A stretch of DNA of 47,396 nucleotides, taken from assembly GCA_020348445.1 (NCBI GenBank), contig CP070751.1:3318841-3366236 (forward strand). Reading direction: 5' to 3'. The position numbers were made by a program, and so were the translations under genes. The first letter of the stretch is position 1, and each line of letters begins with the position of its first letter. Under the pieces are notes generated by a model that searched no databases, was not told the DNA's origin, and saw only the letters and a program-made list of their open reading frames with translations. The DNA comes from Thermoplasmata archaeon (GTDB lineage Archaea > Thermoplasmatota > Thermoplasmata > GCA-020350865). Positions 1 to 47,396 of the stretch are shown one piece after another.

Positions 1-2
1 AG

Positions 3-420
3 AAGATCACCGAGCTTGAGGAAAGCCTTAAAGTTGGAGAGGAAACCTTAAAATCTAGAGAGGAGGAGCTTGAGAAGTTAAAAAGTGAAATCGAGGAAAC
101 AAAGAAAGCGAAAGATGTTGAGGAATCTGAGAGGATCACTGAATTGGATTCAAAGATTAAGGAGCAGACTGATAAGATCTCAGAACTTGAGGAAAACCTG
201 AAGAAGGGAGAAGAAACTTTAAAATCTAAAGATGATGAGCTTGAAAAATTAAAGAGTGCAATTGAGGAAGCAAAGAAGGCAAAAGAGGTTGAGGAATCTG
301 AGAGAATCAGCGAATTGGACTCGAAAGTCAAGGAACAGAGCGAGAAGATCGCTGAGCTTGAAGAAAACCTGAAAGAGAAGGAAGAGACCCTCGAGGGCAA
401 GGAAAAGGAGCTGGACGGGC
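3..420 (+). repeat. 171-nt (57-aa) tandem repeat within the coiled-coil gene
   Basis: AAGATC..GA(G/A)CTTGA starts at 3, 174 and 345. Protein unit KI.ELEE.LK.GEETLKS...ELEKLKS.IEE.KKAK.VEESERI.ELDSK.KEQ..; the third copy is partial. Confidence 0.85.
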
Positions 421-3400
421 TTCGCCAAACTATTGAAGGAGATAAGATCACCTTAGAGGAGAAAAGGACGTCCCTGGAAGAAAAAGATAAGGAAATACAA
501 GAAAAATTAAAAGAAATTGAGAAAGGGAAAGAGGCCCTAGAAAGCAGGGAAAAGGAATTTGTAGATCAAAGAGAGGATGTGGAAAGGAAAAATGAAGATT
601 TATTGAAAAGAGAAGATGAAGTTCAAGCATTGAAAAATGATTTGGAGCAAAGGGAATCTGACATGCAAAAATCTGAAAAGGAATTTGAAAGCAAAAAGAG
701 TGAGCTTGAAGACCTTTTGAAGAGGGTAGAAGAGGAAAAAGAGGCTGTAAAAGGCGAGGAAAAGGAGAAGATCATCTCTTTGGAGGAGCAGATTGCCGAG
801 CTAAATTCAAAGATATCCAGATATGAGGGTGAAAAAGAGGATTTGAGGGAGTCTTTGAGTGCAAAGGAAAAGGAGCTTTTAGAATTTCAGTCCAAGTACG
901 ATGAGGAAAAGAAGGTCCAAGAAGAAAAAATGGCTGCAATAACCAAAGAAAGAGCTGAATTTGAGGAAAAGGGAAGGGCTATAGAGGAACAATTAAAACA
1001 ATTTGAAGAGGAGAAAACTTCTATATCGGACAAGGAGAAGGAAATTCAGGATAAAGACAAGGAATTTACAGAATTAAAAGAGGAGCTGGAAAAGACACAA
1101 AAGGACCTGTCCAAGAAAGAGGAGAGCCTAAAATCCCTTAAAAAGGAGCTAAAACAAAGGGAAAAGGAGCTCAAGAAATCAGAAAAGGGCCTTGAAAAGA
1201 AAAAGGACGAGGTACAAAGGCTACTTACAAGGGTGGAGGAGGAAAAAGAGGCTGTAAAAGGCGAGGAGCAGGAGAGAATACTAGCATTGGAGCAGCAGAT
1301 TTCGGATTTGAACTCAAAACTCTCCCAATATGAGAGTGAAAAGGAGGAGCATGATGAAATCCTTTCAGAAAGGGCAAGGGAACTGGATGAAATGAAGGTG
1401 GGCTATGAAAAAGAAAGGGATTCACTGGCTGAGCAAGTTGAGTCTCTTACCAAGGAGAAGGGAAGTTTAGAGGAGAGAGTAGCGGAGCTTGAGGATGATA
1501 TATCCAAATTCGCAAAAAGGGAGAAGAAACTCGGCAAAAAGGAGAAGGAGACCGAAACAAAGGAACAGGATCTGGAGGCAAGGGAGGATAGTCTAAGAAC
1601 CGAGGCAAAAGAGCTTGTGGAATTGGATAAAAGGCTCAAAGAACAGATGGCAGAGCTAGATGGCAAGGAAAAGGAATTTGAAAAGAAAAATAGGTCTTTG
1701 GAGAAGAAAATCGAGAGATTCACAAAACAAGATGCCGAATTTAGGCAGAGGAAGAAAGATCATAGCCTTGAGGCAATGCGTCTGGGCAGGGAAAGAAAGA
1801 AAATAGAGCGGGAAATCGCTGATATCGAGGAGTTAAGACAGGCCCAAGAGGATGAGAGAAAGGAAAAAGAGGATGCCTTAAAGGAGCTTGAAGATAAAAT
1901 CCAAAAGAGAAATGAGGAGCTGGACGGAAGGTCCGCGGAACTTGATGAGAGAAAGGACGAACTCGATGCCCAGGTAAAATCCCTTGAGGAACGCACAAAC
2001 GAATTGGTGCAGGAAAGGGCATCATTTGAGGAGCAAAGAAAGGAACTTGAGGAACTACAAGACACCATAGAGAGCCAAAGAAAGACCCTTGAAAAACAAA
2101 GCAACAGCGTTTCTCAGCAGATGGAAAAGCTCGAGGTAAAAAAGGAAGAACTCAAGGGCTCAAAAGAGGAGATAAGGGCCCTGGAAAGACAGAGAAAGAG
2201 CGAGGAAAAGGAGCTTCAAAGAAGAGAAAAGGAGCTGGAAAAGGAAGCATCAAGCCTTGAGGATGAGAGTACCAGGCTAAAAGAAAAGGAAAGTGAGCTT
2301 ACTGAATTTGAAAAGAGGCTTGCTGTGCGGCAAAAGGAATTGGATGGGCAAAAGGAAAGGCTGGAAGAAGAACTACAAAGCTCGAAGGAACAGAACAAGG
2401 AACTAAAGAGATTGATTCAAGATGCCCAGGAAAGAGAAAAGCAGATAGAGATTACCGAAGGAAAATTGAGTGTTTCACTGGAGGATTTTGCACTAAGACA
2501 AAGGGAGTTTAAGAAAAGGGAGAAGGCAGTGGAGGCCGAGGTCAAAAAGGTTCAGAAAATAAAGGGAGATATCGATGCAAAGGAGGCAGAATTCCAAGAG
2601 CGGGAGGCTGCGATACGCAGTGAAAGAAAGGAAATCGATAATCTGATGAAACAGGTGGATAAGAAGACCAAGAAGCAAGAAACTGTTGAAAAACGGTTAA
2701 AAGATATAGCCAAGGAGAACGCTGAGGCCAAACGGGCTCTCAAGGAAAGAGAAACCAGGTTGTATGATCAGGAAGATGATATACTCACCAGGATGGAGGC
2801 TTTAACAGAAAACGAGGCCAAGTTCGCCGCAGATATGGAGGTTTTGGCAAAAAGAGAGGGCGATCTTACGGACCGGGAAAAGAAGCTCGAAGGTTTGGAT
2901 GTGCAGCTTAAAACCCTCACCAAAACACTTGAGGGGAGGATGGAAGAGGTAACTTTCGAGAAGAAAAAACTTGAGGAGGAAAAGGCGAATTTGGAAAAAT
3001 TGGAAGGCAAATACAATACCAATGTCTCTGCTTTAAATGAAACGGAAAAGACGCTCAAGGACAGGGAAACAAGGATTTTGGATATAGAGGATAGGATGAG
3101 GAGGGAAGCCGAGCACCTTGAAAAGGACAGGGAAGCCTTAAAGGCAAAGGGTGAGGAGATAGAGACAGTGAAGGCAAGTGCTCTGGCTGTTATGAAGTAT
3201 GCAAAGACATTGCAGGAGAAAAAGAAGGAGGAGCTTTTAATCCAGTTAAAAAGAGAAAACGAGAGGCTGGATCAGCAGAGGGCAGATATCGAGAAGAAGT
3301 TGAAGGAAAAGGAAATGGCACTTGACACAAAGACAAAGAAAATCGAGGAGGTCTTGGCAGATGCTGTGGAGAGGTCCTCGCGACTGAAGTGGAAGGAAGA

Positions 3401-3791
3401 GGAGCTCGAGGTGGAAATGGGGAAGCTAAAACGGGAAAAGGAGGAAATCTCAGGTGTTTGGAAGAAATTCGAGGAGGAAACCAAATCATTGGCAGCTGCT
3501 GAGAAGAACCTGGATGCAACAATCGTAAATAAGGTGAAGACGGCAACTGCAAAGGAGAGAAAGAAATTTAACAAGAAGCTGGAGGATTTGAAAGCAAAGG
3601 AAAAGGAGCTAAAGGACAAGGAGCGGGAGCTAAAAAGAAGGGAGGATGCTTTTGGAGGAACAGGTGCCCTTGCCAAAAGAGAAAAGGAGCTTAAAAAACG
3701 GGAGGAGGCCCAAAAGAAGAGGGAAAAGGACCTCGAGAAGAGAAAGGAGCACCTCGATGAACTGAGAAAGATGTTAAGTGATCTACTATAA
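3..3791 (+). CDS. Giant Lys/Glu-rich coiled-coil protein, 5'-partial (>1260 aa)
   Basis: The frame of ORF 144..3791 stays open back to base 3 (KITELEESLKVGEETLKSREEELEKLK...), so TTG144 is not the real start. Continuous heptad-like E/K/L composition; no ABC signature, Walker B or TM segment in the visible part. Confidence 0.85.
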   Translation, partial: KITELEESLKVGEETLKSREEELEKLKSEIEETKKAKDVEESERITELDSKIKEQTDKISELEENLKKGEETLKSKDDELEKLKSAIEEAKKAKEVEESERISELDSKVKEQSEKIAELEENLKEKEETLEGKEKELDGLRQTIEGDKITLEEKRTSLEEKDKEIQEKLKEIEKGKEALESREKEFVDQREDVERKNEDLLKREDEVQALKNDLEQRESDMQKSEKEFESKKSELEDLLKRVEEEKEAVKGEEKEKIISLEEQIAELNSKISRYEGEKEDLRESLSAKEKELLEFQSKYDEEKKVQEEKMAAITKERAEFEEKGRAIEEQLKQFEEEKTSISDKEKEIQDKDKEFTELKEELEKTQKDLSKKEESLKSLKKELKQREKELKKSEKGLEKKKDEVQRLLTRVEEEKEAVKGEEQERILALEQQISDLNSKLSQYESEKEEHDEILSERARELDEMKVGYEKERDSLAEQVESLTKEKGSLEERVAELEDDISKFAKREKKLGKKEKETETKEQDLEAREDSLRTEAKELVELDKRLKEQMAELDGKEKEFEKKNRSLEKKIERFTKQDAEFRQRKKDHSLEAMRLGRERKKIEREIADIEELRQAQEDERKEKEDALKELEDKIQKRNEELDGRSAELDERKDELDAQVKSLEERTNELVQERASFEEQRKELEELQDTIESQRKTLEKQSNSVSQQMEKLEVKKEELKGSKEEIRALERQRKSEEKELQRREKELEKEASSLEDESTRLKEKESELTEFEKRLAVRQKELDGQKERLEEELQSSKEQNKELKRLIQDAQEREKQIEITEGKLSVSLEDFALRQREFKKREKAVEAEVKKVQKIKGDIDAKEAEFQEREAAIRSERKEIDNLMKQVDKKTKKQETVEKRLKDIAKENAEAKRALKERETRLYDQEDDILTRMEALTENEAKFAADMEVLAKREGDLTDREKKLEGLDVQLKTLTKTLEGRMEEVTFEKKKLEEEKANLEKLEGKYNTNVSALNETEKTLKDRETRILDIEDRMRREAEHLEKDREALKAKGEEIETVKASALAVMKYAKTLQEKKKEELLIQLKRENERLDQQRADIEKKLKEKEMALDTKTKKIEEVLADAVERSSRLKWKEEELEVEMGKLKREKEEISGVWKKFEEETKSLAAAEKNLDATIVNKVKTATAKERKKFNKKLEDLKAKEKELKDKERELKRREDAFGGTGALAKREKELKKREEAQKKREKDLEKRKEHLDELRKMLSDLL
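715..1400 (+). repeat. Dispersed intragenic duplication (two ~55-aa copies, 507 nt apart)
   Basis: GAGGCTGTAAAAGGCGAGGA at 741 and 1248; LLKRVEEEKEAVKGEEKEKIISLEEQIAELNSK vs LLTRVEEEKEAVKGEEQERILALEQQISDLNSK. Confidence 0.8.
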
Positions 3792-3849
3792 ATGTATCTA
3801 TGATTTTAAAAGCTATGGAAATATAATTCCAATTTGGGAGGTGAGCGAG

Positions 3850-4278
3850 ATGCAGTCAAAGGAAGAGATTAATCACATCGTGATAAAACTGGATGATGGT
3901 GAGGATCTATTAAGTGAGCTTGATAAGGTTATAGAAAAACACAATATCTATTCAGCTCTTATACTCTCGGGCATAGGCATGCTAAAGGATTTTAATATAG
4001 GTTATTATAACGGTAAAAATTACATCAAAGAAAATTTTGTGGATCCAATGGAGCTTCTGTCCATGCATGGAAGCATTGCAAAGGAAGGGGAGAGTAGGAT
4101 TCACATCCACGTTAGCTTAGCAAATAACGAGCACAAGGTATTGGGCGGGCATCTGTTTTCTGCCAAGGTGTGTGTCCTAAACGAGATAGTGCTTTTAAAG
4201 TTGAACGAGATGGTACTTTTACGGAAATTAAATGAGAAAAGTGGATTGGCAGAACTCGCCATTTTGGACGAAAAGTAG
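3850..4278 (+). CDS. PPC/DUF296 domain protein
   Basis: LSGIG, PMELLSMHGSI, HIHVSLA and VLGGHL motifs; RBS GAGGTGA before ATG3850. Confidence 0.9.
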   Translation: MQSKEEINHIVIKLDDGEDLLSELDKVIEKHNIYSALILSGIGMLKDFNIGYYNGKNYIKENFVDPMELLSMHGSIAKEGESRIHIHVSLANNEHKVLGGHLFSAKVCVLNEIVLLKLNEMVLLRKLNEKSGLAELAILDEK

Positions 4279-4437
4279 GAAAGTTCGGATTTTTCTCGGT
4301 ATTTTTTTCCATATCGAGGGAATCTCATATCCGCAACATGCTATAATTGGGGCTTAGTATACGATAACAATACTTAAGAAGGATTACGCATTTTCTATTT
4401 CCTTAAAGCCAAGAAGTGGGAAAACCAAGGGAGAAAA

Positions 4438-6324
4438 ATGACGCTTAAACTCAAAGAAAAGCTCCAGACTCGGCTGAAAAACGAATTCGAGATCTACGCG
4501 TTAATGGTAGTATTTGGAGTGTGGTACCTTCTTAATATTGGGGGTGCAATCAGAGGTGATGAGGCGATATTCACACTTCAGGGATACTATTTTATTAAAG
4601 GCAACATGTCTGCTGAGCAATTTAGGCCGATGTCCAGGTACTTCTTTGGATTAGGGCAGTTGATGTTCGGCAGAACTACTTTTGGTGCCAAAATATTTGT
4701 ATTGATTTTTGGAATACTCACGATTTACCTCACCTATCACGTGGCAAAGGATCTAAGCAATCGCCTAAACGGCTTCATTGCGGCCCTGATTCTCGGTATG
4801 ATCCCACTCTACGGTGATCTGTGCGTACAAGCCCTGATGGATATTATGTTGGCCTTCTTTGTGATGTTGTTGTTCTTCTTTTTAATTAAGTACGAAAGAG
4901 CCCAGGATATCATAAAAAAACAGAGATTCCTTTTCTTGGTGGGCATACTTTCGATTTGCACGTTGGCGACAAAACTCTACGGTGTGTTCTTCTCCTTGGT
5001 TGTGTTTATCATCCTTTTGCATGGTGAATGGAAAACCATAAAATCCATTCAATTGTTTAAACTCAAGAACATGGTCAAAAGATTTAAAAAGAATCTCGTT
5101 CTGTTGCCTGTGTTCGTGATATTGGGGGTGCTATTCGGTCTTCTGATGAGAGCCCAATTATCTGATTATTGGGAAGGTGCAGGTGAAAAGGGAAGGGCAG
5201 ATATCTTGGATCTTCTTCCTGGCTTCTTGGACAACATAGTCTTAAACATGGACGGTTCTGAGGCTTATGGATTTTTTATTGCTATTGGTGTTGTGCTCTT
5301 TTTCATATTTTGGATGATCTGCGCCCTTGTGGGTAGGGAAAGCCTTAGAACATTGAAATATCTGGCGACAAAAAAGGGGCTGGATAGACAATATCATTTA
5401 TTGATCTTTATATTGGGGGCCATCATCGGATTTATTATCATCTATTCACCATATATTCACAATCCCATCACTTTATTTACTCAGATTCTGGTGAACCAAA
5501 CAATTCACTTGAAACAGAGTTCCCCAAGGGAGGTGGGAGGTGTTATTTACGATACTGCACCCTGGTGGTCGTATCTGTATTGGATGTATATCTATCTTAG
5601 TATAACGTTCATTGTTGGTTTAATAGTTGGACTGTGCTACACAGCCTTTAAGTTCATAAAGAAGGAAAGTGTGGATAAGATGTACAATATGTTATTTTTG
5701 TACACGTTTATTCCTTTAGCACTTCTCAGCAGTCTCAGTTTGAAATTTTTCAATTATTTTGTGATCCTGTTTCCGCTGTTCTCAATATATATGGTCATCC
5801 AGGTCACCTCATTAGTGGAAAGAATCGGCAATAGGCTCCCAATAGGGACAATTAAAAGTAATACGAGAGTGCTTTCCGTATCCTCCATAGCAGTTTTGAT
5901 GCTTCTTCCTGGTCCATTGTGGATGACCCTCGATGATCCCAGTCTGGGATTCGATTCCGACTATGATGATGTGGGGGAACTCATAGTAGATTATGTGGAT
6001 GAACATCCTGATGATAACATACGAATAGTGGCTTTTGACATACTTGCAGTGGAATTCTATCTACCAGATAGAGTCCTTAATAAGGTAGAGATCATACCCC
6101 TTTTAGCAGATAACTTTTCCAAAGACATTCTCGGTAGATCTTATACTTATTATTCAGATGAGGTTATGGTTAGTATGTCACAGAATAATGAGATCCATAT
6201 GGTCGTTGATGAGCCAAGCAAAGGAAAAGATATAGAGAGCTTGATGAGGGGCTATGTCGTGGGTAATAACACAGCCATAAATCAAATTAATGATAACCTT
6301 TTTGTATACATTCTCGTTGAATGA
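4438..6324 (+). CDS. GT-C membrane glycosyltransferase (PMT/ArnT-like, GT39/GT83 type)
   Basis: DEAIF motif after the first TM, RPMSRYFFG...FGRTTFGAKIF, 11 or more TM segments, PWWSY motif, soluble C-terminal domain. Confidence 0.8.
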   Translation: MTLKLKEKLQTRLKNEFEIYALMVVFGVWYLLNIGGAIRGDEAIFTLQGYYFIKGNMSAEQFRPMSRYFFGLGQLMFGRTTFGAKIFVLIFGILTIYLTYHVAKDLSNRLNGFIAALILGMIPLYGDLCVQALMDIMLAFFVMLLFFFLIKYERAQDIIKKQRFLFLVGILSICTLATKLYGVFFSLVVFIILLHGEWKTIKSIQLFKLKNMVKRFKKNLVLLPVFVILGVLFGLLMRAQLSDYWEGAGEKGRADILDLLPGFLDNIVLNMDGSEAYGFFIAIGVVLFFIFWMICALVGRESLRTLKYLATKKGLDRQYHLLIFILGAIIGFIIIYSPYIHNPITLFTQILVNQTIHLKQSSPREVGGVIYDTAPWWSYLYWMYIYLSITFIVGLIVGLCYTAFKFIKKESVDKMYNMLFLYTFIPLALLSSLSLKFFNYFVILFPLFSIYMVIQVTSLVERIGNRLPIGTIKSNTRVLSVSSIAVLMLLPGPLWMTLDDPSLGFDSDYDDVGELIVDYVDEHPDDNIRIVAFDILAVEFYLPDRVLNKVEIIPLLADNFSKDILGRSYTYYSDEVMVSMSQNNEIHMVVDEPSKGKDIESLMRGYVVGNNTAINQINDNLFVYILVE

Positions 6325-6454
6325 TGGCTAAAAAGATTTAGGCCTAAAATAAAATCAATAATTAAAAATAGAATTCAAACTAACAAGCAGATAAACTTTA
6401 TCTATTTCAAGTTCGTTATACTCTCGATAGCTGGCAATTTCTGGTTGTGTACAG

Positions 6455-7228
6455 ATGTTATCAATAGTTGTACCTACCTACAATGAGAAAAGGAATATTC
6501 CACAGCTTCTTAAAAGGATATTTAAAGTGCTTGATGATAATGATATTGAGGGCGAGGTAGTGATTGTGGACGATAACTCCCCAGATGGGACGGCAGATTT
6601 GGCATGCAAACTGAAAAATAAATACAACGTTCAAGTGATATTACGAAAGAACCAGCGGGATTTTGCCTCTGCCGTATATACAGGCATAGATAAAGCAAAA
6701 GGTGATATTTTCTGCGTAATGGACGGTGATCTCAGCCATCCTCCTGAAATCCTTCCAATAATGTTCAATAAAATTGACGGGGGGGAAGCTGAGCTTGTTG
6801 TAGGCAGCAGACATGTGAAAGGTGGAGGTATTGAGAATTGGCCTGCAAGTAGGAAGTTGGTATCAAAATGCGCATCTCTTATCGCCAGGCCTTTAACCAA
6901 CGTGAAAGATCCCATGTCAGGTTTTTTCATGCTAAAAAAAGACGTTATAGACGGCGTTTGTCTAAGAACAGAGAACTACAACAAGGTATGCCTTGAAATA
7001 ATTGTTAAGGGAAATTATAACTGCGTAGTTGAAGTGCCATATATATTCAGGGACAGGGAAGAAGGTGAGAGCAAACTCGATGGCAAGGTTATTTTTAATT
7101 ACCTCTTTCACACACTAAGGCTTTACTTTGCAAAAAAAGGCGCATCTTCTAAGACCGAAAAACTTAATCTTGCTTCTGATGGAAGCTCAAATCAGTCTTC
7201 ATTTGATAATGGCCTAAAAAAGTGCTGA
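6455..7228 (+). CDS. Polyprenol/dolichol-phosphate mannose synthase-like GT2
   Basis: SIVVPTYNE, VDDNSPDGT, MDGDLSHPPE, LVVGSR, DPMSGFF, EVPYIFRDREEGESK. Confidence 0.9.
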   Translation: MLSIVVPTYNEKRNIPQLLKRIFKVLDDNDIEGEVVIVDDNSPDGTADLACKLKNKYNVQVILRKNQRDFASAVYTGIDKAKGDIFCVMDGDLSHPPEILPIMFNKIDGGEAELVVGSRHVKGGGIENWPASRKLVSKCASLIARPLTNVKDPMSGFFMLKKDVIDGVCLRTENYNKVCLEIIVKGNYNCVVEVPYIFRDREEGESKLDGKVIFNYLFHTLRLYFAKKGASSKTEKLNLASDGSSNQSSFDNGLKKC

Positions 7229-8154
7229 TAATGATGAATGCAAAAGAGTTGCTTAAGGAGATTGAATGCGACAATATATCAGGTGCTGTGGAGCTTGCGC
7301 AAAAAGCCATTAGATATCTTACTGTTTTCTCAGATTCCCTTGATTCTGAGGATCCGAGCATTTACCAAGAAAATATGATTGAAATTGGAAGACAGGTAAT
7401 AGACGCCCAGCCCTCAATGGCTCCCCTCTTCAATGTCGTTAATTGCGTGCTGTTTCAGGTTGAAGAAGGGGTAAAACGTGGGAGTTCTGTTGCAGAATTA
7501 AAAATAAAGATAAAATCGGTTCTAGAGGGATTACAAAAAGAATACGAAAACTCCCTGATAAAGATACAAAAACATTTTATTAACATAATTAAAGATGGGA
7601 GTACAATCATGACCCACAGCTACTCCTCCACTACAATCAAATCCTTGATTTTTGCACATCGCGAAGGAATAAAAATGAACGTCATGGTCACGGAATCCAG
7701 ACCTCTATATGAGGGGAGGAGGACGGCCCAGATATTGGCTGAAAATGGTATTAAAACCGTTTTAATAGCTGATATGGCCTCATTTTATTATCTGTCTGAT
7801 ATCGATTTGATACTCACAGGCTGTGACTGCATTTGTCAAGAGGGAATTGTCAACAAGATAGGAACAAAGGGACTGGCAATTGCTGCATCCCAATTTGATA
7901 TACCCTATTATATCGTCAGTGAGAAGAGTAAATTCCTGCCCTCGAAATACCTGCACCAACCGAAGATAGACGAGAGGGAATCAGATGAGATATTTGAGAA
8001 CCCTGGTAATATCCAGGTTAAAAACATCTACTTTGATATCACACCGCTTAGGTTTGTAAAAGATGTTATAACGGAAGAGGGGGTATTGAATACCCAGGAT
8101 GTCCCGGGGCTTCTGGATAAAATGGAAGTATTTGAAAGCTTAATTGTCAGGTGA
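7222..8154 (+). CDS. eIF-2B alpha/beta/delta family protein (aIF2B-like); start probably ATG7231/7234
   Basis: SGAVELA, QPSMAPL, THSYSST, VTESRPLYEG, GIVNKIGT, YFDITP. Confidence 0.85.
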   Translation: MLIMMNAKELLKEIECDNISGAVELAQKAIRYLTVFSDSLDSEDPSIYQENMIEIGRQVIDAQPSMAPLFNVVNCVLFQVEEGVKRGSSVAELKIKIKSVLEGLQKEYENSLIKIQKHFINIIKDGSTIMTHSYSSTTIKSLIFAHREGIKMNVMVTESRPLYEGRRTAQILAENGIKTVLIADMASFYYLSDIDLILTGCDCICQEGIVNKIGTKGLAIAASQFDIPYYIVSEKSKFLPSKYLHQPKIDERESDEIFENPGNIQVKNIYFDITPLRFVKDVITEEGVLNTQDVPGLLDKMEVFESLIVR

Positions 8155-8265
8155 TTTTCCCCTTAAGTTTTTGATAAGAACAACGATGGATTTACAGATA
8201 AAAATATTACATCAAAAAAATTATCAGACCTAAGCCCGATACCTGATAAACAAAGGAGTATAAAA

Positions 8266-8694
8266 ATGGAAATCAGAACCTTAAAAATCGAGGATTATGA
8301 CTCCTTAATTGCGTTATGGGAATCCGCGAATTTGCCCTACAAACCTCAGGGTAGGGACAGTAAACGGGAGATGAAAAGACAAATTGAATGCGATTCGGAC
8401 CTCATGCTAGGAGCATTTGAAGATGGAAATTTAATTGGTGTGATTTTCGGAACCGACGATGGAAGAAAGGGCTGGATCAATCGCCTAGCAGTTGAACCTT
8501 CGCATGAAAGAAAAGGTTTGGCCAAAAAGCTTATTCTGGCTGTGGAGGATGCTTTGAGGGCGCGAGGGCGTAAAATAATATGCACGCTCATTGAGGATTG
8601 GAACAAAGGCTCTTTGATTCTCTTTAAAAAAATGGATTATGTCAAGCATGAAGACATCTTTTATCTCTCCAAACGTGAGGATGATGACGTCTGA
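8266..8694 (+). CDS. GNAT N-acetyltransferase (YpeA-like)
   Basis: GTDDGRKGWINRLAVEPSHERKGLAKKL acetyl-CoA motif A; N...LF in motif B. Confidence 0.9.
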   Translation: MEIRTLKIEDYDSLIALWESANLPYKPQGRDSKREMKRQIECDSDLMLGAFEDGNLIGVIFGTDDGRKGWINRLAVEPSHERKGLAKKLILAVEDALRARGRKIICTLIEDWNKGSLILFKKMDYVKHEDIFYLSKREDDDV

Positions 8695-8721
8695 TAATAT
8701 GAACTTCGGGGGTGAACTGGA

Positions 8722-9864
8722 TTGTCTAAAATAAAATCTTTGATAGAAGAGCATGAAAAGCTGAGAAACTCGGGTATAAATCTCATTGCATCAGAAAACT
8801 ATCTTGCAGAAGGGGTGAGATGGGCCCTATCAAGTGATCTTGCTGGCAGGTACTTTTCATATTGGTACGGGGGAACAAAGTATGCGCAGGAGATCATCAA
8901 GGAAACCGAGGATCTGGCAAGGAAGATTTTCAAAGTCAAACATGCCATAGTGACGTCACTTTCCGGCAATATGTGCGATCTTTCAGTAATGTTCGCCTAT
9001 ACGAAGCCCGGGGATTTCGTGGCCATGATGACCCTTGACTCTGGAGGATATCCGCTGGGTGTTACGAAATTCCAAAGAAAATTGTTACCCCTGCCCGCCG
9101 ATAAATACACCTATCAGCTTGAAAAAGAGGAGGCAATAAGACTCATTTTAGAAAAAAAAGCACCATTGACAATATTGGGTGCTTCGTTTATCCCATTCCC
9201 CCATCCAGTTGGGGAAATATCGAAGAATATTTCTGATTCGAGCGCCTGCATTTATGATGGCTCGCATGTTCTGGGCCTTTTGGCATGTGGGAAATTCCAA
9301 GATCCGTTAAGAGAAGGGGCCGATGTTCTGATAGGAAGCACACATAAAAGTCTGTACGGCCCCCAGGGGGGTCTCATTCTAACTGACTCGGACCTTCATT
9401 TCGAGAAGCTTAAGAGGTTGCTGGATTTTGATATAGAGGAGGGACTGGGCCTTGTGGATAATCCCCATGTTAACAGGATAGCGGCCTTAGGATGCGCTTT
9501 GGAGGAATTATCAAAAGATACTGACTATGCAGATCGGGTGGTCGAGAATGCCAGGGCCCTTGCAGGTGCCTTGGTGGATATGGGCGTTCCTGTCAAATTC
9601 AAAAATAAGGGATTCACAGAGTCTCATCAGATATTCATAGACATAGGTGAGAAGGAAGCAGAATCCCTTTGTCGGAATCTTGAAGATGTGGGAATATTCA
9701 TGGATATCGCCGCAAGAATTGGAGTCGCCGAAATTACCCATAGGGGTATGAAAACCTCTGATATGGACTTTATCGCCTCTGCGATATCAGAAGTATATCA
9801 CGCCAAAAAACACCAACACCTCCAATCAGAGGTTATGAATTTTTCCAAGAAATTTTCATATTAA
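8722..9864 (+). CDS. Divergent serine hydroxymethyltransferase-family PLP enzyme
   Basis: INLIASEN, YDGSHVLGL, FQDPLREGAD, GSTHKSLYGPQGGLI (Schiff-base Lys), TESHQ, ARIG. Several canonical SHMT motifs are missing (see findings). Confidence 0.85.
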   Translation: MSKIKSLIEEHEKLRNSGINLIASENYLAEGVRWALSSDLAGRYFSYWYGGTKYAQEIIKETEDLARKIFKVKHAIVTSLSGNMCDLSVMFAYTKPGDFVAMMTLDSGGYPLGVTKFQRKLLPLPADKYTYQLEKEEAIRLILEKKAPLTILGASFIPFPHPVGEISKNISDSSACIYDGSHVLGLLACGKFQDPLREGADVLIGSTHKSLYGPQGGLILTDSDLHFEKLKRLLDFDIEEGLGLVDNPHVNRIAALGCALEELSKDTDYADRVVENARALAGALVDMGVPVKFKNKGFTESHQIFIDIGEKEAESLCRNLEDVGIFMDIAARIGVAEITHRGMKTSDMDFIASAISEVYHAKKHQHLQSEVMNFSKKFSY

Positions 9865-9920
9865 AAGCGACACTCTGTAGGCTAGTGAATAAAGAACGTC
9901 ATATCTTTATTGGCGAACTT

Positions 9921-10163
9921 TTATTCAGACTCTACGTCCAAAGCCACGGTTTCCAAATGGAACAACACGTTACAACCCTTCAAAGTCTCGTGGATCCTAT
10001 CAGAGAACCAGATTGCGTCCTTAACGGATGCGTTCTTTCCCCAATCATATATAAAATCGTAGGTGCCATGGGTTGGTTTGAATCCGAGCATATGCAGTCT
10101 TTCTACGACCTCTGAAGGTTTCACACCCTCACTGTTGAAAGTAACGGTCAGATAGCTCTTCAC
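9921..10163 (-). CDS. Small conserved hypothetical protein (80 aa, alpha/beta)
   Basis: GTG start with RBS-like AAGTGA; FNSEG.KPSEV...L..LGF....G.YDF.YDW pattern that I recall from Thermoplasmata hypothetical proteins. Confidence 0.75.
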   Translation of the reverse strand: MKSYLTVTFNSEGVKPSEVVERLHMLGFKPTHGTYDFIYDWGKNASVKDAIWFSDRIHETLKGCNVLFHLETVALDVESE

Positions 10164-10413
10164 ACAATCACTTCTTTGGTTATACCGTTACCACGTATTA
10201 ATTTTTTCGTCGAATCCCAAGCTGCATCATATCATCGAAATATTATAACCAGGAGGATTCCCTCATTAAATCAGCAAAGGTAACTTTGTCGATAAATTTA
10301 AATACACTTACTATGATATATTATTAAACCAGGGTATGTGATGGCCATTCTCAAGAGATGATTGAGAATGCTCCGTAAATTTAGGTATCAATTGTAGAAA
10401 ATGAGGTGTATGA

Positions 10414-11271
10414 ATGCCTGAGGATGATGAAGAGGAATATACTGAGGAGGAGGGCCTCGAAAATATCCTGGAAGATCTCGGGGAGTACACTGAGGAACCC
10501 ACTGAGGAACCTTATGAGGAAGAATACATCGAAGAAGCTGAAGAGCCGGAAATGGAGATAGAAGGTCCAGCAGAACTTGAAGAAGAGCCCCCTCCAAAAA
10601 AAGAAAAGAAGGCATTTAAAACCGATGTTTCCATGGATTCTTCTTTGGAGGAGGTTGCGAAAATCAGCTTCATATCCGGGCGTGTGGTAGACCTCGTGCT
10701 AATATTGTTTGCTATCATTATGATCCTATTCTTTTTATCAGCAGAATTATATGAGGGTATAGATAAGATTCAATCACTTGAGATGGGTATGCTTCTTAAT
10801 ATCGGCCTTTTTGGTTTGGTGGTCGTTGTTTTACTGTATGTTTTTACCAGCTCAAATATCGCCAAAGGAGATGCATTGTGTCGTTTGGACAATTCCCAGG
10901 CTTATAAGGCAGCCATTGAAAAATACAACCTGGCTTTGAAAATCGACAGAAGGTCAAAAAAGGCATGGACATGTAAGGGTCTTGCAATGAGAATGCTCTC
11001 CCATGATGAAAACACCTTAAAAGAGGCCTTAAGATGTCATAACACAGCATTGAAAATAGACCCGAAATACGGTGTGGCATGGGTGAACAAGGGAAATGTG
11101 CTATTTAACCTGGGAAAATCTGAAGAAGCCCTGCAATGCTACGACAAGGCTATAGAACTGGATCCCGATTACACTGTAGCATGGGTCAATAAAGGAGAAA
11201 TGCTGGTTAAGTTGGGAGATCGAACAGAAGCCCAAAAATGCCTGGACAGGGCCCGGAGCTTGGCAGAATAA
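10414..11271 (+). CDS. Membrane TPR protein: acidic N-terminus, 2 TM helices, 3-4 C-terminal TPRs
   Basis: RBS GAGGTG; E/P-rich N-terminus; two hydrophobic segments; AWVNKGNVLFNLGK.EEALQCYDKAIELDPDY. Confidence 0.85.
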   Translation: MPEDDEEEYTEEEGLENILEDLGEYTEEPTEEPYEEEYIEEAEEPEMEIEGPAELEEEPPPKKEKKAFKTDVSMDSSLEEVAKISFISGRVVDLVLILFAIIMILFFLSAELYEGIDKIQSLEMGMLLNIGLFGLVVVVLLYVFTSSNIAKGDALCRLDNSQAYKAAIEKYNLALKIDRRSKKAWTCKGLAMRMLSHDENTLKEALRCHNTALKIDPKYGVAWVNKGNVLFNLGKSEEALQCYDKAIELDPDYTVAWVNKGEMLVKLGDRTEAQKCLDRARSLAE

Positions 11272-11316
11272 CCTCCATTTTCCGATTGCGGAACCTTATA
11301 TTTTAACTGATGAACT

Positions 11317-13308
11317 TCATTGTTTTTTAAGCAGTTCTAATACCTCTTGGAAATCTATGCCCAGTTCCTTGATCTTCTCCAATGTGGGCATACCTTGTAC
11401 ATTCCATCCTCTGCGCTTGTAAACTGCATCTTTCAACTTCTCATATTCGGCTTCACGATACTTTCTTAGGGCATCCCTTTTTTCTTTGGTGGACATCCCT
11501 GAAGGATCGATTCCCACCTTCTCTTTAAGCTCCTTGTCATATCTGTCCTGTCTGCTTTCATATTCTTCCACTGTTACAGGTCCAACAGAGCGGTATGGCA
11601 CATTATCATGCTCTCTTTTGCCAAAACCCATGCGCAGATTGAATAAACGCTGAAAATTGTAAACCCTCTCACTTAAGGTGATTATGTCCTCAGGAGCGGT
11701 TTTTCTTCCAGTCACTGCAGTGAAGTACTTGCTGTACCATTCAACGTGTTTCATGACCTTTGCAGGCTCTGGGGTAGTCTTGTTATCCTCGGGAACGATA
11801 TCGTTCCACGGCAGCTTGCATAGGCCGCATAGACCAAACCAGGTACGAAACATAGGGAACCAATGCAGGGCTTCGGCCTTTTGTTCGAAAGTGGGCATCA
11901 GGTTGTGGACCATATCAAGGAAAATGAGCCAGGCCTCATCGTGCTGGGGCCCTTTTAGAGCAAGACCGTATCCCCCCTGCTGGGCCAGGGATTCCTTGGT
12001 GACATACTCAGAATATTCCAGCCCCTTGGCCTCCATTCCTATGTCATTTAAGATATTGGGATCTGCATCATATTTTTCCACAAACAGCTTTTTCATGTTT
12101 CTTATTCCTTGGCCAACGATCTTTCCAAATCCCTCACCTTTTGCCATTTGATGCAAAATTTCCAAAGCTGCATCCTCATTTCCGAACCGAAGTTCCAATC
12201 CCCCAGTTGCCTTATTATCGATTTGACCCATTTCATAGCATTCCATGGCAAATGCCATGGCTGTGCCAAAGGAGATGGTGTCTATACCATATGTGTCGCA
12301 GTAGAAGTTGATCTCTGTTATTGTGTCGGGATTGAAGATGCCGAGATTGCTTCCACAGCCTGCAATTGTCTCGTACTCTGGACCATCGACATACACCTTC
12401 TGGCCGGAAAAAGGGCCAGTTCTTGGCTGGAAATTGGCAACCACGTGGGAGCATGCCACAGGGCATCCTGCCCAGCATCCGTCAAAACCCGAATCAAATC
12501 TCTTTCTGTACGCCTTGGAACCGATGTTATCAGCACCTGGGTGGTTACCGAACCTAAAATTCTGCACTGGCAATAGGTCGAATTCGTTCATAATAGGGAC
12601 CAAATGTGTGGTTCCCACAGTGCTCATCTCATTTTGCTTTGGATCCAGTGTATGAATCTCAAGTGAATGCGACAGTCCAACCTCTTTCAGAAGCTCAGAA
12701 TCCGCAGGATTGTTTGGATCATCTGTAAGAGATATTGCACCTGTGGGGCAGACATAGGTACACGTTCCGCAACCCAGACAATCAGGATTCATTTCGTCAA
12801 AGGGCATAACCACCTGTCGTCTGTATCCTTGGTAGGAAAAATCAATTATATTCTGCTGCATAATATTTTTACAGGCATTTACACATCTTCCGCAGAGAAC
12901 ACATGCATTCTCTGATTCGTCGGCTAAGGGATGGGAATATCTTGGTTTTTGTACTCCGTACTCCTCTGCTAAATATTTAATGACAGGAACATTGGGCCAT
13001 CGGGAAAGCATCATCTCTAAAACGTTCTTTCGGGTTTTTATTATGGTATCGGATTTCGTGGATACTGAAAGCCCCTCGTCTTTTTTTCGTATGGGATAGT
13101 TGCATGATGAAACAACCTTGCTCTTGTTTTCCTTGGTAATCTCGCTGACGCACAGCCTGCAGTTTCCTAAGGCTCCAATGCGAGGGTGATAGCATAAGGA
13201 AGGTATCTCTATATCGAGCTTATCGGCAGCTTTCATGATAGTGGTTCCATCTTCCACCTCAGTTTCCTGACCATCAATTGTGATTTTTACCATTTCAGAT
13301 TCCCCCAT
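11317..13308 (-). CDS. Fusion: NuoG/HydA-N-type Fe-S module + C-terminal domains 2/3 of W-aldehyde:ferredoxin oxidoreductase
   Basis: RBS GGAGGTGG before ATG13308. [2Fe-2S] CYHP..GNCRLC..SSC and 2x[4Fe-4S] CVLCGRCVNAC / CLGCGTCTYVCP, then the AOR part: VGTTHL, CWAGCPVAC, DGPEYET, CDTYGIDTIS, GPQHDE, GLCKL, ERVYNFQRLFN, RRGW..QGMPT. Confidence 0.9.
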   Translation of the reverse strand: MGESEMVKITIDGQETEVEDGTTIMKAADKLDIEIPSLCYHPRIGALGNCRLCVSEITKENKSKVVSSCNYPIRKKDEGLSVSTKSDTIIKTRKNVLEMMLSRWPNVPVIKYLAEEYGVQKPRYSHPLADESENACVLCGRCVNACKNIMQQNIIDFSYQGYRRQVVMPFDEMNPDCLGCGTCTYVCPTGAISLTDDPNNPADSELLKEVGLSHSLEIHTLDPKQNEMSTVGTTHLVPIMNEFDLLPVQNFRFGNHPGADNIGSKAYRKRFDSGFDGCWAGCPVACSHVVANFQPRTGPFSGQKVYVDGPEYETIAGCGSNLGIFNPDTITEINFYCDTYGIDTISFGTAMAFAMECYEMGQIDNKATGGLELRFGNEDAALEILHQMAKGEGFGKIVGQGIRNMKKLFVEKYDADPNILNDIGMEAKGLEYSEYVTKESLAQQGGYGLALKGPQHDEAWLIFLDMVHNLMPTFEQKAEALHWFPMFRTWFGLCGLCKLPWNDIVPEDNKTTPEPAKVMKHVEWYSKYFTAVTGRKTAPEDIITLSERVYNFQRLFNLRMGFGKREHDNVPYRSVGPVTVEEYESRQDRYDKELKEKVGIDPSGMSTKEKRDALRKYREAEYEKLKDAVYKRRGWNVQGMPTLEKIKELGIDFQEVLELLKKQ

Positions 13309-13309
13309 G

Positions 13310-15193
13310 TTATTCCACCTCCACTGCATCAAATTTACAGACCTCACGACATATCCCGCATTTGACACACTTGCTCTGATCTATCGTGTGAAGCTCTTTC
13401 TTCTCTCCGGAGATTGCATCTTCAGGACAGTGCTTGGGACATACTCCACATCCATTGCAGTTCTCTTTACTTATGGTGTACTGAATTAGGGCCTTGCATA
13501 CCCCTGCAGGACATTTCTTATCAATGATGTGGGCCTTGTACTCATCCTTGAAGTACTTTAAAGTGCTTAGAGCTGGATTGGGAGCAGAGCCACCTAAATC
13601 ACATAAAGATGCATTTTTTATTGTTTCTGAGATATCGGAAAGCATTTCCAAATCACTTGGTTCCCCCAAGCCATTTGTGACTCTAGCCAAAATCGTCTTT
13701 ATTATTACCAGGCCTTCACGGCATGGCGTGCATTTTCCACAAGATTCCTCCACCAAAAAATCAATGAAGTACTTGGCAACGTCAACCATGCACCTGCTGT
13801 CGTCCATGACAATCAGACCACCTGAGCCCATCATGGAGCCGGCTTGGGTAAGGGTATCAAAATCTACAGGGAGGTTGAGAAGATCGGCAGGTATACAGCC
13901 TCCAGAAGGACCACCTGTTTGAACAGCCTTGCATTGTCTTCCTTCGGGAACACCACCTCCGATTTTATTGACTATTTCTTCAAGGGTGATTCCCATGGGG
14001 ACCTCCACAAGTCCTGTATTGGCAATATCGCCAACAAGTGAGAAAACTTTGGTACCCGAGCTGCCCTTCCAGGGTGATTCTGAAACATCCCCTGAACCGA
14101 TTTTAGAGAACCATTTTCCCCCTTTTTCTATTATCACAGGGATATTGGCCCAGGTCTCCACATTGTTTAGGACAGTGGGCAAGCCCTTATAGCCAGATTC
14201 AACAGTATGGATGTACTTTGAATGAGGTTCCCCCACCTTTCCCTCCATGGCAGTCATAAGAGCGCTTGACTCGCCTGACACGAAGGCACCTGCACCTTGG
14301 TGGATATTTATATCGAAGCTGAAATCAGTATCAAATATTTTTTGACCCAAAAGACCATAGTCGCGGGCCTGTTGAATTGCCTTTCTCAGTCGCTCTAATG
14401 CCAGAGGATATTCCTTTCTTATGTAAACAAAACCCTCCTTTGCACCAATGGCATATGCTCCAATGGCCATGCCTTCGATCACACTGTGAGGATCGGCTTC
14501 GATTATGCTTCTGTCCATAAATGCACCTGGATCACCCTCGTCGGCATTGCATACCAAATAAGGGGCCACATCGGTTTTTTTGGCAGAACTTATACATGAT
14601 TCCCATTTGATACCAGTTGGAAAACCCCCGCCACCGCGTCCCCGAATACCTGAGGTCTTTACTTCATTTAGAATTTCATTTGGTTTCATCTCAGAAAGAG
14701 CATGTGCCAGGGCTTGATATCCTCCTCTGCCAATATAATCATCTATCTGCTCAGGATCGATGGCACCTCGGTTTCGAAGGATTATTAACTGCTGTTGTTT
14801 GAAGAATTGGATATCCTTCATTTTCGGGGTACGTGTTTCATCCACTGGCGAGATGTACATCAGATCTTGTACGGGTTTTCCATTTATCAGATGTTCATCA
14901 ACGATTGTGGAGACATCATCCAATTTTAGATTCAAATACAAGGTACCTTCAGGTGAAACGAGCATTAGCGGGCCTTGGGCACAAAAACCGTTGCATCCTG
15001 TAGCAATAACACGATAATCAGATTCAAGGTTCTTTTCCTTGAGTTCTTTTTCCAATGCATCTCTGATAATAAATGCCTTGTTTGCCACACAACCTGTTCC
15101 TGCACAGACCAAAAGTGATGCTTTAAATTTCTCTGAAGTGGATTTGTTTCTCTCGCTTATCTGTTTCAGATCAGTAATTGTTATCTTGGTCAT
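13310..15193 (-). CDS. NuoF/HydB/BfuB-like FMN-NAD(H)-binding subunit
   Basis: N-terminal CAGTGC..CNGFC, RGRGGGGFPTGIKW, CNADEGDPGAFMDR, NNVET, GGPSGG, ESCGKCTPCREG, HIIDKKCPAGVC, and two C-terminal [4Fe-4S] motifs. Confidence 0.93.
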   Translation of the reverse strand: MTKITITDLKQISERNKSTSEKFKASLLVCAGTGCVANKAFIIRDALEKELKEKNLESDYRVIATGCNGFCAQGPLMLVSPEGTLYLNLKLDDVSTIVDEHLINGKPVQDLMYISPVDETRTPKMKDIQFFKQQQLIILRNRGAIDPEQIDDYIGRGGYQALAHALSEMKPNEILNEVKTSGIRGRGGGGFPTGIKWESCISSAKKTDVAPYLVCNADEGDPGAFMDRSIIEADPHSVIEGMAIGAYAIGAKEGFVYIRKEYPLALERLRKAIQQARDYGLLGQKIFDTDFSFDINIHQGAGAFVSGESSALMTAMEGKVGEPHSKYIHTVESGYKGLPTVLNNVETWANIPVIIEKGGKWFSKIGSGDVSESPWKGSSGTKVFSLVGDIANTGLVEVPMGITLEEIVNKIGGGVPEGRQCKAVQTGGPSGGCIPADLLNLPVDFDTLTQAGSMMGSGGLIVMDDSRCMVDVAKYFIDFLVEESCGKCTPCREGLVIIKTILARVTNGLGEPSDLEMLSDISETIKNASLCDLGGSAPNPALSTLKYFKDEYKAHIIDKKCPAGVCKALIQYTISKENCNGCGVCPKHCPEDAISGEKKELHTIDQSKCVKCGICREVCKFDAVEVE

Positions 15194-15660
15194 TTTGTAT
15201 CCACCTCCCCCACTTTTCTTGCAAGAAGTCCCTCAATTGTACTTGATTTGGCCTTGCCAATTATAGCATCATCAAGTGATATTACAGGTGCGAGACTGCA
15301 GCATCCAAGACATCGTACGTACTTCAGGGTGTACTGCAGATCATCTGTTGTTTCACCGTCAGAAAGCCCACATTTTCTTTGAAGGGATTCAAGTATCCGA
15401 AATGCGCCTTTTACATAACAGGTTGTGCCAGTACATACCTGGATTTCATGCTCCCCCCTGGGTTTGAGACTAAATGCCTTGTAAAATGTGGCGAGGTAGT
15501 ACAACTGTGTTCTGGGAATACCTGTGGATTCGGATATCTCTTCTATTACTTCTTTAGGTATATAGCGAAATTCAGACTGGATATCCTGGAGCATCTCAAT
15601 TGCATAATTTGGATCCCCATTCCATTTTTTTATGATGGATTGAACCTTGTCTGTTTTCAT
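15190..15660 (-). CDS. NuoE/HydC/BfuC-like [2Fe-2S] thioredoxin-fold subunit
   Basis: ATFYKAFSLKPRG, VCTGTTC, RCLGCCSLAPV; 4-nt overlap with the downstream gene. Confidence 0.93.
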   Translation of the reverse strand: MKTDKVQSIIKKWNGDPNYAIEMLQDIQSEFRYIPKEVIEEISESTGIPRTQLYYLATFYKAFSLKPRGEHEIQVCTGTTCYVKGAFRILESLQRKCGLSDGETTDDLQYTLKYVRCLGCCSLAPVISLDDAIIGKAKSSTIEGLLARKVGEVDTK

Positions 15661-15661
15661 T

Positions 15662-16432
15662 CTATCCCTCCCTCAGTTTTGGAATTTCTTTTGTGTTTAT
15701 GACCCATTTTGGACTGGGGTAGGTCTTTTTTGCAACCAAAGCCAATATGTTTTTGTTGCGAAGCACTGTTCCTATTCCACCCCTACCTGCCTGTTTATAT
15801 CTAACTGTCCTTCTTACTGTATCATACCACGAAAAATTCAGGCAGCCGAAAAACGTGTTTTTGGCACCGGGTCCCGCAGTAACTGTGGATATGCTCCTTA
15901 GATTCTCTTTTCCATATTTCTTTGTGAGCAATGCCCCAAGAAGATGGGTCTCCTTTGGAAGATCAGAGCCTTCCTCGATATATACCTTATTTGAATCTCC
16001 ATCGATGACTATCACGATATCAGATTTAGCCTTACCTTGGATTTCTATGGCATCCCAACCTGAAAATTTTAGATAGGGACCAAAATAACCCCCAACATTG
16101 GAATCGATGATGGAGCCTGTCAGAGGGGAGATGGTTACAGCGATGCTCTTTCCGCTTCCCGGGTATATCGTTGTTCCTCCCAGAGGGCCGCAGGCGATAC
16201 AGATTTCGTTTTCTGGATCGTCCCATTTTATTGCCCTGTCCCAGGGAAGACCGTTCCAAAGTAGCCATAGATCAAATCCCTTTCCCCCCACGAAAATCTC
16301 CTTCATTTGATCTGAAACAGGCTTTTCTAGAATCTTCATTTCTGAGACGTTGACATAAAGTGTGCGGTTATTGTAGCCTTTGTCCAAATCCCTTTGTTCA
16401 TAATCAAATTCTGCAAACCTCAACAAACTCAC
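15662..16432 (-). CDS. Stand-alone N-terminal domain of W-aldehyde:ferredoxin oxidoreductase (start 16432, 16426 or 16423)
   Basis: GGKGF, GPLGG, ISPLTG...DSNVGGYFGPYLKFSGWDAIEIQG, GPGAK, QAGRGGIGTV. Ends about 20 aa after the domain-1 boundary. Confidence 0.9.
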   Translation of the reverse strand: MSLLRFAEFDYEQRDLDKGYNNRTLYVNVSEMKILEKPVSDQMKEIFVGGKGFDLWLLWNGLPWDRAIKWDDPENEICIACGPLGGTTIYPGSGKSIAVTISPLTGSIIDSNVGGYFGPYLKFSGWDAIEIQGKAKSDIVIVIDGDSNKVYIEEGSDLPKETHLLGALLTKKYGKENLRSISTVTAGPGAKNTFFGCLNFSWYDTVRRTVRYKQAGRGGIGTVLRNKNILALVAKKTYPSPKWVINTKEIPKLREG

Positions 16433-16574
16433 CCCTTTGGCACGGGAATAGCATAGGTCAACTTTAATATTTTGATTCCATGCCTAGGGAATATTTCGGG
16501 ATTTGCGGGACGTTTAAATATGCAAATACGATATGGGTTAAGAAACAATCCCAATTGTATTTCAGGAGGATTGC
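16433..16574. promoter_or_regulatory. Divergent promoter region between the split-AOR operon and the intact aor
   Basis: TTTAAATA at 16513-16520 (+), flanked by the inverted repeat ATTTGC 16501-16506 / GCAAAT 16522-16527; AT-rich box near 16463-16471 for the minus strand; RBS AGGAGG before 16575. Confidence 0.5.
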
Positions 16575-18245
16575 ATGTTCAAGATATTGGAGGTGGATCT
16601 CACAAACAAGAGGGTATTAGAGGATACCATATCCCAGGATTATTCAAAGTACCTTGGGGGAAGAGGACTTGCAGTGAGACTTTTTACAGATCTTATGGGA
16701 TCGAATGTTGAACCTCTGTCCCCTGAGAACATGATCATATTCTCGACAGGTGCATTGATAAACTCCAAAATACCCATGTCGGGAAGGTCCAATGCGACAA
16801 CCATCTCACCACTTACCAATACGATATTCAGCTCAAATGTTGGAGGTATGTTTGGAAAGAATCTGACTTCTACAGGATTCGATGTTCTTGTGATATCGGG
16901 ATCTTCTGAAGAACCTCTGTATCTTGTGATGGATAAAAAATCACAACTTGAGAACGCTAAAAAGCTCTGGGGAAAGGATGTTTTCCAGTCAACTGAATAT
17001 TTAATAAAAAAGCATGGTGTTTCTGAGGGGAATTGCGCTGTCATTGGCCCAGCCGGGGAGAACCAAAATTTCTTTGGAAATATAATGGTCCAAAGACATA
17101 GGGCATTTGGAAGGGGAGGATTAGGTGCAGTTTTGGGCTCAAAGAGACTGAAAGCAATTGTTTTTAAGGGAAAACAAAAGCGAACTGAACCTAAATTCAA
17201 GGACATGGCAAAACGATTGAGGGATAAAGTCGCAAAAATAGACAGTAAACTGAAGACCCAAGGCACATCAACTATCGTGAATACAGCCAATAAGAACGAG
17301 GCGTTCCCAACGCGGTTTTACGTTACTAATAAATTCAAGTATGCTGGAAATATCAATGGAAACAAAATGGAGACGCACAAGGTAAAAAGCGGAACTTGTT
17401 ACTCGTGCCCTGTTGCCTGCAAGATGATCACAAAAAGTGAGAAGTACGATATCGTTACAGATGGGCCCGAATATGAAACCATCGTTTTTTTCGGTTCGAA
17501 TTTGGGAATGTCGAACCTTGACTCAATAATCAAATCCAATGATTTATGCGACAGATTTGGGCTTGATACCATCTCCACTGGAGCCATAATAGGAGCTTTT
17601 ATCGAGACCGTAAAGAAGAAAAAGAGGAAATATAAAATCTCATGGGATGATGAGAAAAAGGTACATGAACTGATTGTGAAAATCGCAAACACTCGTGGAG
17701 TGGGAAGGGAACTTCAGAAGGGGACAGACGCTTTCTGTAAAAAATATGGCATTAAAGCTCAAACTGTAAAGAGCCTTGATGTTCCAGGCCATGATCCAAG
17801 AGCCCTGCATGGGCAGGCTCTGAGTTATGCAGTAAGCAATAGAGGTGCTGACCATCTGTACTCCACCACATACAAGGACGAGTACAACCATCCCAAAAGA
17901 AGGGAGATCAAAGGTAAAGCAAAACTTGTGATAAGAAATGAGAACAGAAACGCGGTCTTGGATTCTCTGGGCCTCTGCAAGTTCTCCACGAGCTTCTACA
18001 AGGATGATGATTACCTTGAGATAATGAGCGTGCTTCTTGAAAGGGATGTAAATATGGAAGAATTCCAGAAAATCGGCTCTGAGATCGTGAACAGGGAGAG
18101 GACGTTCAACAACAAACGGGATTTTGATTCTAAAGATGACATCTTGCCTAAAAGGTTAGATAATCCCAACCTTAAAAAGGGGCTTGCCGAGTATTACAAG
18201 CTACGGGGATGGTCGAAAGATGGAAGGGTGAAAGAAGAGAAATAG
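16575..18245 (+). CDS. aor: Tungsten-containing aldehyde:ferredoxin oxidoreductase family, full length
   Basis: GGRGL, SPLT...SNVGG, GRGGLGAVLGSKRLKAI, CYSCPVAC, GPEYET, CDRFGLDTIS, DPRA..GQALSYAVSNRGADH, DSLGLCKF, YYKLRGW. Confidence 0.92.
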   Translation: MFKILEVDLTNKRVLEDTISQDYSKYLGGRGLAVRLFTDLMGSNVEPLSPENMIIFSTGALINSKIPMSGRSNATTISPLTNTIFSSNVGGMFGKNLTSTGFDVLVISGSSEEPLYLVMDKKSQLENAKKLWGKDVFQSTEYLIKKHGVSEGNCAVIGPAGENQNFFGNIMVQRHRAFGRGGLGAVLGSKRLKAIVFKGKQKRTEPKFKDMAKRLRDKVAKIDSKLKTQGTSTIVNTANKNEAFPTRFYVTNKFKYAGNINGNKMETHKVKSGTCYSCPVACKMITKSEKYDIVTDGPEYETIVFFGSNLGMSNLDSIIKSNDLCDRFGLDTISTGAIIGAFIETVKKKKRKYKISWDDEKKVHELIVKIANTRGVGRELQKGTDAFCKKYGIKAQTVKSLDVPGHDPRALHGQALSYAVSNRGADHLYSTTYKDEYNHPKRREIKGKAKLVIRNENRNAVLDSLGLCKFSTSFYKDDDYLEIMSVLLERDVNMEEFQKIGSEIVNRERTFNNKRDFDSKDDILPKRLDNPNLKKGLAEYYKLRGWSKDGRVKEEK

Positions 18246-18305
18246 AACCTCAATTCCTCTCTTTTTGCATGCAAAACATTTTTAACCTTCTCACCTATCC
18301 AAACA

Positions 18306-19100
18306 ATGGTACATATGAAGAAAGTCTCTTGTATAATTATTATTTGTATTATTGTACTAATTGCTCTACAAAACGTTTTAAAGGCTCCAAATGTGAGTTC
18401 TGATGAAAACGACATCCAATGGGAAGAATATGTCGTATTCAAGGGTAGTTGCAGTGAAGGCAATGTTAGAAGGCATTTTCAGGTGAATCGAACAGTAGTG
18501 GAAATAATTGTGAATTTAAATTGGGAGACTGAGGGAGGATGGGCAGATCTGGACATGTTAATCGAGGATGTGGAGGGTTATGTGGCCAATGCATCTTCAA
18601 CAAGCCAGATGCCAGAATTCATGAGGGTAAGAGAATTTCCCAATAGGGGAAGGTGGACATTTGTTGTCGTACCGGTATCGTGCGGAAGCAGCGGCTCTGC
18701 AAATTATACGGCAAATATAACCCTTAGAAATATCATTCTACCGGAACTTGAGGTCTCTGCCACAAGGGTGGAATCGGGTAAGAATGTGACACTAACCATC
18801 ATTACATCATATGAAAATATCAATTCCTATTATTTCGATTTTGGGGACGAAACAGATTCCGGATGGTTAAAACAATCGCATGTTACAAAGATCTACAATA
18901 AATCAGGGGATTATCAACCAAAGGCCAGGGTGCGATATTCTGATGGAACAGAAAGTGATTTGGTGGAGGGAGAGACCATATCGGTTAAGTCCATTGGAAA
19001 TGAGCCTGATCTTTTACTAATAGCGGTGCCCTATGCGATAATTCTCGCCTTTATCACTATTTTAGCATACTTCATTTTTAAAAAGAGAAAAGGTGTATGA
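18306..19100 (+). CDS. Surface protein with PPC-like and PKD domains, N- and C-terminal hydrophobic anchors
   Basis: Signal/TM segment; DLDMLIED..G...S...PE...GRW (PPC-like); YYFDFGD...W...HVTKIYNKSGDY (PKD); C-terminal TM + KKRKG. Confidence 0.75.
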   Translation: MVHMKKVSCIIIICIIVLIALQNVLKAPNVSSDENDIQWEEYVVFKGSCSEGNVRRHFQVNRTVVEIIVNLNWETEGGWADLDMLIEDVEGYVANASSTSQMPEFMRVREFPNRGRWTFVVVPVSCGSSGSANYTANITLRNIILPELEVSATRVESGKNVTLTIITSYENINSYYFDFGDETDSGWLKQSHVTKIYNKSGDYQPKARVRYSDGTESDLVEGETISVKSIGNEPDLLLIAVPYAIILAFITILAYFIFKKRKGV

Positions 19101-19104
19101 AGGT

Positions 19105-20007
19105 TTATCTTTCACCCTCTTCATCTTCTTTTACGGATTGTTCAGGTTCAGTTCCCTTCTCCTCTTTAAGTTCTTCAACCTTCTCAGCTTCTTTCTCTTC
19201 CCCGCCTTCTTCTTCCTTTGGCTCTACTTCCTTCTCTTCCTCCCCTTCCTTATCTTCTTTTGACTCTTCCCCTTCCTTCTTTTCCTCCTCCTTCTCCTCC
19301 TTTTTAACATACTCCTCTATGAACCTTATCTTCATAAAACCTGCGTATTCCCTGAGATCGTTTACGATCTTGTACTTGGCTATGAGCCATAATTGATCGT
19401 ACTTGCACACATCTGGAAGCTTTATCTCAACCTCATCATTCTCTGTTTTAATATCAAAATCATCCTTTCTTCCGAAGTCCATCTCCAATATTGTCATGAC
19501 TTTATCCTCGCCCTCAGCTGCCTTGTCCAACACCTTGTATTTATAGCGAAGGGTCTTACCTGCGAGGGGATTGTTGTAGTCCACACGAACACGTCTTGGC
19601 GAAACCATTGTCACAATACCAGTTCTCTCCCTCCCGCTCTTGTCCTTTATCGTTATATCCTTTCCAACCACTGGTTCCAGCTTCTGTCTTTTGATCTCGT
19701 TCATCATATGCCATTCCACGAGCTTGGGATCCCTTTCTCCAAGGCCTTCTTCTGGAGGTAATTCAACTTCGTACTCTTTTCCCACCTCGGCTTTAAGAAG
19801 GGATTTATAAAGACCAGATAATGCCTTTCCCTCGTCCACAATCAGGGCTTTTGGCTGATAGACAGCATTCTCATCCGTAATCTCATGCTCCTCTGCAAGC
19901 TCCTTTGAAGTGGTATCAAACAGTATATTATCATCAGCTATCCAGAGATCATAATCCAAATGGACTATGTCCCCACGCTCAATTTTTTGTTTCTCTTCTT
20001 CTGCCAT
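19105..20007 (-). CDS. Long-type archaeal FKBP peptidyl-prolyl isomerase/chaperone with E/K-rich tail
   Basis: GDIVHLDY, LFDTT, ELPPEEGLGERDP, VDYNNPLAGKTLRY; RBS GGTGGGG before ATG20007. Confidence 0.92.
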   Translation of the reverse strand: MAEEEKQKIERGDIVHLDYDLWIADDNILFDTTSKELAEEHEITDENAVYQPKALIVDEGKALSGLYKSLLKAEVGKEYEVELPPEEGLGERDPKLVEWHMMNEIKRQKLEPVVGKDITIKDKSGRERTGIVTMVSPRRVRVDYNNPLAGKTLRYKYKVLDKAAEGEDKVMTILEMDFGRKDDFDIKTENDEVEIKLPDVCKYDQLWLIAKYKIVNDLREYAGFMKIRFIEEYVKKEEKEEEKKEGEESKEDKEGEEEKEVEPKEEEGGEEKEAEKVEELKEEKGTEPEQSVKEDEEGER

Positions 20008-20175
20008 AGGCCCCACCATATATGAGATATGCTAAAGCAAGGCATATGTTCCATTGTTTTAAAGGTTTTGGTGGATTCTTCCTCAGAGAAGTGGATTATT
20101 AGACAAATCTTCAGAGATATTTAAAGGTAAATAAACTACCGCACCCCTGAGGGGGTGCAGTATTCATTTGTTGGT

Positions 20176-20625
20176 TTAAACAGCAAACCTACCCAGGCCA
20201 GTTTGTATCGGTTTAGCAAAGATACCGCCAGATTGTGATTCTGTGATATAGAATTCAATTTTATCGGATGTGACTTCACCGACACTGCGGAAGAACTTCC
20301 CCCTGCTCCAGAGATGTCCACCCCACAGCTGTTTTTTCAGGCTAGGGAATCTCCAGAACAGTTTCCGTGCAGAGATTCCCTTGAACAACTGGAATGTTCG
20401 AGAAAGGGAATGTGTGGGGTGCATCTCTAAAAACAGATGCACGTGGTCTTCCATGATTTCCAGTGCAAGGATCGTATACCCGTACTGGTCTGCAATCTCA
20501 TGGAATATCAATCTGCATCCCCTTGCTACATGGATATCTTTAAATATTTTCCTTCTATACTTAGGCACCAGAACTATATGATAGTTCGACTCTCCATACG
20601 CATGGCTAAAGCTTCTTAAACTCAT
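20176..20625 (-). CDS. tnpA: IS200/IS605 Y1 HUH transposase
   Basis: HIVLVPKYRRK, EDHVHLF (HUH), LWSRGKFFRSVG, catalytic Y in IEFYITESQ. Confidence 0.95.
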   Translation of the reverse strand: MSLRSFSHAYGESNYHIVLVPKYRRKIFKDIHVARGCRLIFHEIADQYGYTILALEIMEDHVHLFLEMHPTHSLSRTFQLFKGISARKLFWRFPSLKKQLWGGHLWSRGKFFRSVGEVTSDKIEFYITESQSGGIFAKPIQTGLGRFAV

Positions 20626-20634
20626 GTATATACC

Positions 20635-20691
20635 GACCTGTAGCGATTCTCAATGGCATCCGCCCTGTGGGCGGATGCGTCGCTACAGGTC
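20635..20691. repeat. Nested inverted repeat directly upstream of tnpA
   Basis: Outer GACCTGTAGCGA 20635-20646 / TCGCTACAGGTC 20680-20691; inner GCATCCGCCC 20656-20665 / GGGCGGATGC 20669-20678. Confidence 0.9.
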
Positions 20692-20811
20692 ACTTATGGT
20701 TTCTCCTCTTATCAAATTTCAGCCAGACCCTTAAGGCTCTGGTATTCATTTGATGGAGTAACCTATCGGTCACTCAAAATATTAATAAAAAAGAGATCTT
20801 TTTAAATCTCT

Positions 20812-21216
20812 TTAGGGTATGTGATAGGTTAAAGATGCGTCTACTATGCTAGGTGTTGCGTGAACGTCTGTTGTTCTCCCCGTGAGTTTCACATACCAGA
20901 AATGATTAAGACCCATGACCATCGTATCTGATTTCCCAGGATCAATGGTGGAGCTATCGAAATACTCCCAGGTCTGTTCGTCATTAGAGCCCCATACAGT
21001 GGCAATGATCTGGTGTTCTCCATTATTTATTCGGAAGATTCTGTTGTGCCATTTGTGTGTATATGTCCCCTCTATTATCTCTGTTTCACTGGATGCCACT
21101 TCAACATCATTTCGTTCTTTCACCTCCGCTGCCTCCACCACCCCGGCAATAATCACACACAAAAAGATACCTGCAAAAAATATGGATCCCATTCTTAATC
21201 CCATTTTTCTAAACAT
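20812..21216 (-). CDS. Small secreted hypothetical protein
   Basis: Signal peptide ending ..VEA; beta-rich mature part; RBS GGAGG; weak hairpin AAAGAGAT/ATCTCTTT (20790-20813) at its 3' end. Confidence 0.75.
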   Translation of the reverse strand: MFRKMGLRMGSIFFAGIFLCVIIAGVVEAAEVKERNDVEVASSETEIIEGTYTHKWHNRIFRINNGEHQIIATVWGSNDEQTWEYFDSSTIDPGKSDTMVMGLNHFWYVKLTGRTTDVHATPSIVDASLTYHIP

Positions 21217-21363
21217 CTACTTGCCTCCCTTATACGTCAGTATGTTCTCATATAACCGACTTTGGTAAAACGTCTTGCGACATCTTATATAAGCTTTATG
21301 TAAAAATTTTTACATAAAGCCTTTATACTCTAATATTCTCTATTCTTTTGAGTTGGGGGTATC

Positions 21364-21540
21364 ATGGATATCTGGTTCATTAATAACGAATAGTCCCCTC
21401 ATCAAGAAATTCTTGATGTAAATGGTGAAGAAATGGTGAAAGAATCGAGAAGAACCGAGGATGTTGGAGAAGAAATAAGAACACCCCTTGAATCCATCGA
21501 GAAGATAGAGAATATAATTTGTTCTGGGGAGACCCTTTAA
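21364..21540 (+). other. Small ORF coupled to the GTPase (35 aa from ATG21433, or 58 codons with an internal TAG from ATG21364)
   Basis: Its TAA (21538-21540) overlaps the GTPase ATG (TAATG). RBS-like GGGGGT before 21364 and GGTGA before 21433; in-frame TAG at 21391. Confidence 0.4.
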
Positions 21541-22094
21541 TGGAAGATTCATCAACTTGTAAATTATATAAATTAAAAATATGCTTAGTCGGTGAGAAAG
21601 CCGTTGGAAAGACGAGTTTGGTCAGAAAATATGTGTTTAATGAATATGATAATAATTACCTTGTAACTATCGGAACAAAGGTTACAAAGAAAGAATTAAA
21701 GATTAAAGACCCTAAAAACGATGAATTGGTGGATGTTCAACTGTATATCTGGGACATAGTAGGTCAAAAAGGTTTTAGACAATTGCTACAGGATGCATAT
21801 TTCTTTGGTGCCCAGGGAATAATAGGGGTATGTGATAACACAAGAGAAATCACGCTGTTAGACTTGGATAGCTGGATGGATACAATTCACGGCGTTATAG
21901 AGGATGTTCCAACGGTTTTTCTCGGTAACAAATGCGACTTGAAAGATAGGCAACAAATAGGTTTGAATGAAATCACAAGTGTGGCCTCGGGATATGAAAA
22001 AAGTGCGTCTTACATCTCAAGTGCAAAAACTGGATTTAATGTGGAACTTGCTTTTGAAACATTGAGTAAAAAAATCTTAAAGAATATGCTTTGA
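21540..22094 (+). CDS. Rab/Ras-like small GTPase
   Basis: G1 GEKAVGKTS, G2 TIG, G3 WDIVGQ, G4 NKCD, G5 SAKTG; no C-terminal prenylation Cys. Confidence 0.93.
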   Translation: MEDSSTCKLYKLKICLVGEKAVGKTSLVRKYVFNEYDNNYLVTIGTKVTKKELKIKDPKNDELVDVQLYIWDIVGQKGFRQLLQDAYFFGAQGIIGVCDNTREITLLDLDSWMDTIHGVIEDVPTVFLGNKCDLKDRQQIGLNEITSVASGYEKSASYISSAKTGFNVELAFETLSKKILKNML

Positions 22095-22181
22095 TTAAAT
22101 AAATTGAATTAATGACATAGACGACAATAGATATTACTTCTATGCAAATGGATCTCAAAATGAAAGTTTCGTTCTAAATGG

Positions 22182-22493
22182 TTGATGATTGAAATGATAA
22201 CCCCGGAAGAATTAATCGCCCAAAAGAAGAAAGTTGATATTTTATCTAAAAAGGCCAAGAAATCCTATAAAACATTGATGGATCTGTGTAATGAAATGTC
22301 TTTTAGAAGGGATTTGAATATAGTTAAAAATGCTTCATCTGAAACGGATAATCTAGCAGATAATTTAATATATGTACTTAGTGACAGGATCGCCAATCAC
22401 CTGACCTATTCCCGTTCTTTTATGTCAGCTTATGAGGAATATTCTGAAATGCTTGAAAAATTATTTCGCCAAGAAAGGATTGAGGATGAATAG
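22182..22493 (+). CDS. Hypothetical all-helical protein
   Basis: 103-aa ORF co-oriented after the GTPase, with amphipathic helices. Confidence 0.65.
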   Translation: MMIEMITPEELIAQKKKVDILSKKAKKSYKTLMDLCNEMSFRRDLNIVKNASSETDNLADNLIYVLSDRIANHLTYSRSFMSAYEEYSEMLEKLFRQERIEDE

Positions 22494-22502
22494 GTTTCAT
22501 GA

Positions 22503-22682
22503 CCTCTAATTGCCGTTTTAAATATTGACTGCCCTAAATGTGGTAACACAATAAGATATGTGGAAAAAATATGCCATGGATGCAACACGATTTTTATTGA
22601 AGAAGAGTTTATTTATAAAGACGCTTCTTTTAAAATAAAGGGTAACACAGTATTGTTTGAAGATGAGAAAGATCAAAAGTGA
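22503..22682 (+). pseudogene. Zinc-ribbon microprotein without a canonical start
   Basis: Reads ..IDCPKCGNTIRYVEKICHGCNTIFIEEEFIYKD..QK* (CxxC-x10-CxxC), bounded upstream by TGA22500. No ATG/GTG/TTG before the first Cys. Confidence 0.5.
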
Positions 22683-22958
22683 AAAGTAAAATGAAAATTT
22701 GTAGAGCATTAGAGAGTAAGGTCGAAGTAAAAAAAGAGAGCGATAAGTAGGTTTAAAAAATCGATGTTTAGCTTGATCTGGCATTGAACTTTTTTGGCAA
22801 CTGAAATTATTTTTATATTTAATTGAATTTAAACGATTATCACCCATGATAATCAAAGAAGATAGTTTATATATTTACCCTTGACATACTTAGAAAGCAA
22901 GAGAACCACCTGTGTGTTTTCTTATCTGGATACGCATCCTTTTGGATGGGGGAGCCCT

Positions 22959-23306
22959 ATGGACCTATTTGAAGCATCGCAACTGATAACAGATAAATAT
23001 TCGGTAAGAATCCTCGTCGGCACAGCAAAAAAACCGAAGAGCGCCATTGAACTTTCCGAGAAATATGGTATTCCTATCGCGGCATGCTATAGGAAGATTA
23101 AAGAACTGGAAAAGGCGGGACTGCTTCGGTGCGTTGAGAGAAGGTTGACGAGGAAAGGAAAGAGGGTAAGCATGTATATCTCACAACTAAAAACCGCATA
23201 TCTATTCTTTGAAAATGGGAAGTTGAGGATGAGGTTCCACCTGACAAACGGTGTCATCAACGACTTCGGTGGAGAATTGCAGCAGGCAAATATAATCGAA
23301 AGATAA
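22959..23306 (+). CDS. Winged-helix (ArsR-like) transcriptional regulator
   Basis: RBS GGGGGA before ATG22959; KSAIELSEKYGIPIAACYRKIKELEKAGLL HTH with GKRVSMY wing. Confidence 0.85.
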   Translation: MDLFEASQLITDKYSVRILVGTAKKPKSAIELSEKYGIPIAACYRKIKELEKAGLLRCVERRLTRKGKRVSMYISQLKTAYLFFENGKLRMRFHLTNGVINDFGGELQQANIIER

Positions 23307-23481
23307 AGCCTAGTTTGATTATCATACAGTTGAGGCTGTTGGAGGAACCAAGGAGAAACCATCGCAAAAAAAAATGATAATTTCTCCTTCTTTCAGCCTT
23401 TTACACGAAACAAAAAATACATTTGCTTTCGTGGGATAAGCCTTCTTTGTTATCATGAGAGGTAACTCTGTACCTGCTTTT

Positions 23482-24654
23482 TTATGAGTCTTTTAAGACC
23501 TCCAAATAAACCTTCTGTAGTCTGTTAACAACTTTCTCAATTGTAAAGTTGTTCTCTACCAATTTTCTACCGGACCTTCCAAAGGAGATCCTTTTTTTCT
23601 CATTCAAAAGAAGATCGCAAATTGCCACTGCCAGCTGATTGCTGTCTGCATAATCAACAAGGGTTGTGGTCTTTCCTTCCTCTACCACATAAGGCACCCC
23701 GCCAACTCTTGTGGCAACTGTAGGTTTTCCTGCTGCCATGGCCTCGATCAACACTATCCCGAATGCCTCAAATTCCGAGGGCAAGACAAAAACACTGCAG
23801 TCCAAAAAGGCCTCTGATACCTCATTATCATCTAGCATCCCCAAGAATAAAATGTTATGTTCAATACCAAGTTCTTTTGCATGACCTATAAGTTTATTAT
23901 GCATTCCCTCGTCCTCGCCAATTAGAACCAATTTTGTATTTGGAAAATCATTCAGTATATCAGGCATGGCTCCAACAAGATACTCCAGGCCCTTGTTCTT
24001 TGCCAACCGACCCACAAAAAGGACGAAGTCATAATGAATTCCATATTTCTTCTTAAATATACCTTCTGCAAGTCCATCAAAACGCGATACATCAACACTG
24101 TCAGGTACTATCACGATTTTATTGGGACTTATTCCGGCCTCAACTGCATATTTCATCTCCCCTTGTGAAACGCAGATCACCCTAGAAGCCGCTGAGGTCA
24201 CCCTTTTTGAAAGGTACTTGTCGTAAATGCCCCTTGCCCTTTTTCTTCTCTCTCCCCCCCAGGAGGTCTCACCAGGGTGAAGATGAGGAGTTAAAACGAA
24301 TTTCCCTCTTTTTGCTCGTTTAGCAATGGCACCCACATGGGAGGGATAGAATCCCCAGGAGTGGGCATGGATGATGTCCCATCTTTCTTTGAGCACAGCC
24401 CCTACCATAGAGGGCATGATCGAGTACTGCATATCACCTGGGAGGGAGTATGCCTTGAATCTCCGAACAGGTATGCCTTCTACATTAGAGTAAGGTTCAT
24501 CCAATCTCTTCCAAGGAATCTCTGTGTATAAATCAGAGCAGAAGACCTCAACATCGTGACCTTGTCTTATAAGCTCCTTTGCCACTCTCATCTGCTGTGA
24601 TTCCACTCCACCCGGGGCAGGGGAAAAACGTACACATAACTTTAGTATCTTCAT
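23482..24654 (-). CDS. GT4 family glycosyltransferase
   Basis: GGVE, IIHAH, FVGRL..NKG, EAFGIVLIEAMAAGKP..TRVGG (E-x7-E). Confidence 0.92.
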   Translation of the reverse strand: MKILKLCVRFSPAPGGVESQQMRVAKELIRQGHDVEVFCSDLYTEIPWKRLDEPYSNVEGIPVRRFKAYSLPGDMQYSIMPSMVGAVLKERWDIIHAHSWGFYPSHVGAIAKRAKRGKFVLTPHLHPGETSWGGERRKRARGIYDKYLSKRVTSAASRVICVSQGEMKYAVEAGISPNKIVIVPDSVDVSRFDGLAEGIFKKKYGIHYDFVLFVGRLAKNKGLEYLVGAMPDILNDFPNTKLVLIGEDEGMHNKLIGHAKELGIEHNILFLGMLDDNEVSEAFLDCSVFVLPSEFEAFGIVLIEAMAAGKPTVATRVGGVPYVVEEGKTTTLVDYADSNQLAVAICDLLLNEKKRISFGRSGRKLVENNFTIEKVVNRLQKVYLEVLKDS

Positions 24655-24799
24655 CAGGAAGGGGTATGTGATAGTAGATATTAAGGCTCATTGATTGATA
24701 TCCATTTTCTTGGTATATAATTATATATCCATATTTTGTAGCAGTAATCGCTACAAAAATTTTAAATTAACTTATTTTAATGTCAATTTGCGTGATTTT

Positions 24800-26389
24800 A
24801 TGACAGTTCAACCAAGCAAAGCCTCAATTGGCCTGCCAAAGAAAACGCAATCACTATGTCCAGAGTGTAAAGCTGTAATCGATGCAGATATCTTCGAGGA
24901 GAACGGTAAGGTTGTAATGCAAAAGGAGTGTAAGGAGCACGGCGAGGTTAAGGATATAATCTGGAGTGATGTAGATTTGTATCTTAAAGCCGAAAAGTTC
25001 GCCTTGGATGGAATAGGAGTGGAGAACCCGAATACAAAGAACAGAATGGGATGTCCTTCAGAATGCGGCCTATGCGATCAGCATTTCAGCCATACCGCCC
25101 TGGCAAACATCGATTTGACGAACAGATGCAATCTAAAGTGCCCAATCTGCTTTGCAAACGCAAATGCCGCAGGATACGTATTCGAACCCTCCTACGAAGA
25201 GGTCGTGAAGATGCTTGAGCTTCTTAGGGCCGAGCGGCCAGTTCCTACCCATGCTGTCCAGTTCTCTGGAGGAGAGCCCACACTTCACCCTAGATTCCTT
25301 GATATCGTGAAAAAGGCTAATGAACTGGGTTTCTCCCAGGTCCAGATGGCAACAAACGGCATCAAACTGGCAAGGGACCCTTCCTATGCCCAGGAACTCG
25401 TGGACGCTGGTATGCATACAGTTTATCTACAATTCGACGGCGTTAAGGAGGAGAACTACATAAGCTGCAGGGGAAAACCCCTTCTAGATACGAAAATAAA
25501 GGCAATTGAGCACAACAGAATGACCAATCCAAAGCCTCTTTCCACTGTACTTGTTCCCACAATCGTGAATACAATAAATGACGATCAAGTGGGCCCGATT
25601 CTGGATTTTGCCATAGAAAACTGCGATGTTATCAAAGGTGTGAACTTCCAGCCAGTGGCCTTCACTGGAAGAATCTCAAGAGAGAAGAGAAACAGGCAGA
25701 GGTTCACGCTCACGGATCTGGTAGACAGGCTAGTTGATCACACGCCATACCTTACTAAGGATGATTTCTATCCAGTGCCCACTGTGGCGCCTATATCCTA
25801 TCTTTCAGGTGTTATTGCTGGATCTGCCAAGCTGACATTCACATGCCATTCCCACTGCGGAATAGCTGCATACCTATTTATTCAGGAGGACGGCAAGATC
25901 ATACCTGTTACCAAGTTCGTTGATGTTCCGGGGATGATGTCTCAAATGATGAGACTTGCTGACAAGGCCAGTGGCAAGGGAGCCCAGCTCTTCTTAAGGT
26001 TGATGGGCGCTGTAAAAACAGATAAATCCAAGCAAAAGAGCCTGGTTAAGAACTTCAACAAGTACTTTGGACAGTACATCAACGAGAACGAGATGCCCGA
26101 GGGTCTTGATATTCCTGCACTAATAGGAGGCATAATCTCTGAAGGAGATAAGCAGGCTGTGGGCCAGTTCACGTGGAGGACCATGTTCGTGGGGGGTATG
26201 CATTTTCAGGACCTCTATAACTACGATATCCAGAGGGTTCAGCGCTGTGCAGTTCATTACGCAACTCCAGATGGAAGACTTATTCCGTTTTGCTCCTATA
26301 ATGGAGGCCCGTACTGGAGGGAGCAGGTGGAGGAGAAATTCTCAGTCCCCATTTCTGAATGGCGCGGCGGCAAGATTGTGGAGGATTAA
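24800..26389 (+). CDS. tes: Tetraether lipid synthase (Tes/GDGT-MAS, radical SAM)
   Basis: N-terminal SLCPEC..CKEHG metal site, GCPSECGLC cluster, NIDLTNRCNLKCPICFANA, QFSGGEPT, VNFQPVAFTGR, HSHCG, GMHFQD, QRCAVHY, RLIPFC: the MJ0619-type motif order. Real start is ATG24800. Confidence 0.9.
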   Translation: MTVQPSKASIGLPKKTQSLCPECKAVIDADIFEENGKVVMQKECKEHGEVKDIIWSDVDLYLKAEKFALDGIGVENPNTKNRMGCPSECGLCDQHFSHTALANIDLTNRCNLKCPICFANANAAGYVFEPSYEEVVKMLELLRAERPVPTHAVQFSGGEPTLHPRFLDIVKKANELGFSQVQMATNGIKLARDPSYAQELVDAGMHTVYLQFDGVKEENYISCRGKPLLDTKIKAIEHNRMTNPKPLSTVLVPTIVNTINDDQVGPILDFAIENCDVIKGVNFQPVAFTGRISREKRNRQRFTLTDLVDRLVDHTPYLTKDDFYPVPTVAPISYLSGVIAGSAKLTFTCHSHCGIAAYLFIQEDGKIIPVTKFVDVPGMMSQMMRLADKASGKGAQLFLRLMGAVKTDKSKQKSLVKNFNKYFGQYINENEMPEGLDIPALIGGIISEGDKQAVGQFTWRTMFVGGMHFQDLYNYDIQRVQRCAVHYATPDGRLIPFCSYNGGPYWREQVEEKFSVPISEWRGGKIVED

Positions 26390-26498
26390 TCTCGGTTTTT
26401 TGCTGGTTTCTTGGATTTGACCGGCCTTGTAATTATATTATTATTCAAAGGAAAATATAAAGTAGCCCAAATGAGATTCCCAATTGGAGGTGAAGTAA

Positions 26499-26846
26499 GT
26501 GGTATATTGTCAGAAATGTGGGAAGCAAAATGAAGATGTGGCACAATTTTGCAACAAATGTGGAGCCTCCTTAACAGGACCTCCAAGGGAATATAGAAAG
26601 ACAAAAAGAGACGAAGAATGTGAGGAAGATTGTGCCGCACAGGGAAAAAGTGCCCCTGCATTTTGGGGAGTTATCATTCTTCTTGTGGGGATTCTGATAC
26701 TAATCGAAGTTCTTAGAAATATTCCAGGGCTAGATCTGCCTCAATGGTTGCATGATTTCAATTTCTGGTGGATCATCGGCCTTGTAATCGCATTGGCAAT
26801 AATAATTGCAGGCTTCAGAATGCTCTCAAGGCAAAGTCAACCCTAG
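26499..26846 (+). CDS. Zinc-ribbon membrane protein
   Basis: YCQKCG..NEDVAQFCNKCG followed by two TM helices; RBS GGAGGTGA. Confidence 0.85.
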   Translation: MVYCQKCGKQNEDVAQFCNKCGASLTGPPREYRKTKRDEECEEDCAAQGKSAPAFWGVIILLVGILILIEVLRNIPGLDLPQWLHDFNFWWIIGLVIALAIIIAGFRMLSRQSQP

Positions 26847-27547
26847 TAAGCTTTGCAGGTTTTTTTACAGGTTTTGCATATCTTGGTGTGTCTCCAGCTC
26901 GAAAGCTGGATTCGTGTATCCAACCAAAGAAATGATATTAATACAGCCGATATACCGATGAATATATTACCAGTTGATTGAAATACACCTATTACAACAA
27001 GTAAGAAACCAATTATCAGAAATACATTGGAAATTAGGTGTAAAAAGGATTTTTTATAAGGATTCACAACTTCCATATAGTTGAATACAATTAACAAGAT
27101 TCCAAGTAAGATTAGGAGGAACAGAATTATCCATGGAATCCCAACCCAAAACACGATATAATAGGCTGTAAATATAATCGAGGACACTGAACCAATTGCA
27201 AGACCCGTGCAACCCGCACAAAATCCCTTTTTTTTTGTGTTGATAATGTGGGTTTGAAAACCATGACAATCAGGATGATGCCCCCTGCGGCTCCTTTTGA
27301 CTTTAACTCCTTTTGTGATTTCGGCCCCATGATTTGCTTTATTAGATAATCTTCTAATCCAACCCGGTTTTATAGCAAGCGAGATTCCAAATACACAGCA
27401 TGCAATAAATGCCCCTCCTACAATCAACCTGTCAGTTAAATATACGGAGCCTGCATCTAAAGGTGGAAAAATAGAAATTAACAGGAGTAAGACAGCTCCC
27501 AAGACTGAAAGAATCATATAAGTAATAACTGTTTTCTTTTGTTTCAA
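26843..27547 (-). CDS. Cys/His-rich multi-pass membrane protein of unknown function
   Basis: About 6 TM segments; GHHPDC..F..H, CAGC and C-terminal H..IC..C...C; TTGA overlap with the upstream radical SAM gene. Confidence 0.75.
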   Translation of the reverse strand: MKQKKTVITYMILSVLGAVLLLLISIFPPLDAGSVYLTDRLIVGGAFIACCVFGISLAIKPGWIRRLSNKANHGAEITKGVKVKRSRRGHHPDCHGFQTHIINTKKKGFCAGCTGLAIGSVSSIIFTAYYIVFWVGIPWIILFLLILLGILLIVFNYMEVVNPYKKSFLHLISNVFLIIGFLLVVIGVFQSTGNIFIGISAVLISFLWLDTRIQLSSWRHTKICKTCKKTCKAY

Positions 27548-28971
27548 ATCAAGCGCCTCAGTTTCCTCAATACCTGCTGGCCGGCGTAGTGGCGATACAG
27601 GTTTCTCTTGAGCTTTTTTCTGGAAAACACCCCCGCAATGTTTCTAGGAATTGAGCCGTACCTTTCCCTATAGCATTTCCACAATTCCTCCTGCACCTCC
27701 TTTAGCGCTAAGGTCTCTGTGGGCATGATGGCATGAGCCATGTCGTAATTGGCGTAATTTGGATCTTCTATCCACCCGTTCTTTTTTGCAGTTTTATAGT
27801 ACACTGTCCCTGGATATGGTGTAAGACATGTGTAAATCGAGAAATCAGAGCCCAGATCCATGGAAAACTGCCTCAGGTCATTTATTGATTCCTGGGTATC
27901 ATTTCTTGTACCGATGACGAACATTGCATGGGAGAATATATCGCTTTCGTTGAGAACTTTTACTGCTTTGTAGGAATCTGGAACAGAAATTCCCTTTTTA
28001 AATTCCTTAAGTGTTTCCTTGGAGTGACTCTCCACACCCATCATGACCCAGTAGTTACCTACTTCCCTGAACTTCGCCACCAGATCAGGATTGTTTGCCA
28101 CATCATCAGTTCTCGCCTGGAAAAACAGCATGATGTCATCCTTGAATTTTCTCTGTTTTAATTCACTATACAACTCCTTTCCCCGCCTTTGATAATCGAA
28201 GTTGTCATCTGTAAACCATATGAACTGCCCACCAAAACTATCGTTAAGATATTGCACTTCATCTGCAATCCGCTTTGCAGATTTAGTTCTCCAGGTTCTG
28301 TTCCAATGGCTCCATTGGGTGCAGAAGGAGCATTTATGAGTGCATCCCCTTGAGCCTTCCATCACCATATAGATCGTGTTCTTTCCTGCCATCATTGTGA
28401 AGTGATATTTTTTTGTCTGGTCTTCCACGAGATGATATGCAGGATAGGGTAACAAATCAAGGTTCTCGATTAGAGGACGATCTGGTGTATGGATGATATT
28501 TCCATTATGAGTAAATGATAATCCCTTCACATCTTTTGCGTTTTTACCATTTCTTAAAGTTTTGATAAGCTCGACAAGTGTCTGCTCCCCTTCTCCCCTG
28601 ACTATATAATCGATTTCTGGAAAATCAGAGAGGGATTCCTCTGGAACCTGTGAAAAGTGAAGTCCTCCAAGCACAGTCACGATGTCCTCATTTACCTTCT
28701 TGGCAATCTCTGCAACCCTAGCACAGGCATATGCATTGCAGGTGAATCCTGAAGTTGACACGATCCCTGGTGAGAATGATTCGACGTGTTTCCCTATATC
28801 CTCCCAGGTTTTTTCCTGGGCCTGGCAGTCCAGTATTTCTATTTCCATATCAGGTAATTCCCTTTCGACGTACGCTGCCAATATCAAAAGCACCGTGGGT
28901 GGAGGGAGATACTCACCCATGATAAACCAATAGTCCTTCGGAGGTTCCACAAACAGTATCTTTGAATTCAT
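27544..28971 (-). CDS. Cobalamin-binding (class B) radical SAM protein
   Basis: N-terminal B12-binding domain (PP..LL.LAAY, VLGGLH, YIVRGEGE), SRGCTHKCSFC, FTDDNF, GVES, TPYPGT. Confidence 0.9.
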   Translation of the reverse strand: MNSKILFVEPPKDYWFIMGEYLPPPTVLLILAAYVERELPDMEIEILDCQAQEKTWEDIGKHVESFSPGIVSTSGFTCNAYACARVAEIAKKVNEDIVTVLGGLHFSQVPEESLSDFPEIDYIVRGEGEQTLVELIKTLRNGKNAKDVKGLSFTHNGNIIHTPDRPLIENLDLLPYPAYHLVEDQTKKYHFTMMAGKNTIYMVMEGSRGCTHKCSFCTQWSHWNRTWRTKSAKRIADEVQYLNDSFGGQFIWFTDDNFDYQRRGKELYSELKQRKFKDDIMLFFQARTDDVANNPDLVAKFREVGNYWVMMGVESHSKETLKEFKKGISVPDSYKAVKVLNESDIFSHAMFVIGTRNDTQESINDLRQFSMDLGSDFSIYTCLTPYPGTVYYKTAKKNGWIEDPNYANYDMAHAIMPTETLALKEVQEELWKCYRERYGSIPRNIAGVFSRKKLKRNLYRHYAGQQVLRKLRRLI

Positions 28972-29155
28972 TTTTCCGGAATAGGTACATGGAAAATCAT
29001 TGAAATAGGTTACTGTCTATTTTGATTTACTTTGAGTAGTTCTTCTTAATTCTCGGTATCTTCTGATGAAGAAGGCCCATTTATATATAAATCATCACCT
29101 CCTGGTTACTTTATACAAAGATGATTTATATAAGAGGATTATCGTATTCAAACAA

Positions 29156-30016
29156 TTACCCAGATAGATGAGCCTTGTCAAGGGGAGAATCCTGCTCTTC
29201 AGATTCCACAACTATTGCCTCTTGGATGTTAGGAGCCATAAAGAGGGGCAAATTACTATCTTTTTCTTCACTTGTTACTAAATAGTTGGGAGGTGGATAG
29301 GTTCCATAAGGATTCTGGGGAGCAGGGGACTTTTTAAAGATGATGACCAATGCAAATATGATCACACAGACTGCAGAAAAAAGCAGTAACAATAGTAATC
29401 CCCCTGAGGAGTACTCCCCTTTTTCGCCTAAAATAGCATAACCATCTCCGTCACCATCACCTCCATCGGCTCCATCACCATCACCATCTCCATCCCCATA
29501 ACCATTATCGGTTGAAAACCTGGTACCTCTTCCTCCAAATTCCCTATCCAGATGAACACTTCCACTGCCCTTGATTGCGATCTTTCCACTTTCCAGTATT
29601 ATCAGTCTTATGTTGTAGGAATCATAGTTTGGTACAGTCAGTGAGAATTCGGAACTTACTGTTTTTTCAATTGGGATTTGACCAACTGCGAGTGTGGCTT
29701 TATCCATGGCGAGATTGCTGTCAACATCAATAGCAAATGCCTTAATCTCCACATCCTTTGCATCCAAAGTCCCTTTGTTTGTGATGAATGTCGTTATGTC
29801 GATTTTCACGTTTTCGGAATGAAAATCCGACCCAGATATCACAAAAAAAACTTCATCCACGTACAGCCTTGCTTGTTTTTCAGGTTCATCTGCTGGTGCA
29901 GGTGAAAGAGCACTGGCAACAACGACTACCATCACGAGGGCCAACACTATAATTCCCACGGATGCGATAATTCGCCTTCCCTGGGAATCCTCCAATTCCT
30001 TTTCTTTCTTATCCAT
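29156..30016 (-). CDS. Surface protein: N-terminal TM/signal, Ig-like domain (DUF7490-like), Gly/Asp linker, C-terminal TM
   Basis: RBS AGGTGA; beta-sandwich pattern ITTFITNKG...VEIKAFAIDVDSNL; GYGDGDGDGDGADGGDGDGDGY; hydrophobic LLLLLLF..IIFALVIIF-KK. Confidence 0.75.
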   Translation of the reverse strand: MDKKEKELEDSQGRRIIASVGIIVLALVMVVVVASALSPAPADEPEKQARLYVDEVFFVISGSDFHSENVKIDITTFITNKGTLDAKDVEIKAFAIDVDSNLAMDKATLAVGQIPIEKTVSSEFSLTVPNYDSYNIRLIILESGKIAIKGSGSVHLDREFGGRGTRFSTDNGYGDGDGDGDGADGGDGDGDGYAILGEKGEYSSGGLLLLLLFSAVCVIIFALVIIFKKSPAPQNPYGTYPPPNYLVTSEEKDSNLPLFMAPNIQEAIVVESEEQDSPLDKAHLSG

Positions 30017-30052
30017 TTCATATCACCTAAAATACTAATATTGGAGGGAGCG

Positions 30053-30107
30053 TTATTAAAGAAAGTTGGAACAAAATCAAGACAATTATTTAATGCTTCT
30101 GGAACAC
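30053..30107 (-). promoter_or_regulatory. Promoter with GTTCCA operator pair (gene 29156..30016)
   Basis: Sense strand: GTGTTCCA (30107-30100) ... GTTCCAA (30072-30066) - N5 - TTTAATAA (30060-30053). Confidence 0.7.
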
Positions 30108-30222
30108 ATTTGCATGTATATAAAAAAAATAGGTTTGACATAAATTATGTTAGAAGACAATCCATTTTACCTTCGTGTTTTTAGGGTGACAGATAAGAAA
30201 AAGGAAGTACATTGTAAAAAAT

Positions 30223-30369
30223 CTACTGCCCCTCACCTTCCACATTAAGCGGAAAATTTTCCTTTAACCAATCCCAGCAAACTTTGCAGCAGCCCTCGCC
30301 TTCTTTTGTGTAGGCATGTATCTTATTTTCTTCGGCCACTGTCTTCATACATATGCTGCACTTGTCCAT
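30223..30369 (-). CDS. 48-aa zinc-finger microprotein (not in the ORF track)
   Basis: MDKCSICMKTVAEENKIHAYTKEGEGCCKVCWDWLKENFPLNVEGEGQ*; RBS-like GGAG(TTGAG); TTTATAA upstream. Confidence 0.65.
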   Translation of the reverse strand: MDKCSICMKTVAEENKIHAYTKEGEGCCKVCWDWLKENFPLNVEGEGQ

Positions 30370-30552
30370 TTTCTCAACTCCAATATAGGATGTTAAAGGA
30401 ACCTCAGAGAATATAAAAATTGCGCTTTGTTAAAGCCCCTTATAAACTACCTATAAAAAATAAAAAGACCCCCAAACCTAAACAAAAGGAAATAAGTGGG
30501 TAGGGAAGCTGAGGTATTAAGGAGGAGGTACGAAATTGGGGGTCCATGAGAT

Positions 30553-31506
30553 TTATTTAGGATTTTTTTTCTTAATTGAATAGATCCAAACTCCAATTGC
30601 ACTAACTACCAATCCTACAAGAAGACCACTTAATGCAAGGTAATTAATATTTGAATCCGTACATGATTGCATATCGTTGGTTCCACCTGAAACAATACCA
30701 GAATCAGATTCAGAGTCAGTGATTTCTTCTGGCTCAAGGGAAAAGTTTGCATAAGTGATCTCTGAAACCGCTACCAACTGGGATTGGCTCTTATATCCCC
30801 TTTTATATGCTGATACATTTTTGAGACAAAAGCAAATAGGAACATCATAGAAGGTGTACCAACCTTCTGAATCTGTGTACTCCGTGCGAGTGGTGCCATG
30901 ATATTCAAGGATCATCTTGACATCAGCAATTGGTAAATCAGTCTCAGAATCAGTTACAATGCCAGTTATAATACCTTCCATAGGTTCATCATCTTTTGGT
31001 GGAGTTGGGATAGGAGTTCTATCAGGCTCATCTGGATCCTCAGGTGGGTCCTTTGGATCTTCGGGATCTTCGGGTTCATCTGGATCCTCTGGTTCTTCGG
31101 GCTCATCAGGCTCATCTTTATCATTGGTTGGTACCAATGAAAAATCCACATATGTGATATCATAAACAGCCACCAATTTGTATTGACCTTCATATCCTAT
31201 TTTGTTTGCAGATACATTCTTTAGACAGAAGCATTCTGGAACATTTGTAAAGTAGTATTTACCCTGCTCATCTGTGAGCGTTGTGCGAACCATATCATGA
31301 TAAGTCAAGGTCATCAATGCTCCTTGAATTGGTCTTTCTGTTTCACAATCTGTCACAAATCCTATGATTGTACCTTCAGGTCTTAATATGCTCACATTCA
31401 CAAAGCCCTGAACTTGTATGGCTGAAATTACCATCAATAAGACACAAAATGCTGCTAAATACACTCTCATGAACGTTTTATTCTTACTTCGGCCAGTTCT
31501 TTTCAT
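30553..31506 (-). CDS. Surface protein with two carboxypeptidase-regulatory-like (Cna/TTR-like) domains, P/D/E linker and C-terminal TM
   Basis: Signal peptide; two homologous G.I.G.VTD.ET..PI.....L.YH...RT..TD..G.Y.F..VP.CFCLKNVSA.K.GY units; EPEDPD repeats; TM + KKKNPK. Confidence 0.8.
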   Translation of the reverse strand: MKRTGRSKNKTFMRVYLAAFCVLLMVISAIQVQGFVNVSILRPEGTIIGFVTDCETERPIQGALMTLTYHDMVRTTLTDEQGKYYFTNVPECFCLKNVSANKIGYEGQYKLVAVYDITYVDFSLVPTNDKDEPDEPEEPEDPDEPEDPEDPKDPPEDPDEPDRTPIPTPPKDDEPMEGIITGIVTDSETDLPIADVKMILEYHGTTRTEYTDSEGWYTFYDVPICFCLKNVSAYKRGYKSQSQLVAVSEITYANFSLEPEEITDSESDSGIVSGGTNDMQSCTDSNINYLALSGLLVGLVVSAIGVWIYSIKKKNPK

Positions 31507-31550
31507 CCCATATCACTCTCCTATTATCCTTAAAAATTAATTGATGGCAG

Positions 31551-31606
31551 TATTAATAACAAGTTTGGAACGCTTTCTTCTCAATTATATATAGTTAATG
31601 GAACAC
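31551..31606 (-). promoter_or_regulatory. Promoter with GTTCCA operator pair (gene 30553..31506)
   Basis: Sense strand: GTGTTCCA (31606-31599) ... GTTCCAA (31571-31565) - N5 - TTATTAATA (31559-31551). Confidence 0.7.
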
Positions 31607-31626
31607 TATCTGCGAAAAAGTAGAGA

Positions 31627-32634
31627 TTATCTTTGTCCCATCTCCCATGCTCTTAGGTCCCTGGGATAGCAGGCAGATTCCCTTCCCTGTCTCTCTACAA
31701 ATATTAGTCCCGCTTGATCCAGGATGTTCACGTGATAATTTACTACCTTTCTTGAAACACTTATCCTCTCGGCGATCTTGCTCTGGGATATACCCTGGTT
31801 CTCCTTTATGACACTGAGTATCGATTCCTGGATATCGGACAAAAAGAACCGCATATCTGTTTTCGGTCCTTTTGTGTAGAACCGCCTGTACATTCCGTCT
31901 TGCCGCGACCTGATATACTGTGCTTTTTCCAGACGATTCAAATGATAGGAGAGCACCCCCATTGGTAAATTAAGTTCATTTAGAATTCCGCGGTAATGCA
32001 TTCCGGGATTTTCATTGACATAATCAAAGATTCGCTTTCTTACAGCATTTTTCAGCATGTTCTCCCGCTTGATCTTAGAGTACATTATTAATGATAATAA
32101 GATGGCTATGATAATGACAAAAAAAGTCTGAAAGAATAAGGAAAAATGAAATGCCCCTTCACCTTTTTCATCATCACCAGGACCAGTCCCGCCCCCGTCC
32201 CTGTCTCCGTCTCCATCCCATCCTCCACCATCTCCATTTCCATCTCCCCCATCCTCATAAATTGGAACAAGATCCACATCCAGCAGTACTGCATCTTCTC
32301 CTCCAAATGTTTGACTTTGTATCTCGACTTCGTGATATTGGGCAAGATATCCTTCAGCAGAAATGGTCACAGTATAGGTACCAGCGTCTAGACCAGTTAC
32401 ATTATAGTATCCATCAGATGCGGTTACGGTTGTAGCAATCACATCTCCAGTTTCGGAGGAAGCTATAGACACAGAGGCATTGGCAATGGGTTCACCTGTG
32501 TTTCTATCTATAACAGTACCACAAATGGAGCCCCCTTGAGCACTGACAGAACCAATGAATAAAAATAGTAATATAAAACAAATACCTAGGAAGATTATAA
32601 TATTTGCAGTTAACCTATTTAAACGCTTTTTCAT
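31627..32634 (-). CDS. Membrane-anchored transcriptional regulator: signal peptide, extracellular carboxypeptidase-regulatory-like domain, G/D linker, TM, cytoplasmic tandem winged-HTH
   Basis: GSICGTVID..TGEPIANASV...GYYNVTGLDAGTYTVTISAEGY; TM FFVIIIAILLSLIMY; wHTH1 PGMHYRGILNELNLPMGVLSYHLNRLE; wHTH2 GISQSKIAERISVSRKVVNYHVNIL. Confidence 0.85.
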   Translation of the reverse strand: MKKRLNRLTANIIIFLGICFILLFLFIGSVSAQGGSICGTVIDRNTGEPIANASVSIASSETGDVIATTVTASDGYYNVTGLDAGTYTVTISAEGYLAQYHEVEIQSQTFGGEDAVLLDVDLVPIYEDGGDGNGDGGGWDGDGDRDGGGTGPGDDEKGEGAFHFSLFFQTFFVIIIAILLSLIMYSKIKRENMLKNAVRKRIFDYVNENPGMHYRGILNELNLPMGVLSYHLNRLEKAQYIRSRQDGMYRRFYTKGPKTDMRFFLSDIQESILSVIKENQGISQSKIAERISVSRKVVNYHVNILDQAGLIFVERQGRESACYPRDLRAWEMGQR

Positions 32635-32674
32635 GGAAATTCTTCCTGATATAGATTAATATATATTAAATACC

Positions 32675-32696
32675 TTATTAAATATAATTGGAACAC
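32675..32696 (-). promoter_or_regulatory. Promoter of the regulator gene with GTTCCA operator
   Basis: Sense strand: GTGTTCCAA (32696-32688) - N5 - TTTAATAA (32682-32675). Confidence 0.7.
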
Positions 32697-32720
32697 TTTT
32701 TGGACAGTTTTTATTAGTAT

Positions 32721-33416
32721 CTAACCTTTAATCTCGATTTTTATGTCTTTTGGTTCCTCAACTCCTTTTAAAGAGGAAACCATACCCGCAATAGTCCCAG
32801 CCACCATCTCCTTGGCAAATTTGCCCAATGGGATTTCATTTCCGCCTACTTCCAAAGAAACCCTCTTTTCAGAAAAATAATAGCAGTCTTCAAATGTGTT
32901 TTCGTCATTTCTTATTCCCCCAGCTAGCTGTTTACAGGTATCCATACCACACTTTCCGCAATCAAGGCCCGGAAGCTGTTTAAGAACCCTTTCCTCCTCA
33001 ATACCTTCAAATGCAAATCCAAGTATCTTATCAAAATTATCCTTGTACCTCAGCACGGTGTTTGGCTTTTCTTCAATTTCGCCCACTGCAACCTTGGGGC
33101 TGTCATCCTCCCAGTATCCCTCAACCAGAACAATATCCAGTCCTGCCATGCCTTCAATTATGGCTGTAACTTCCGAAGGAGACATTGAATAATTCACCAG
33201 AAATGCAACCTCATCTTCTGATCGTGCAACCACGACTTGGGCTCCTGCTTGTGTGTGCTCCCATGTGTCTTTACCCTCGGTATCAATGGTGAATCCCTTT
33301 TGATGTATGTTTTTTATAGAGCCTACTTTGTAGCCTTTCTTCTTCAACTCGCCAATCAACCTCGAAATCAAGGAGGTTTTCCCTGATTTTGATTTACCAT
33401 AGATTCCCAGTATCAT
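32721..33416 (-). CDS. mobB: MobB with C-terminal putative Fe-S domain
   Basis: GKSKSGKTS P-loop, IKNIH, DTEGKDTWEH, LVEG; LPGLDCGKCG..TC...C. Confidence 0.88.
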   Translation of the reverse strand: MILGIYGKSKSGKTSLISRLIGELKKKGYKVGSIKNIHQKGFTIDTEGKDTWEHTQAGAQVVVARSEDEVAFLVNYSMSPSEVTAIIEGMAGLDIVLVEGYWEDDSPKVAVGEIEEKPNTVLRYKDNFDKILGFAFEGIEEERVLKQLPGLDCGKCGMDTCKQLAGGIRNDENTFEDCYYFSEKRVSLEVGGNEIPLGKFAKEMVAGTIAGMVSSLKGVEEPKDIKIEIKG

Positions 33417-33427
33417 AAAAGCACCAC

Positions 33428-34633
33428 CTAAAAAAGTACAACCTCGACTGAATCTCCCTTCTCAACAAGATCCACATTTGCAGGTATCTCAACAAAGCCC
33501 ACTGCCTCTGCCATGCTGGTTATGGCACCTGATTCCTTGAATACAGGAATGGCTTCCCCATTCTCTAACCTCACAGTCAAGAACTGCTGCCTTCCAAGGG
33601 TGGATACAACCCTCCGGGAAATCTTGGCCTTGACTTTTTGTCTCTGAATTGCAGGAAGGTGAGCAAGTTTTCTTATCATAGGCGCCATGAATACATATCC
33701 GTCAATGAGGCAGGCGGTGGGATAACCTGGTGTTCCGAGAACCAGCTTCTTTTCCACCTGGCCCAGTAAAAGTGGTTTTCCAGGCTTGACCTGAACTCCG
33801 TGAAACAGTATCTCTCCAAGTTCCTCTACAACATCTACCAATACATCCCTTTCTCCCACAGAGCTTCCGCCACTTAAAACAACAAAATCATTTGAGAGTG
33901 CCTTTTTAATTGCCGATTTAAGTGAATCTTGTGTATCCTCCACAATGCCCATCCGCATGGGAATAGCACCATTTTCTTTTGCTATTGCTGAAAGTGCATA
34001 GGAATTGGAATTGAAAACCTGGCCATCCTTTAAATCATCTCCCACCTCTGCTACCTCGTTTCCTGTGGGGATTATGGCAACCTTTGGTTTTTCATATACC
34101 TTGACATATTCTAAACCTAGTGAGGTCAGAACTCCGATTTTACCTGGACCTAAAACTTCATTCTCATTTAAAACCATCTCTCCCTCTGAGATGTCTGAGC
34201 CTGAAAGTGACATATTGGCCTGGGGATAAACAGGTTTGAATACCTTTACTTCATGGTTTTCTCTTTCTGTATCCTCGATCATGACAACAGAATCTGCACC
34301 CTTGGGGATCTTGGCCCCAGTTGCTATTTCCACACACTGCCCCTGGTTAACCTCCACATTCAAAACCTCACCTGCATGAACTGAGCCCACAAGTTTCAAA
34401 ACCTTGGGATCAAACCGCCCAGAACCAAAGGTATCAGATGCCAAAACAGCATAACCATCCATTGCAGCCCTATCAAATGGCGGGACTGCCATTTGTGCTT
34501 GAATACCTGTTGCTAGAACCCTGTTGATTGAATCCTGAACTTTAACCTTCTCTGTCCTGGAAATTGGATTTATTGCGTCCAAGGCGATCTTTTGAGCCTC
34601 CTCAAATGATATCAGCGATTTAAATGGCCTCAT
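33428..34633 (-). CDS. moeA: Molybdopterin/tungstopterin metal-insertion protein MoeA
   Basis: VPPFDRAAMDGYAV, IATGA.IP.GAD.VVMIE, PTGNE, FNSNS, SGGSSVGERD, VKPGKP, GYPTAC. Confidence 0.93.
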   Translation of the reverse strand: MRPFKSLISFEEAQKIALDAINPISRTEKVKVQDSINRVLATGIQAQMAVPPFDRAAMDGYAVLASDTFGSGRFDPKVLKLVGSVHAGEVLNVEVNQGQCVEIATGAKIPKGADSVVMIEDTERENHEVKVFKPVYPQANMSLSGSDISEGEMVLNENEVLGPGKIGVLTSLGLEYVKVYEKPKVAIIPTGNEVAEVGDDLKDGQVFNSNSYALSAIAKENGAIPMRMGIVEDTQDSLKSAIKKALSNDFVVLSGGSSVGERDVLVDVVEELGEILFHGVQVKPGKPLLLGQVEKKLVLGTPGYPTACLIDGYVFMAPMIRKLAHLPAIQRQKVKAKISRRVVSTLGRQQFLTVRLENGEAIPVFKESGAITSMAEAVGFVEIPANVDLVEKGDSVEVVLF

Positions 34634-34665
34634 TGTTCTTCACTTCCTCCTTTTACATCCACAAA

Positions 34666-36072
34666 TCATTTTTCAGCAAGGTATAATGCATAGCTTCCGA
34701 ATATCCTACCCCCCACAGATATAGACTCGGCGTTTACATGATCTATGTTATCCAAATAAGTATGATACTCCCAGCTCCCAGATCCCCAGCAGGCTGCAGC
34801 TTTGATATCGTTTCTAGCAAATATCAACTGGTCGCTTCCCCCGCTTTTTAGATCATTGTATTCGATTTGAATGTTGTATTTTTTGAGTTCCTTGTATTTA
34901 TTCAGCAGCTGACCCGCAATGTTCTCCATGTGATCAATTGACTTATTGTCGGAAACTGACAAGGGAAGGGAATTCCCCCGCTCCAAATCAACATTGTTCA
35001 TGTCAAAATTCAGATACATCTTGCAGTTTTTAAGAATATCATCTCTATGCTTTTCAACGTACATAATTGATCCGAACAATCCTTCCTCCTCACCGCCCCA
35101 TGTCACAAGTCGTATCGTCCTTTTGGGCTCGTACTTTGCTAGTTGTCTTGCAAGCTCGATTACAGTGACTGTGCCAACTGTGTTATCTATTGCACCTGGA
35201 CCATTGTAGACTGTGTCATGATGCGCGCCCAGCATGACATACTCATTGGGTTTTTCTGATCCCAAAACATCCCCCACAACCACCCACAGATCCCTTTCCT
35301 CCACTGTGACATCGAAATCCACTCTTAGCTTATAATTCGAGTTTATACTTTCCTTTAACTCGTTCCCAACATCATTGGACACCATGAAAAATGGAATGTC
35401 AGGATAACTTGATTCATCATCTGGTAAACCTGTTGACTTGGAAATGGGAATATACCCCAGCTTCTCTGTAAAGCGTGTATTGTGAAGAATCAACGCAGCT
35501 ACACCGCAATCTTCAGCCCTAAAGAAAAGCTCTGTGTTCGAGGCTGCATTCTCGTCCTGCGAGACTATTGCTGCCTTGCCTTGTGCTTCCTCGAAGAGTA
35601 AATCGTCCTTTCCATCACCAACATCCACTATTTCCAGATCATCATTAAAATCTGACCAAATATAAGAACCAGAATAGCCTTGAGCCACAAAATCTATGGT
35701 GTGTGCATATTGTATTGGATCCTCGAATCTGCTGGGCAGATTTCCCAAGGGTCCATATGGCACTAGGGAAACACTGGCGCTGTTTACCTCATAAAGAAGA
35801 GCAGAAAAACTCTCCAAATGAACGTTGGAAAGCCCTGCCTCTTGAAATTGGTTTTTTATGTACATGGCACCTTGGTATTCATTATCTGTTCCTGCCAATC
35901 TAGGTCCAATTGATGTCAGATAATCACAGTCATTATAAGCCCTTTGATAATCGAATCCTACTATGGTATAGTTTGTCGCCTCTTGGGCCTGTTTAAGTGC
36001 ATATACACCAACTGCGGCGATGATGACAACGATTACCAGAAATAGCACAAATAACTTGATTTTCTTGGACAT
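34666..36072 (-). CDS. Membrane-anchored M28 family metallopeptidase with PA domain
   Basis: N-terminal TM; GPRLAGT, GAHHDT, GAIDN, GEEEGLFGS, NFDM, SDQ, YHTYLD. Confidence 0.9.
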   Translation of the reverse strand: MSKKIKLFVLFLVIVVIIAAVGVYALKQAQEATNYTIVGFDYQRAYNDCDYLTSIGPRLAGTDNEYQGAMYIKNQFQEAGLSNVHLESFSALLYEVNSASVSLVPYGPLGNLPSRFEDPIQYAHTIDFVAQGYSGSYIWSDFNDDLEIVDVGDGKDDLLFEEAQGKAAIVSQDENAASNTELFFRAEDCGVAALILHNTRFTEKLGYIPISKSTGLPDDESSYPDIPFFMVSNDVGNELKESINSNYKLRVDFDVTVEERDLWVVVGDVLGSEKPNEYVMLGAHHDTVYNGPGAIDNTVGTVTVIELARQLAKYEPKRTIRLVTWGGEEEGLFGSIMYVEKHRDDILKNCKMYLNFDMNNVDLERGNSLPLSVSDNKSIDHMENIAGQLLNKYKELKKYNIQIEYNDLKSGGSDQLIFARNDIKAAACWGSGSWEYHTYLDNIDHVNAESISVGGRIFGSYALYLAEK

Positions 36073-36164
36073 ACCAGATAAGATATATTTTTTGGGGTAT
36101 AAATTGTTACCCCTTAGGGCATAAAATGTAATAGGAATTCCCGTGGATATCCCACGATATCTTT

Positions 36165-36731
36165 ATGTACGAGGAATATGATAATAGACCTGGCGAGACA
36201 ATGGATGAGAAAGGAAGGCTCCTGTACGAGGAGGATATTAAGAAGAGAAGGGCCCAGGCTGAACTCAATCCAAATCACATAATCATTGTTGTATCCCTAC
36301 TTTTTTTGATCTTGACATGGGCGGTGTATGGTGTAAAGGCATGGCAGGGCGTAACTGTTCAATGGCTGGCTGTGGGGCTTTTGATTTCCATTATCGTTAC
36401 CCTCATCTTGTTCTATTTCCTTGATAGATTTATAAGAGAGGAGCTCACAAAGTATCTTCCCATCAAGGTGTATGAGAAGGGAATACTCATGCCCACCACT
36501 CCAATTGACAGGATTTTATGGAGAAAGAAGCCATTTATCCATATCAACGAACTTGGCAGCATCAGACTCGTTCGTGCCCACAAACCACAGCAGAAGGATT
36601 GGCTCATCGCCCAAACGAGCAGGAGACAAAATTACCCGAAAAGATATGATCGCAACTCAAAAGAGGTGGAAAACATCCTCAATGTTGTACGCAAAACCTT
36701 TGGGCAGGTAAAAGTCGAGATCAGTGAGTGA
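36165..36731 (+). CDS. Hypothetical membrane protein (2 TM + soluble C-terminal domain)
   Basis: Two hydrophobic helices followed by a beta-rich IKVYEKGI.. domain. Confidence 0.75.
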   Translation: MYEEYDNRPGETMDEKGRLLYEEDIKKRRAQAELNPNHIIIVVSLLFLILTWAVYGVKAWQGVTVQWLAVGLLISIIVTLILFYFLDRFIREELTKYLPIKVYEKGILMPTTPIDRILWRKKPFIHINELGSIRLVRAHKPQQKDWLIAQTSRRQNYPKRYDRNSKEVENILNVVRKTFGQVKVEISE

Positions 36732-36811
36732 GAAGAGTAAAAGATTTTGGGGAGAATAAGTTTATTTCTGTTGGTATAATGTACACCTCAATTCCATTAA
36801 AACATCCTTTT

Positions 36812-37492
36812 CTAAGTGGTCCTATTATTTCCTTCTTCTCCCATTATCTCCTTTAATTTCTCCTTTTGATCCTCAGATAGTCTCTCGATTTGTTTTTTTG
36901 ATTGCTCCATCAGAAATTTGAGAGCAAGTCCGTTAATTACAGGTAAAAGCATTGCAGTTGAAATCCTTGCCTCAAAATCCTCCTTTGCATCACATCTTGC
37001 TTTCTTTAAAGTTTCCTCGCTCATCTTTCCGCATCCGATTCCAGGACAGCTTTTATCCTTGAGAAAATATTTATCACCATCGTATCCCAGAGGGAAGGAT
37101 TTGCAGTAAAGTGGTATGGAAAAGTAGATGTTGCATATCTTGTTTTGCTCATCATATAAGGGGCAGCCTTCTTCTGCTTTCCCCTCCTCGGTTTCGGGTT
37201 TCTTCAACGATATTTGTACGTGATCGTTGTTTTTGATCTCTATTTCAAGGAATTGATAAACAGAAGGAAGTGTCATATCTTCGTTCCACCGGGATAGATC
37301 AGCCATACTGATGATCACTGCCTCCTTTTTCTCACAGCACTTACCGCACTTCTGACACTCAAAAACGTATTTTCCACGGTCTTTCTTCGTCTTTTTAGTT
37401 TCCATCTCTTCATCTGTTTTGGCTTCTGATTCGTCTTTTGGCTCATCTTTCTCTGTCTCATTTTCAGAAGGAGTTTCCTTTATCAATTTCAT
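36812..37492 (-). CDS. YkgJ/CxxCxxCC cysteine-cluster protein
   Basis: FECQKCGKCC, CPLYD...CNIY...PLYCKSFP, CPGIG. Confidence 0.88.
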   Translation of the reverse strand: MKLIKETPSENETEKDEPKDESEAKTDEEMETKKTKKDRGKYVFECQKCGKCCEKKEAVIISMADLSRWNEDMTLPSVYQFLEIEIKNNDHVQISLKKPETEEGKAEEGCPLYDEQNKICNIYFSIPLYCKSFPLGYDGDKYFLKDKSCPGIGCGKMSEETLKKARCDAKEDFEARISTAMLLPVINGLALKFLMEQSKKQIERLSEDQKEKLKEIMGEEGNNRTT

Positions 37493-37610
37493 CCCCCAAA
37501 CTCCTCATAAATACGCTTTTTTTGATAAATATTTTACTCTATAAAATGTGGATACGCTACCCTAAGAACAAAAAATAGCTCCAAACCACCCAAGGCGAAT
37601 TATGGACGCC

Positions 37611-37709
37611 TTAATATCGATTACTTCGCCTCCACTGATAATAAGGCATCACGTATTTTTTGTAAACATCCTGAAGGATCAAGTACTCTCGTCTGCCGTC
37701 CTCACTCAC
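37611..37709 (-). CDS. Possible 32-aa small protein
   Basis: GAGGTG RBS 6 nt before GTG; MSEDGRREYLILQDVYKKYVMPYYQWRRSNRY*. Confidence 0.4.
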   Translation of the reverse strand: MSEDGRREYLILQDVYKKYVMPYYQWRRSNRY

Positions 37710-37778
37710 ACTGAACACCTCTGGAATATTGAGGTAATGGGCCCATCTTTGGGGCCCAAACACCCGTATTTTAATTGT

Positions 37779-38072
37779 TTAAGCCTCTGCTTGTGCTTCT
37801 TCGGCTCTGACGAACTCTAGGAGATCGTAGTCGGCACGTCTTGAAATTGGTATTCCCAAGTTCTCGGCGATATTTGTTAGATCATTTATGACTCGCCTTA
37901 TGCCCTCAACGTCTTCCCCTTGGAACTCCAGCGTATCTGCAATTTCTTCCAGATCAGAAATAGTGTGGGTTTTAAGCCACCTTCGCTGTTCAGGTGTTGC
38001 ACCGCGGAGATACGGGTTCATTGAATCCTTTGCACGTCTAATTTTTCTCTTTTTCACTACATTCATGGGCAT
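37779..38072 (-). CDS. Hypothetical protein (97 aa, basic N-terminus)
   Basis: RBS-like AGGATGG; protein-like composition; fills an otherwise empty region. Confidence 0.6.
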   Translation of the reverse strand: MPMNVVKKRKIRRAKDSMNPYLRGATPEQRRWLKTHTISDLEEIADTLEFQGEDVEGIRRVINDLTNIAENLGIPISRRADYDLLEFVRAEEAQAEA

Positions 38073-38123
38073 CCCATCCTATTGGGTTTTATTCTGCGTG
38101 CGATGCAAATGTCGCTACGTCAT

Positions 38124-38261
38124 TTGTCAGACACTTTGTCTGCTATATGCCTATATGTAAGTTATAGTATATATAATTTTTGTCGGTTTGATGAATATTC
38201 CGTGGTTTTAAAGCCAATATTAAATATATATTATGACAAATCATCGTATTTTGTCTGACAA
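38124..38261. promoter_or_regulatory. TTGTC-N-GACAA palindromes in a divergent promoter region
   Basis: Perfect TTGTCTGACAA at 38251-38261; TTGTCAGACAC at 38124-38134; half-sites at 38136, 38180 and 38234. Confidence 0.45.
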
Positions 38262-38346
38262 GAACAATAAATATCGCTAAAAAAATAAATACCGAAGGCT
38301 TTAAAGCTTACTAAATACTATTAGATTCTTAGTTTGGTGGGGGAAA

Positions 38347-41300
38347 ATGGTGAAAAAGAAGAAGATTACAGCTGTTGCTACCAAGGAGAGATTCACCCCA
38401 AAAAGGCCAAAATATCTCCTGGAATCTGGTAATGATTGCATTCTATCTGGAAAAGAGGCCGAGGCAATCGCACACTTTCGGGAGACTATGGATTATCTTG
38501 ACTCGCATAAGGATGAATTACCCTCCCACAAAACCGATGCCCTGGAATTGTACAAAGATCTTGGCCAGGCCCTCATTAAGGTCAATAGGCTAAATGATGC
38601 CCTAAAAGTATTTGAAAAAGCTCTTCATCTCGAGCCAAGGAATGTCGATTGCTGGGCATTGCGAGGAAAGGTCTTGGTTTTGTTAACCTCAAAGATGCAC
38701 AGTGATGCTGTAAAATCATTTGATACTGCCTTGAAAATCGAGCCTAAAGACAAAAAAGCTTTGGATTTTAAAGGAGAGGCTTATGAGGGGATGAACAGGC
38801 CTGATTTGGCAAAAGAATGCTATTTATCTATATTGGAATACCATCCAAATGAGATGGAATTCTATGATAGAATCCTGAGACTCACCCCAGAGGATACAAA
38901 CATATGGGTAATGAAGGGGAAAGTCCTCTCTGAGAAAGGGAAATTTCAGGATGCACTGGAATGTTATGACCAAGCCCTAAAGATAGATACAAAGGATAAG
39001 GATATATGGGCCAAAAGAGCCGAGATTCTTGGAAAAATGGAGGATTACGATGAAGCTACTTTAAGCTTCAAGAAGGGAATAGAGTTAGATGATAAGGATA
39101 AGCTGCTTTGGAAGGGATTGGGATCTATTCTTCATTTAAATGGTTCATTAAAAGAAGCACAAGATGCATATGAAAATGCTATAAAATTGGATGAGGAAGA
39201 CATGGAGCTATGGAACAATAAGGGTTTGGTACTCTTTGAAATGGAAAAATTCGAAGAAGCTGTAAATGATTACGAAAAAGCCCTCTCATTGGCACCAGAT
39301 AATATCCCTACCCTCGAAAACAAAAAAAAGGCATTGATGGCACTTCCAATGCACGAGGATGTTTTAATAGTATGCGATAGGATCATAGAGCTCGATTCAA
39401 AGAACATCCAGGCAAAAAATGACAAAGGATCGGTATTGCTCATTTTAGGAAGGCACGAAGAGGCCATAGAGCTTTTTAATGATGTGCTGGCTTTAGAGCC
39501 AAGAGATTTGAAAACCCTCATAAACAAAAAACAAGCTTATTGGAATCTGAACCAACTAGAAGAGGTTCTTAAGACCTGCGAAACCATCTTGGAATTATTC
39601 CCCAATGAGTTGGATACATGGATTGACATGGGTTATATACAAGAAGAGCTCGGGGACAATGAACAGGCAGTTTCATCCTACGACAAAGCCTTGGAGATAG
39701 AGTCTGAGAATCTGGAAATTTTAATTAAAAAGAAGAATGTATTGAAAAAATTGGACAAATACGAGGAGATAATAAACACTTGCGAAAGAATACTGGGTAT
39801 CGAATCCAAAAATACCGAGGCTTTGGAAGACAAGGGTGCTTCACTCGTGAATCTTAAAAGAAGCGAAGAGGCAATAGATATCTTTGATACACTATTGGAA
39901 ATAAATCCTGATAACTTGAATGCACTCTTTAATAAAGGAGTTGCCTTAAGCCGCACTGGGGCCTATGAGGAAGCAGTAAAATACTATGATTATGCCTTGA
40001 AGATCAAGTCCGACAGTAAAGATATTTTTGAAAATAAGGGTGATGCCTTAAAACACCTGGAGAATTATGAGGATGCAGTAAGCTGCTATGACAAAGCACT
40101 TGCACTCGATGAGAATGATGTTAATCTATGGGACAAGAGAGGAAAGATTCTACTTGCCAAAGAGAATTACCAAGAAGTACTTGTCTCCTACGAAAAGGCA
40201 TTTGCCATAGATCCAGAAAATCCTGAATACCCTTACTTAAAAGGCTTATCTTTGGAGAAATTGGATCGTAATGAGGAGGCTCTAGAATCCTTTGATTTGG
40301 CATTAGTTCTGAATGAAAGATATGAGGATGCTTTACTTGGTAAAGGCTTAATTTTGGTGAATATGAAAAGAGATTACGAGGGCTTGGACACATTGAACAA
40401 GGTGCTTGATGTAAATTCAGAAAACTTCAAAGCCTTGGATAAAAAAAGGGAAGTTCTCAAGATCCTTGAAAATTTTAAGGAGCTTGACATAACATGCGAT
40501 AAAATTCTTGCCCTTGCCCCAAATAACGCCAGGGCATGGGAGGACAAGGCATATGCATTGACAAAGCTAGGAAAGCATGACAATGCCCTCTCGGCTTACG
40601 ATAAAGCTCTGGCCCTTGAGCCTGAGAACCTGAAAATATGGATTATGAAGAAGGATGCCTTAAAAATCCTAGGAAAAAATGAGGATGTGGTTTATACATG
40701 CGATAAGATTCTTGCGCAGGATCCAAAAAATATCGATGCACTGAGAGATTGCAGCGAGGCATTGGAAAAATTAAAAAGATACGAGAGGGCAATAAAAATA
40801 TATGATCATATTCTTGATTCTCACCCAAAAGACATAACTGCGTTTCACAACAAAGCAAGAGCCCTGGTAAAATTAAAACGATATGAGGAATCAATAAAAT
40901 GCTATGATAAAGCTTTGGATTTGGGGGATAATAAGAAGGCGCTCTTAAATGATAAAGGGATTGTACTTACAGAAATGGAAGAGTACGAAAGTGCCATTAA
41001 ATGCTTTGATTCTGCCTTGAATATAGATTCCGAAGATGACAATATCTTGACTAATAAGGCTCTCACTTTGTATAAAGCGCACATGTATGATGGGGCCTTG
41101 GAGGCATTCAACAGGGCAATAGAGCTTAATAGCGGCAAGACAGGGGACAGAAAGGGCATAAGAAAAGGCATAATCGTTGAGATAAAAATTTTCAGTGAAA
41201 TCGTAAATTACTTGGAAGAAGGGGATGAAAAGAAAAAATGTCTTTCATTTATTTCAAGTGCAAAAGAGGAATTGGATAAGGACAATTACATTGGAGCTCA

Positions 41301-43476
41301 TGGACACATAGTGGACTGTAAGAACATAGTGAATGTATACAGAGAAAAATACATAAAAACTGCGGAAGATAAAATCACCACGTTAAGAGAAATGGAAGGT
41401 GATACATCAAAGTTCGATAAAATGCTCAGTGAGGTAAAATCCCTTCCTAAAGACAAGAATTACCCTGAAGCACTGTCAGTGTCAAAGAAAATCATGCAAG
41501 ATGTAGGTGAACAACAACATAACATAATAAATGATTTGATCACAGGTATAAATGATGACATGCAACTGGCAAAAGATTTTAAAATCGACGTTTTAAAAGA
41601 GAAAAAGATGCTTGCCAAAGCAAATGAAATCATGAAAAAGAAAGAGTTTTCGAAAGTATATCGCATCATCATCCAAACAAAAGAGGTGGTGCTTGCCCTA
41701 GTAAAAAGGCACAAAGAGCTCTCTGAAGCCATAAGTTCTGTAAAAGATCAAATCGAGGAAGAATGGAAAAAGGGAGTGGACCTGTCAGGTCCCATTAAGA
41801 AGATAAAAGCCGCAGAAGAAGCACTGGAAGCTCAGGATTTTGATTCTACATCTAAAAAAATCGAAGAATGTAAAAGCGATATTAAGCAACTTACCACGGT
41901 GCATTTAACAAATGAGAAAATTATTCAAATAAAAGAGTACATAGATATATTAAGAGATTTAATGATAGACACTTCTGATATTGAACTACAGCTAAATAAG
42001 TCGATCATTTATCTGGAGGATGAACAATACGAGAATGCATATAAATCAGCGCAAGAAACCATAAAAAATGCAGAGAGAATATGCAATTCAAAGATATCAG
42101 AGATGCTTTCTTCTGCATATTCAAGGATGATAGAGGCAAAAAGGACAGGTATAGAAGCGGTGACTGTGGAGGTTCTAATTCAAAAGGCTAGAGACACCCA
42201 AGAGCAAAATCTGTACAAGAAAGCGGCAAAATACACATTGCAAAGCCTTAATGAGATCGAGGAGATAAAGGATGAGAGCCTAAGAGCTGCCAACATCATC
42301 AATCTTACTAGAGATTATATCCAAGAGGCAGAGAATATAAAAGCCGATGTTACCGAGGCTGAGAAACTGCGGATAAAGGCACTTTCTGAGCTTGAGAACA
42401 ACGAATATATAATCTCCATAGAGCTCAGTAAAAAATGCATCAGACTGGCAAAAAGGGAAATGGAAAAAAAGGTATCTGAGTCTATTGATCTATTCCAATC
42501 CATGATAGATAAGTCCAAAAGTGAAGGAAAGGATGTTATCAAGGCCAACAAACTGCTTACGGAGGCGAAGATCGCATTGGAAGATCAAGATTTTACCAAT
42601 GCTTTAAAACTAGCAATGGAAAGCGAAAGCGAACTTGGTAAATCAGATATACAAAAAAAGATGGTATCTGAAATCCTCAACATGACCAATACAATCCTGA
42701 AAAAAACGGAGGGAAAATCCATTGAGTCAAAGGAAGTTAAAGCGCTTTTGTCCAATGCCACTTCGGCTCTAGAAAACGATCACTATGCTAAGGCTCTTGG
42801 GTTCGCCTTACAGAGCAATATTGAGTTATTAGAGGCTACAAAGGAGTATGATAGAGCGCAAACGACCCTATCCGCAGCTTTGGCCAGAATGAAAGAGGGC
42901 ACAGATATGGGCGTGGATATTAAATTGGTAAAAGAACTTTTTGAGGACGCAAAGAAGGCATTTGATGAAAGTAAGTATTCAACTGCCATTAAGGTCGCCA
43001 AAGAAACCATAAGAAAGGCAAACCAGTCGTATGAAGAACACCTACAAAAACCTATTGAGAGTTGCGAAAAGCTCATTTTAACTGCCGAATCACTTGGCGT
43101 GGATGTTTCAAGGGCAGTCAACATGGTAAGCGAGGCAAAGGCCGCATTAAAGGAGGGTTTCTATTTACAGGTTTCATCATTCACAGAGAGTTCCAGGAAA
43201 CTTGTTGAAAAAGAGATAAGAAAGAACCTGTTCGAAAAACTATTTGCTACAAAGGCTGAAATGGAATCAGCAAAGAAAGAAGGCATCGATATCACACATG
43301 CCATGGTCTTGGTAGAGAGTGCAGAAACATCCCTCGAGAACAAAGAATATATTGATGCTGTAAACTACTTCCAAAAATTAATGAAAACCTATGGGGCTGA
43401 AGAAACAAAAGCACCAATTGAGGGAGAAAAGTCCCTGGGTGAGGTAAATGTCAAGGCTAAGAAGGAGCGAGAATAA
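38347..43476 (+). CDS. 1709-aa protein: long N-terminal TPR array plus C-terminal non-TPR helical repeat region
   Basis: More than 20 TPR-like units (W..KG..L..LG...EA...YDKAL.L.P.N) up to about aa 930, then K/E/A-rich amphipathic helical repeats (A..AL...DY..A...A). Confidence 0.9.
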   Translation: MVKKKKITAVATKERFTPKRPKYLLESGNDCILSGKEAEAIAHFRETMDYLDSHKDELPSHKTDALELYKDLGQALIKVNRLNDALKVFEKALHLEPRNVDCWALRGKVLVLLTSKMHSDAVKSFDTALKIEPKDKKALDFKGEAYEGMNRPDLAKECYLSILEYHPNEMEFYDRILRLTPEDTNIWVMKGKVLSEKGKFQDALECYDQALKIDTKDKDIWAKRAEILGKMEDYDEATLSFKKGIELDDKDKLLWKGLGSILHLNGSLKEAQDAYENAIKLDEEDMELWNNKGLVLFEMEKFEEAVNDYEKALSLAPDNIPTLENKKKALMALPMHEDVLIVCDRIIELDSKNIQAKNDKGSVLLILGRHEEAIELFNDVLALEPRDLKTLINKKQAYWNLNQLEEVLKTCETILELFPNELDTWIDMGYIQEELGDNEQAVSSYDKALEIESENLEILIKKKNVLKKLDKYEEIINTCERILGIESKNTEALEDKGASLVNLKRSEEAIDIFDTLLEINPDNLNALFNKGVALSRTGAYEEAVKYYDYALKIKSDSKDIFENKGDALKHLENYEDAVSCYDKALALDENDVNLWDKRGKILLAKENYQEVLVSYEKAFAIDPENPEYPYLKGLSLEKLDRNEEALESFDLALVLNERYEDALLGKGLILVNMKRDYEGLDTLNKVLDVNSENFKALDKKREVLKILENFKELDITCDKILALAPNNARAWEDKAYALTKLGKHDNALSAYDKALALEPENLKIWIMKKDALKILGKNEDVVYTCDKILAQDPKNIDALRDCSEALEKLKRYERAIKIYDHILDSHPKDITAFHNKARALVKLKRYEESIKCYDKALDLGDNKKALLNDKGIVLTEMEEYESAIKCFDSALNIDSEDDNILTNKALTLYKAHMYDGALEAFNRAIELNSGKTGDRKGIRKGIIVEIKIFSEIVNYLEEGDEKKKCLSFISSAKEELDKDNYIGAHGHIVDCKNIVNVYREKYIKTAEDKITTLREMEGDTSKFDKMLSEVKSLPKDKNYPEALSVSKKIMQDVGEQQHNIINDLITGINDDMQLAKDFKIDVLKEKKMLAKANEIMKKKEFSKVYRIIIQTKEVVLALVKRHKELSEAISSVKDQIEEEWKKGVDLSGPIKKIKAAEEALEAQDFDSTSKKIEECKSDIKQLTTVHLTNEKIIQIKEYIDILRDLMIDTSDIELQLNKSIIYLEDEQYENAYKSAQETIKNAERICNSKISEMLSSAYSRMIEAKRTGIEAVTVEVLIQKARDTQEQNLYKKAAKYTLQSLNEIEEIKDESLRAANIINLTRDYIQEAENIKADVTEAEKLRIKALSELENNEYIISIELSKKCIRLAKREMEKKVSESIDLFQSMIDKSKSEGKDVIKANKLLTEAKIALEDQDFTNALKLAMESESELGKSDIQKKMVSEILNMTNTILKKTEGKSIESKEVKALLSNATSALENDHYAKALGFALQSNIELLEATKEYDRAQTTLSAALARMKEGTDMGVDIKLVKELFEDAKKAFDESKYSTAIKVAKETIRKANQSYEEHLQKPIESCEKLILTAESLGVDVSRAVNMVSEAKAALKEGFYLQVSSFTESSRKLVEKEIRKNLFEKLFATKAEMESAKKEGIDITHAMVLVESAETSLENKEYIDAVNYFQKLMKTYGAEETKAPIEGEKSLGEVNVKAKKERE

Positions 43477-43525
43477 CTTGATGGACTCCAATTCACAATT
43501 TTTTAATTTAATAAGTAAATGAACA

Positions 43526-44851
43526 TCAAGTATCAGAGTCTTCTCCATTTACCACATTTTTCAAAGAATCATTCTCTTTATTCTCTTTCTTCCCTATTTG
43601 GAGATTTTGTTTTCCAGATTTTCTTGTGACAAAAATTATTGCTATTATGGCAATAAGAAGACCTAAGATTCCCATTATAAATGCACCAAATGTAACATAG
43701 TTATCTGACTCATCTTTATCGTCTTTAAGTTTTTCTATTTCCGTTGACATGTTGATTAGTTCATTATTGAAAACAGCATTCTCATATTCTAGCTGAATAA
43801 TCTCATTGTTGAGGTTTGTGTTTTCTAACGTTAGATTTCCAATTTCTGAAGAGAGGTTATTAATTTCATTCCTGAGTTTAATATTTTCAGATTCAAGCAG
43901 AAAGACCTGATTCACGAGGCTTGTATCATCATATTCGGAAGGCATACTATTCTTAATCTCAGTGATGTTCTGGCTCAGATTATTAATATGTTGCGTTGTT
44001 ATATCAATTTGATACTGGATCTCCGAAAGTTCGGTTACATTCGTAGTTAAGTTTTCTAAAGACTGGTATAAATTATAAATATCAGCCCCAATTATAGTTA
44101 AATCATTCTTTATTAGAGTTATATTCTCATTTGTAGTAATATTGAGGTTCGCAATTTCATTAAGTAAATTTGTAAGTGATCCATTAAATTGATTATAGAA
44201 AGACCATAATTCTGTGACATTCTCTGTTAACTCATTTTGTGTCAAATTAAGTTCATTAATTAAATTGTTTAATTTTGTTATCTCACTATTAAGTGTATCG
44301 AATTGATTCTGAATTTCAATTAGATTTGTGAGACTCGGAGTATAATTAATAATTATATCATTAAAATATAACTTTGAATCTGGGACCTTGAATCGAATTT
44401 CAATGCTATCTAAACTGAGATTTAATTGAGAAAAATGTGGTGTATCATTATATCCCGAAAATAGCCTCCCAATATTAGCACCAAAAAATAAACTTATTGA
44501 ATAATTGGTAGTTCCTCCACCAAAATTAGGTAAAACAGTGATATTATTCACATAGAGTGGATGTGGAAAGTATAAGGTTATTTTCCAAGTTGAAGAAAAA
44601 TAGCTCCCATTAATTCCAGTACTTGTATTACCGTCGAATATAGCAGTAATATTCTCATACATTTGGTCATCTGAACAGTCACCTAATTCTAAAAATGAAC
44701 CCGAGGTATAATTGTACCAGATTGAAGATAAATCCGGTTTTGATACCTTTTCACCAATATTAAAAGTTTCCGCATTCGCACTTGTCATAACCACACCACT
44801 TAAAATCCCTATCATAAATAGGGCTATCATAAATCTTCCTCTTATTTTCAT
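43526..44851 (-). CDS. Secreted/anchored protein: N-terminal beta domain, N/L/E/T-rich coiled-coil stalk, C-terminal TM
   Basis: Signal peptide ending ANA; AIFDGNTSTG (discoidin-like opening); heptads rich in N-x-S/T sequons; TM + RK. Confidence 0.75.
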   Translation of the reverse strand: MKIRGRFMIALFMIGILSGVVMTSANAETFNIGEKVSKPDLSSIWYNYTSGSFLELGDCSDDQMYENITAIFDGNTSTGINGSYFSSTWKITLYFPHPLYVNNITVLPNFGGGTTNYSISLFFGANIGRLFSGYNDTPHFSQLNLSLDSIEIRFKVPDSKLYFNDIIINYTPSLTNLIEIQNQFDTLNSEITKLNNLINELNLTQNELTENVTELWSFYNQFNGSLTNLLNEIANLNITTNENITLIKNDLTIIGADIYNLYQSLENLTTNVTELSEIQYQIDITTQHINNLSQNITEIKNSMPSEYDDTSLVNQVFLLESENIKLRNEINNLSSEIGNLTLENTNLNNEIIQLEYENAVFNNELINMSTEIEKLKDDKDESDNYVTFGAFIMGILGLLIAIIAIIFVTRKSGKQNLQIGKKENKENDSLKNVVNGEDSDT

Positions 44852-45257
44852 AATATCCCTCGTGTGTTGTATTATTTCAGTGATATATAATACTTTTTCA
44901 AATAATTCCGAGGGTCTTTATGTTATAAAGGTTCCTCCATTTAATATTGTTAAGAAAAATGTTTTACATGTGGATTGGTATTACTAATAGGGATTAACTC
45001 CAATTCATATATCATAGGAATTGAAACGTAAAATAAATAGTGACAATTATCATGTAATAAAGTGTATATTAAGTATAAAAAATAAATTAATGAAATGGGG
45101 TGGAGGGGAGGGAGAAACCCAGTGCTATAATAAAAACTGTACTAAATATGATTTGTTAAAATTTTACTAATTTAAAAGCACATTGATGGTGTTATAGTTA
45201 TTTACTAATTGAGATAATAATTAGATATTCGTTCAAAAATAGTAAAAAAGATTATAG

Positions 45258-45290
45258 ATCAGGGACTAATAATAAAGTCCCTGATTTTTT
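45258..45290. terminator. Intrinsic-type hairpin terminator
   Basis: ATCAGGGACT-AATAATAA-AGTCCCTGAT (perfect 10-bp stem) with a T-run on + and an A-run upstream; about 50 nt after the stop of the fibre-like gene. Confidence 0.7.
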
Positions 45291-45335
45291 CGAGTATGAT
45301 TGGGGTTTATTTTGTTATTCAAGGTTCTTAGATCA

Positions 45336-47282
45336 TTAAAAGTCTGCAATAGTAACGTCTGTTCCAGAGCTGTTTCTAGCTATCAGATCGCTCCCATTAA
45401 AGAAGATGACCACTGACCCAGATGGAGGATCATCTGGATCTATTGATGCCGAAAAATGTAATCTCTCGTTAGTTCCATCTCCGATTGTCAATTTGTAGTC
45501 CGGATCTGTTGTCCCGATACCAACTTTGGCGCCCCTTATACACATTGCTTTCAAGTTGTTTGAGTATATATCCAATTCCCCATCGGCTGCAGAATTCATA
45601 CCTGTATCAGTATCCCCTATTGCTAAATCAATTGTAGGTGTTCCCCCAAAGGCATTATTGTCAACATAGAGGCTTCCTTTCACATCTAATGTTGCTAACG
45701 GTCCGTTTGTTCCAATACCAATTTTTTGCGCAGCAGCATCTACAAAGAACATGTTTACATTGTTACTGCTCTCAATCCTGAAATCATAGTCATCACCGTA
45801 TTCGTTGAATACTGCCATGCCTTTGTCTACAATCAATCCATAATTATTCGTTAGTGCTCCAGATGCTGAGAAATAACCAGCCACGTTTGTTGGTGAAGCA
45901 CCGGCTCTAGTGCAGTAGATTCCATATCCTGTCCCATAATTTGCAGTGTTATCAGTTACATGCAAAGCCGCTCGCCCATCAGTATTTTTGCTTGTTGCAC
46001 GAATTTCTACCATATGGGGGGATGGGGAATCGGTTCCGAAACCGTTATAATCTCCGTGAACAATAATCCCAATATCCTCTGTTCCACCAGATGCCTGGAA
46101 ATAACCCGCAATGTTTTTGAGCGAATTCCCGGTCTTTGTACAGAAGATTCCATATCCAGTCCCGTAAATTCCACCCGACTGTGATACTTCTAAAGCTGCT
46201 CGCCCATCTTGAAGCCATTCAATATCATTAATAACTACTTTGTGGTCTGGAGTATAATCTCCGAAGCCAACATCACCACCTACAAGTAATCCATAGTTGT
46301 TCGTTCCATCCGCTGCAACGAATTCTGCAGCTACGTTTGTATCTGAAGCACCGGTTTTCCAGACCTTGATTCCATATCCTGTCCCTGGATTTGCACCATT
46401 TTGGGTCACATATATAGCTGCCCGACCAGAGGTTATATCTGAATCACGAATCTCTAATTTATGGTCTGGAGTATGATCTCCAATTCCAACGTCTCCGCGA
46501 TGTCCCGAACCTGTATGGGCTATGATCACATCTCCATCACTACTTCCTGGGTTAGAACCTCCATATATGTAGACATCACCACCGTTTCCACCGGCTCCAC
46601 CTGCTCCAGCACCGCCAAGAAGATAGAGATTACCACCTTGATAACCCGTTGGTGATCCACTGAAAGCATTGCCTCCCCGTACTGTTAAACCATAACCAAC
46701 GGAATCAGAAGAAGGTGTTTGAACGTAAATGGTGCGGGCTGAACCAGAGTCGAAGAGGATATCACCATTTATTTCCAGTTCTTCAGCTGGATACGTTACT
46801 CCTATCCCGACCCAACCTTCTACTATCAATCCATCAGTATAAGGAGCCTGGGAAGCTGCCCAGGTCGATCCTATTGTCACCCCACCTGCAACAGATAATT
46901 TGGCTGCGGGATTTTCTATTCCGATACCTACATTACCATCTGGAAATAAGTTTATATCACCGCCTGTTCCTGCTCCATCATTTGTGGTAATATCAAGTCT
47001 TCCATTACACTTACTCGCAAACTCAGCGTAATGATAATCTTCAGTATGGGCAATGTGTATTTGGGGTTCGGTTGTTAAAATTGTTAAAGATCTGACTGGA
47101 CTTGTATCGCCGATACCGACTTTGCCATCTGTCTTTACGGTAACGAAGGGATTAGTCCCTACTGTAGTCCCATCTCCTATCTGGAATAGATCATTGTCAT
47201 CGTCACCAGCATCTTCAATAACCCCTATCCAGAAATCAATCCAAGAGACATATTGGACATAGCGACTCTTGTTTATGAGGGC
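45336..47282 (-). CDS. Repetitive beta-rich fibre/adhesin-like protein; 5' end lacks a start codon
   Basis: G.VGIG motifs and three ~72-75-aa repeats. The frame is open a further 134 codons above GTG46880 (..DGKVGIGDTSP..DGNVGIGIENP..), up to TGA at 47283-47285. Confidence 0.75.
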   Translation of the reverse strand, partial: ALINKSRYVQYVSWIDFWIGVIEDAGDDDNDLFQIGDGTTVGTNPFVTVKTDGKVGIGDTSPVRSLTILTTEPQIHIAHTEDYHYAEFASKCNGRLDITTNDGAGTGGDINLFPDGNVGIGIENPAAKLSVAGGVTIGSTWAASQAPYTDGLIVEGWVGIGVTYPAEELEINGDILFDSGSARTIYVQTPSSDSVGYGLTVRGGNAFSGSPTGYQGGNLYLLGGAGAGGAGGNGGDVYIYGGSNPGSSDGDVIIAHTGSGHRGDVGIGDHTPDHKLEIRDSDITSGRAAIYVTQNGANPGTGYGIKVWKTGASDTNVAAEFVAADGTNNYGLLVGGDVGFGDYTPDHKVVINDIEWLQDGRAALEVSQSGGIYGTGYGIFCTKTGNSLKNIAGYFQASGGTEDIGIIVHGDYNGFGTDSPSPHMVEIRATSKNTDGRAALHVTDNTANYGTGYGIYCTRAGASPTNVAGYFSASGALTNNYGLIVDKGMAVFNEYGDDYDFRIESSNNVNMFFVDAAAQKIGIGTNGPLATLDVKGSLYVDNNAFGGTPTIDLAIGDTDTGMNSAADGELDIYSNNLKAMCIRGAKVGIGTTDPDYKLTIGDGTNERLHFSASIDPDDPPSGSVVIFFNGSDLIARNSSGTDVTIADF

Positions 47283-47396
47283 TCAGGAACAATAACCTTA
47301 GTTGTAAAGGATGATGACAACATACGGTTAGGGATTGGGCAAGGTATAGATTCTTTTGTTATATGATAATGTATCCTCACTAAAAACCGCGTTTCT

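Follow-up and report, generated by a model that had tools for sequence, protein, structure and literature searches.

Split genes of the tungsten aldehyde oxidoreductase family joined to a Bfu-type electron module in archaea and bacteria

A four-gene operon in a Thermoplasmata archaeon encodes the catalytic subunit of a protein of the tungsten aldehyde oxidoreductase (AOR/WOR) family as two complementary polypeptides, with a Bfu-type electron module encoded between them. The operon is located in a window of 47,396 nucleotides (the whole stretch of DNA that was analyzed, from contig CP070751.1), and all positions refer to this window. On balance, we favor the reading that the operon encodes a tungsten aldehyde oxidoreductase that lacks WorS, has its catalytic subunit in two pieces, and is coupled to NAD+ and ferredoxin in the Bfu manner, although this preference is not a strong one.

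The ORF listing and Pfam domains define four translationally coupled genes, g1 to g4, on the minus strand. A single nucleotide separates g1 from g2 and g3 from g4, and g2 and g3 overlap within the sequence ATGA. The g1 gene (15662 to 16432, minus strand) encodes a stand-alone AOR domain 1 of 256 amino acids, corresponding to the N-terminal half of WorL, and AFOR_N (PF02730, 1e-46) is its sole Pfam domain. This protein matches residues 7 to 210 of the 1aor structure, and its C-terminal end consists of a split-specific P-x-W-x-[IV] motif and then a nine-residue tail. The g2 gene (15190 to 15660, minus strand) encodes a thioredoxin-like [2Fe-2S] subunit of 156 amino acids that resembles NuoE and BfuC (PF01257, 1e-44). 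The g3 gene (13310 to 15193, minus strand) encodes a flavoprotein of 627 amino acids resembling NuoF and BfuB, with N-terminal 2Fe-2S, Nuo51 FMN, SLBB, NADH_4Fe-4S, and two Fer4 domains according to Pfam. The g4 gene (11317 to 13308, minus strand) encodes 663 amino acids, with Fer2_4 followed by AFOR_C. Its residues 1 to 198 (12715 to 13308, minus strand) are a BfuA-type N-terminal Fe-S domain, recognized by a match to WorA (9mqx_A), and residues 199 to 663 (11317 to 12714, minus strand) are AOR domains 2 and 3, the C-terminal half of WorL (PF01314, 9e-104). The start of g4 was taken as the ATG at 13308, not the GTG at 13368 given in the ORF listing, because the ATG is one nucleotide past the g3 stop codon and agrees with homologues. 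No NCBIfam model reaches its cutoff for any of the four proteins.

A divergent intergenic region (16433 to 16574, no strand assigned) is common to g1 and an adjacent intact AOR gene. It includes the TATA-like sequence ATATTAAAG at 16470 to 16462 (minus strand), approximately 30 nucleotides 5' of the GTG start codon of g1, and AAAGGGG directly precedes this start. The designation of this region as a promoter is inferred only from reading the sequence.

The complementarity of the two halves is exact when they are compared with the intact orthologue of a congener (G004). The g1 protein aligns to residues 11 to 253 of this orthologue, and the C-terminal half in g4 picks up at residue 254 (NNPAD), with neither a gap nor an overlap, and is 81% identical to the orthologue from there on. 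AFOR_N of g1 and AFOR_C of g4 jointly span the intact protein, which satisfies the domain definition of the AOR/WOR family. The further expectation of one polypeptide is not satisfied: the two domains are on two ORFs, with two genes and the Fe-S domain between them.

Pterin, cluster, and catalytic residues are retained across both halves. Alignments to 1aor and 1b25 reveal that the C-terminal half keeps the catalytic residues T243 and E313 of Pyrococcus furiosus AOR (PfAOR) and Y416 and H437 of FOR (equivalent to Y427 and H448 of PfAOR). Its EYE and the His of its GPQH map onto E313 and H437, respectively. Also retained are three cluster cysteines plus GLC, and the pterin motif DTYGIDT. The first cluster motif is CxxxCxxxC, which has one more residue than the CxxCxxxC of PfAOR. 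The cluster cysteines, EYE, and GPQH His of g4 are invariant in 14 homologues, and residues K95, N112, K213, Q214, and R217 of g1 (R76, N93, R182, A183, and R186 of PfAOR) are invariant in 16 split N-terminal halves.

The two halves are predicted by a structural model to dock on each other, with ipSAE values of 0.95, 0.95, and 0.96, compared with 0.00 for the best of three controls. Agreement among runs was at least 91%, and the partner pLDDT was at least 88. The mark used for docking is attained by 58 of 80 solved complexes and by 2 of 110 mismatched pairs. A pass was to be expected, because the halves resemble solved single-chain AORs. An AlphaFold2 model of g4 alone, for which the alignment had 14 rows, was of low quality (pLDDT 60, pTM 0.49), and no interdomain geometry was drawn from it.

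The same gene order is found at no fewer than 16 bacterial genome loci (L015 to L020, L031, L043, L045, L049, L059, L061, L073, L077, L079, and L087) in about ten phyla. Two archaeal genera share it as well, and it was seen in the archaeal G002 and G126 and in the genus g134. Lineages with the split form include Cloacimonadota, Aegiribacteria, Krumholzibacteriota, Myxococcota, Bacillota, and some archaea. These lineages are typical of anoxic sediments and digesters. In some bacteria, the N-terminal half is fused to NuoE, or to NuoE and NuoF, in a single ORF. In one Planctomycetota locus (L013), the N-terminal half and the Fe-S::C-half protein occur without NuoE or NuoF between them, so the split does not strictly depend on a flavoprotein in cis. 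No Fe-S::C-half proteins longer than 1161 amino acids were found, which speaks only weakly against a fusion of all parts in one protein, and a metagenome scan returned only intact relatives. The AOR concerned belongs to a "long" clade of approximately 707 amino acids that is only about 25 to 30% identical to solved AORs, and no characterized member of this clade was identified. Next to 10 of 18 bacterial split operons lies a gene of the ThiF family, which is known as a WOR accessory (PMC13328260).

An artefact or decay could also give rise to such a layout, either by mis-assembly or by disruption of an aor pseudogene by an unrelated insertion. The unusual layout itself is the sole support for this explanation. 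However, independent assemblies of many organisms share both the gene order and the junction, every frame is open, and the cofactor residues are invariant. Moreover, the operon is under purifying selection, with dN/dS values relative to the congener G002 ranging from 0.04 (g1) to 0.11 (g2). Mis-assembly and pseudogene formation were rejected on this conservation and selection, without read-level data, and this explanation is virtually ruled out.

Most of the original prediction, made from sequence alone, held. It had described a packed operon in the observed gene order with 1-nucleotide gaps and a 4-nucleotide overlap (supported by ORFs and Pfam), complementary AOR halves (supported by the congener alignment), retained cluster cysteines, EYE, and active-site His (supported by the 14 homologues), a C-terminal half fused to an Fe-S module (which is covalent and of the BfuA type), and the absence of a small WorS subunit (supported for the operon and scanned neighbors). 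Assignment to the tungsten AORs held for the family, and the metal stays inferred; the proposed NAD(H)/ferredoxin module held for domain content, and bifurcation stays inferred. The prediction had also named outcomes that would refute it: the arrangement is widespread rather than unique, relaxed selection is contradicted by the dN/dS values, and the halves passed docking in the model.

A block of 2,977 bp (12715 to 15691, minus strand) is absent from the intact congener orthologue, as determined by blastn synteny with contig C308 of G004. The block contains the tail and stop codon of g1, the complete g2 and g3 genes, and the part of g4 that encodes the Fe-S domain. Within two archaeal genera, the AOR gene at the syntenic locus is intact in sister species, and intact and split genes differ by exactly this roughly 3 kb cassette, with no residues lost or duplicated. 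The originally predicted origin by cassette insertion is supported by these sister genes, with the direction unresolved, and the predicted three-gene cassette is corrected to g2, g3, and the 5' domain of g4, together with a short g1 tail. In a tree of C-terminal halves, the split state switches at least five times, and a topology in which the split forms arise only once is rejected (p-AU 1.6e-6). Gain versus loss is unresolved for each event; in the second genus, loss by re-fusion is more parsimonious.

A bolder reading, put forward as a single claim that we are slightly disinclined to accept, is that the NuoE-NuoF-BfuA(N) block acts as a reversible module that enters the linker between domains 1 and 2 in one clade of tungsten AORs. 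The module would come and go in place, probably when split and intact alleles recombine, would cross between Bacteria and Archaea, and would toggle the same site between ferredoxin-only and NAD+/ferredoxin-bifurcating states.

Two ideas on ancestry found no support. A mosaic origin of the halves in the window from bacterial donors was not supported, as sliding-window identity is of the archaeal type throughout. Discordance between cassette and halves in g134 is likewise not claimed, as a single clade of g134 and Aegiribacteria is not rejected (p-AU 0.23, intact sisters included).

The g3 protein matches structures of the bifurcating HydB/WorB/NfnB type from end to end (7q4v_B, 1e-220; 9mqx_B, 4e-207), and Complex I NuoF aligns only to residues 147 to 559. 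The domain set of a bifurcating BfuB is complete, comprising FMN, SLBB, and NuoF [4Fe-4S] domains, a C-terminal 2x[4Fe-4S] domain, and an N-terminal [2Fe-2S] domain. Clusters B1 to B5 define BfuB, and non-bifurcating NuoF homologues are without B2 to B5 (PMC9304861). In g3, the motif of the B1 region is identical to that of WorB from Acetomicrobium mobile, and the B2 position is occupied by a His. The remaining expected parts, BfuC and a BfuA domain, are represented by PF01257 in g2 and by residues 1 to 198 of g4, which have A1-, A2-, and A4-type motifs, that is, one [2Fe-2S] and two [4Fe-4S] motifs, with no His-ligated cluster. All 12 cysteines of this domain (4+4+4) are invariant in 14 homologues. 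Its best solved match is to residues 5 to 189 of WorA (9mqx_A, 1e-39), and this match stops at residue 189 of 247, where AFOR_C starts in g4. No gene for a WorS-like polyferredoxin was found in the operon or among the scanned neighbors.

That NAD+ and ferredoxin depend on each other for their reduction (bifurcation) is inferred from these features, without enzyme data. The same split complex might instead be plainly NAD(H)-linked and non-bifurcating, similar to the NAD-reducing AorABC, with NuoEF replacing the FAD subunit. NuoEF-type modules do serve non-bifurcating enzymes (PMC9304861), and either acceptor makes aldehyde oxidation exergonic. However, this alternative is unlikely, given that the N-terminal [2Fe-2S] and C-terminal 2x[4Fe-4S] domains with which g3 matches BfuB throughout are missing from non-bifurcating homologues (PMC9304861).

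According to the favored, bifurcating reading, the four products would form one complex, an aldehyde oxidoreductase of the AOR/WOR family with a tungsten (or molybdenum) bis-pyranopterin site, whose catalytic subunit would be assembled from g1 (domain 1) and the C-terminal part of g4 (domains 2 and 3). An aldehyde would be oxidized at the metal site, and electrons would pass to the AOR [4Fe-4S] cluster and then to the covalently attached BfuA-type domain, which would substitute for two parts of WorABCSL, the WorA plug and the separate WorS wire. Electrons would then enter the BfuB/BfuC core (g3 and g2), in which an FMN-centered Bfu mechanism would reduce NAD+ and ferredoxin together. The electron path, aldehyde substrate, reaction direction, metal binding, and aldehyde oxidation activity are all inferred, without biochemical or expression data.

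Perhaps the third substrate is something other than an aldehyde, and this uncharacterized AOR clade catalyzes a reaction that resembles that of BamB or is novel in some other way. Every solved AOR is distant from the clade, and NuoEFG-like BamGHI proteins accompany the tungsten enzyme BamB. However, T243, E313, Y427, and H448, which are said to mark aldehyde-oxidizing WORs (PMC13328260), are all retained. Also, the match to BamB (4z3w) is weak (1.5e-15 for the N-terminal half and 2e-4 for the C-terminal part), and no BamC-, BamDEF-, or Hdr-like partner genes were found among the scanned neighbors, so the operon does not qualify as a BamB-type class II benzoyl-CoA reductase. This alternative is very improbable. 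Equally doubtful is a reverse physiology (confurcation), in which NADH and reduced ferredoxin drive conversion of carboxylic acids to aldehydes, for example to feed alcohol formation in fermenters or syntrophs. Bfu enzymes are in principle reversible, and the split operons occur in anaerobic fermenters or lineages resembling syntrophs (such as Cloacimonadota, Syntrophomonadaceae, and Aegiribacteria). However, the acid/aldehyde couple is at about -560 mV (PMC9304861), a value at which a mixed NADH/ferredoxin pool is an unfavorable reductant, and alcohol dehydrogenase is not a recurrent neighbor of split operons in the neighbor scan.

If aldehyde-oxidizing, bifurcating complexes of this kind exist, they would represent a new structural type for both the WOR and Bfu families, in which two chains together make up the active site and BfuA is joined to a portion of the catalytic subunit. 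This fusion would make a WorS wire unnecessary and force a 1:1 stoichiometry. Sister species with and without the cassette at one locus are a natural experiment on wiring a redox module into an existing enzyme, and also show how a protein tolerates cutting at a domain linker and rejoining. Published WOR censuses demanded IPR013983 and IPR001203 in one protein (PMC13328260), so the split form would be missed and is probably uncounted. The architecture had been predicted to be previously unrecognized, and a limited literature search found neither a split AOR nor a BfuA::AFOR_C fusion described in print.

Among known systems, P. furiosus AOR (1AOR) and other single-chain WorL proteins share the three-domain fold, [4Fe-4S] cysteines, pterin motifs, and catalytic Glu, His, Tyr, and Thr. 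However, P. furiosus AOR is one chain that reduces ferredoxin directly, is about 25 to 30% identical to the split AOR, and is approximately 100 amino acids shorter at the C terminus than the clade of the split operon. AorABC of Aromatoleum aromaticum (8C0Z) and BamBCDEFGHI also wire tungsten AOR-family subunits to NAD(H)-linked or NuoEFG-like modules, but their catalytic subunit is intact, their Fe-S subunit (AorA or BamC) is a separate protein, and they use an FAD subunit or Hdr-like modules. To our knowledge, neither system includes a split or fusion.

WorABCSL of A. mobile (Wor-Bfu, a Type 2 Bfu; PDB 9MQX; PMC12318220) likewise combines a tungsten AOR-family module with a BfuABC core, the His-ligated A3 cluster is missing from its BfuA as well, and its coupling of aldehyde oxidation to reduction of NAD+ and ferredoxin is that proposed for the split complex. 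In contrast, its WorL is one intact chain from a different clade than the uncharacterized AOR of the split operon, a separate polyferredoxin, WorS, serves as the nanowire for electrons (1:3 stoichiometry), and the C terminus of WorA is a Zn-finger/helix plug. The split operon has no WorS, intact WorL, or plug, and therefore is not of this WorABCSL type; its BfuA is fused directly to AOR domains 2 and 3, and domain 1 is separate, or fused to BfuC/BfuB in some bacteria. In Type 1 Bfu enzymes (HydABC [FeFe]-hydrogenase and NfnABC; PMC9304861), the BfuA Fe-S domain covalently precedes the catalytic domain for the third substrate and the BfuBC core is the same; no AOR-type member is known to us from that work. 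However, Type 1 BfuA proteins carry the entire catalytic domain, whereas the split operon's BfuA protein carries only two of the three AOR domains and needs a second polypeptide.

The split AOR operon (16432 to 11317, minus strand) comprises four genes in the order originally predicted, and this order is borne out by open reading frames and Pfam domains. The first gene, g1 (16432..15662), encodes 256 aa that match the AOR N-terminal domain alone (PF02730, 1e-46), and g2 (15660..15190) encodes a NuoE-type thioredoxin-like [2Fe-2S] protein. The g3 product (15193..13310; 627 aa) is NuoF-like, extended by a [2Fe-2S] domain at its N-terminus and by two [4Fe-4S] motifs at its C-terminus. In g4 (13308..11317; 663 aa), an Fe-S domain of the NuoG/HydA type, which has one 2Fe-2S and two 4Fe-4S motifs, runs directly into AOR domains 2/3 (PF01314, 9e-104). 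Successive genes are separated by 1 nt, an ATGA overlap and 1 nt, and a TATA-like box that precedes the g1 start by ~30 nt may be the promoter, a role inferred from sequence alone. The closest database proteins carry the NCBI label Thermoplasmata archaeon, database names are generic, and no fitting NCBIfam model exists for the operon proteins. On balance, we favor the reading that the operon encodes a Bfu-type, NAD+/ferredoxin-coupled tungsten aldehyde oxidoreductase without WorS, whose catalytic subunit is in two pieces; substrate, metal, bifurcation and expression are inferred.

The host genome, 5.16 Mb in one archaeal contig, contains five further AOR genes, all intact and only 23-31% identical to the split enzyme. 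An intact 556-aa AOR (AFOR_N plus AFOR_C; 16575-18245, plus strand; ~23-31% identity to the split enzyme) is transcribed divergently from the operon at a distance of 142 bp, and holds the same position in the congeners G002 and G004, whether the cassette is present or not. At 3.7 kb from the operon there is an IS200-like Y1 transposase gene (20176-20625, minus strand; PF01797, 7e-36), and an exceptionally long ORF (3-3791, plus strand; at least 1262 aa) is found inside a stretch of extreme purine skew (GC skew 0.42 and AT skew 0.45 over 1-2000). Elsewhere in the genome (G000:C1:1563816-1565474 and 2987402-2989380), more NuoF-like genes are followed by BfuA-type Fe-S proteins with open frames of 594 and 1101 aa, which we infer are likely to belong to other Bfu-type complexes.

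The prediction that the two halves are complementary without overlap also held. When both are aligned with the 707-aa intact orthologue from G004, g1 covers residues 11-253 and the C-half picks up at 254, with no gap at 253/254, no loss and no repeat. By alignment, the C-half keeps the cluster cysteines, a pterin motif and the equivalents of T243, E313, Y427 and H448 (PfAOR numbering), which are listed as conserved among aldehyde-oxidising WORs (PMC13328260). The N-half equivalents of PfAOR R76, N93, R182, A183 and R186, which in the 1AOR structure contact the pterin phosphates and Mg, are invariant across 16 split N-halves. Complex prediction for the two halves, whose failure to dock would have counted against the original prediction, gave scores of 0.95, 0.95 and 0.96, while the best of three controls scored 0.00 (agreement between runs at least 91%, partner pLDDT at least 88). 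The result clears a threshold that 58 of 80 solved complexes and 2 of 110 mismatched pairs also meet. As the halves resemble solved single-chain AORs, such a pass was to be expected; the modelled docking shows likeness, not binding.

The arrangement is widespread, which corrects the original view of it. When one genome per species was searched with a profile, 26 loci with the Fe-S::AFOR_C fusion emerged, and all 16 with enough upstream sequence have the order N-half, NuoE, NuoF, Fe-S::C-half. Bacterial hosts include Myxococcota, Aegiribacteria, Cloacimonadota, Bacillota, Sumerlaeota, Bdellovibrionota and Krumholzibacteriota, and 110 of the best 120 matches in a 5.8-billion-protein collection are fused. 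G002 carries the same operon in full synteny; dN for g1-g3 between the two genomes is 0.12-0.20, dS is saturated, and dN/dS is 0.04-0.11. Recurrence, synteny and low dN/dS, rather than read coverage, therefore exclude mis-assembly as well as a one-off accident under relaxed selection, outcomes that would have refuted the original prediction. The sole recurrent bacterial neighbour of split operons is a ThiF-family gene (10/18 loci), already known as a WOR accessory (PMC13328260).

The cut position is identical across all split lineages: the N-half stops shortly after a P-x-W-x-[IV] motif, and N-x-P-x-D opens the C-half, directly behind the final cluster motif of the Fe-S domain. The N-half is in frame with NuoE at three bacterial loci (L031, L045, L077; ~410 aa) and in a second archaeal genus, g134 (413-415 aa), and continues in frame through NuoE and NuoF at four others (L059, L079, L087, ~1050 aa; L073, 888 aa). 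Lengths of N-half matches in a representative library are compatible with stand-alone, N::E, N::E::F and intact forms. In a Planctomycetota MAG (L013:109-2882), the N-half gene directly precedes the Fe-S::C-half gene, without NuoE or NuoF, and this C-half clusters with intact Pseudomonadota-labelled AORs, not with the main split clade. In a split operon of a Deferrimicrobium MAG (L075:3526-7853), the N-half and Fe-S::C-half are separated only by a truncated NuoF-like match (query residues 128-568), and the N-half frame is open for 765 aa.

A C-half tree of 106 sequences requires the split/intact label to change at least 4-5 times. In a 36-row subset of C-half sequences, the hypothesis that all split forms make up one clade is rejected (delta lnL 152, p-AU 1.6e-6). 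NuoF proteins from the split operons all cluster with one another, separately from the NuoF paralogues of the host genome. The direction of each cassette event, and recombination between split and intact alleles as its vehicle, are inferences only.

Insertion of the cassette into an aor gene, as originally proposed, finds support in related genomes. On both flanks, G004 and the window are colinear, with shared genes that include FKBP, a PKD protein, the divergent 556-aa AOR, a TPR protein and an SHMT-like gene; G004 lacks exactly 12715-15691 and has one intact AOR gene in its place. This AOR clade is carried by 95 of 401 sampled genomes of the phylum, and the fused form is found only in the host genome, G126 and five g134 species. 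For the genus of the window, which sits among intact archaeal AORs, cassette gain is at least as likely as loss, the direction being inferred. Residues ~120-247 of g1 (15692-16075) are 76-93% identical to split G002 versus 41-70% to intact G004, whereas the two congeners are roughly equally close over the C-half and over the first 120 residues; perhaps this segment co-adapted to the cassette or was inherited with it.

The same in-situ polymorphism is present in g134, in which split (G295, G292, G265) and intact (G170, G373, G235) genomes are colinear around the gene. The g134 split halves are 70-90% identical to intact orthologues, except for ~30 junction residues at 29%. The latter value compares intact L193, L197 and L192, with a re-joined linker, to split L191. 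The intact g134 linker resembles that of distant intact clades (L-x-E-V-G); the divergence at the junction might stem from gene conversion over a short tract, or from rapid remodelling once the halves had re-fused. Because g134 NuoF is sister to that of Aegiribacteria (99), and C-half data do not reject an Aegiribacteria placement for all six g134 genes (p-AU 0.23), the simplest reading is whole-operon transfer followed by cassette loss (re-fusion) in some species, the direction again being inferred.

No description of a split AOR was found in the full-text literature searched; mention elsewhere or in supplementary tables is not excluded. The Bfu family paper gives Wor-Bfu solely as BfuABC accompanied by S and L as separate subunits (PMC9304861), and none of the four clade 87 WOR types in a 2025 structure paper is split (PMC12318220). 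A 2026 WOR classification required both InterPro domains in a protein and thus excluded split forms by design (PMC13328260).

The predicted wiring to an NAD(H)/ferredoxin module without WorS is supported by the BfuB-like g3, the WorA-like domain and the absence of a WorS-like gene in the scanned neighbourhoods of this operon and related loci; the coupling is inferred from sequence. g3 matches BfuB of structurally characterised bifurcating enzymes end to end (HydB 7q4v, 1e-220; NiFe-HydB 7t2r; WorB 9mqx, 4e-207; NfnB), whereas the complex I NuoF match covers only residues 147-559. Domains and motifs corresponding to clusters B2-B5, which are absent from non-bifurcating homologues (PMC9304861), are present in g3. 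The nearest solved match of the g4 Fe-S domain is WorA of WorABCSL (9mqx_A residues 5-189, 1e-39), and both lack a His-ligated cluster. The C-terminal Zn-finger and helix of WorA plug into the WorS nanowire (PMC12318220), whereas in g4 this part is replaced by the AOR C-half. In Bfu terms, g4 resembles Type 1 in having BfuA fused to a catalytic domain, yet only two thirds of that domain are included.

Follow-up and report, generated by a model that had tools for sequence, protein, structure and literature searches.

To our knowledge, the coupling between cell envelope and transcription has been little studied in archaea, and ArnR and ArnR1 were the only studied membrane-bound archaeal factors that we found in the literature. 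These proteins of Sulfolobus acidocaldarius are membrane-bound one-component activators of genes for cell-surface structures (PMC6396743). From its N terminus, ArnR has an HTH, then a HAMP and a sensor domain, and ends in two transmembrane (TM) helices, the whole protein being cytoplasmic, and it uses two cis boxes upstream of BRE/TATA, i.e., inverted repeats TCGAC-N5-GTCGA between −43 and −84 that are both required for binding (PMC6396743). Demey et al. 2023 defined the transmembrane transcription regulators (TTRs), with ToxR, TcpP and CadC as bacterial prototypes, and took a census of them; single-pass topology was commonest among them, and archaea had a mean of about four copies per genome (PMC10269533). 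Soluble activators of other families, i.e., Ptr2 of M. jannaschii, TFB-RF1 of P. furiosus and EarA of M. maripaludis, have sites directly upstream of the BRE at promoters with weak BRE/TATA, with multiple sites per promoter, and activate by recruiting TBP or TFB; Ptr2 is a RAM-domain protein of the Lrp/AsnC type, and the recognition sequence of EarA is TACATA (PMC5512572).

We analyzed a window of 47,396 nucleotides from a sediment Thermoplasmata archaeon. The host lineage is abundant and uncultured. An earlier note on this DNA had described a membrane regulator and two surface-protein genes with a common promoter box and knew of no comparable system. This has to be corrected, as ArnR/ArnR1 (PMC6396743) and the TTR census (PMC10269533) already exist; the predicted system at the locus is a novel version of the known TTRs.

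Results

Domain architecture of the regulator and its neighbours

Three consecutive large genes on the minus strand are preceded by the promoters P1, P2 and P3, respectively: the regulator gene (31627–32634, 335 aa), gene B (30553–31506, 317 aa) and gene C (29156–30016, 286 aa). Domains were assigned with Pfam, for the regulator together with its translation and an AlphaFold2 model. The regulator is predicted to be a membrane protein of type I, with a β-sandwich outside the cell, one membrane helix and a winged-helix pair in the cytoplasm. A signal peptide is followed by a CarboxypepD_reg β-sandwich (residues 37–108), a Gly/Asp-rich linker, a TM helix (about 163–185) and a tandem wHTH of HTH_HVO_0163_N (197–255, 59.8 bits, cut-off 31) and HTH_24 (265–311, 65 bits, cut-off 21.9). 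The predicted TM region comprises the hydrophobic stretch FHFSLFFQTFFVIIIAILLSLIMY and then the basic segment SKIKRENMLK, and the AlphaFold2 model has a continuous helix at 163–208 and an N-terminal signal-like helix at 3–27. With pLDDT below 50 in the linker between the wHTH domains, their relative orientation in the model is unreliable.

Foldseek searches with the full model matched β-sandwiches only. The cytoplasmic part matched single ArsR/MarR domains, i.e., 6j05_A (ArsR, rmsd 2.4, 70 columns) and 1s3j_A (MarR-type, rmsd 1.4, 65 columns); weak tandem-WH matches to TFIIIC, a Pol III pre-initiation-complex chain and ScpB, at rmsd above 12 Å, were uninformative on domain orientation. Pfam matches to HTH_20, HTH_5 and MarR_2 were also found for the wHTH fold. 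This fold is common to the regulator and to ArsR/SmtB and MarR repressors, which act as homodimers on palindromic operators and have a ligand or metal site, whereas here two wHTH lie in one chain and the operator is non-palindromic. Among solved structures, sequence similarity was detectable for PDB 5DUK alone (E = 1.8e-9), which matches the first wHTH; it is a 'putative DNA binding protein' of 77 aa whose name is silent on function, and it differs in being a single domain with no membrane part. An HVO_0163-type tandem wHTH, i.e., PF24266 above its gathering score and then a second wHTH, was also present in paralogue L043 and in all homologues listed. At E ≤ 1e-20 the regulator had 127 homologous database proteins, with the same architecture among the matches listed. 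HTH_24 matched, but AsnC_trans_reg was not among the best 25 of 28 families at E ≤ 0.01, so that the protein is not of the Ptr2-like Lrp/AsnC type.

Like the TTRs, the regulator combines a predicted TM region and a DNA-binding domain in one polypeptide, and it presumably acts from the membrane. It departs from the TTR prototypes in that its DNA-binding part is a C-terminal ArsR/MarR-like wHTH pair (PF24266 + PF13412) and not an N-terminal OmpR-type domain, and in its ectodomain, which is a transthyretin-like β-sandwich here and can be a giant adhesin-like protein in paralogues. There are about 20 copies in this genome, and the TTR census lists neither an operator nor a regulon for the family (PMC10269533). 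The closest studied analogue is ArnR, with which the locus shares membrane anchoring, the link to surface genes and two boxes upstream of BRE/TATA. In contrast to ArnR, the regulator has the opposite order (ectodomain, TM, C-terminal tandem wHTH), a real ectodomain and no HAMP match in Pfam, and the boxes are direct, non-palindromic and abut the TATA box instead of forming inverted TCGAC-N5-GTCGA. Short of a direct comparison, there was no sign of homology to ArnR beyond the HTH fold. From Ptr2, TFB-RF1 and EarA the regulator differs by its membrane anchor and tandem wHTH, neither of which occurs in those three.

The gene B product starts with a signal peptide, after which come a pair of CarboxypepD_reg domains that bear a CFCLKNVSA motif, a Pro/Asp/Glu linker and a C-terminal TM anchor; the regulator ectodomain has the same fold as these domains. 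Gene B is the conserved downstream partner of the regulator, with homologues directly 3′ of regulator orthologues in six loci. Gene C encodes an N-terminal TM, a DUF7490 (CARDB-like) domain, a Gly/Asp linker, a second TM and a cytoplasmic tail, and has a partial orthologue at the start of G004:C299. A microprotein gene (30223–30369) was considered as part of the module and rejected, for it sits after MoeA-MobB in five of five genus genomes, including two without the regulator.

Direct-repeat boxes at three promoters

The earlier note had placed GTTCCAA-N5-TT(T/A)(A/T)(A/T)AA at all three promoters. The box does stand at each of them, with GTTCCA 6–7 nt 5′ of a TATA-like box in 3/3; the literal TATA pattern fits P2 alone, P1 and P3 having TTTAATAA. 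P1 (32675–32707, minus strand) reads CTGTCC AAAAAG TGTTCCAAT N5 TTTAATAA, i.e., half-site TGTCC at 32706–32702, half-site GTGTTCCAAT at 32696–32687 and the TATA box at 32682–32675, and the ATG lies 60 nt downstream of the G in GTTCCA. The conserved element extends further 5′ than first noted, by TGTC and an A-tract (32706–32697 in P1), and is in full TGTC-N2-AAAAG-TGTTCCAA-N5-TATA. Its form suggests a direct repeat of two half-sites with a spacing of about 11 nt: in the sequence and the alignments, AAtTGTCC and AAGTGTTCCAA lie one helical turn apart and end 5–6 bp 5′ of the TATA box. The boxes are non-palindromic, with direct repeats TGTC / TGTTCC.

P2 (31551–31606) and P3 (30053–30107), both on the minus strand, are double units. 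P2 has a distal box GTGTTCCA (31606–31599) paired with TATA-like TATATATAA (31593–31585) and a proximal box GTTCCAAA (31571–31564) paired with TTATTAATA (31559–31551). P3 has the distal box GTGTTCCA (30107–30100) with TATA-like ATTAAATAA (30094–30086), TTGTC between the units (30085–30081) and the proximal box GTTCCAA (30072–30066) with TTTAATAA (30060–30053). The second box had been reported 33 nt further upstream at both target genes, and this spacing is exact in P2 and P3; each distal box is also followed by a TATA-like box of its own, as far away as that of the proximal box. We likewise confirmed that the microprotein promoter (30370–30552) and all other intergenic regions of the window lack the arrangement, the sole other profile matches being a different, palindromic site at 21283–21330. 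Strict GTTCCAA-N5-TTWWWWA has nine matches in the 5.16-Mb genome, three of which fall within this 2.6 kb.

Conservation of the box with the regulator gene

Orthologous loci were collected solely on the basis of protein similarity, and they have different flanking genes. In these loci the box is retained before the regulator gene itself and, as a double box with the same 33-nt spacing, before the next gene downstream. Fifteen orthologous regulator promoters, from loci of 37–67% GC whose regulators share 43–66% amino acid identity, retain ..TGTC..A.GTGT[TA]CCA..T..ATA 53–88 nt 5′ of the start codon. In the alignment of 11 of these promoters, a 33-column block has a majority-base frequency of 0.83 compared with 0.50 in the flanks; the P1-type box occurs in four further loci. 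All ten target promoters compared, including those of homologues of genes B and C, have the 33-nt double-box layout; the P3-like layout recurs in G004 (L002:2744/2777), and the gene C homologue in L070 carries the same double box. About 15 distant relatives thus have an almost unchanged box next to the same genes, which makes a genuine gene switch very probable.

A profile trained on foreign sites alone and run on the 5.16-Mb genome ranked P1 second (36.6 bits) and the P2 proximal box sixth. It also picked two DUF7948/SBBP genes and a gene of 1271 aa, and a regulon limited to three promoters, as first proposed, does not hold. The DUF7948 targets have homologues in relatives for the C-terminal domain only.

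Co-inheritance of gene and site is the usual comparative-genomic ground for pairing a site with an adjacent regulator. On this ground we consider it on balance probable that the adjacent membrane protein binds the box with its cytoplasmic tandem wHTH, autoregulates and activates its neighbours. The predicted recognition helices (R295–H301, G226, H231) are invariant among orthologues and differ among paralogues whose promoters bear other box variants. Against this assignment, the most similar box is not that of the paralogue with the closest HTH sequence.

A genus-wide promoter class

The local box is a sub-type of a promoter class with about 60–75 sites in this genome, which precedes large secreted surface proteins and most (about 14 of 20) of the paralogous membrane-anchored tandem-wHTH genes. 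Genome-wide statistics used crude longest-ORF gene calls, and "secreted" was defined by a simple N-terminal hydrophobicity rule. In 151 genomes the exact pattern AA-N4-GTWCCA-N7-TTTATA had about 57 matches class-wide versus about 12 for controls, concentrated in five families; these counts, sparse across genomes, suggest that the box predates the genus.

A different trans-acting factor, either soluble or one master member of the family, might instead bind the box and control the whole class, the local wHTH gene being a mere member of the regulon. The class sites front 57 genes, of which only about 10 encode wHTH proteins; most sites have no adjacent wHTH gene, and therefore a single shared factor could serve all. 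The sub-type TGTC-NN-AAAAGTGTTCCA, however, accompanies the regulator orthologue in loci that otherwise have different neighbours. The hexamer GTTCCA is common to other sub-classes as well, and the class is conserved across the genus, even in two genomes without an orthologue of this regulator. Yet discrete box sub-classes tend to contain the promoter of one wHTH paralogue, and no motif lies at the genes for the small soluble tandem-wHTH homologues that this genome encodes. We regard control by another factor as rather doubtful.

It is unlikely that the basal machinery itself, e.g., a second TBP with TFB, reads the box as an extended core-promoter element, which would mark strong or alternative promoters of envelope genes with no dedicated regulator. 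Such an element would fit the fixed spacing of box and TATA, the conserved TATA-like box of every unit including the distal ones, even in genomes of 61–66% GC, and the two TBP genes of the genome. In contrast, the conserved bases lie 7–25 bp upstream of the TATA box, beyond the BRE, and TBP is not known to read such sequence. The box also falls into discrete sequence sub-classes and is absent from generic promoters: 453 TATA-aligned ordinary promoters of the genome were only weakly enriched in A between −7 and −3 and had neither GTTCCA nor CAAAAA. A generic BRE variant was therefore rejected, and the earlier description of a non-palindromic site was borne out; this absence and the strict matches, three of nine in the 2.6 kb, mark the site as specific. 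An alternative TFB is unlikely, as only one TFB gene was found.

Chance or recent duplication of promoters along with their genes is strongly disfavoured and very improbable: some class sites do lie in recently duplicated families, near-identical over 30 nt, and gene B, not found in the four genus relatives, may be a local insertion, but conservation is block-wise with free spacers across the GC and identity ranges given above, the class profile has 49 intergenic matches at ≥22 bits versus 0 in simulated intergenic DNA, and the target genes have unrelated domain contents.

Discussion

If the membrane protein is the factor that binds the box, P1–P3 would carry the predicted cognate operator of the local regulator gene, and one tandem-wHTH polypeptide would read both half-sites while in the membrane. 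The single unit at its own promoter would serve autoregulation, and at genes B and C the second box, three helical turns (33 bp) upstream, would allow cooperative binding of a second molecule. Given a site that directly precedes and touches the BRE position at promoters without a strong BRE, the bound protein would most likely aid TBP/TFB loading and hence be an activator. Repression via competition with TFB is possible because the proximal half-site overlaps the BRE position. The conserved TATA-like box of the distal unit is unexplained by a simple activator model. The ectodomain would couple envelope state or an external ligand to the output, and the wHTH part may be released from the membrane by proteolysis.

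The module belongs to a set of about 20 paralogous putative regulators in this genome, all membrane-anchored and with a tandem wHTH, which jointly mark the promoter class for large secreted proteins. Box variants differ within the genome, e.g., TGTC..GTGTTCCA here and GGCAAAAATC-ATTCCA, ATGCAAAA-TTTCCA and TTCAAAAATT-GTTCTA elsewhere. We tentatively propose that these proteins could be surface-to-promoter switches, each reading its own direct-repeat variant and controlling itself and a few giant surface proteins.

The locus offers a compact testable case, with a 335-aa protein that has a predicted soluble DNA-binding tail of 150 aa, a 33-bp putative operator defined at single-base resolution by comparing about 15 lineages, and two to six predicted target genes. 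If the assignment is true, it would be a rare tandem-wHTH monomer reading direct-repeat half-sites beside an archaeal TATA box. It may help to explain control of the surface proteome in a lineage with about 290 large secreted proteins by crude count. The switch family, if true, would give archaea an equivalent of the ECF sigma/anti-sigma systems or of the expanded polysaccharide sensors of Bacteroides, but made of one polypeptide with an ectodomain that can double as the adhesin.

Three neighbouring promoters share a box next to the TATA element

We read the minus strand of 28800–33000 and listed its open reading frames. The regulator gene (31627–32634), gene B (30553–31506) and gene C (29156–30016) lie consecutively on this strand, with MoeA and MobB upstream. 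On rereading, the box that the earlier note had placed near the TATA element was seen at all three promoters, i.e., at P1 (regulator), P2 (gene B) and P3 (gene C) a TATA-like octamer follows GTTCCA at a distance of 6–7 nt. The second box described for genes B and C was likewise found, as an additional GTGTTCCA exactly 33 nt upstream of the first. The exact pattern given before held for P2 but not for the other two promoters; the slightly relaxed GTTCCAA-N5-TTWWWWA has nine matches in the 5.16-Mb genome, three of them at this locus.

The regulator consists of a signal peptide, a CarboxypepD_reg β-sandwich, a Gly/Asp linker, one transmembrane (TM) helix and a cytoplasmic tandem of winged helix-turn-helix (wHTH) domains, HTH_HVO_0163_N and HTH_24. 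It is matched by 127 database proteins at E ≤ 1e-20; the tandem wHTH was present in all 120 homologues listed of these, as was CarboxypepD_reg save in a few shorter ones. The gene B product ends in a TM anchor behind two CarboxypepD_reg domains, and in that of gene C two TM segments flank a DUF7490 (CARDB-like) domain. Between genes B and C, a minus-strand ORF (30223–30369) encodes a Cys-rich microprotein of 48 aa (CxxC...CCxxC), 76–87% identical across all five genus genomes. It always adjoins MoeA-MobB, whether the regulator is present or absent, and we therefore link it to the molybdopterin genes and not to the surface module.

The element is conserved at distant loci and absent from generic promoters

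Metagenomes and species-representative genomes supplied the comparison loci, with similarity of the protein as the sole criterion of choice. Eleven aligned regulator promoters, from loci of 37–67% GC, share the invariant positions ..TC..A.GTGT.CCA..T..ATA; in a 33-column block of this alignment the majority-base frequency was 0.83, compared with 0.50 in the flanks. The same element occurs in three more high-GC loci and in the genus relative G003. We also compared ten target promoters, i.e., those of gene-B homologues in five loci, of gene-C homologues in three and of a VIT-vWA gene in one, together with the local P2. Distal and proximal boxes were exactly 33 nt apart in all ten, with the consensus AGTGTTCCAcAA-N3-TtATATAATtGTC-NN-AAAAGTGTTCCAAA-N5-TTTTTA. 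The motif is hence conserved in orthologous loci, and this local sub-type goes specifically with the regulator. Because flanking genes vary from locus to locus, regulator and gene B form a travelling two-gene module.

A profile trained exclusively on foreign sites was run on this genome. It ranked P1 second (36.6 bits), between the promoters of two adjacent DUF7948/SBBP genes (first gene, rank 1, 38.1 bits; second gene, rank 3, 33.9 bits). A 1271-aa gene, also with a distal AATCCA box at −33, came fourth (32.2 bits), and the proximal boxes of P2 and P3 sixth (26.4 bits) and sixteenth (17.5 bits).

If the box were a generic BRE variant, it should be common among promoters of this genome. Aligned on their TATA boxes, 453 of these showed a weak A-rich BRE only, and neither GTTCCA nor the A-tract block was found among them. 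We conclude that this is a real and specific cis-element with deep conservation. As for basal factors, the genome has two TBP genes (G000:C1:3496047–3496559 and 4674147–4674668), and one TFB gene was found in the assembly, which contains 35 kb of masked N.

A wider promoter class precedes large surface proteins

A second profile, seeded with the five local sites and iterated over the intergenic DNA of this genome, converged on T-g-CAAAAA-t-TGTTCCAAA-N4-TTTATA. It gave 75 intergenic matches at ≥14 bits versus about 6 in simulated intergenic DNA, and 49 versus 0 at ≥22 bits; having learned from its own matches, the profile makes these counts generous. The genome-wide scan placed the motif at the 2.02–2.05 Mb cluster, and units paired at 32–33 nt occur at four more promoters. 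Behind class sites lie 57 genes, of which 72% encode at least 700 aa with an N-terminal hydrophobic segment, versus 8% of other genes (p = 3e-32, on crude gene calls). Beta-helix/NosD, PKD, SBBP, FG-GAP, DUF7948 or WD40-like domains were matched in 17 of 19 scanned class genes, and one scanned gene additionally encodes a tandem wHTH. Moreover, the genome encodes about 20 regulator paralogues, in ORFs of up to ~2460 aa that contain a TM helix and end in the same tandem wHTH; the class motif lies upstream of about 14 of them, directly or via an operon.

A separate sub-class comprises 16 promoters genome-wide (e.g., G000 3097486, 2719418, 2073456, 1293029), 15 of which read ATTCAAAAATT-GTTCTA-AAAC or nearly so. 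The four targets scanned are beta-helix/NosD proteins and one FG-GAP protein; one further site lies upstream of a PKD-domain gene. No wHTH gene had this variant at its own promoter, with the operon at 4339957 as a possible exception.

The C-terminal ~170 aa (residues ~733–904) of a DUF7948/SBBP protein (G000:C1:2304263–2306977) match about 80 places in this genome at 42–65% identity, almost always where a large ORF ends, and 5–36 places in each genus relative. Surface proteins of this lineage thus seem to have a C-terminal module of their own, possibly serving anchoring or sorting. At 21283–21330, a perfect 28-nt inverted repeat (GCTTTATGTAAAAA/TTTTTACATAAAGC) is flanked by divergent TATA boxes, one on each side, and probably serves another regulator as its operator; TGTAAAAATTTTTACA-like sites resembling it occur at G000 4243758 and 1433534.

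Regulator and box in related genomes

The class is kept in all four other genus genomes, whereas a search of one sister-family genome did not find it. Regulator orthologues occur within the genus in G004 (58% identity) and G003 (50%). G004 has GTGTTCCAAT upstream of the orthologue and, after the microprotein, a double box 33 nt apart, most likely followed by the gene-C orthologue at the start of contig C299. In G003, the regulator orthologue has a vWA gene immediately upstream, and it is this vWA gene that the identical CAAAAAGTGTTCCAAT precedes. In other families of the taxonomic class, four loci with wHTH homologues (L014 in G024, L017 in G006, L013 in G012, L024 in G017) carry AAAA-N4-GTACCA or TTTCCA beside the wHTH gene, then N7-TTTATA or a near variant; L014 has a 33-nt box pair at 2167 and 2200. 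The gene-box link may therefore be older than the genus.

A tandem-wHTH membrane protein as putative binder

The conserved part of the operator, AAtTGTCC-AAA-AAGTGTTCCAA, ends 5–6 nt before the TATA box and contains a pair of similar half-sites in direct orientation, spaced by about 11 nt. The putative binder of this element is the membrane-anchored tandem-wHTH protein encoded next to it, an assignment for which co-inheritance provides good support. The layout is what one would expect a single chain to read if its two wHTH domains differ, as they do here; this is an inference, since the structure model leaves the domain orientation free. A TATA-like box is also conserved inside the distal unit, for which the proposed mechanism gives no explanation. 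The recognition helices are invariant among regulator orthologues and different among paralogues. Paralogue promoters form discrete box sub-classes, several including one paralogue's promoter, and this parallel variation is suggestive only, being confounded by shared ancestry.

In activator position the system resembles Ptr2, TFB-RF1 and EarA (PMC5512572), since the box here overlaps the BRE slot and lies directly upstream of it. It resembles ArnR (PMC6396743) in combining membrane anchoring with a pair of boxes that precede the core promoter. The regulator is not a member of the ArnR, ToxR, Lrp or classical ArsR/MarR families; among solved structures, the sole relative is a 77-aa wHTH that is uncharacterised (PDB 5DUK). 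Full-text literature searches found no description of the family or its operator. The protein counts as a transmembrane transcription regulator as operationally defined (PMC10269533).

The regulon had been confined to three promoters. This does not hold, given the class sites at ≥14 bits and the further genes picked by the foreign-site profile: the regulon exceeds three genes and is one branch of a lineage-wide surface-protein promoter class.
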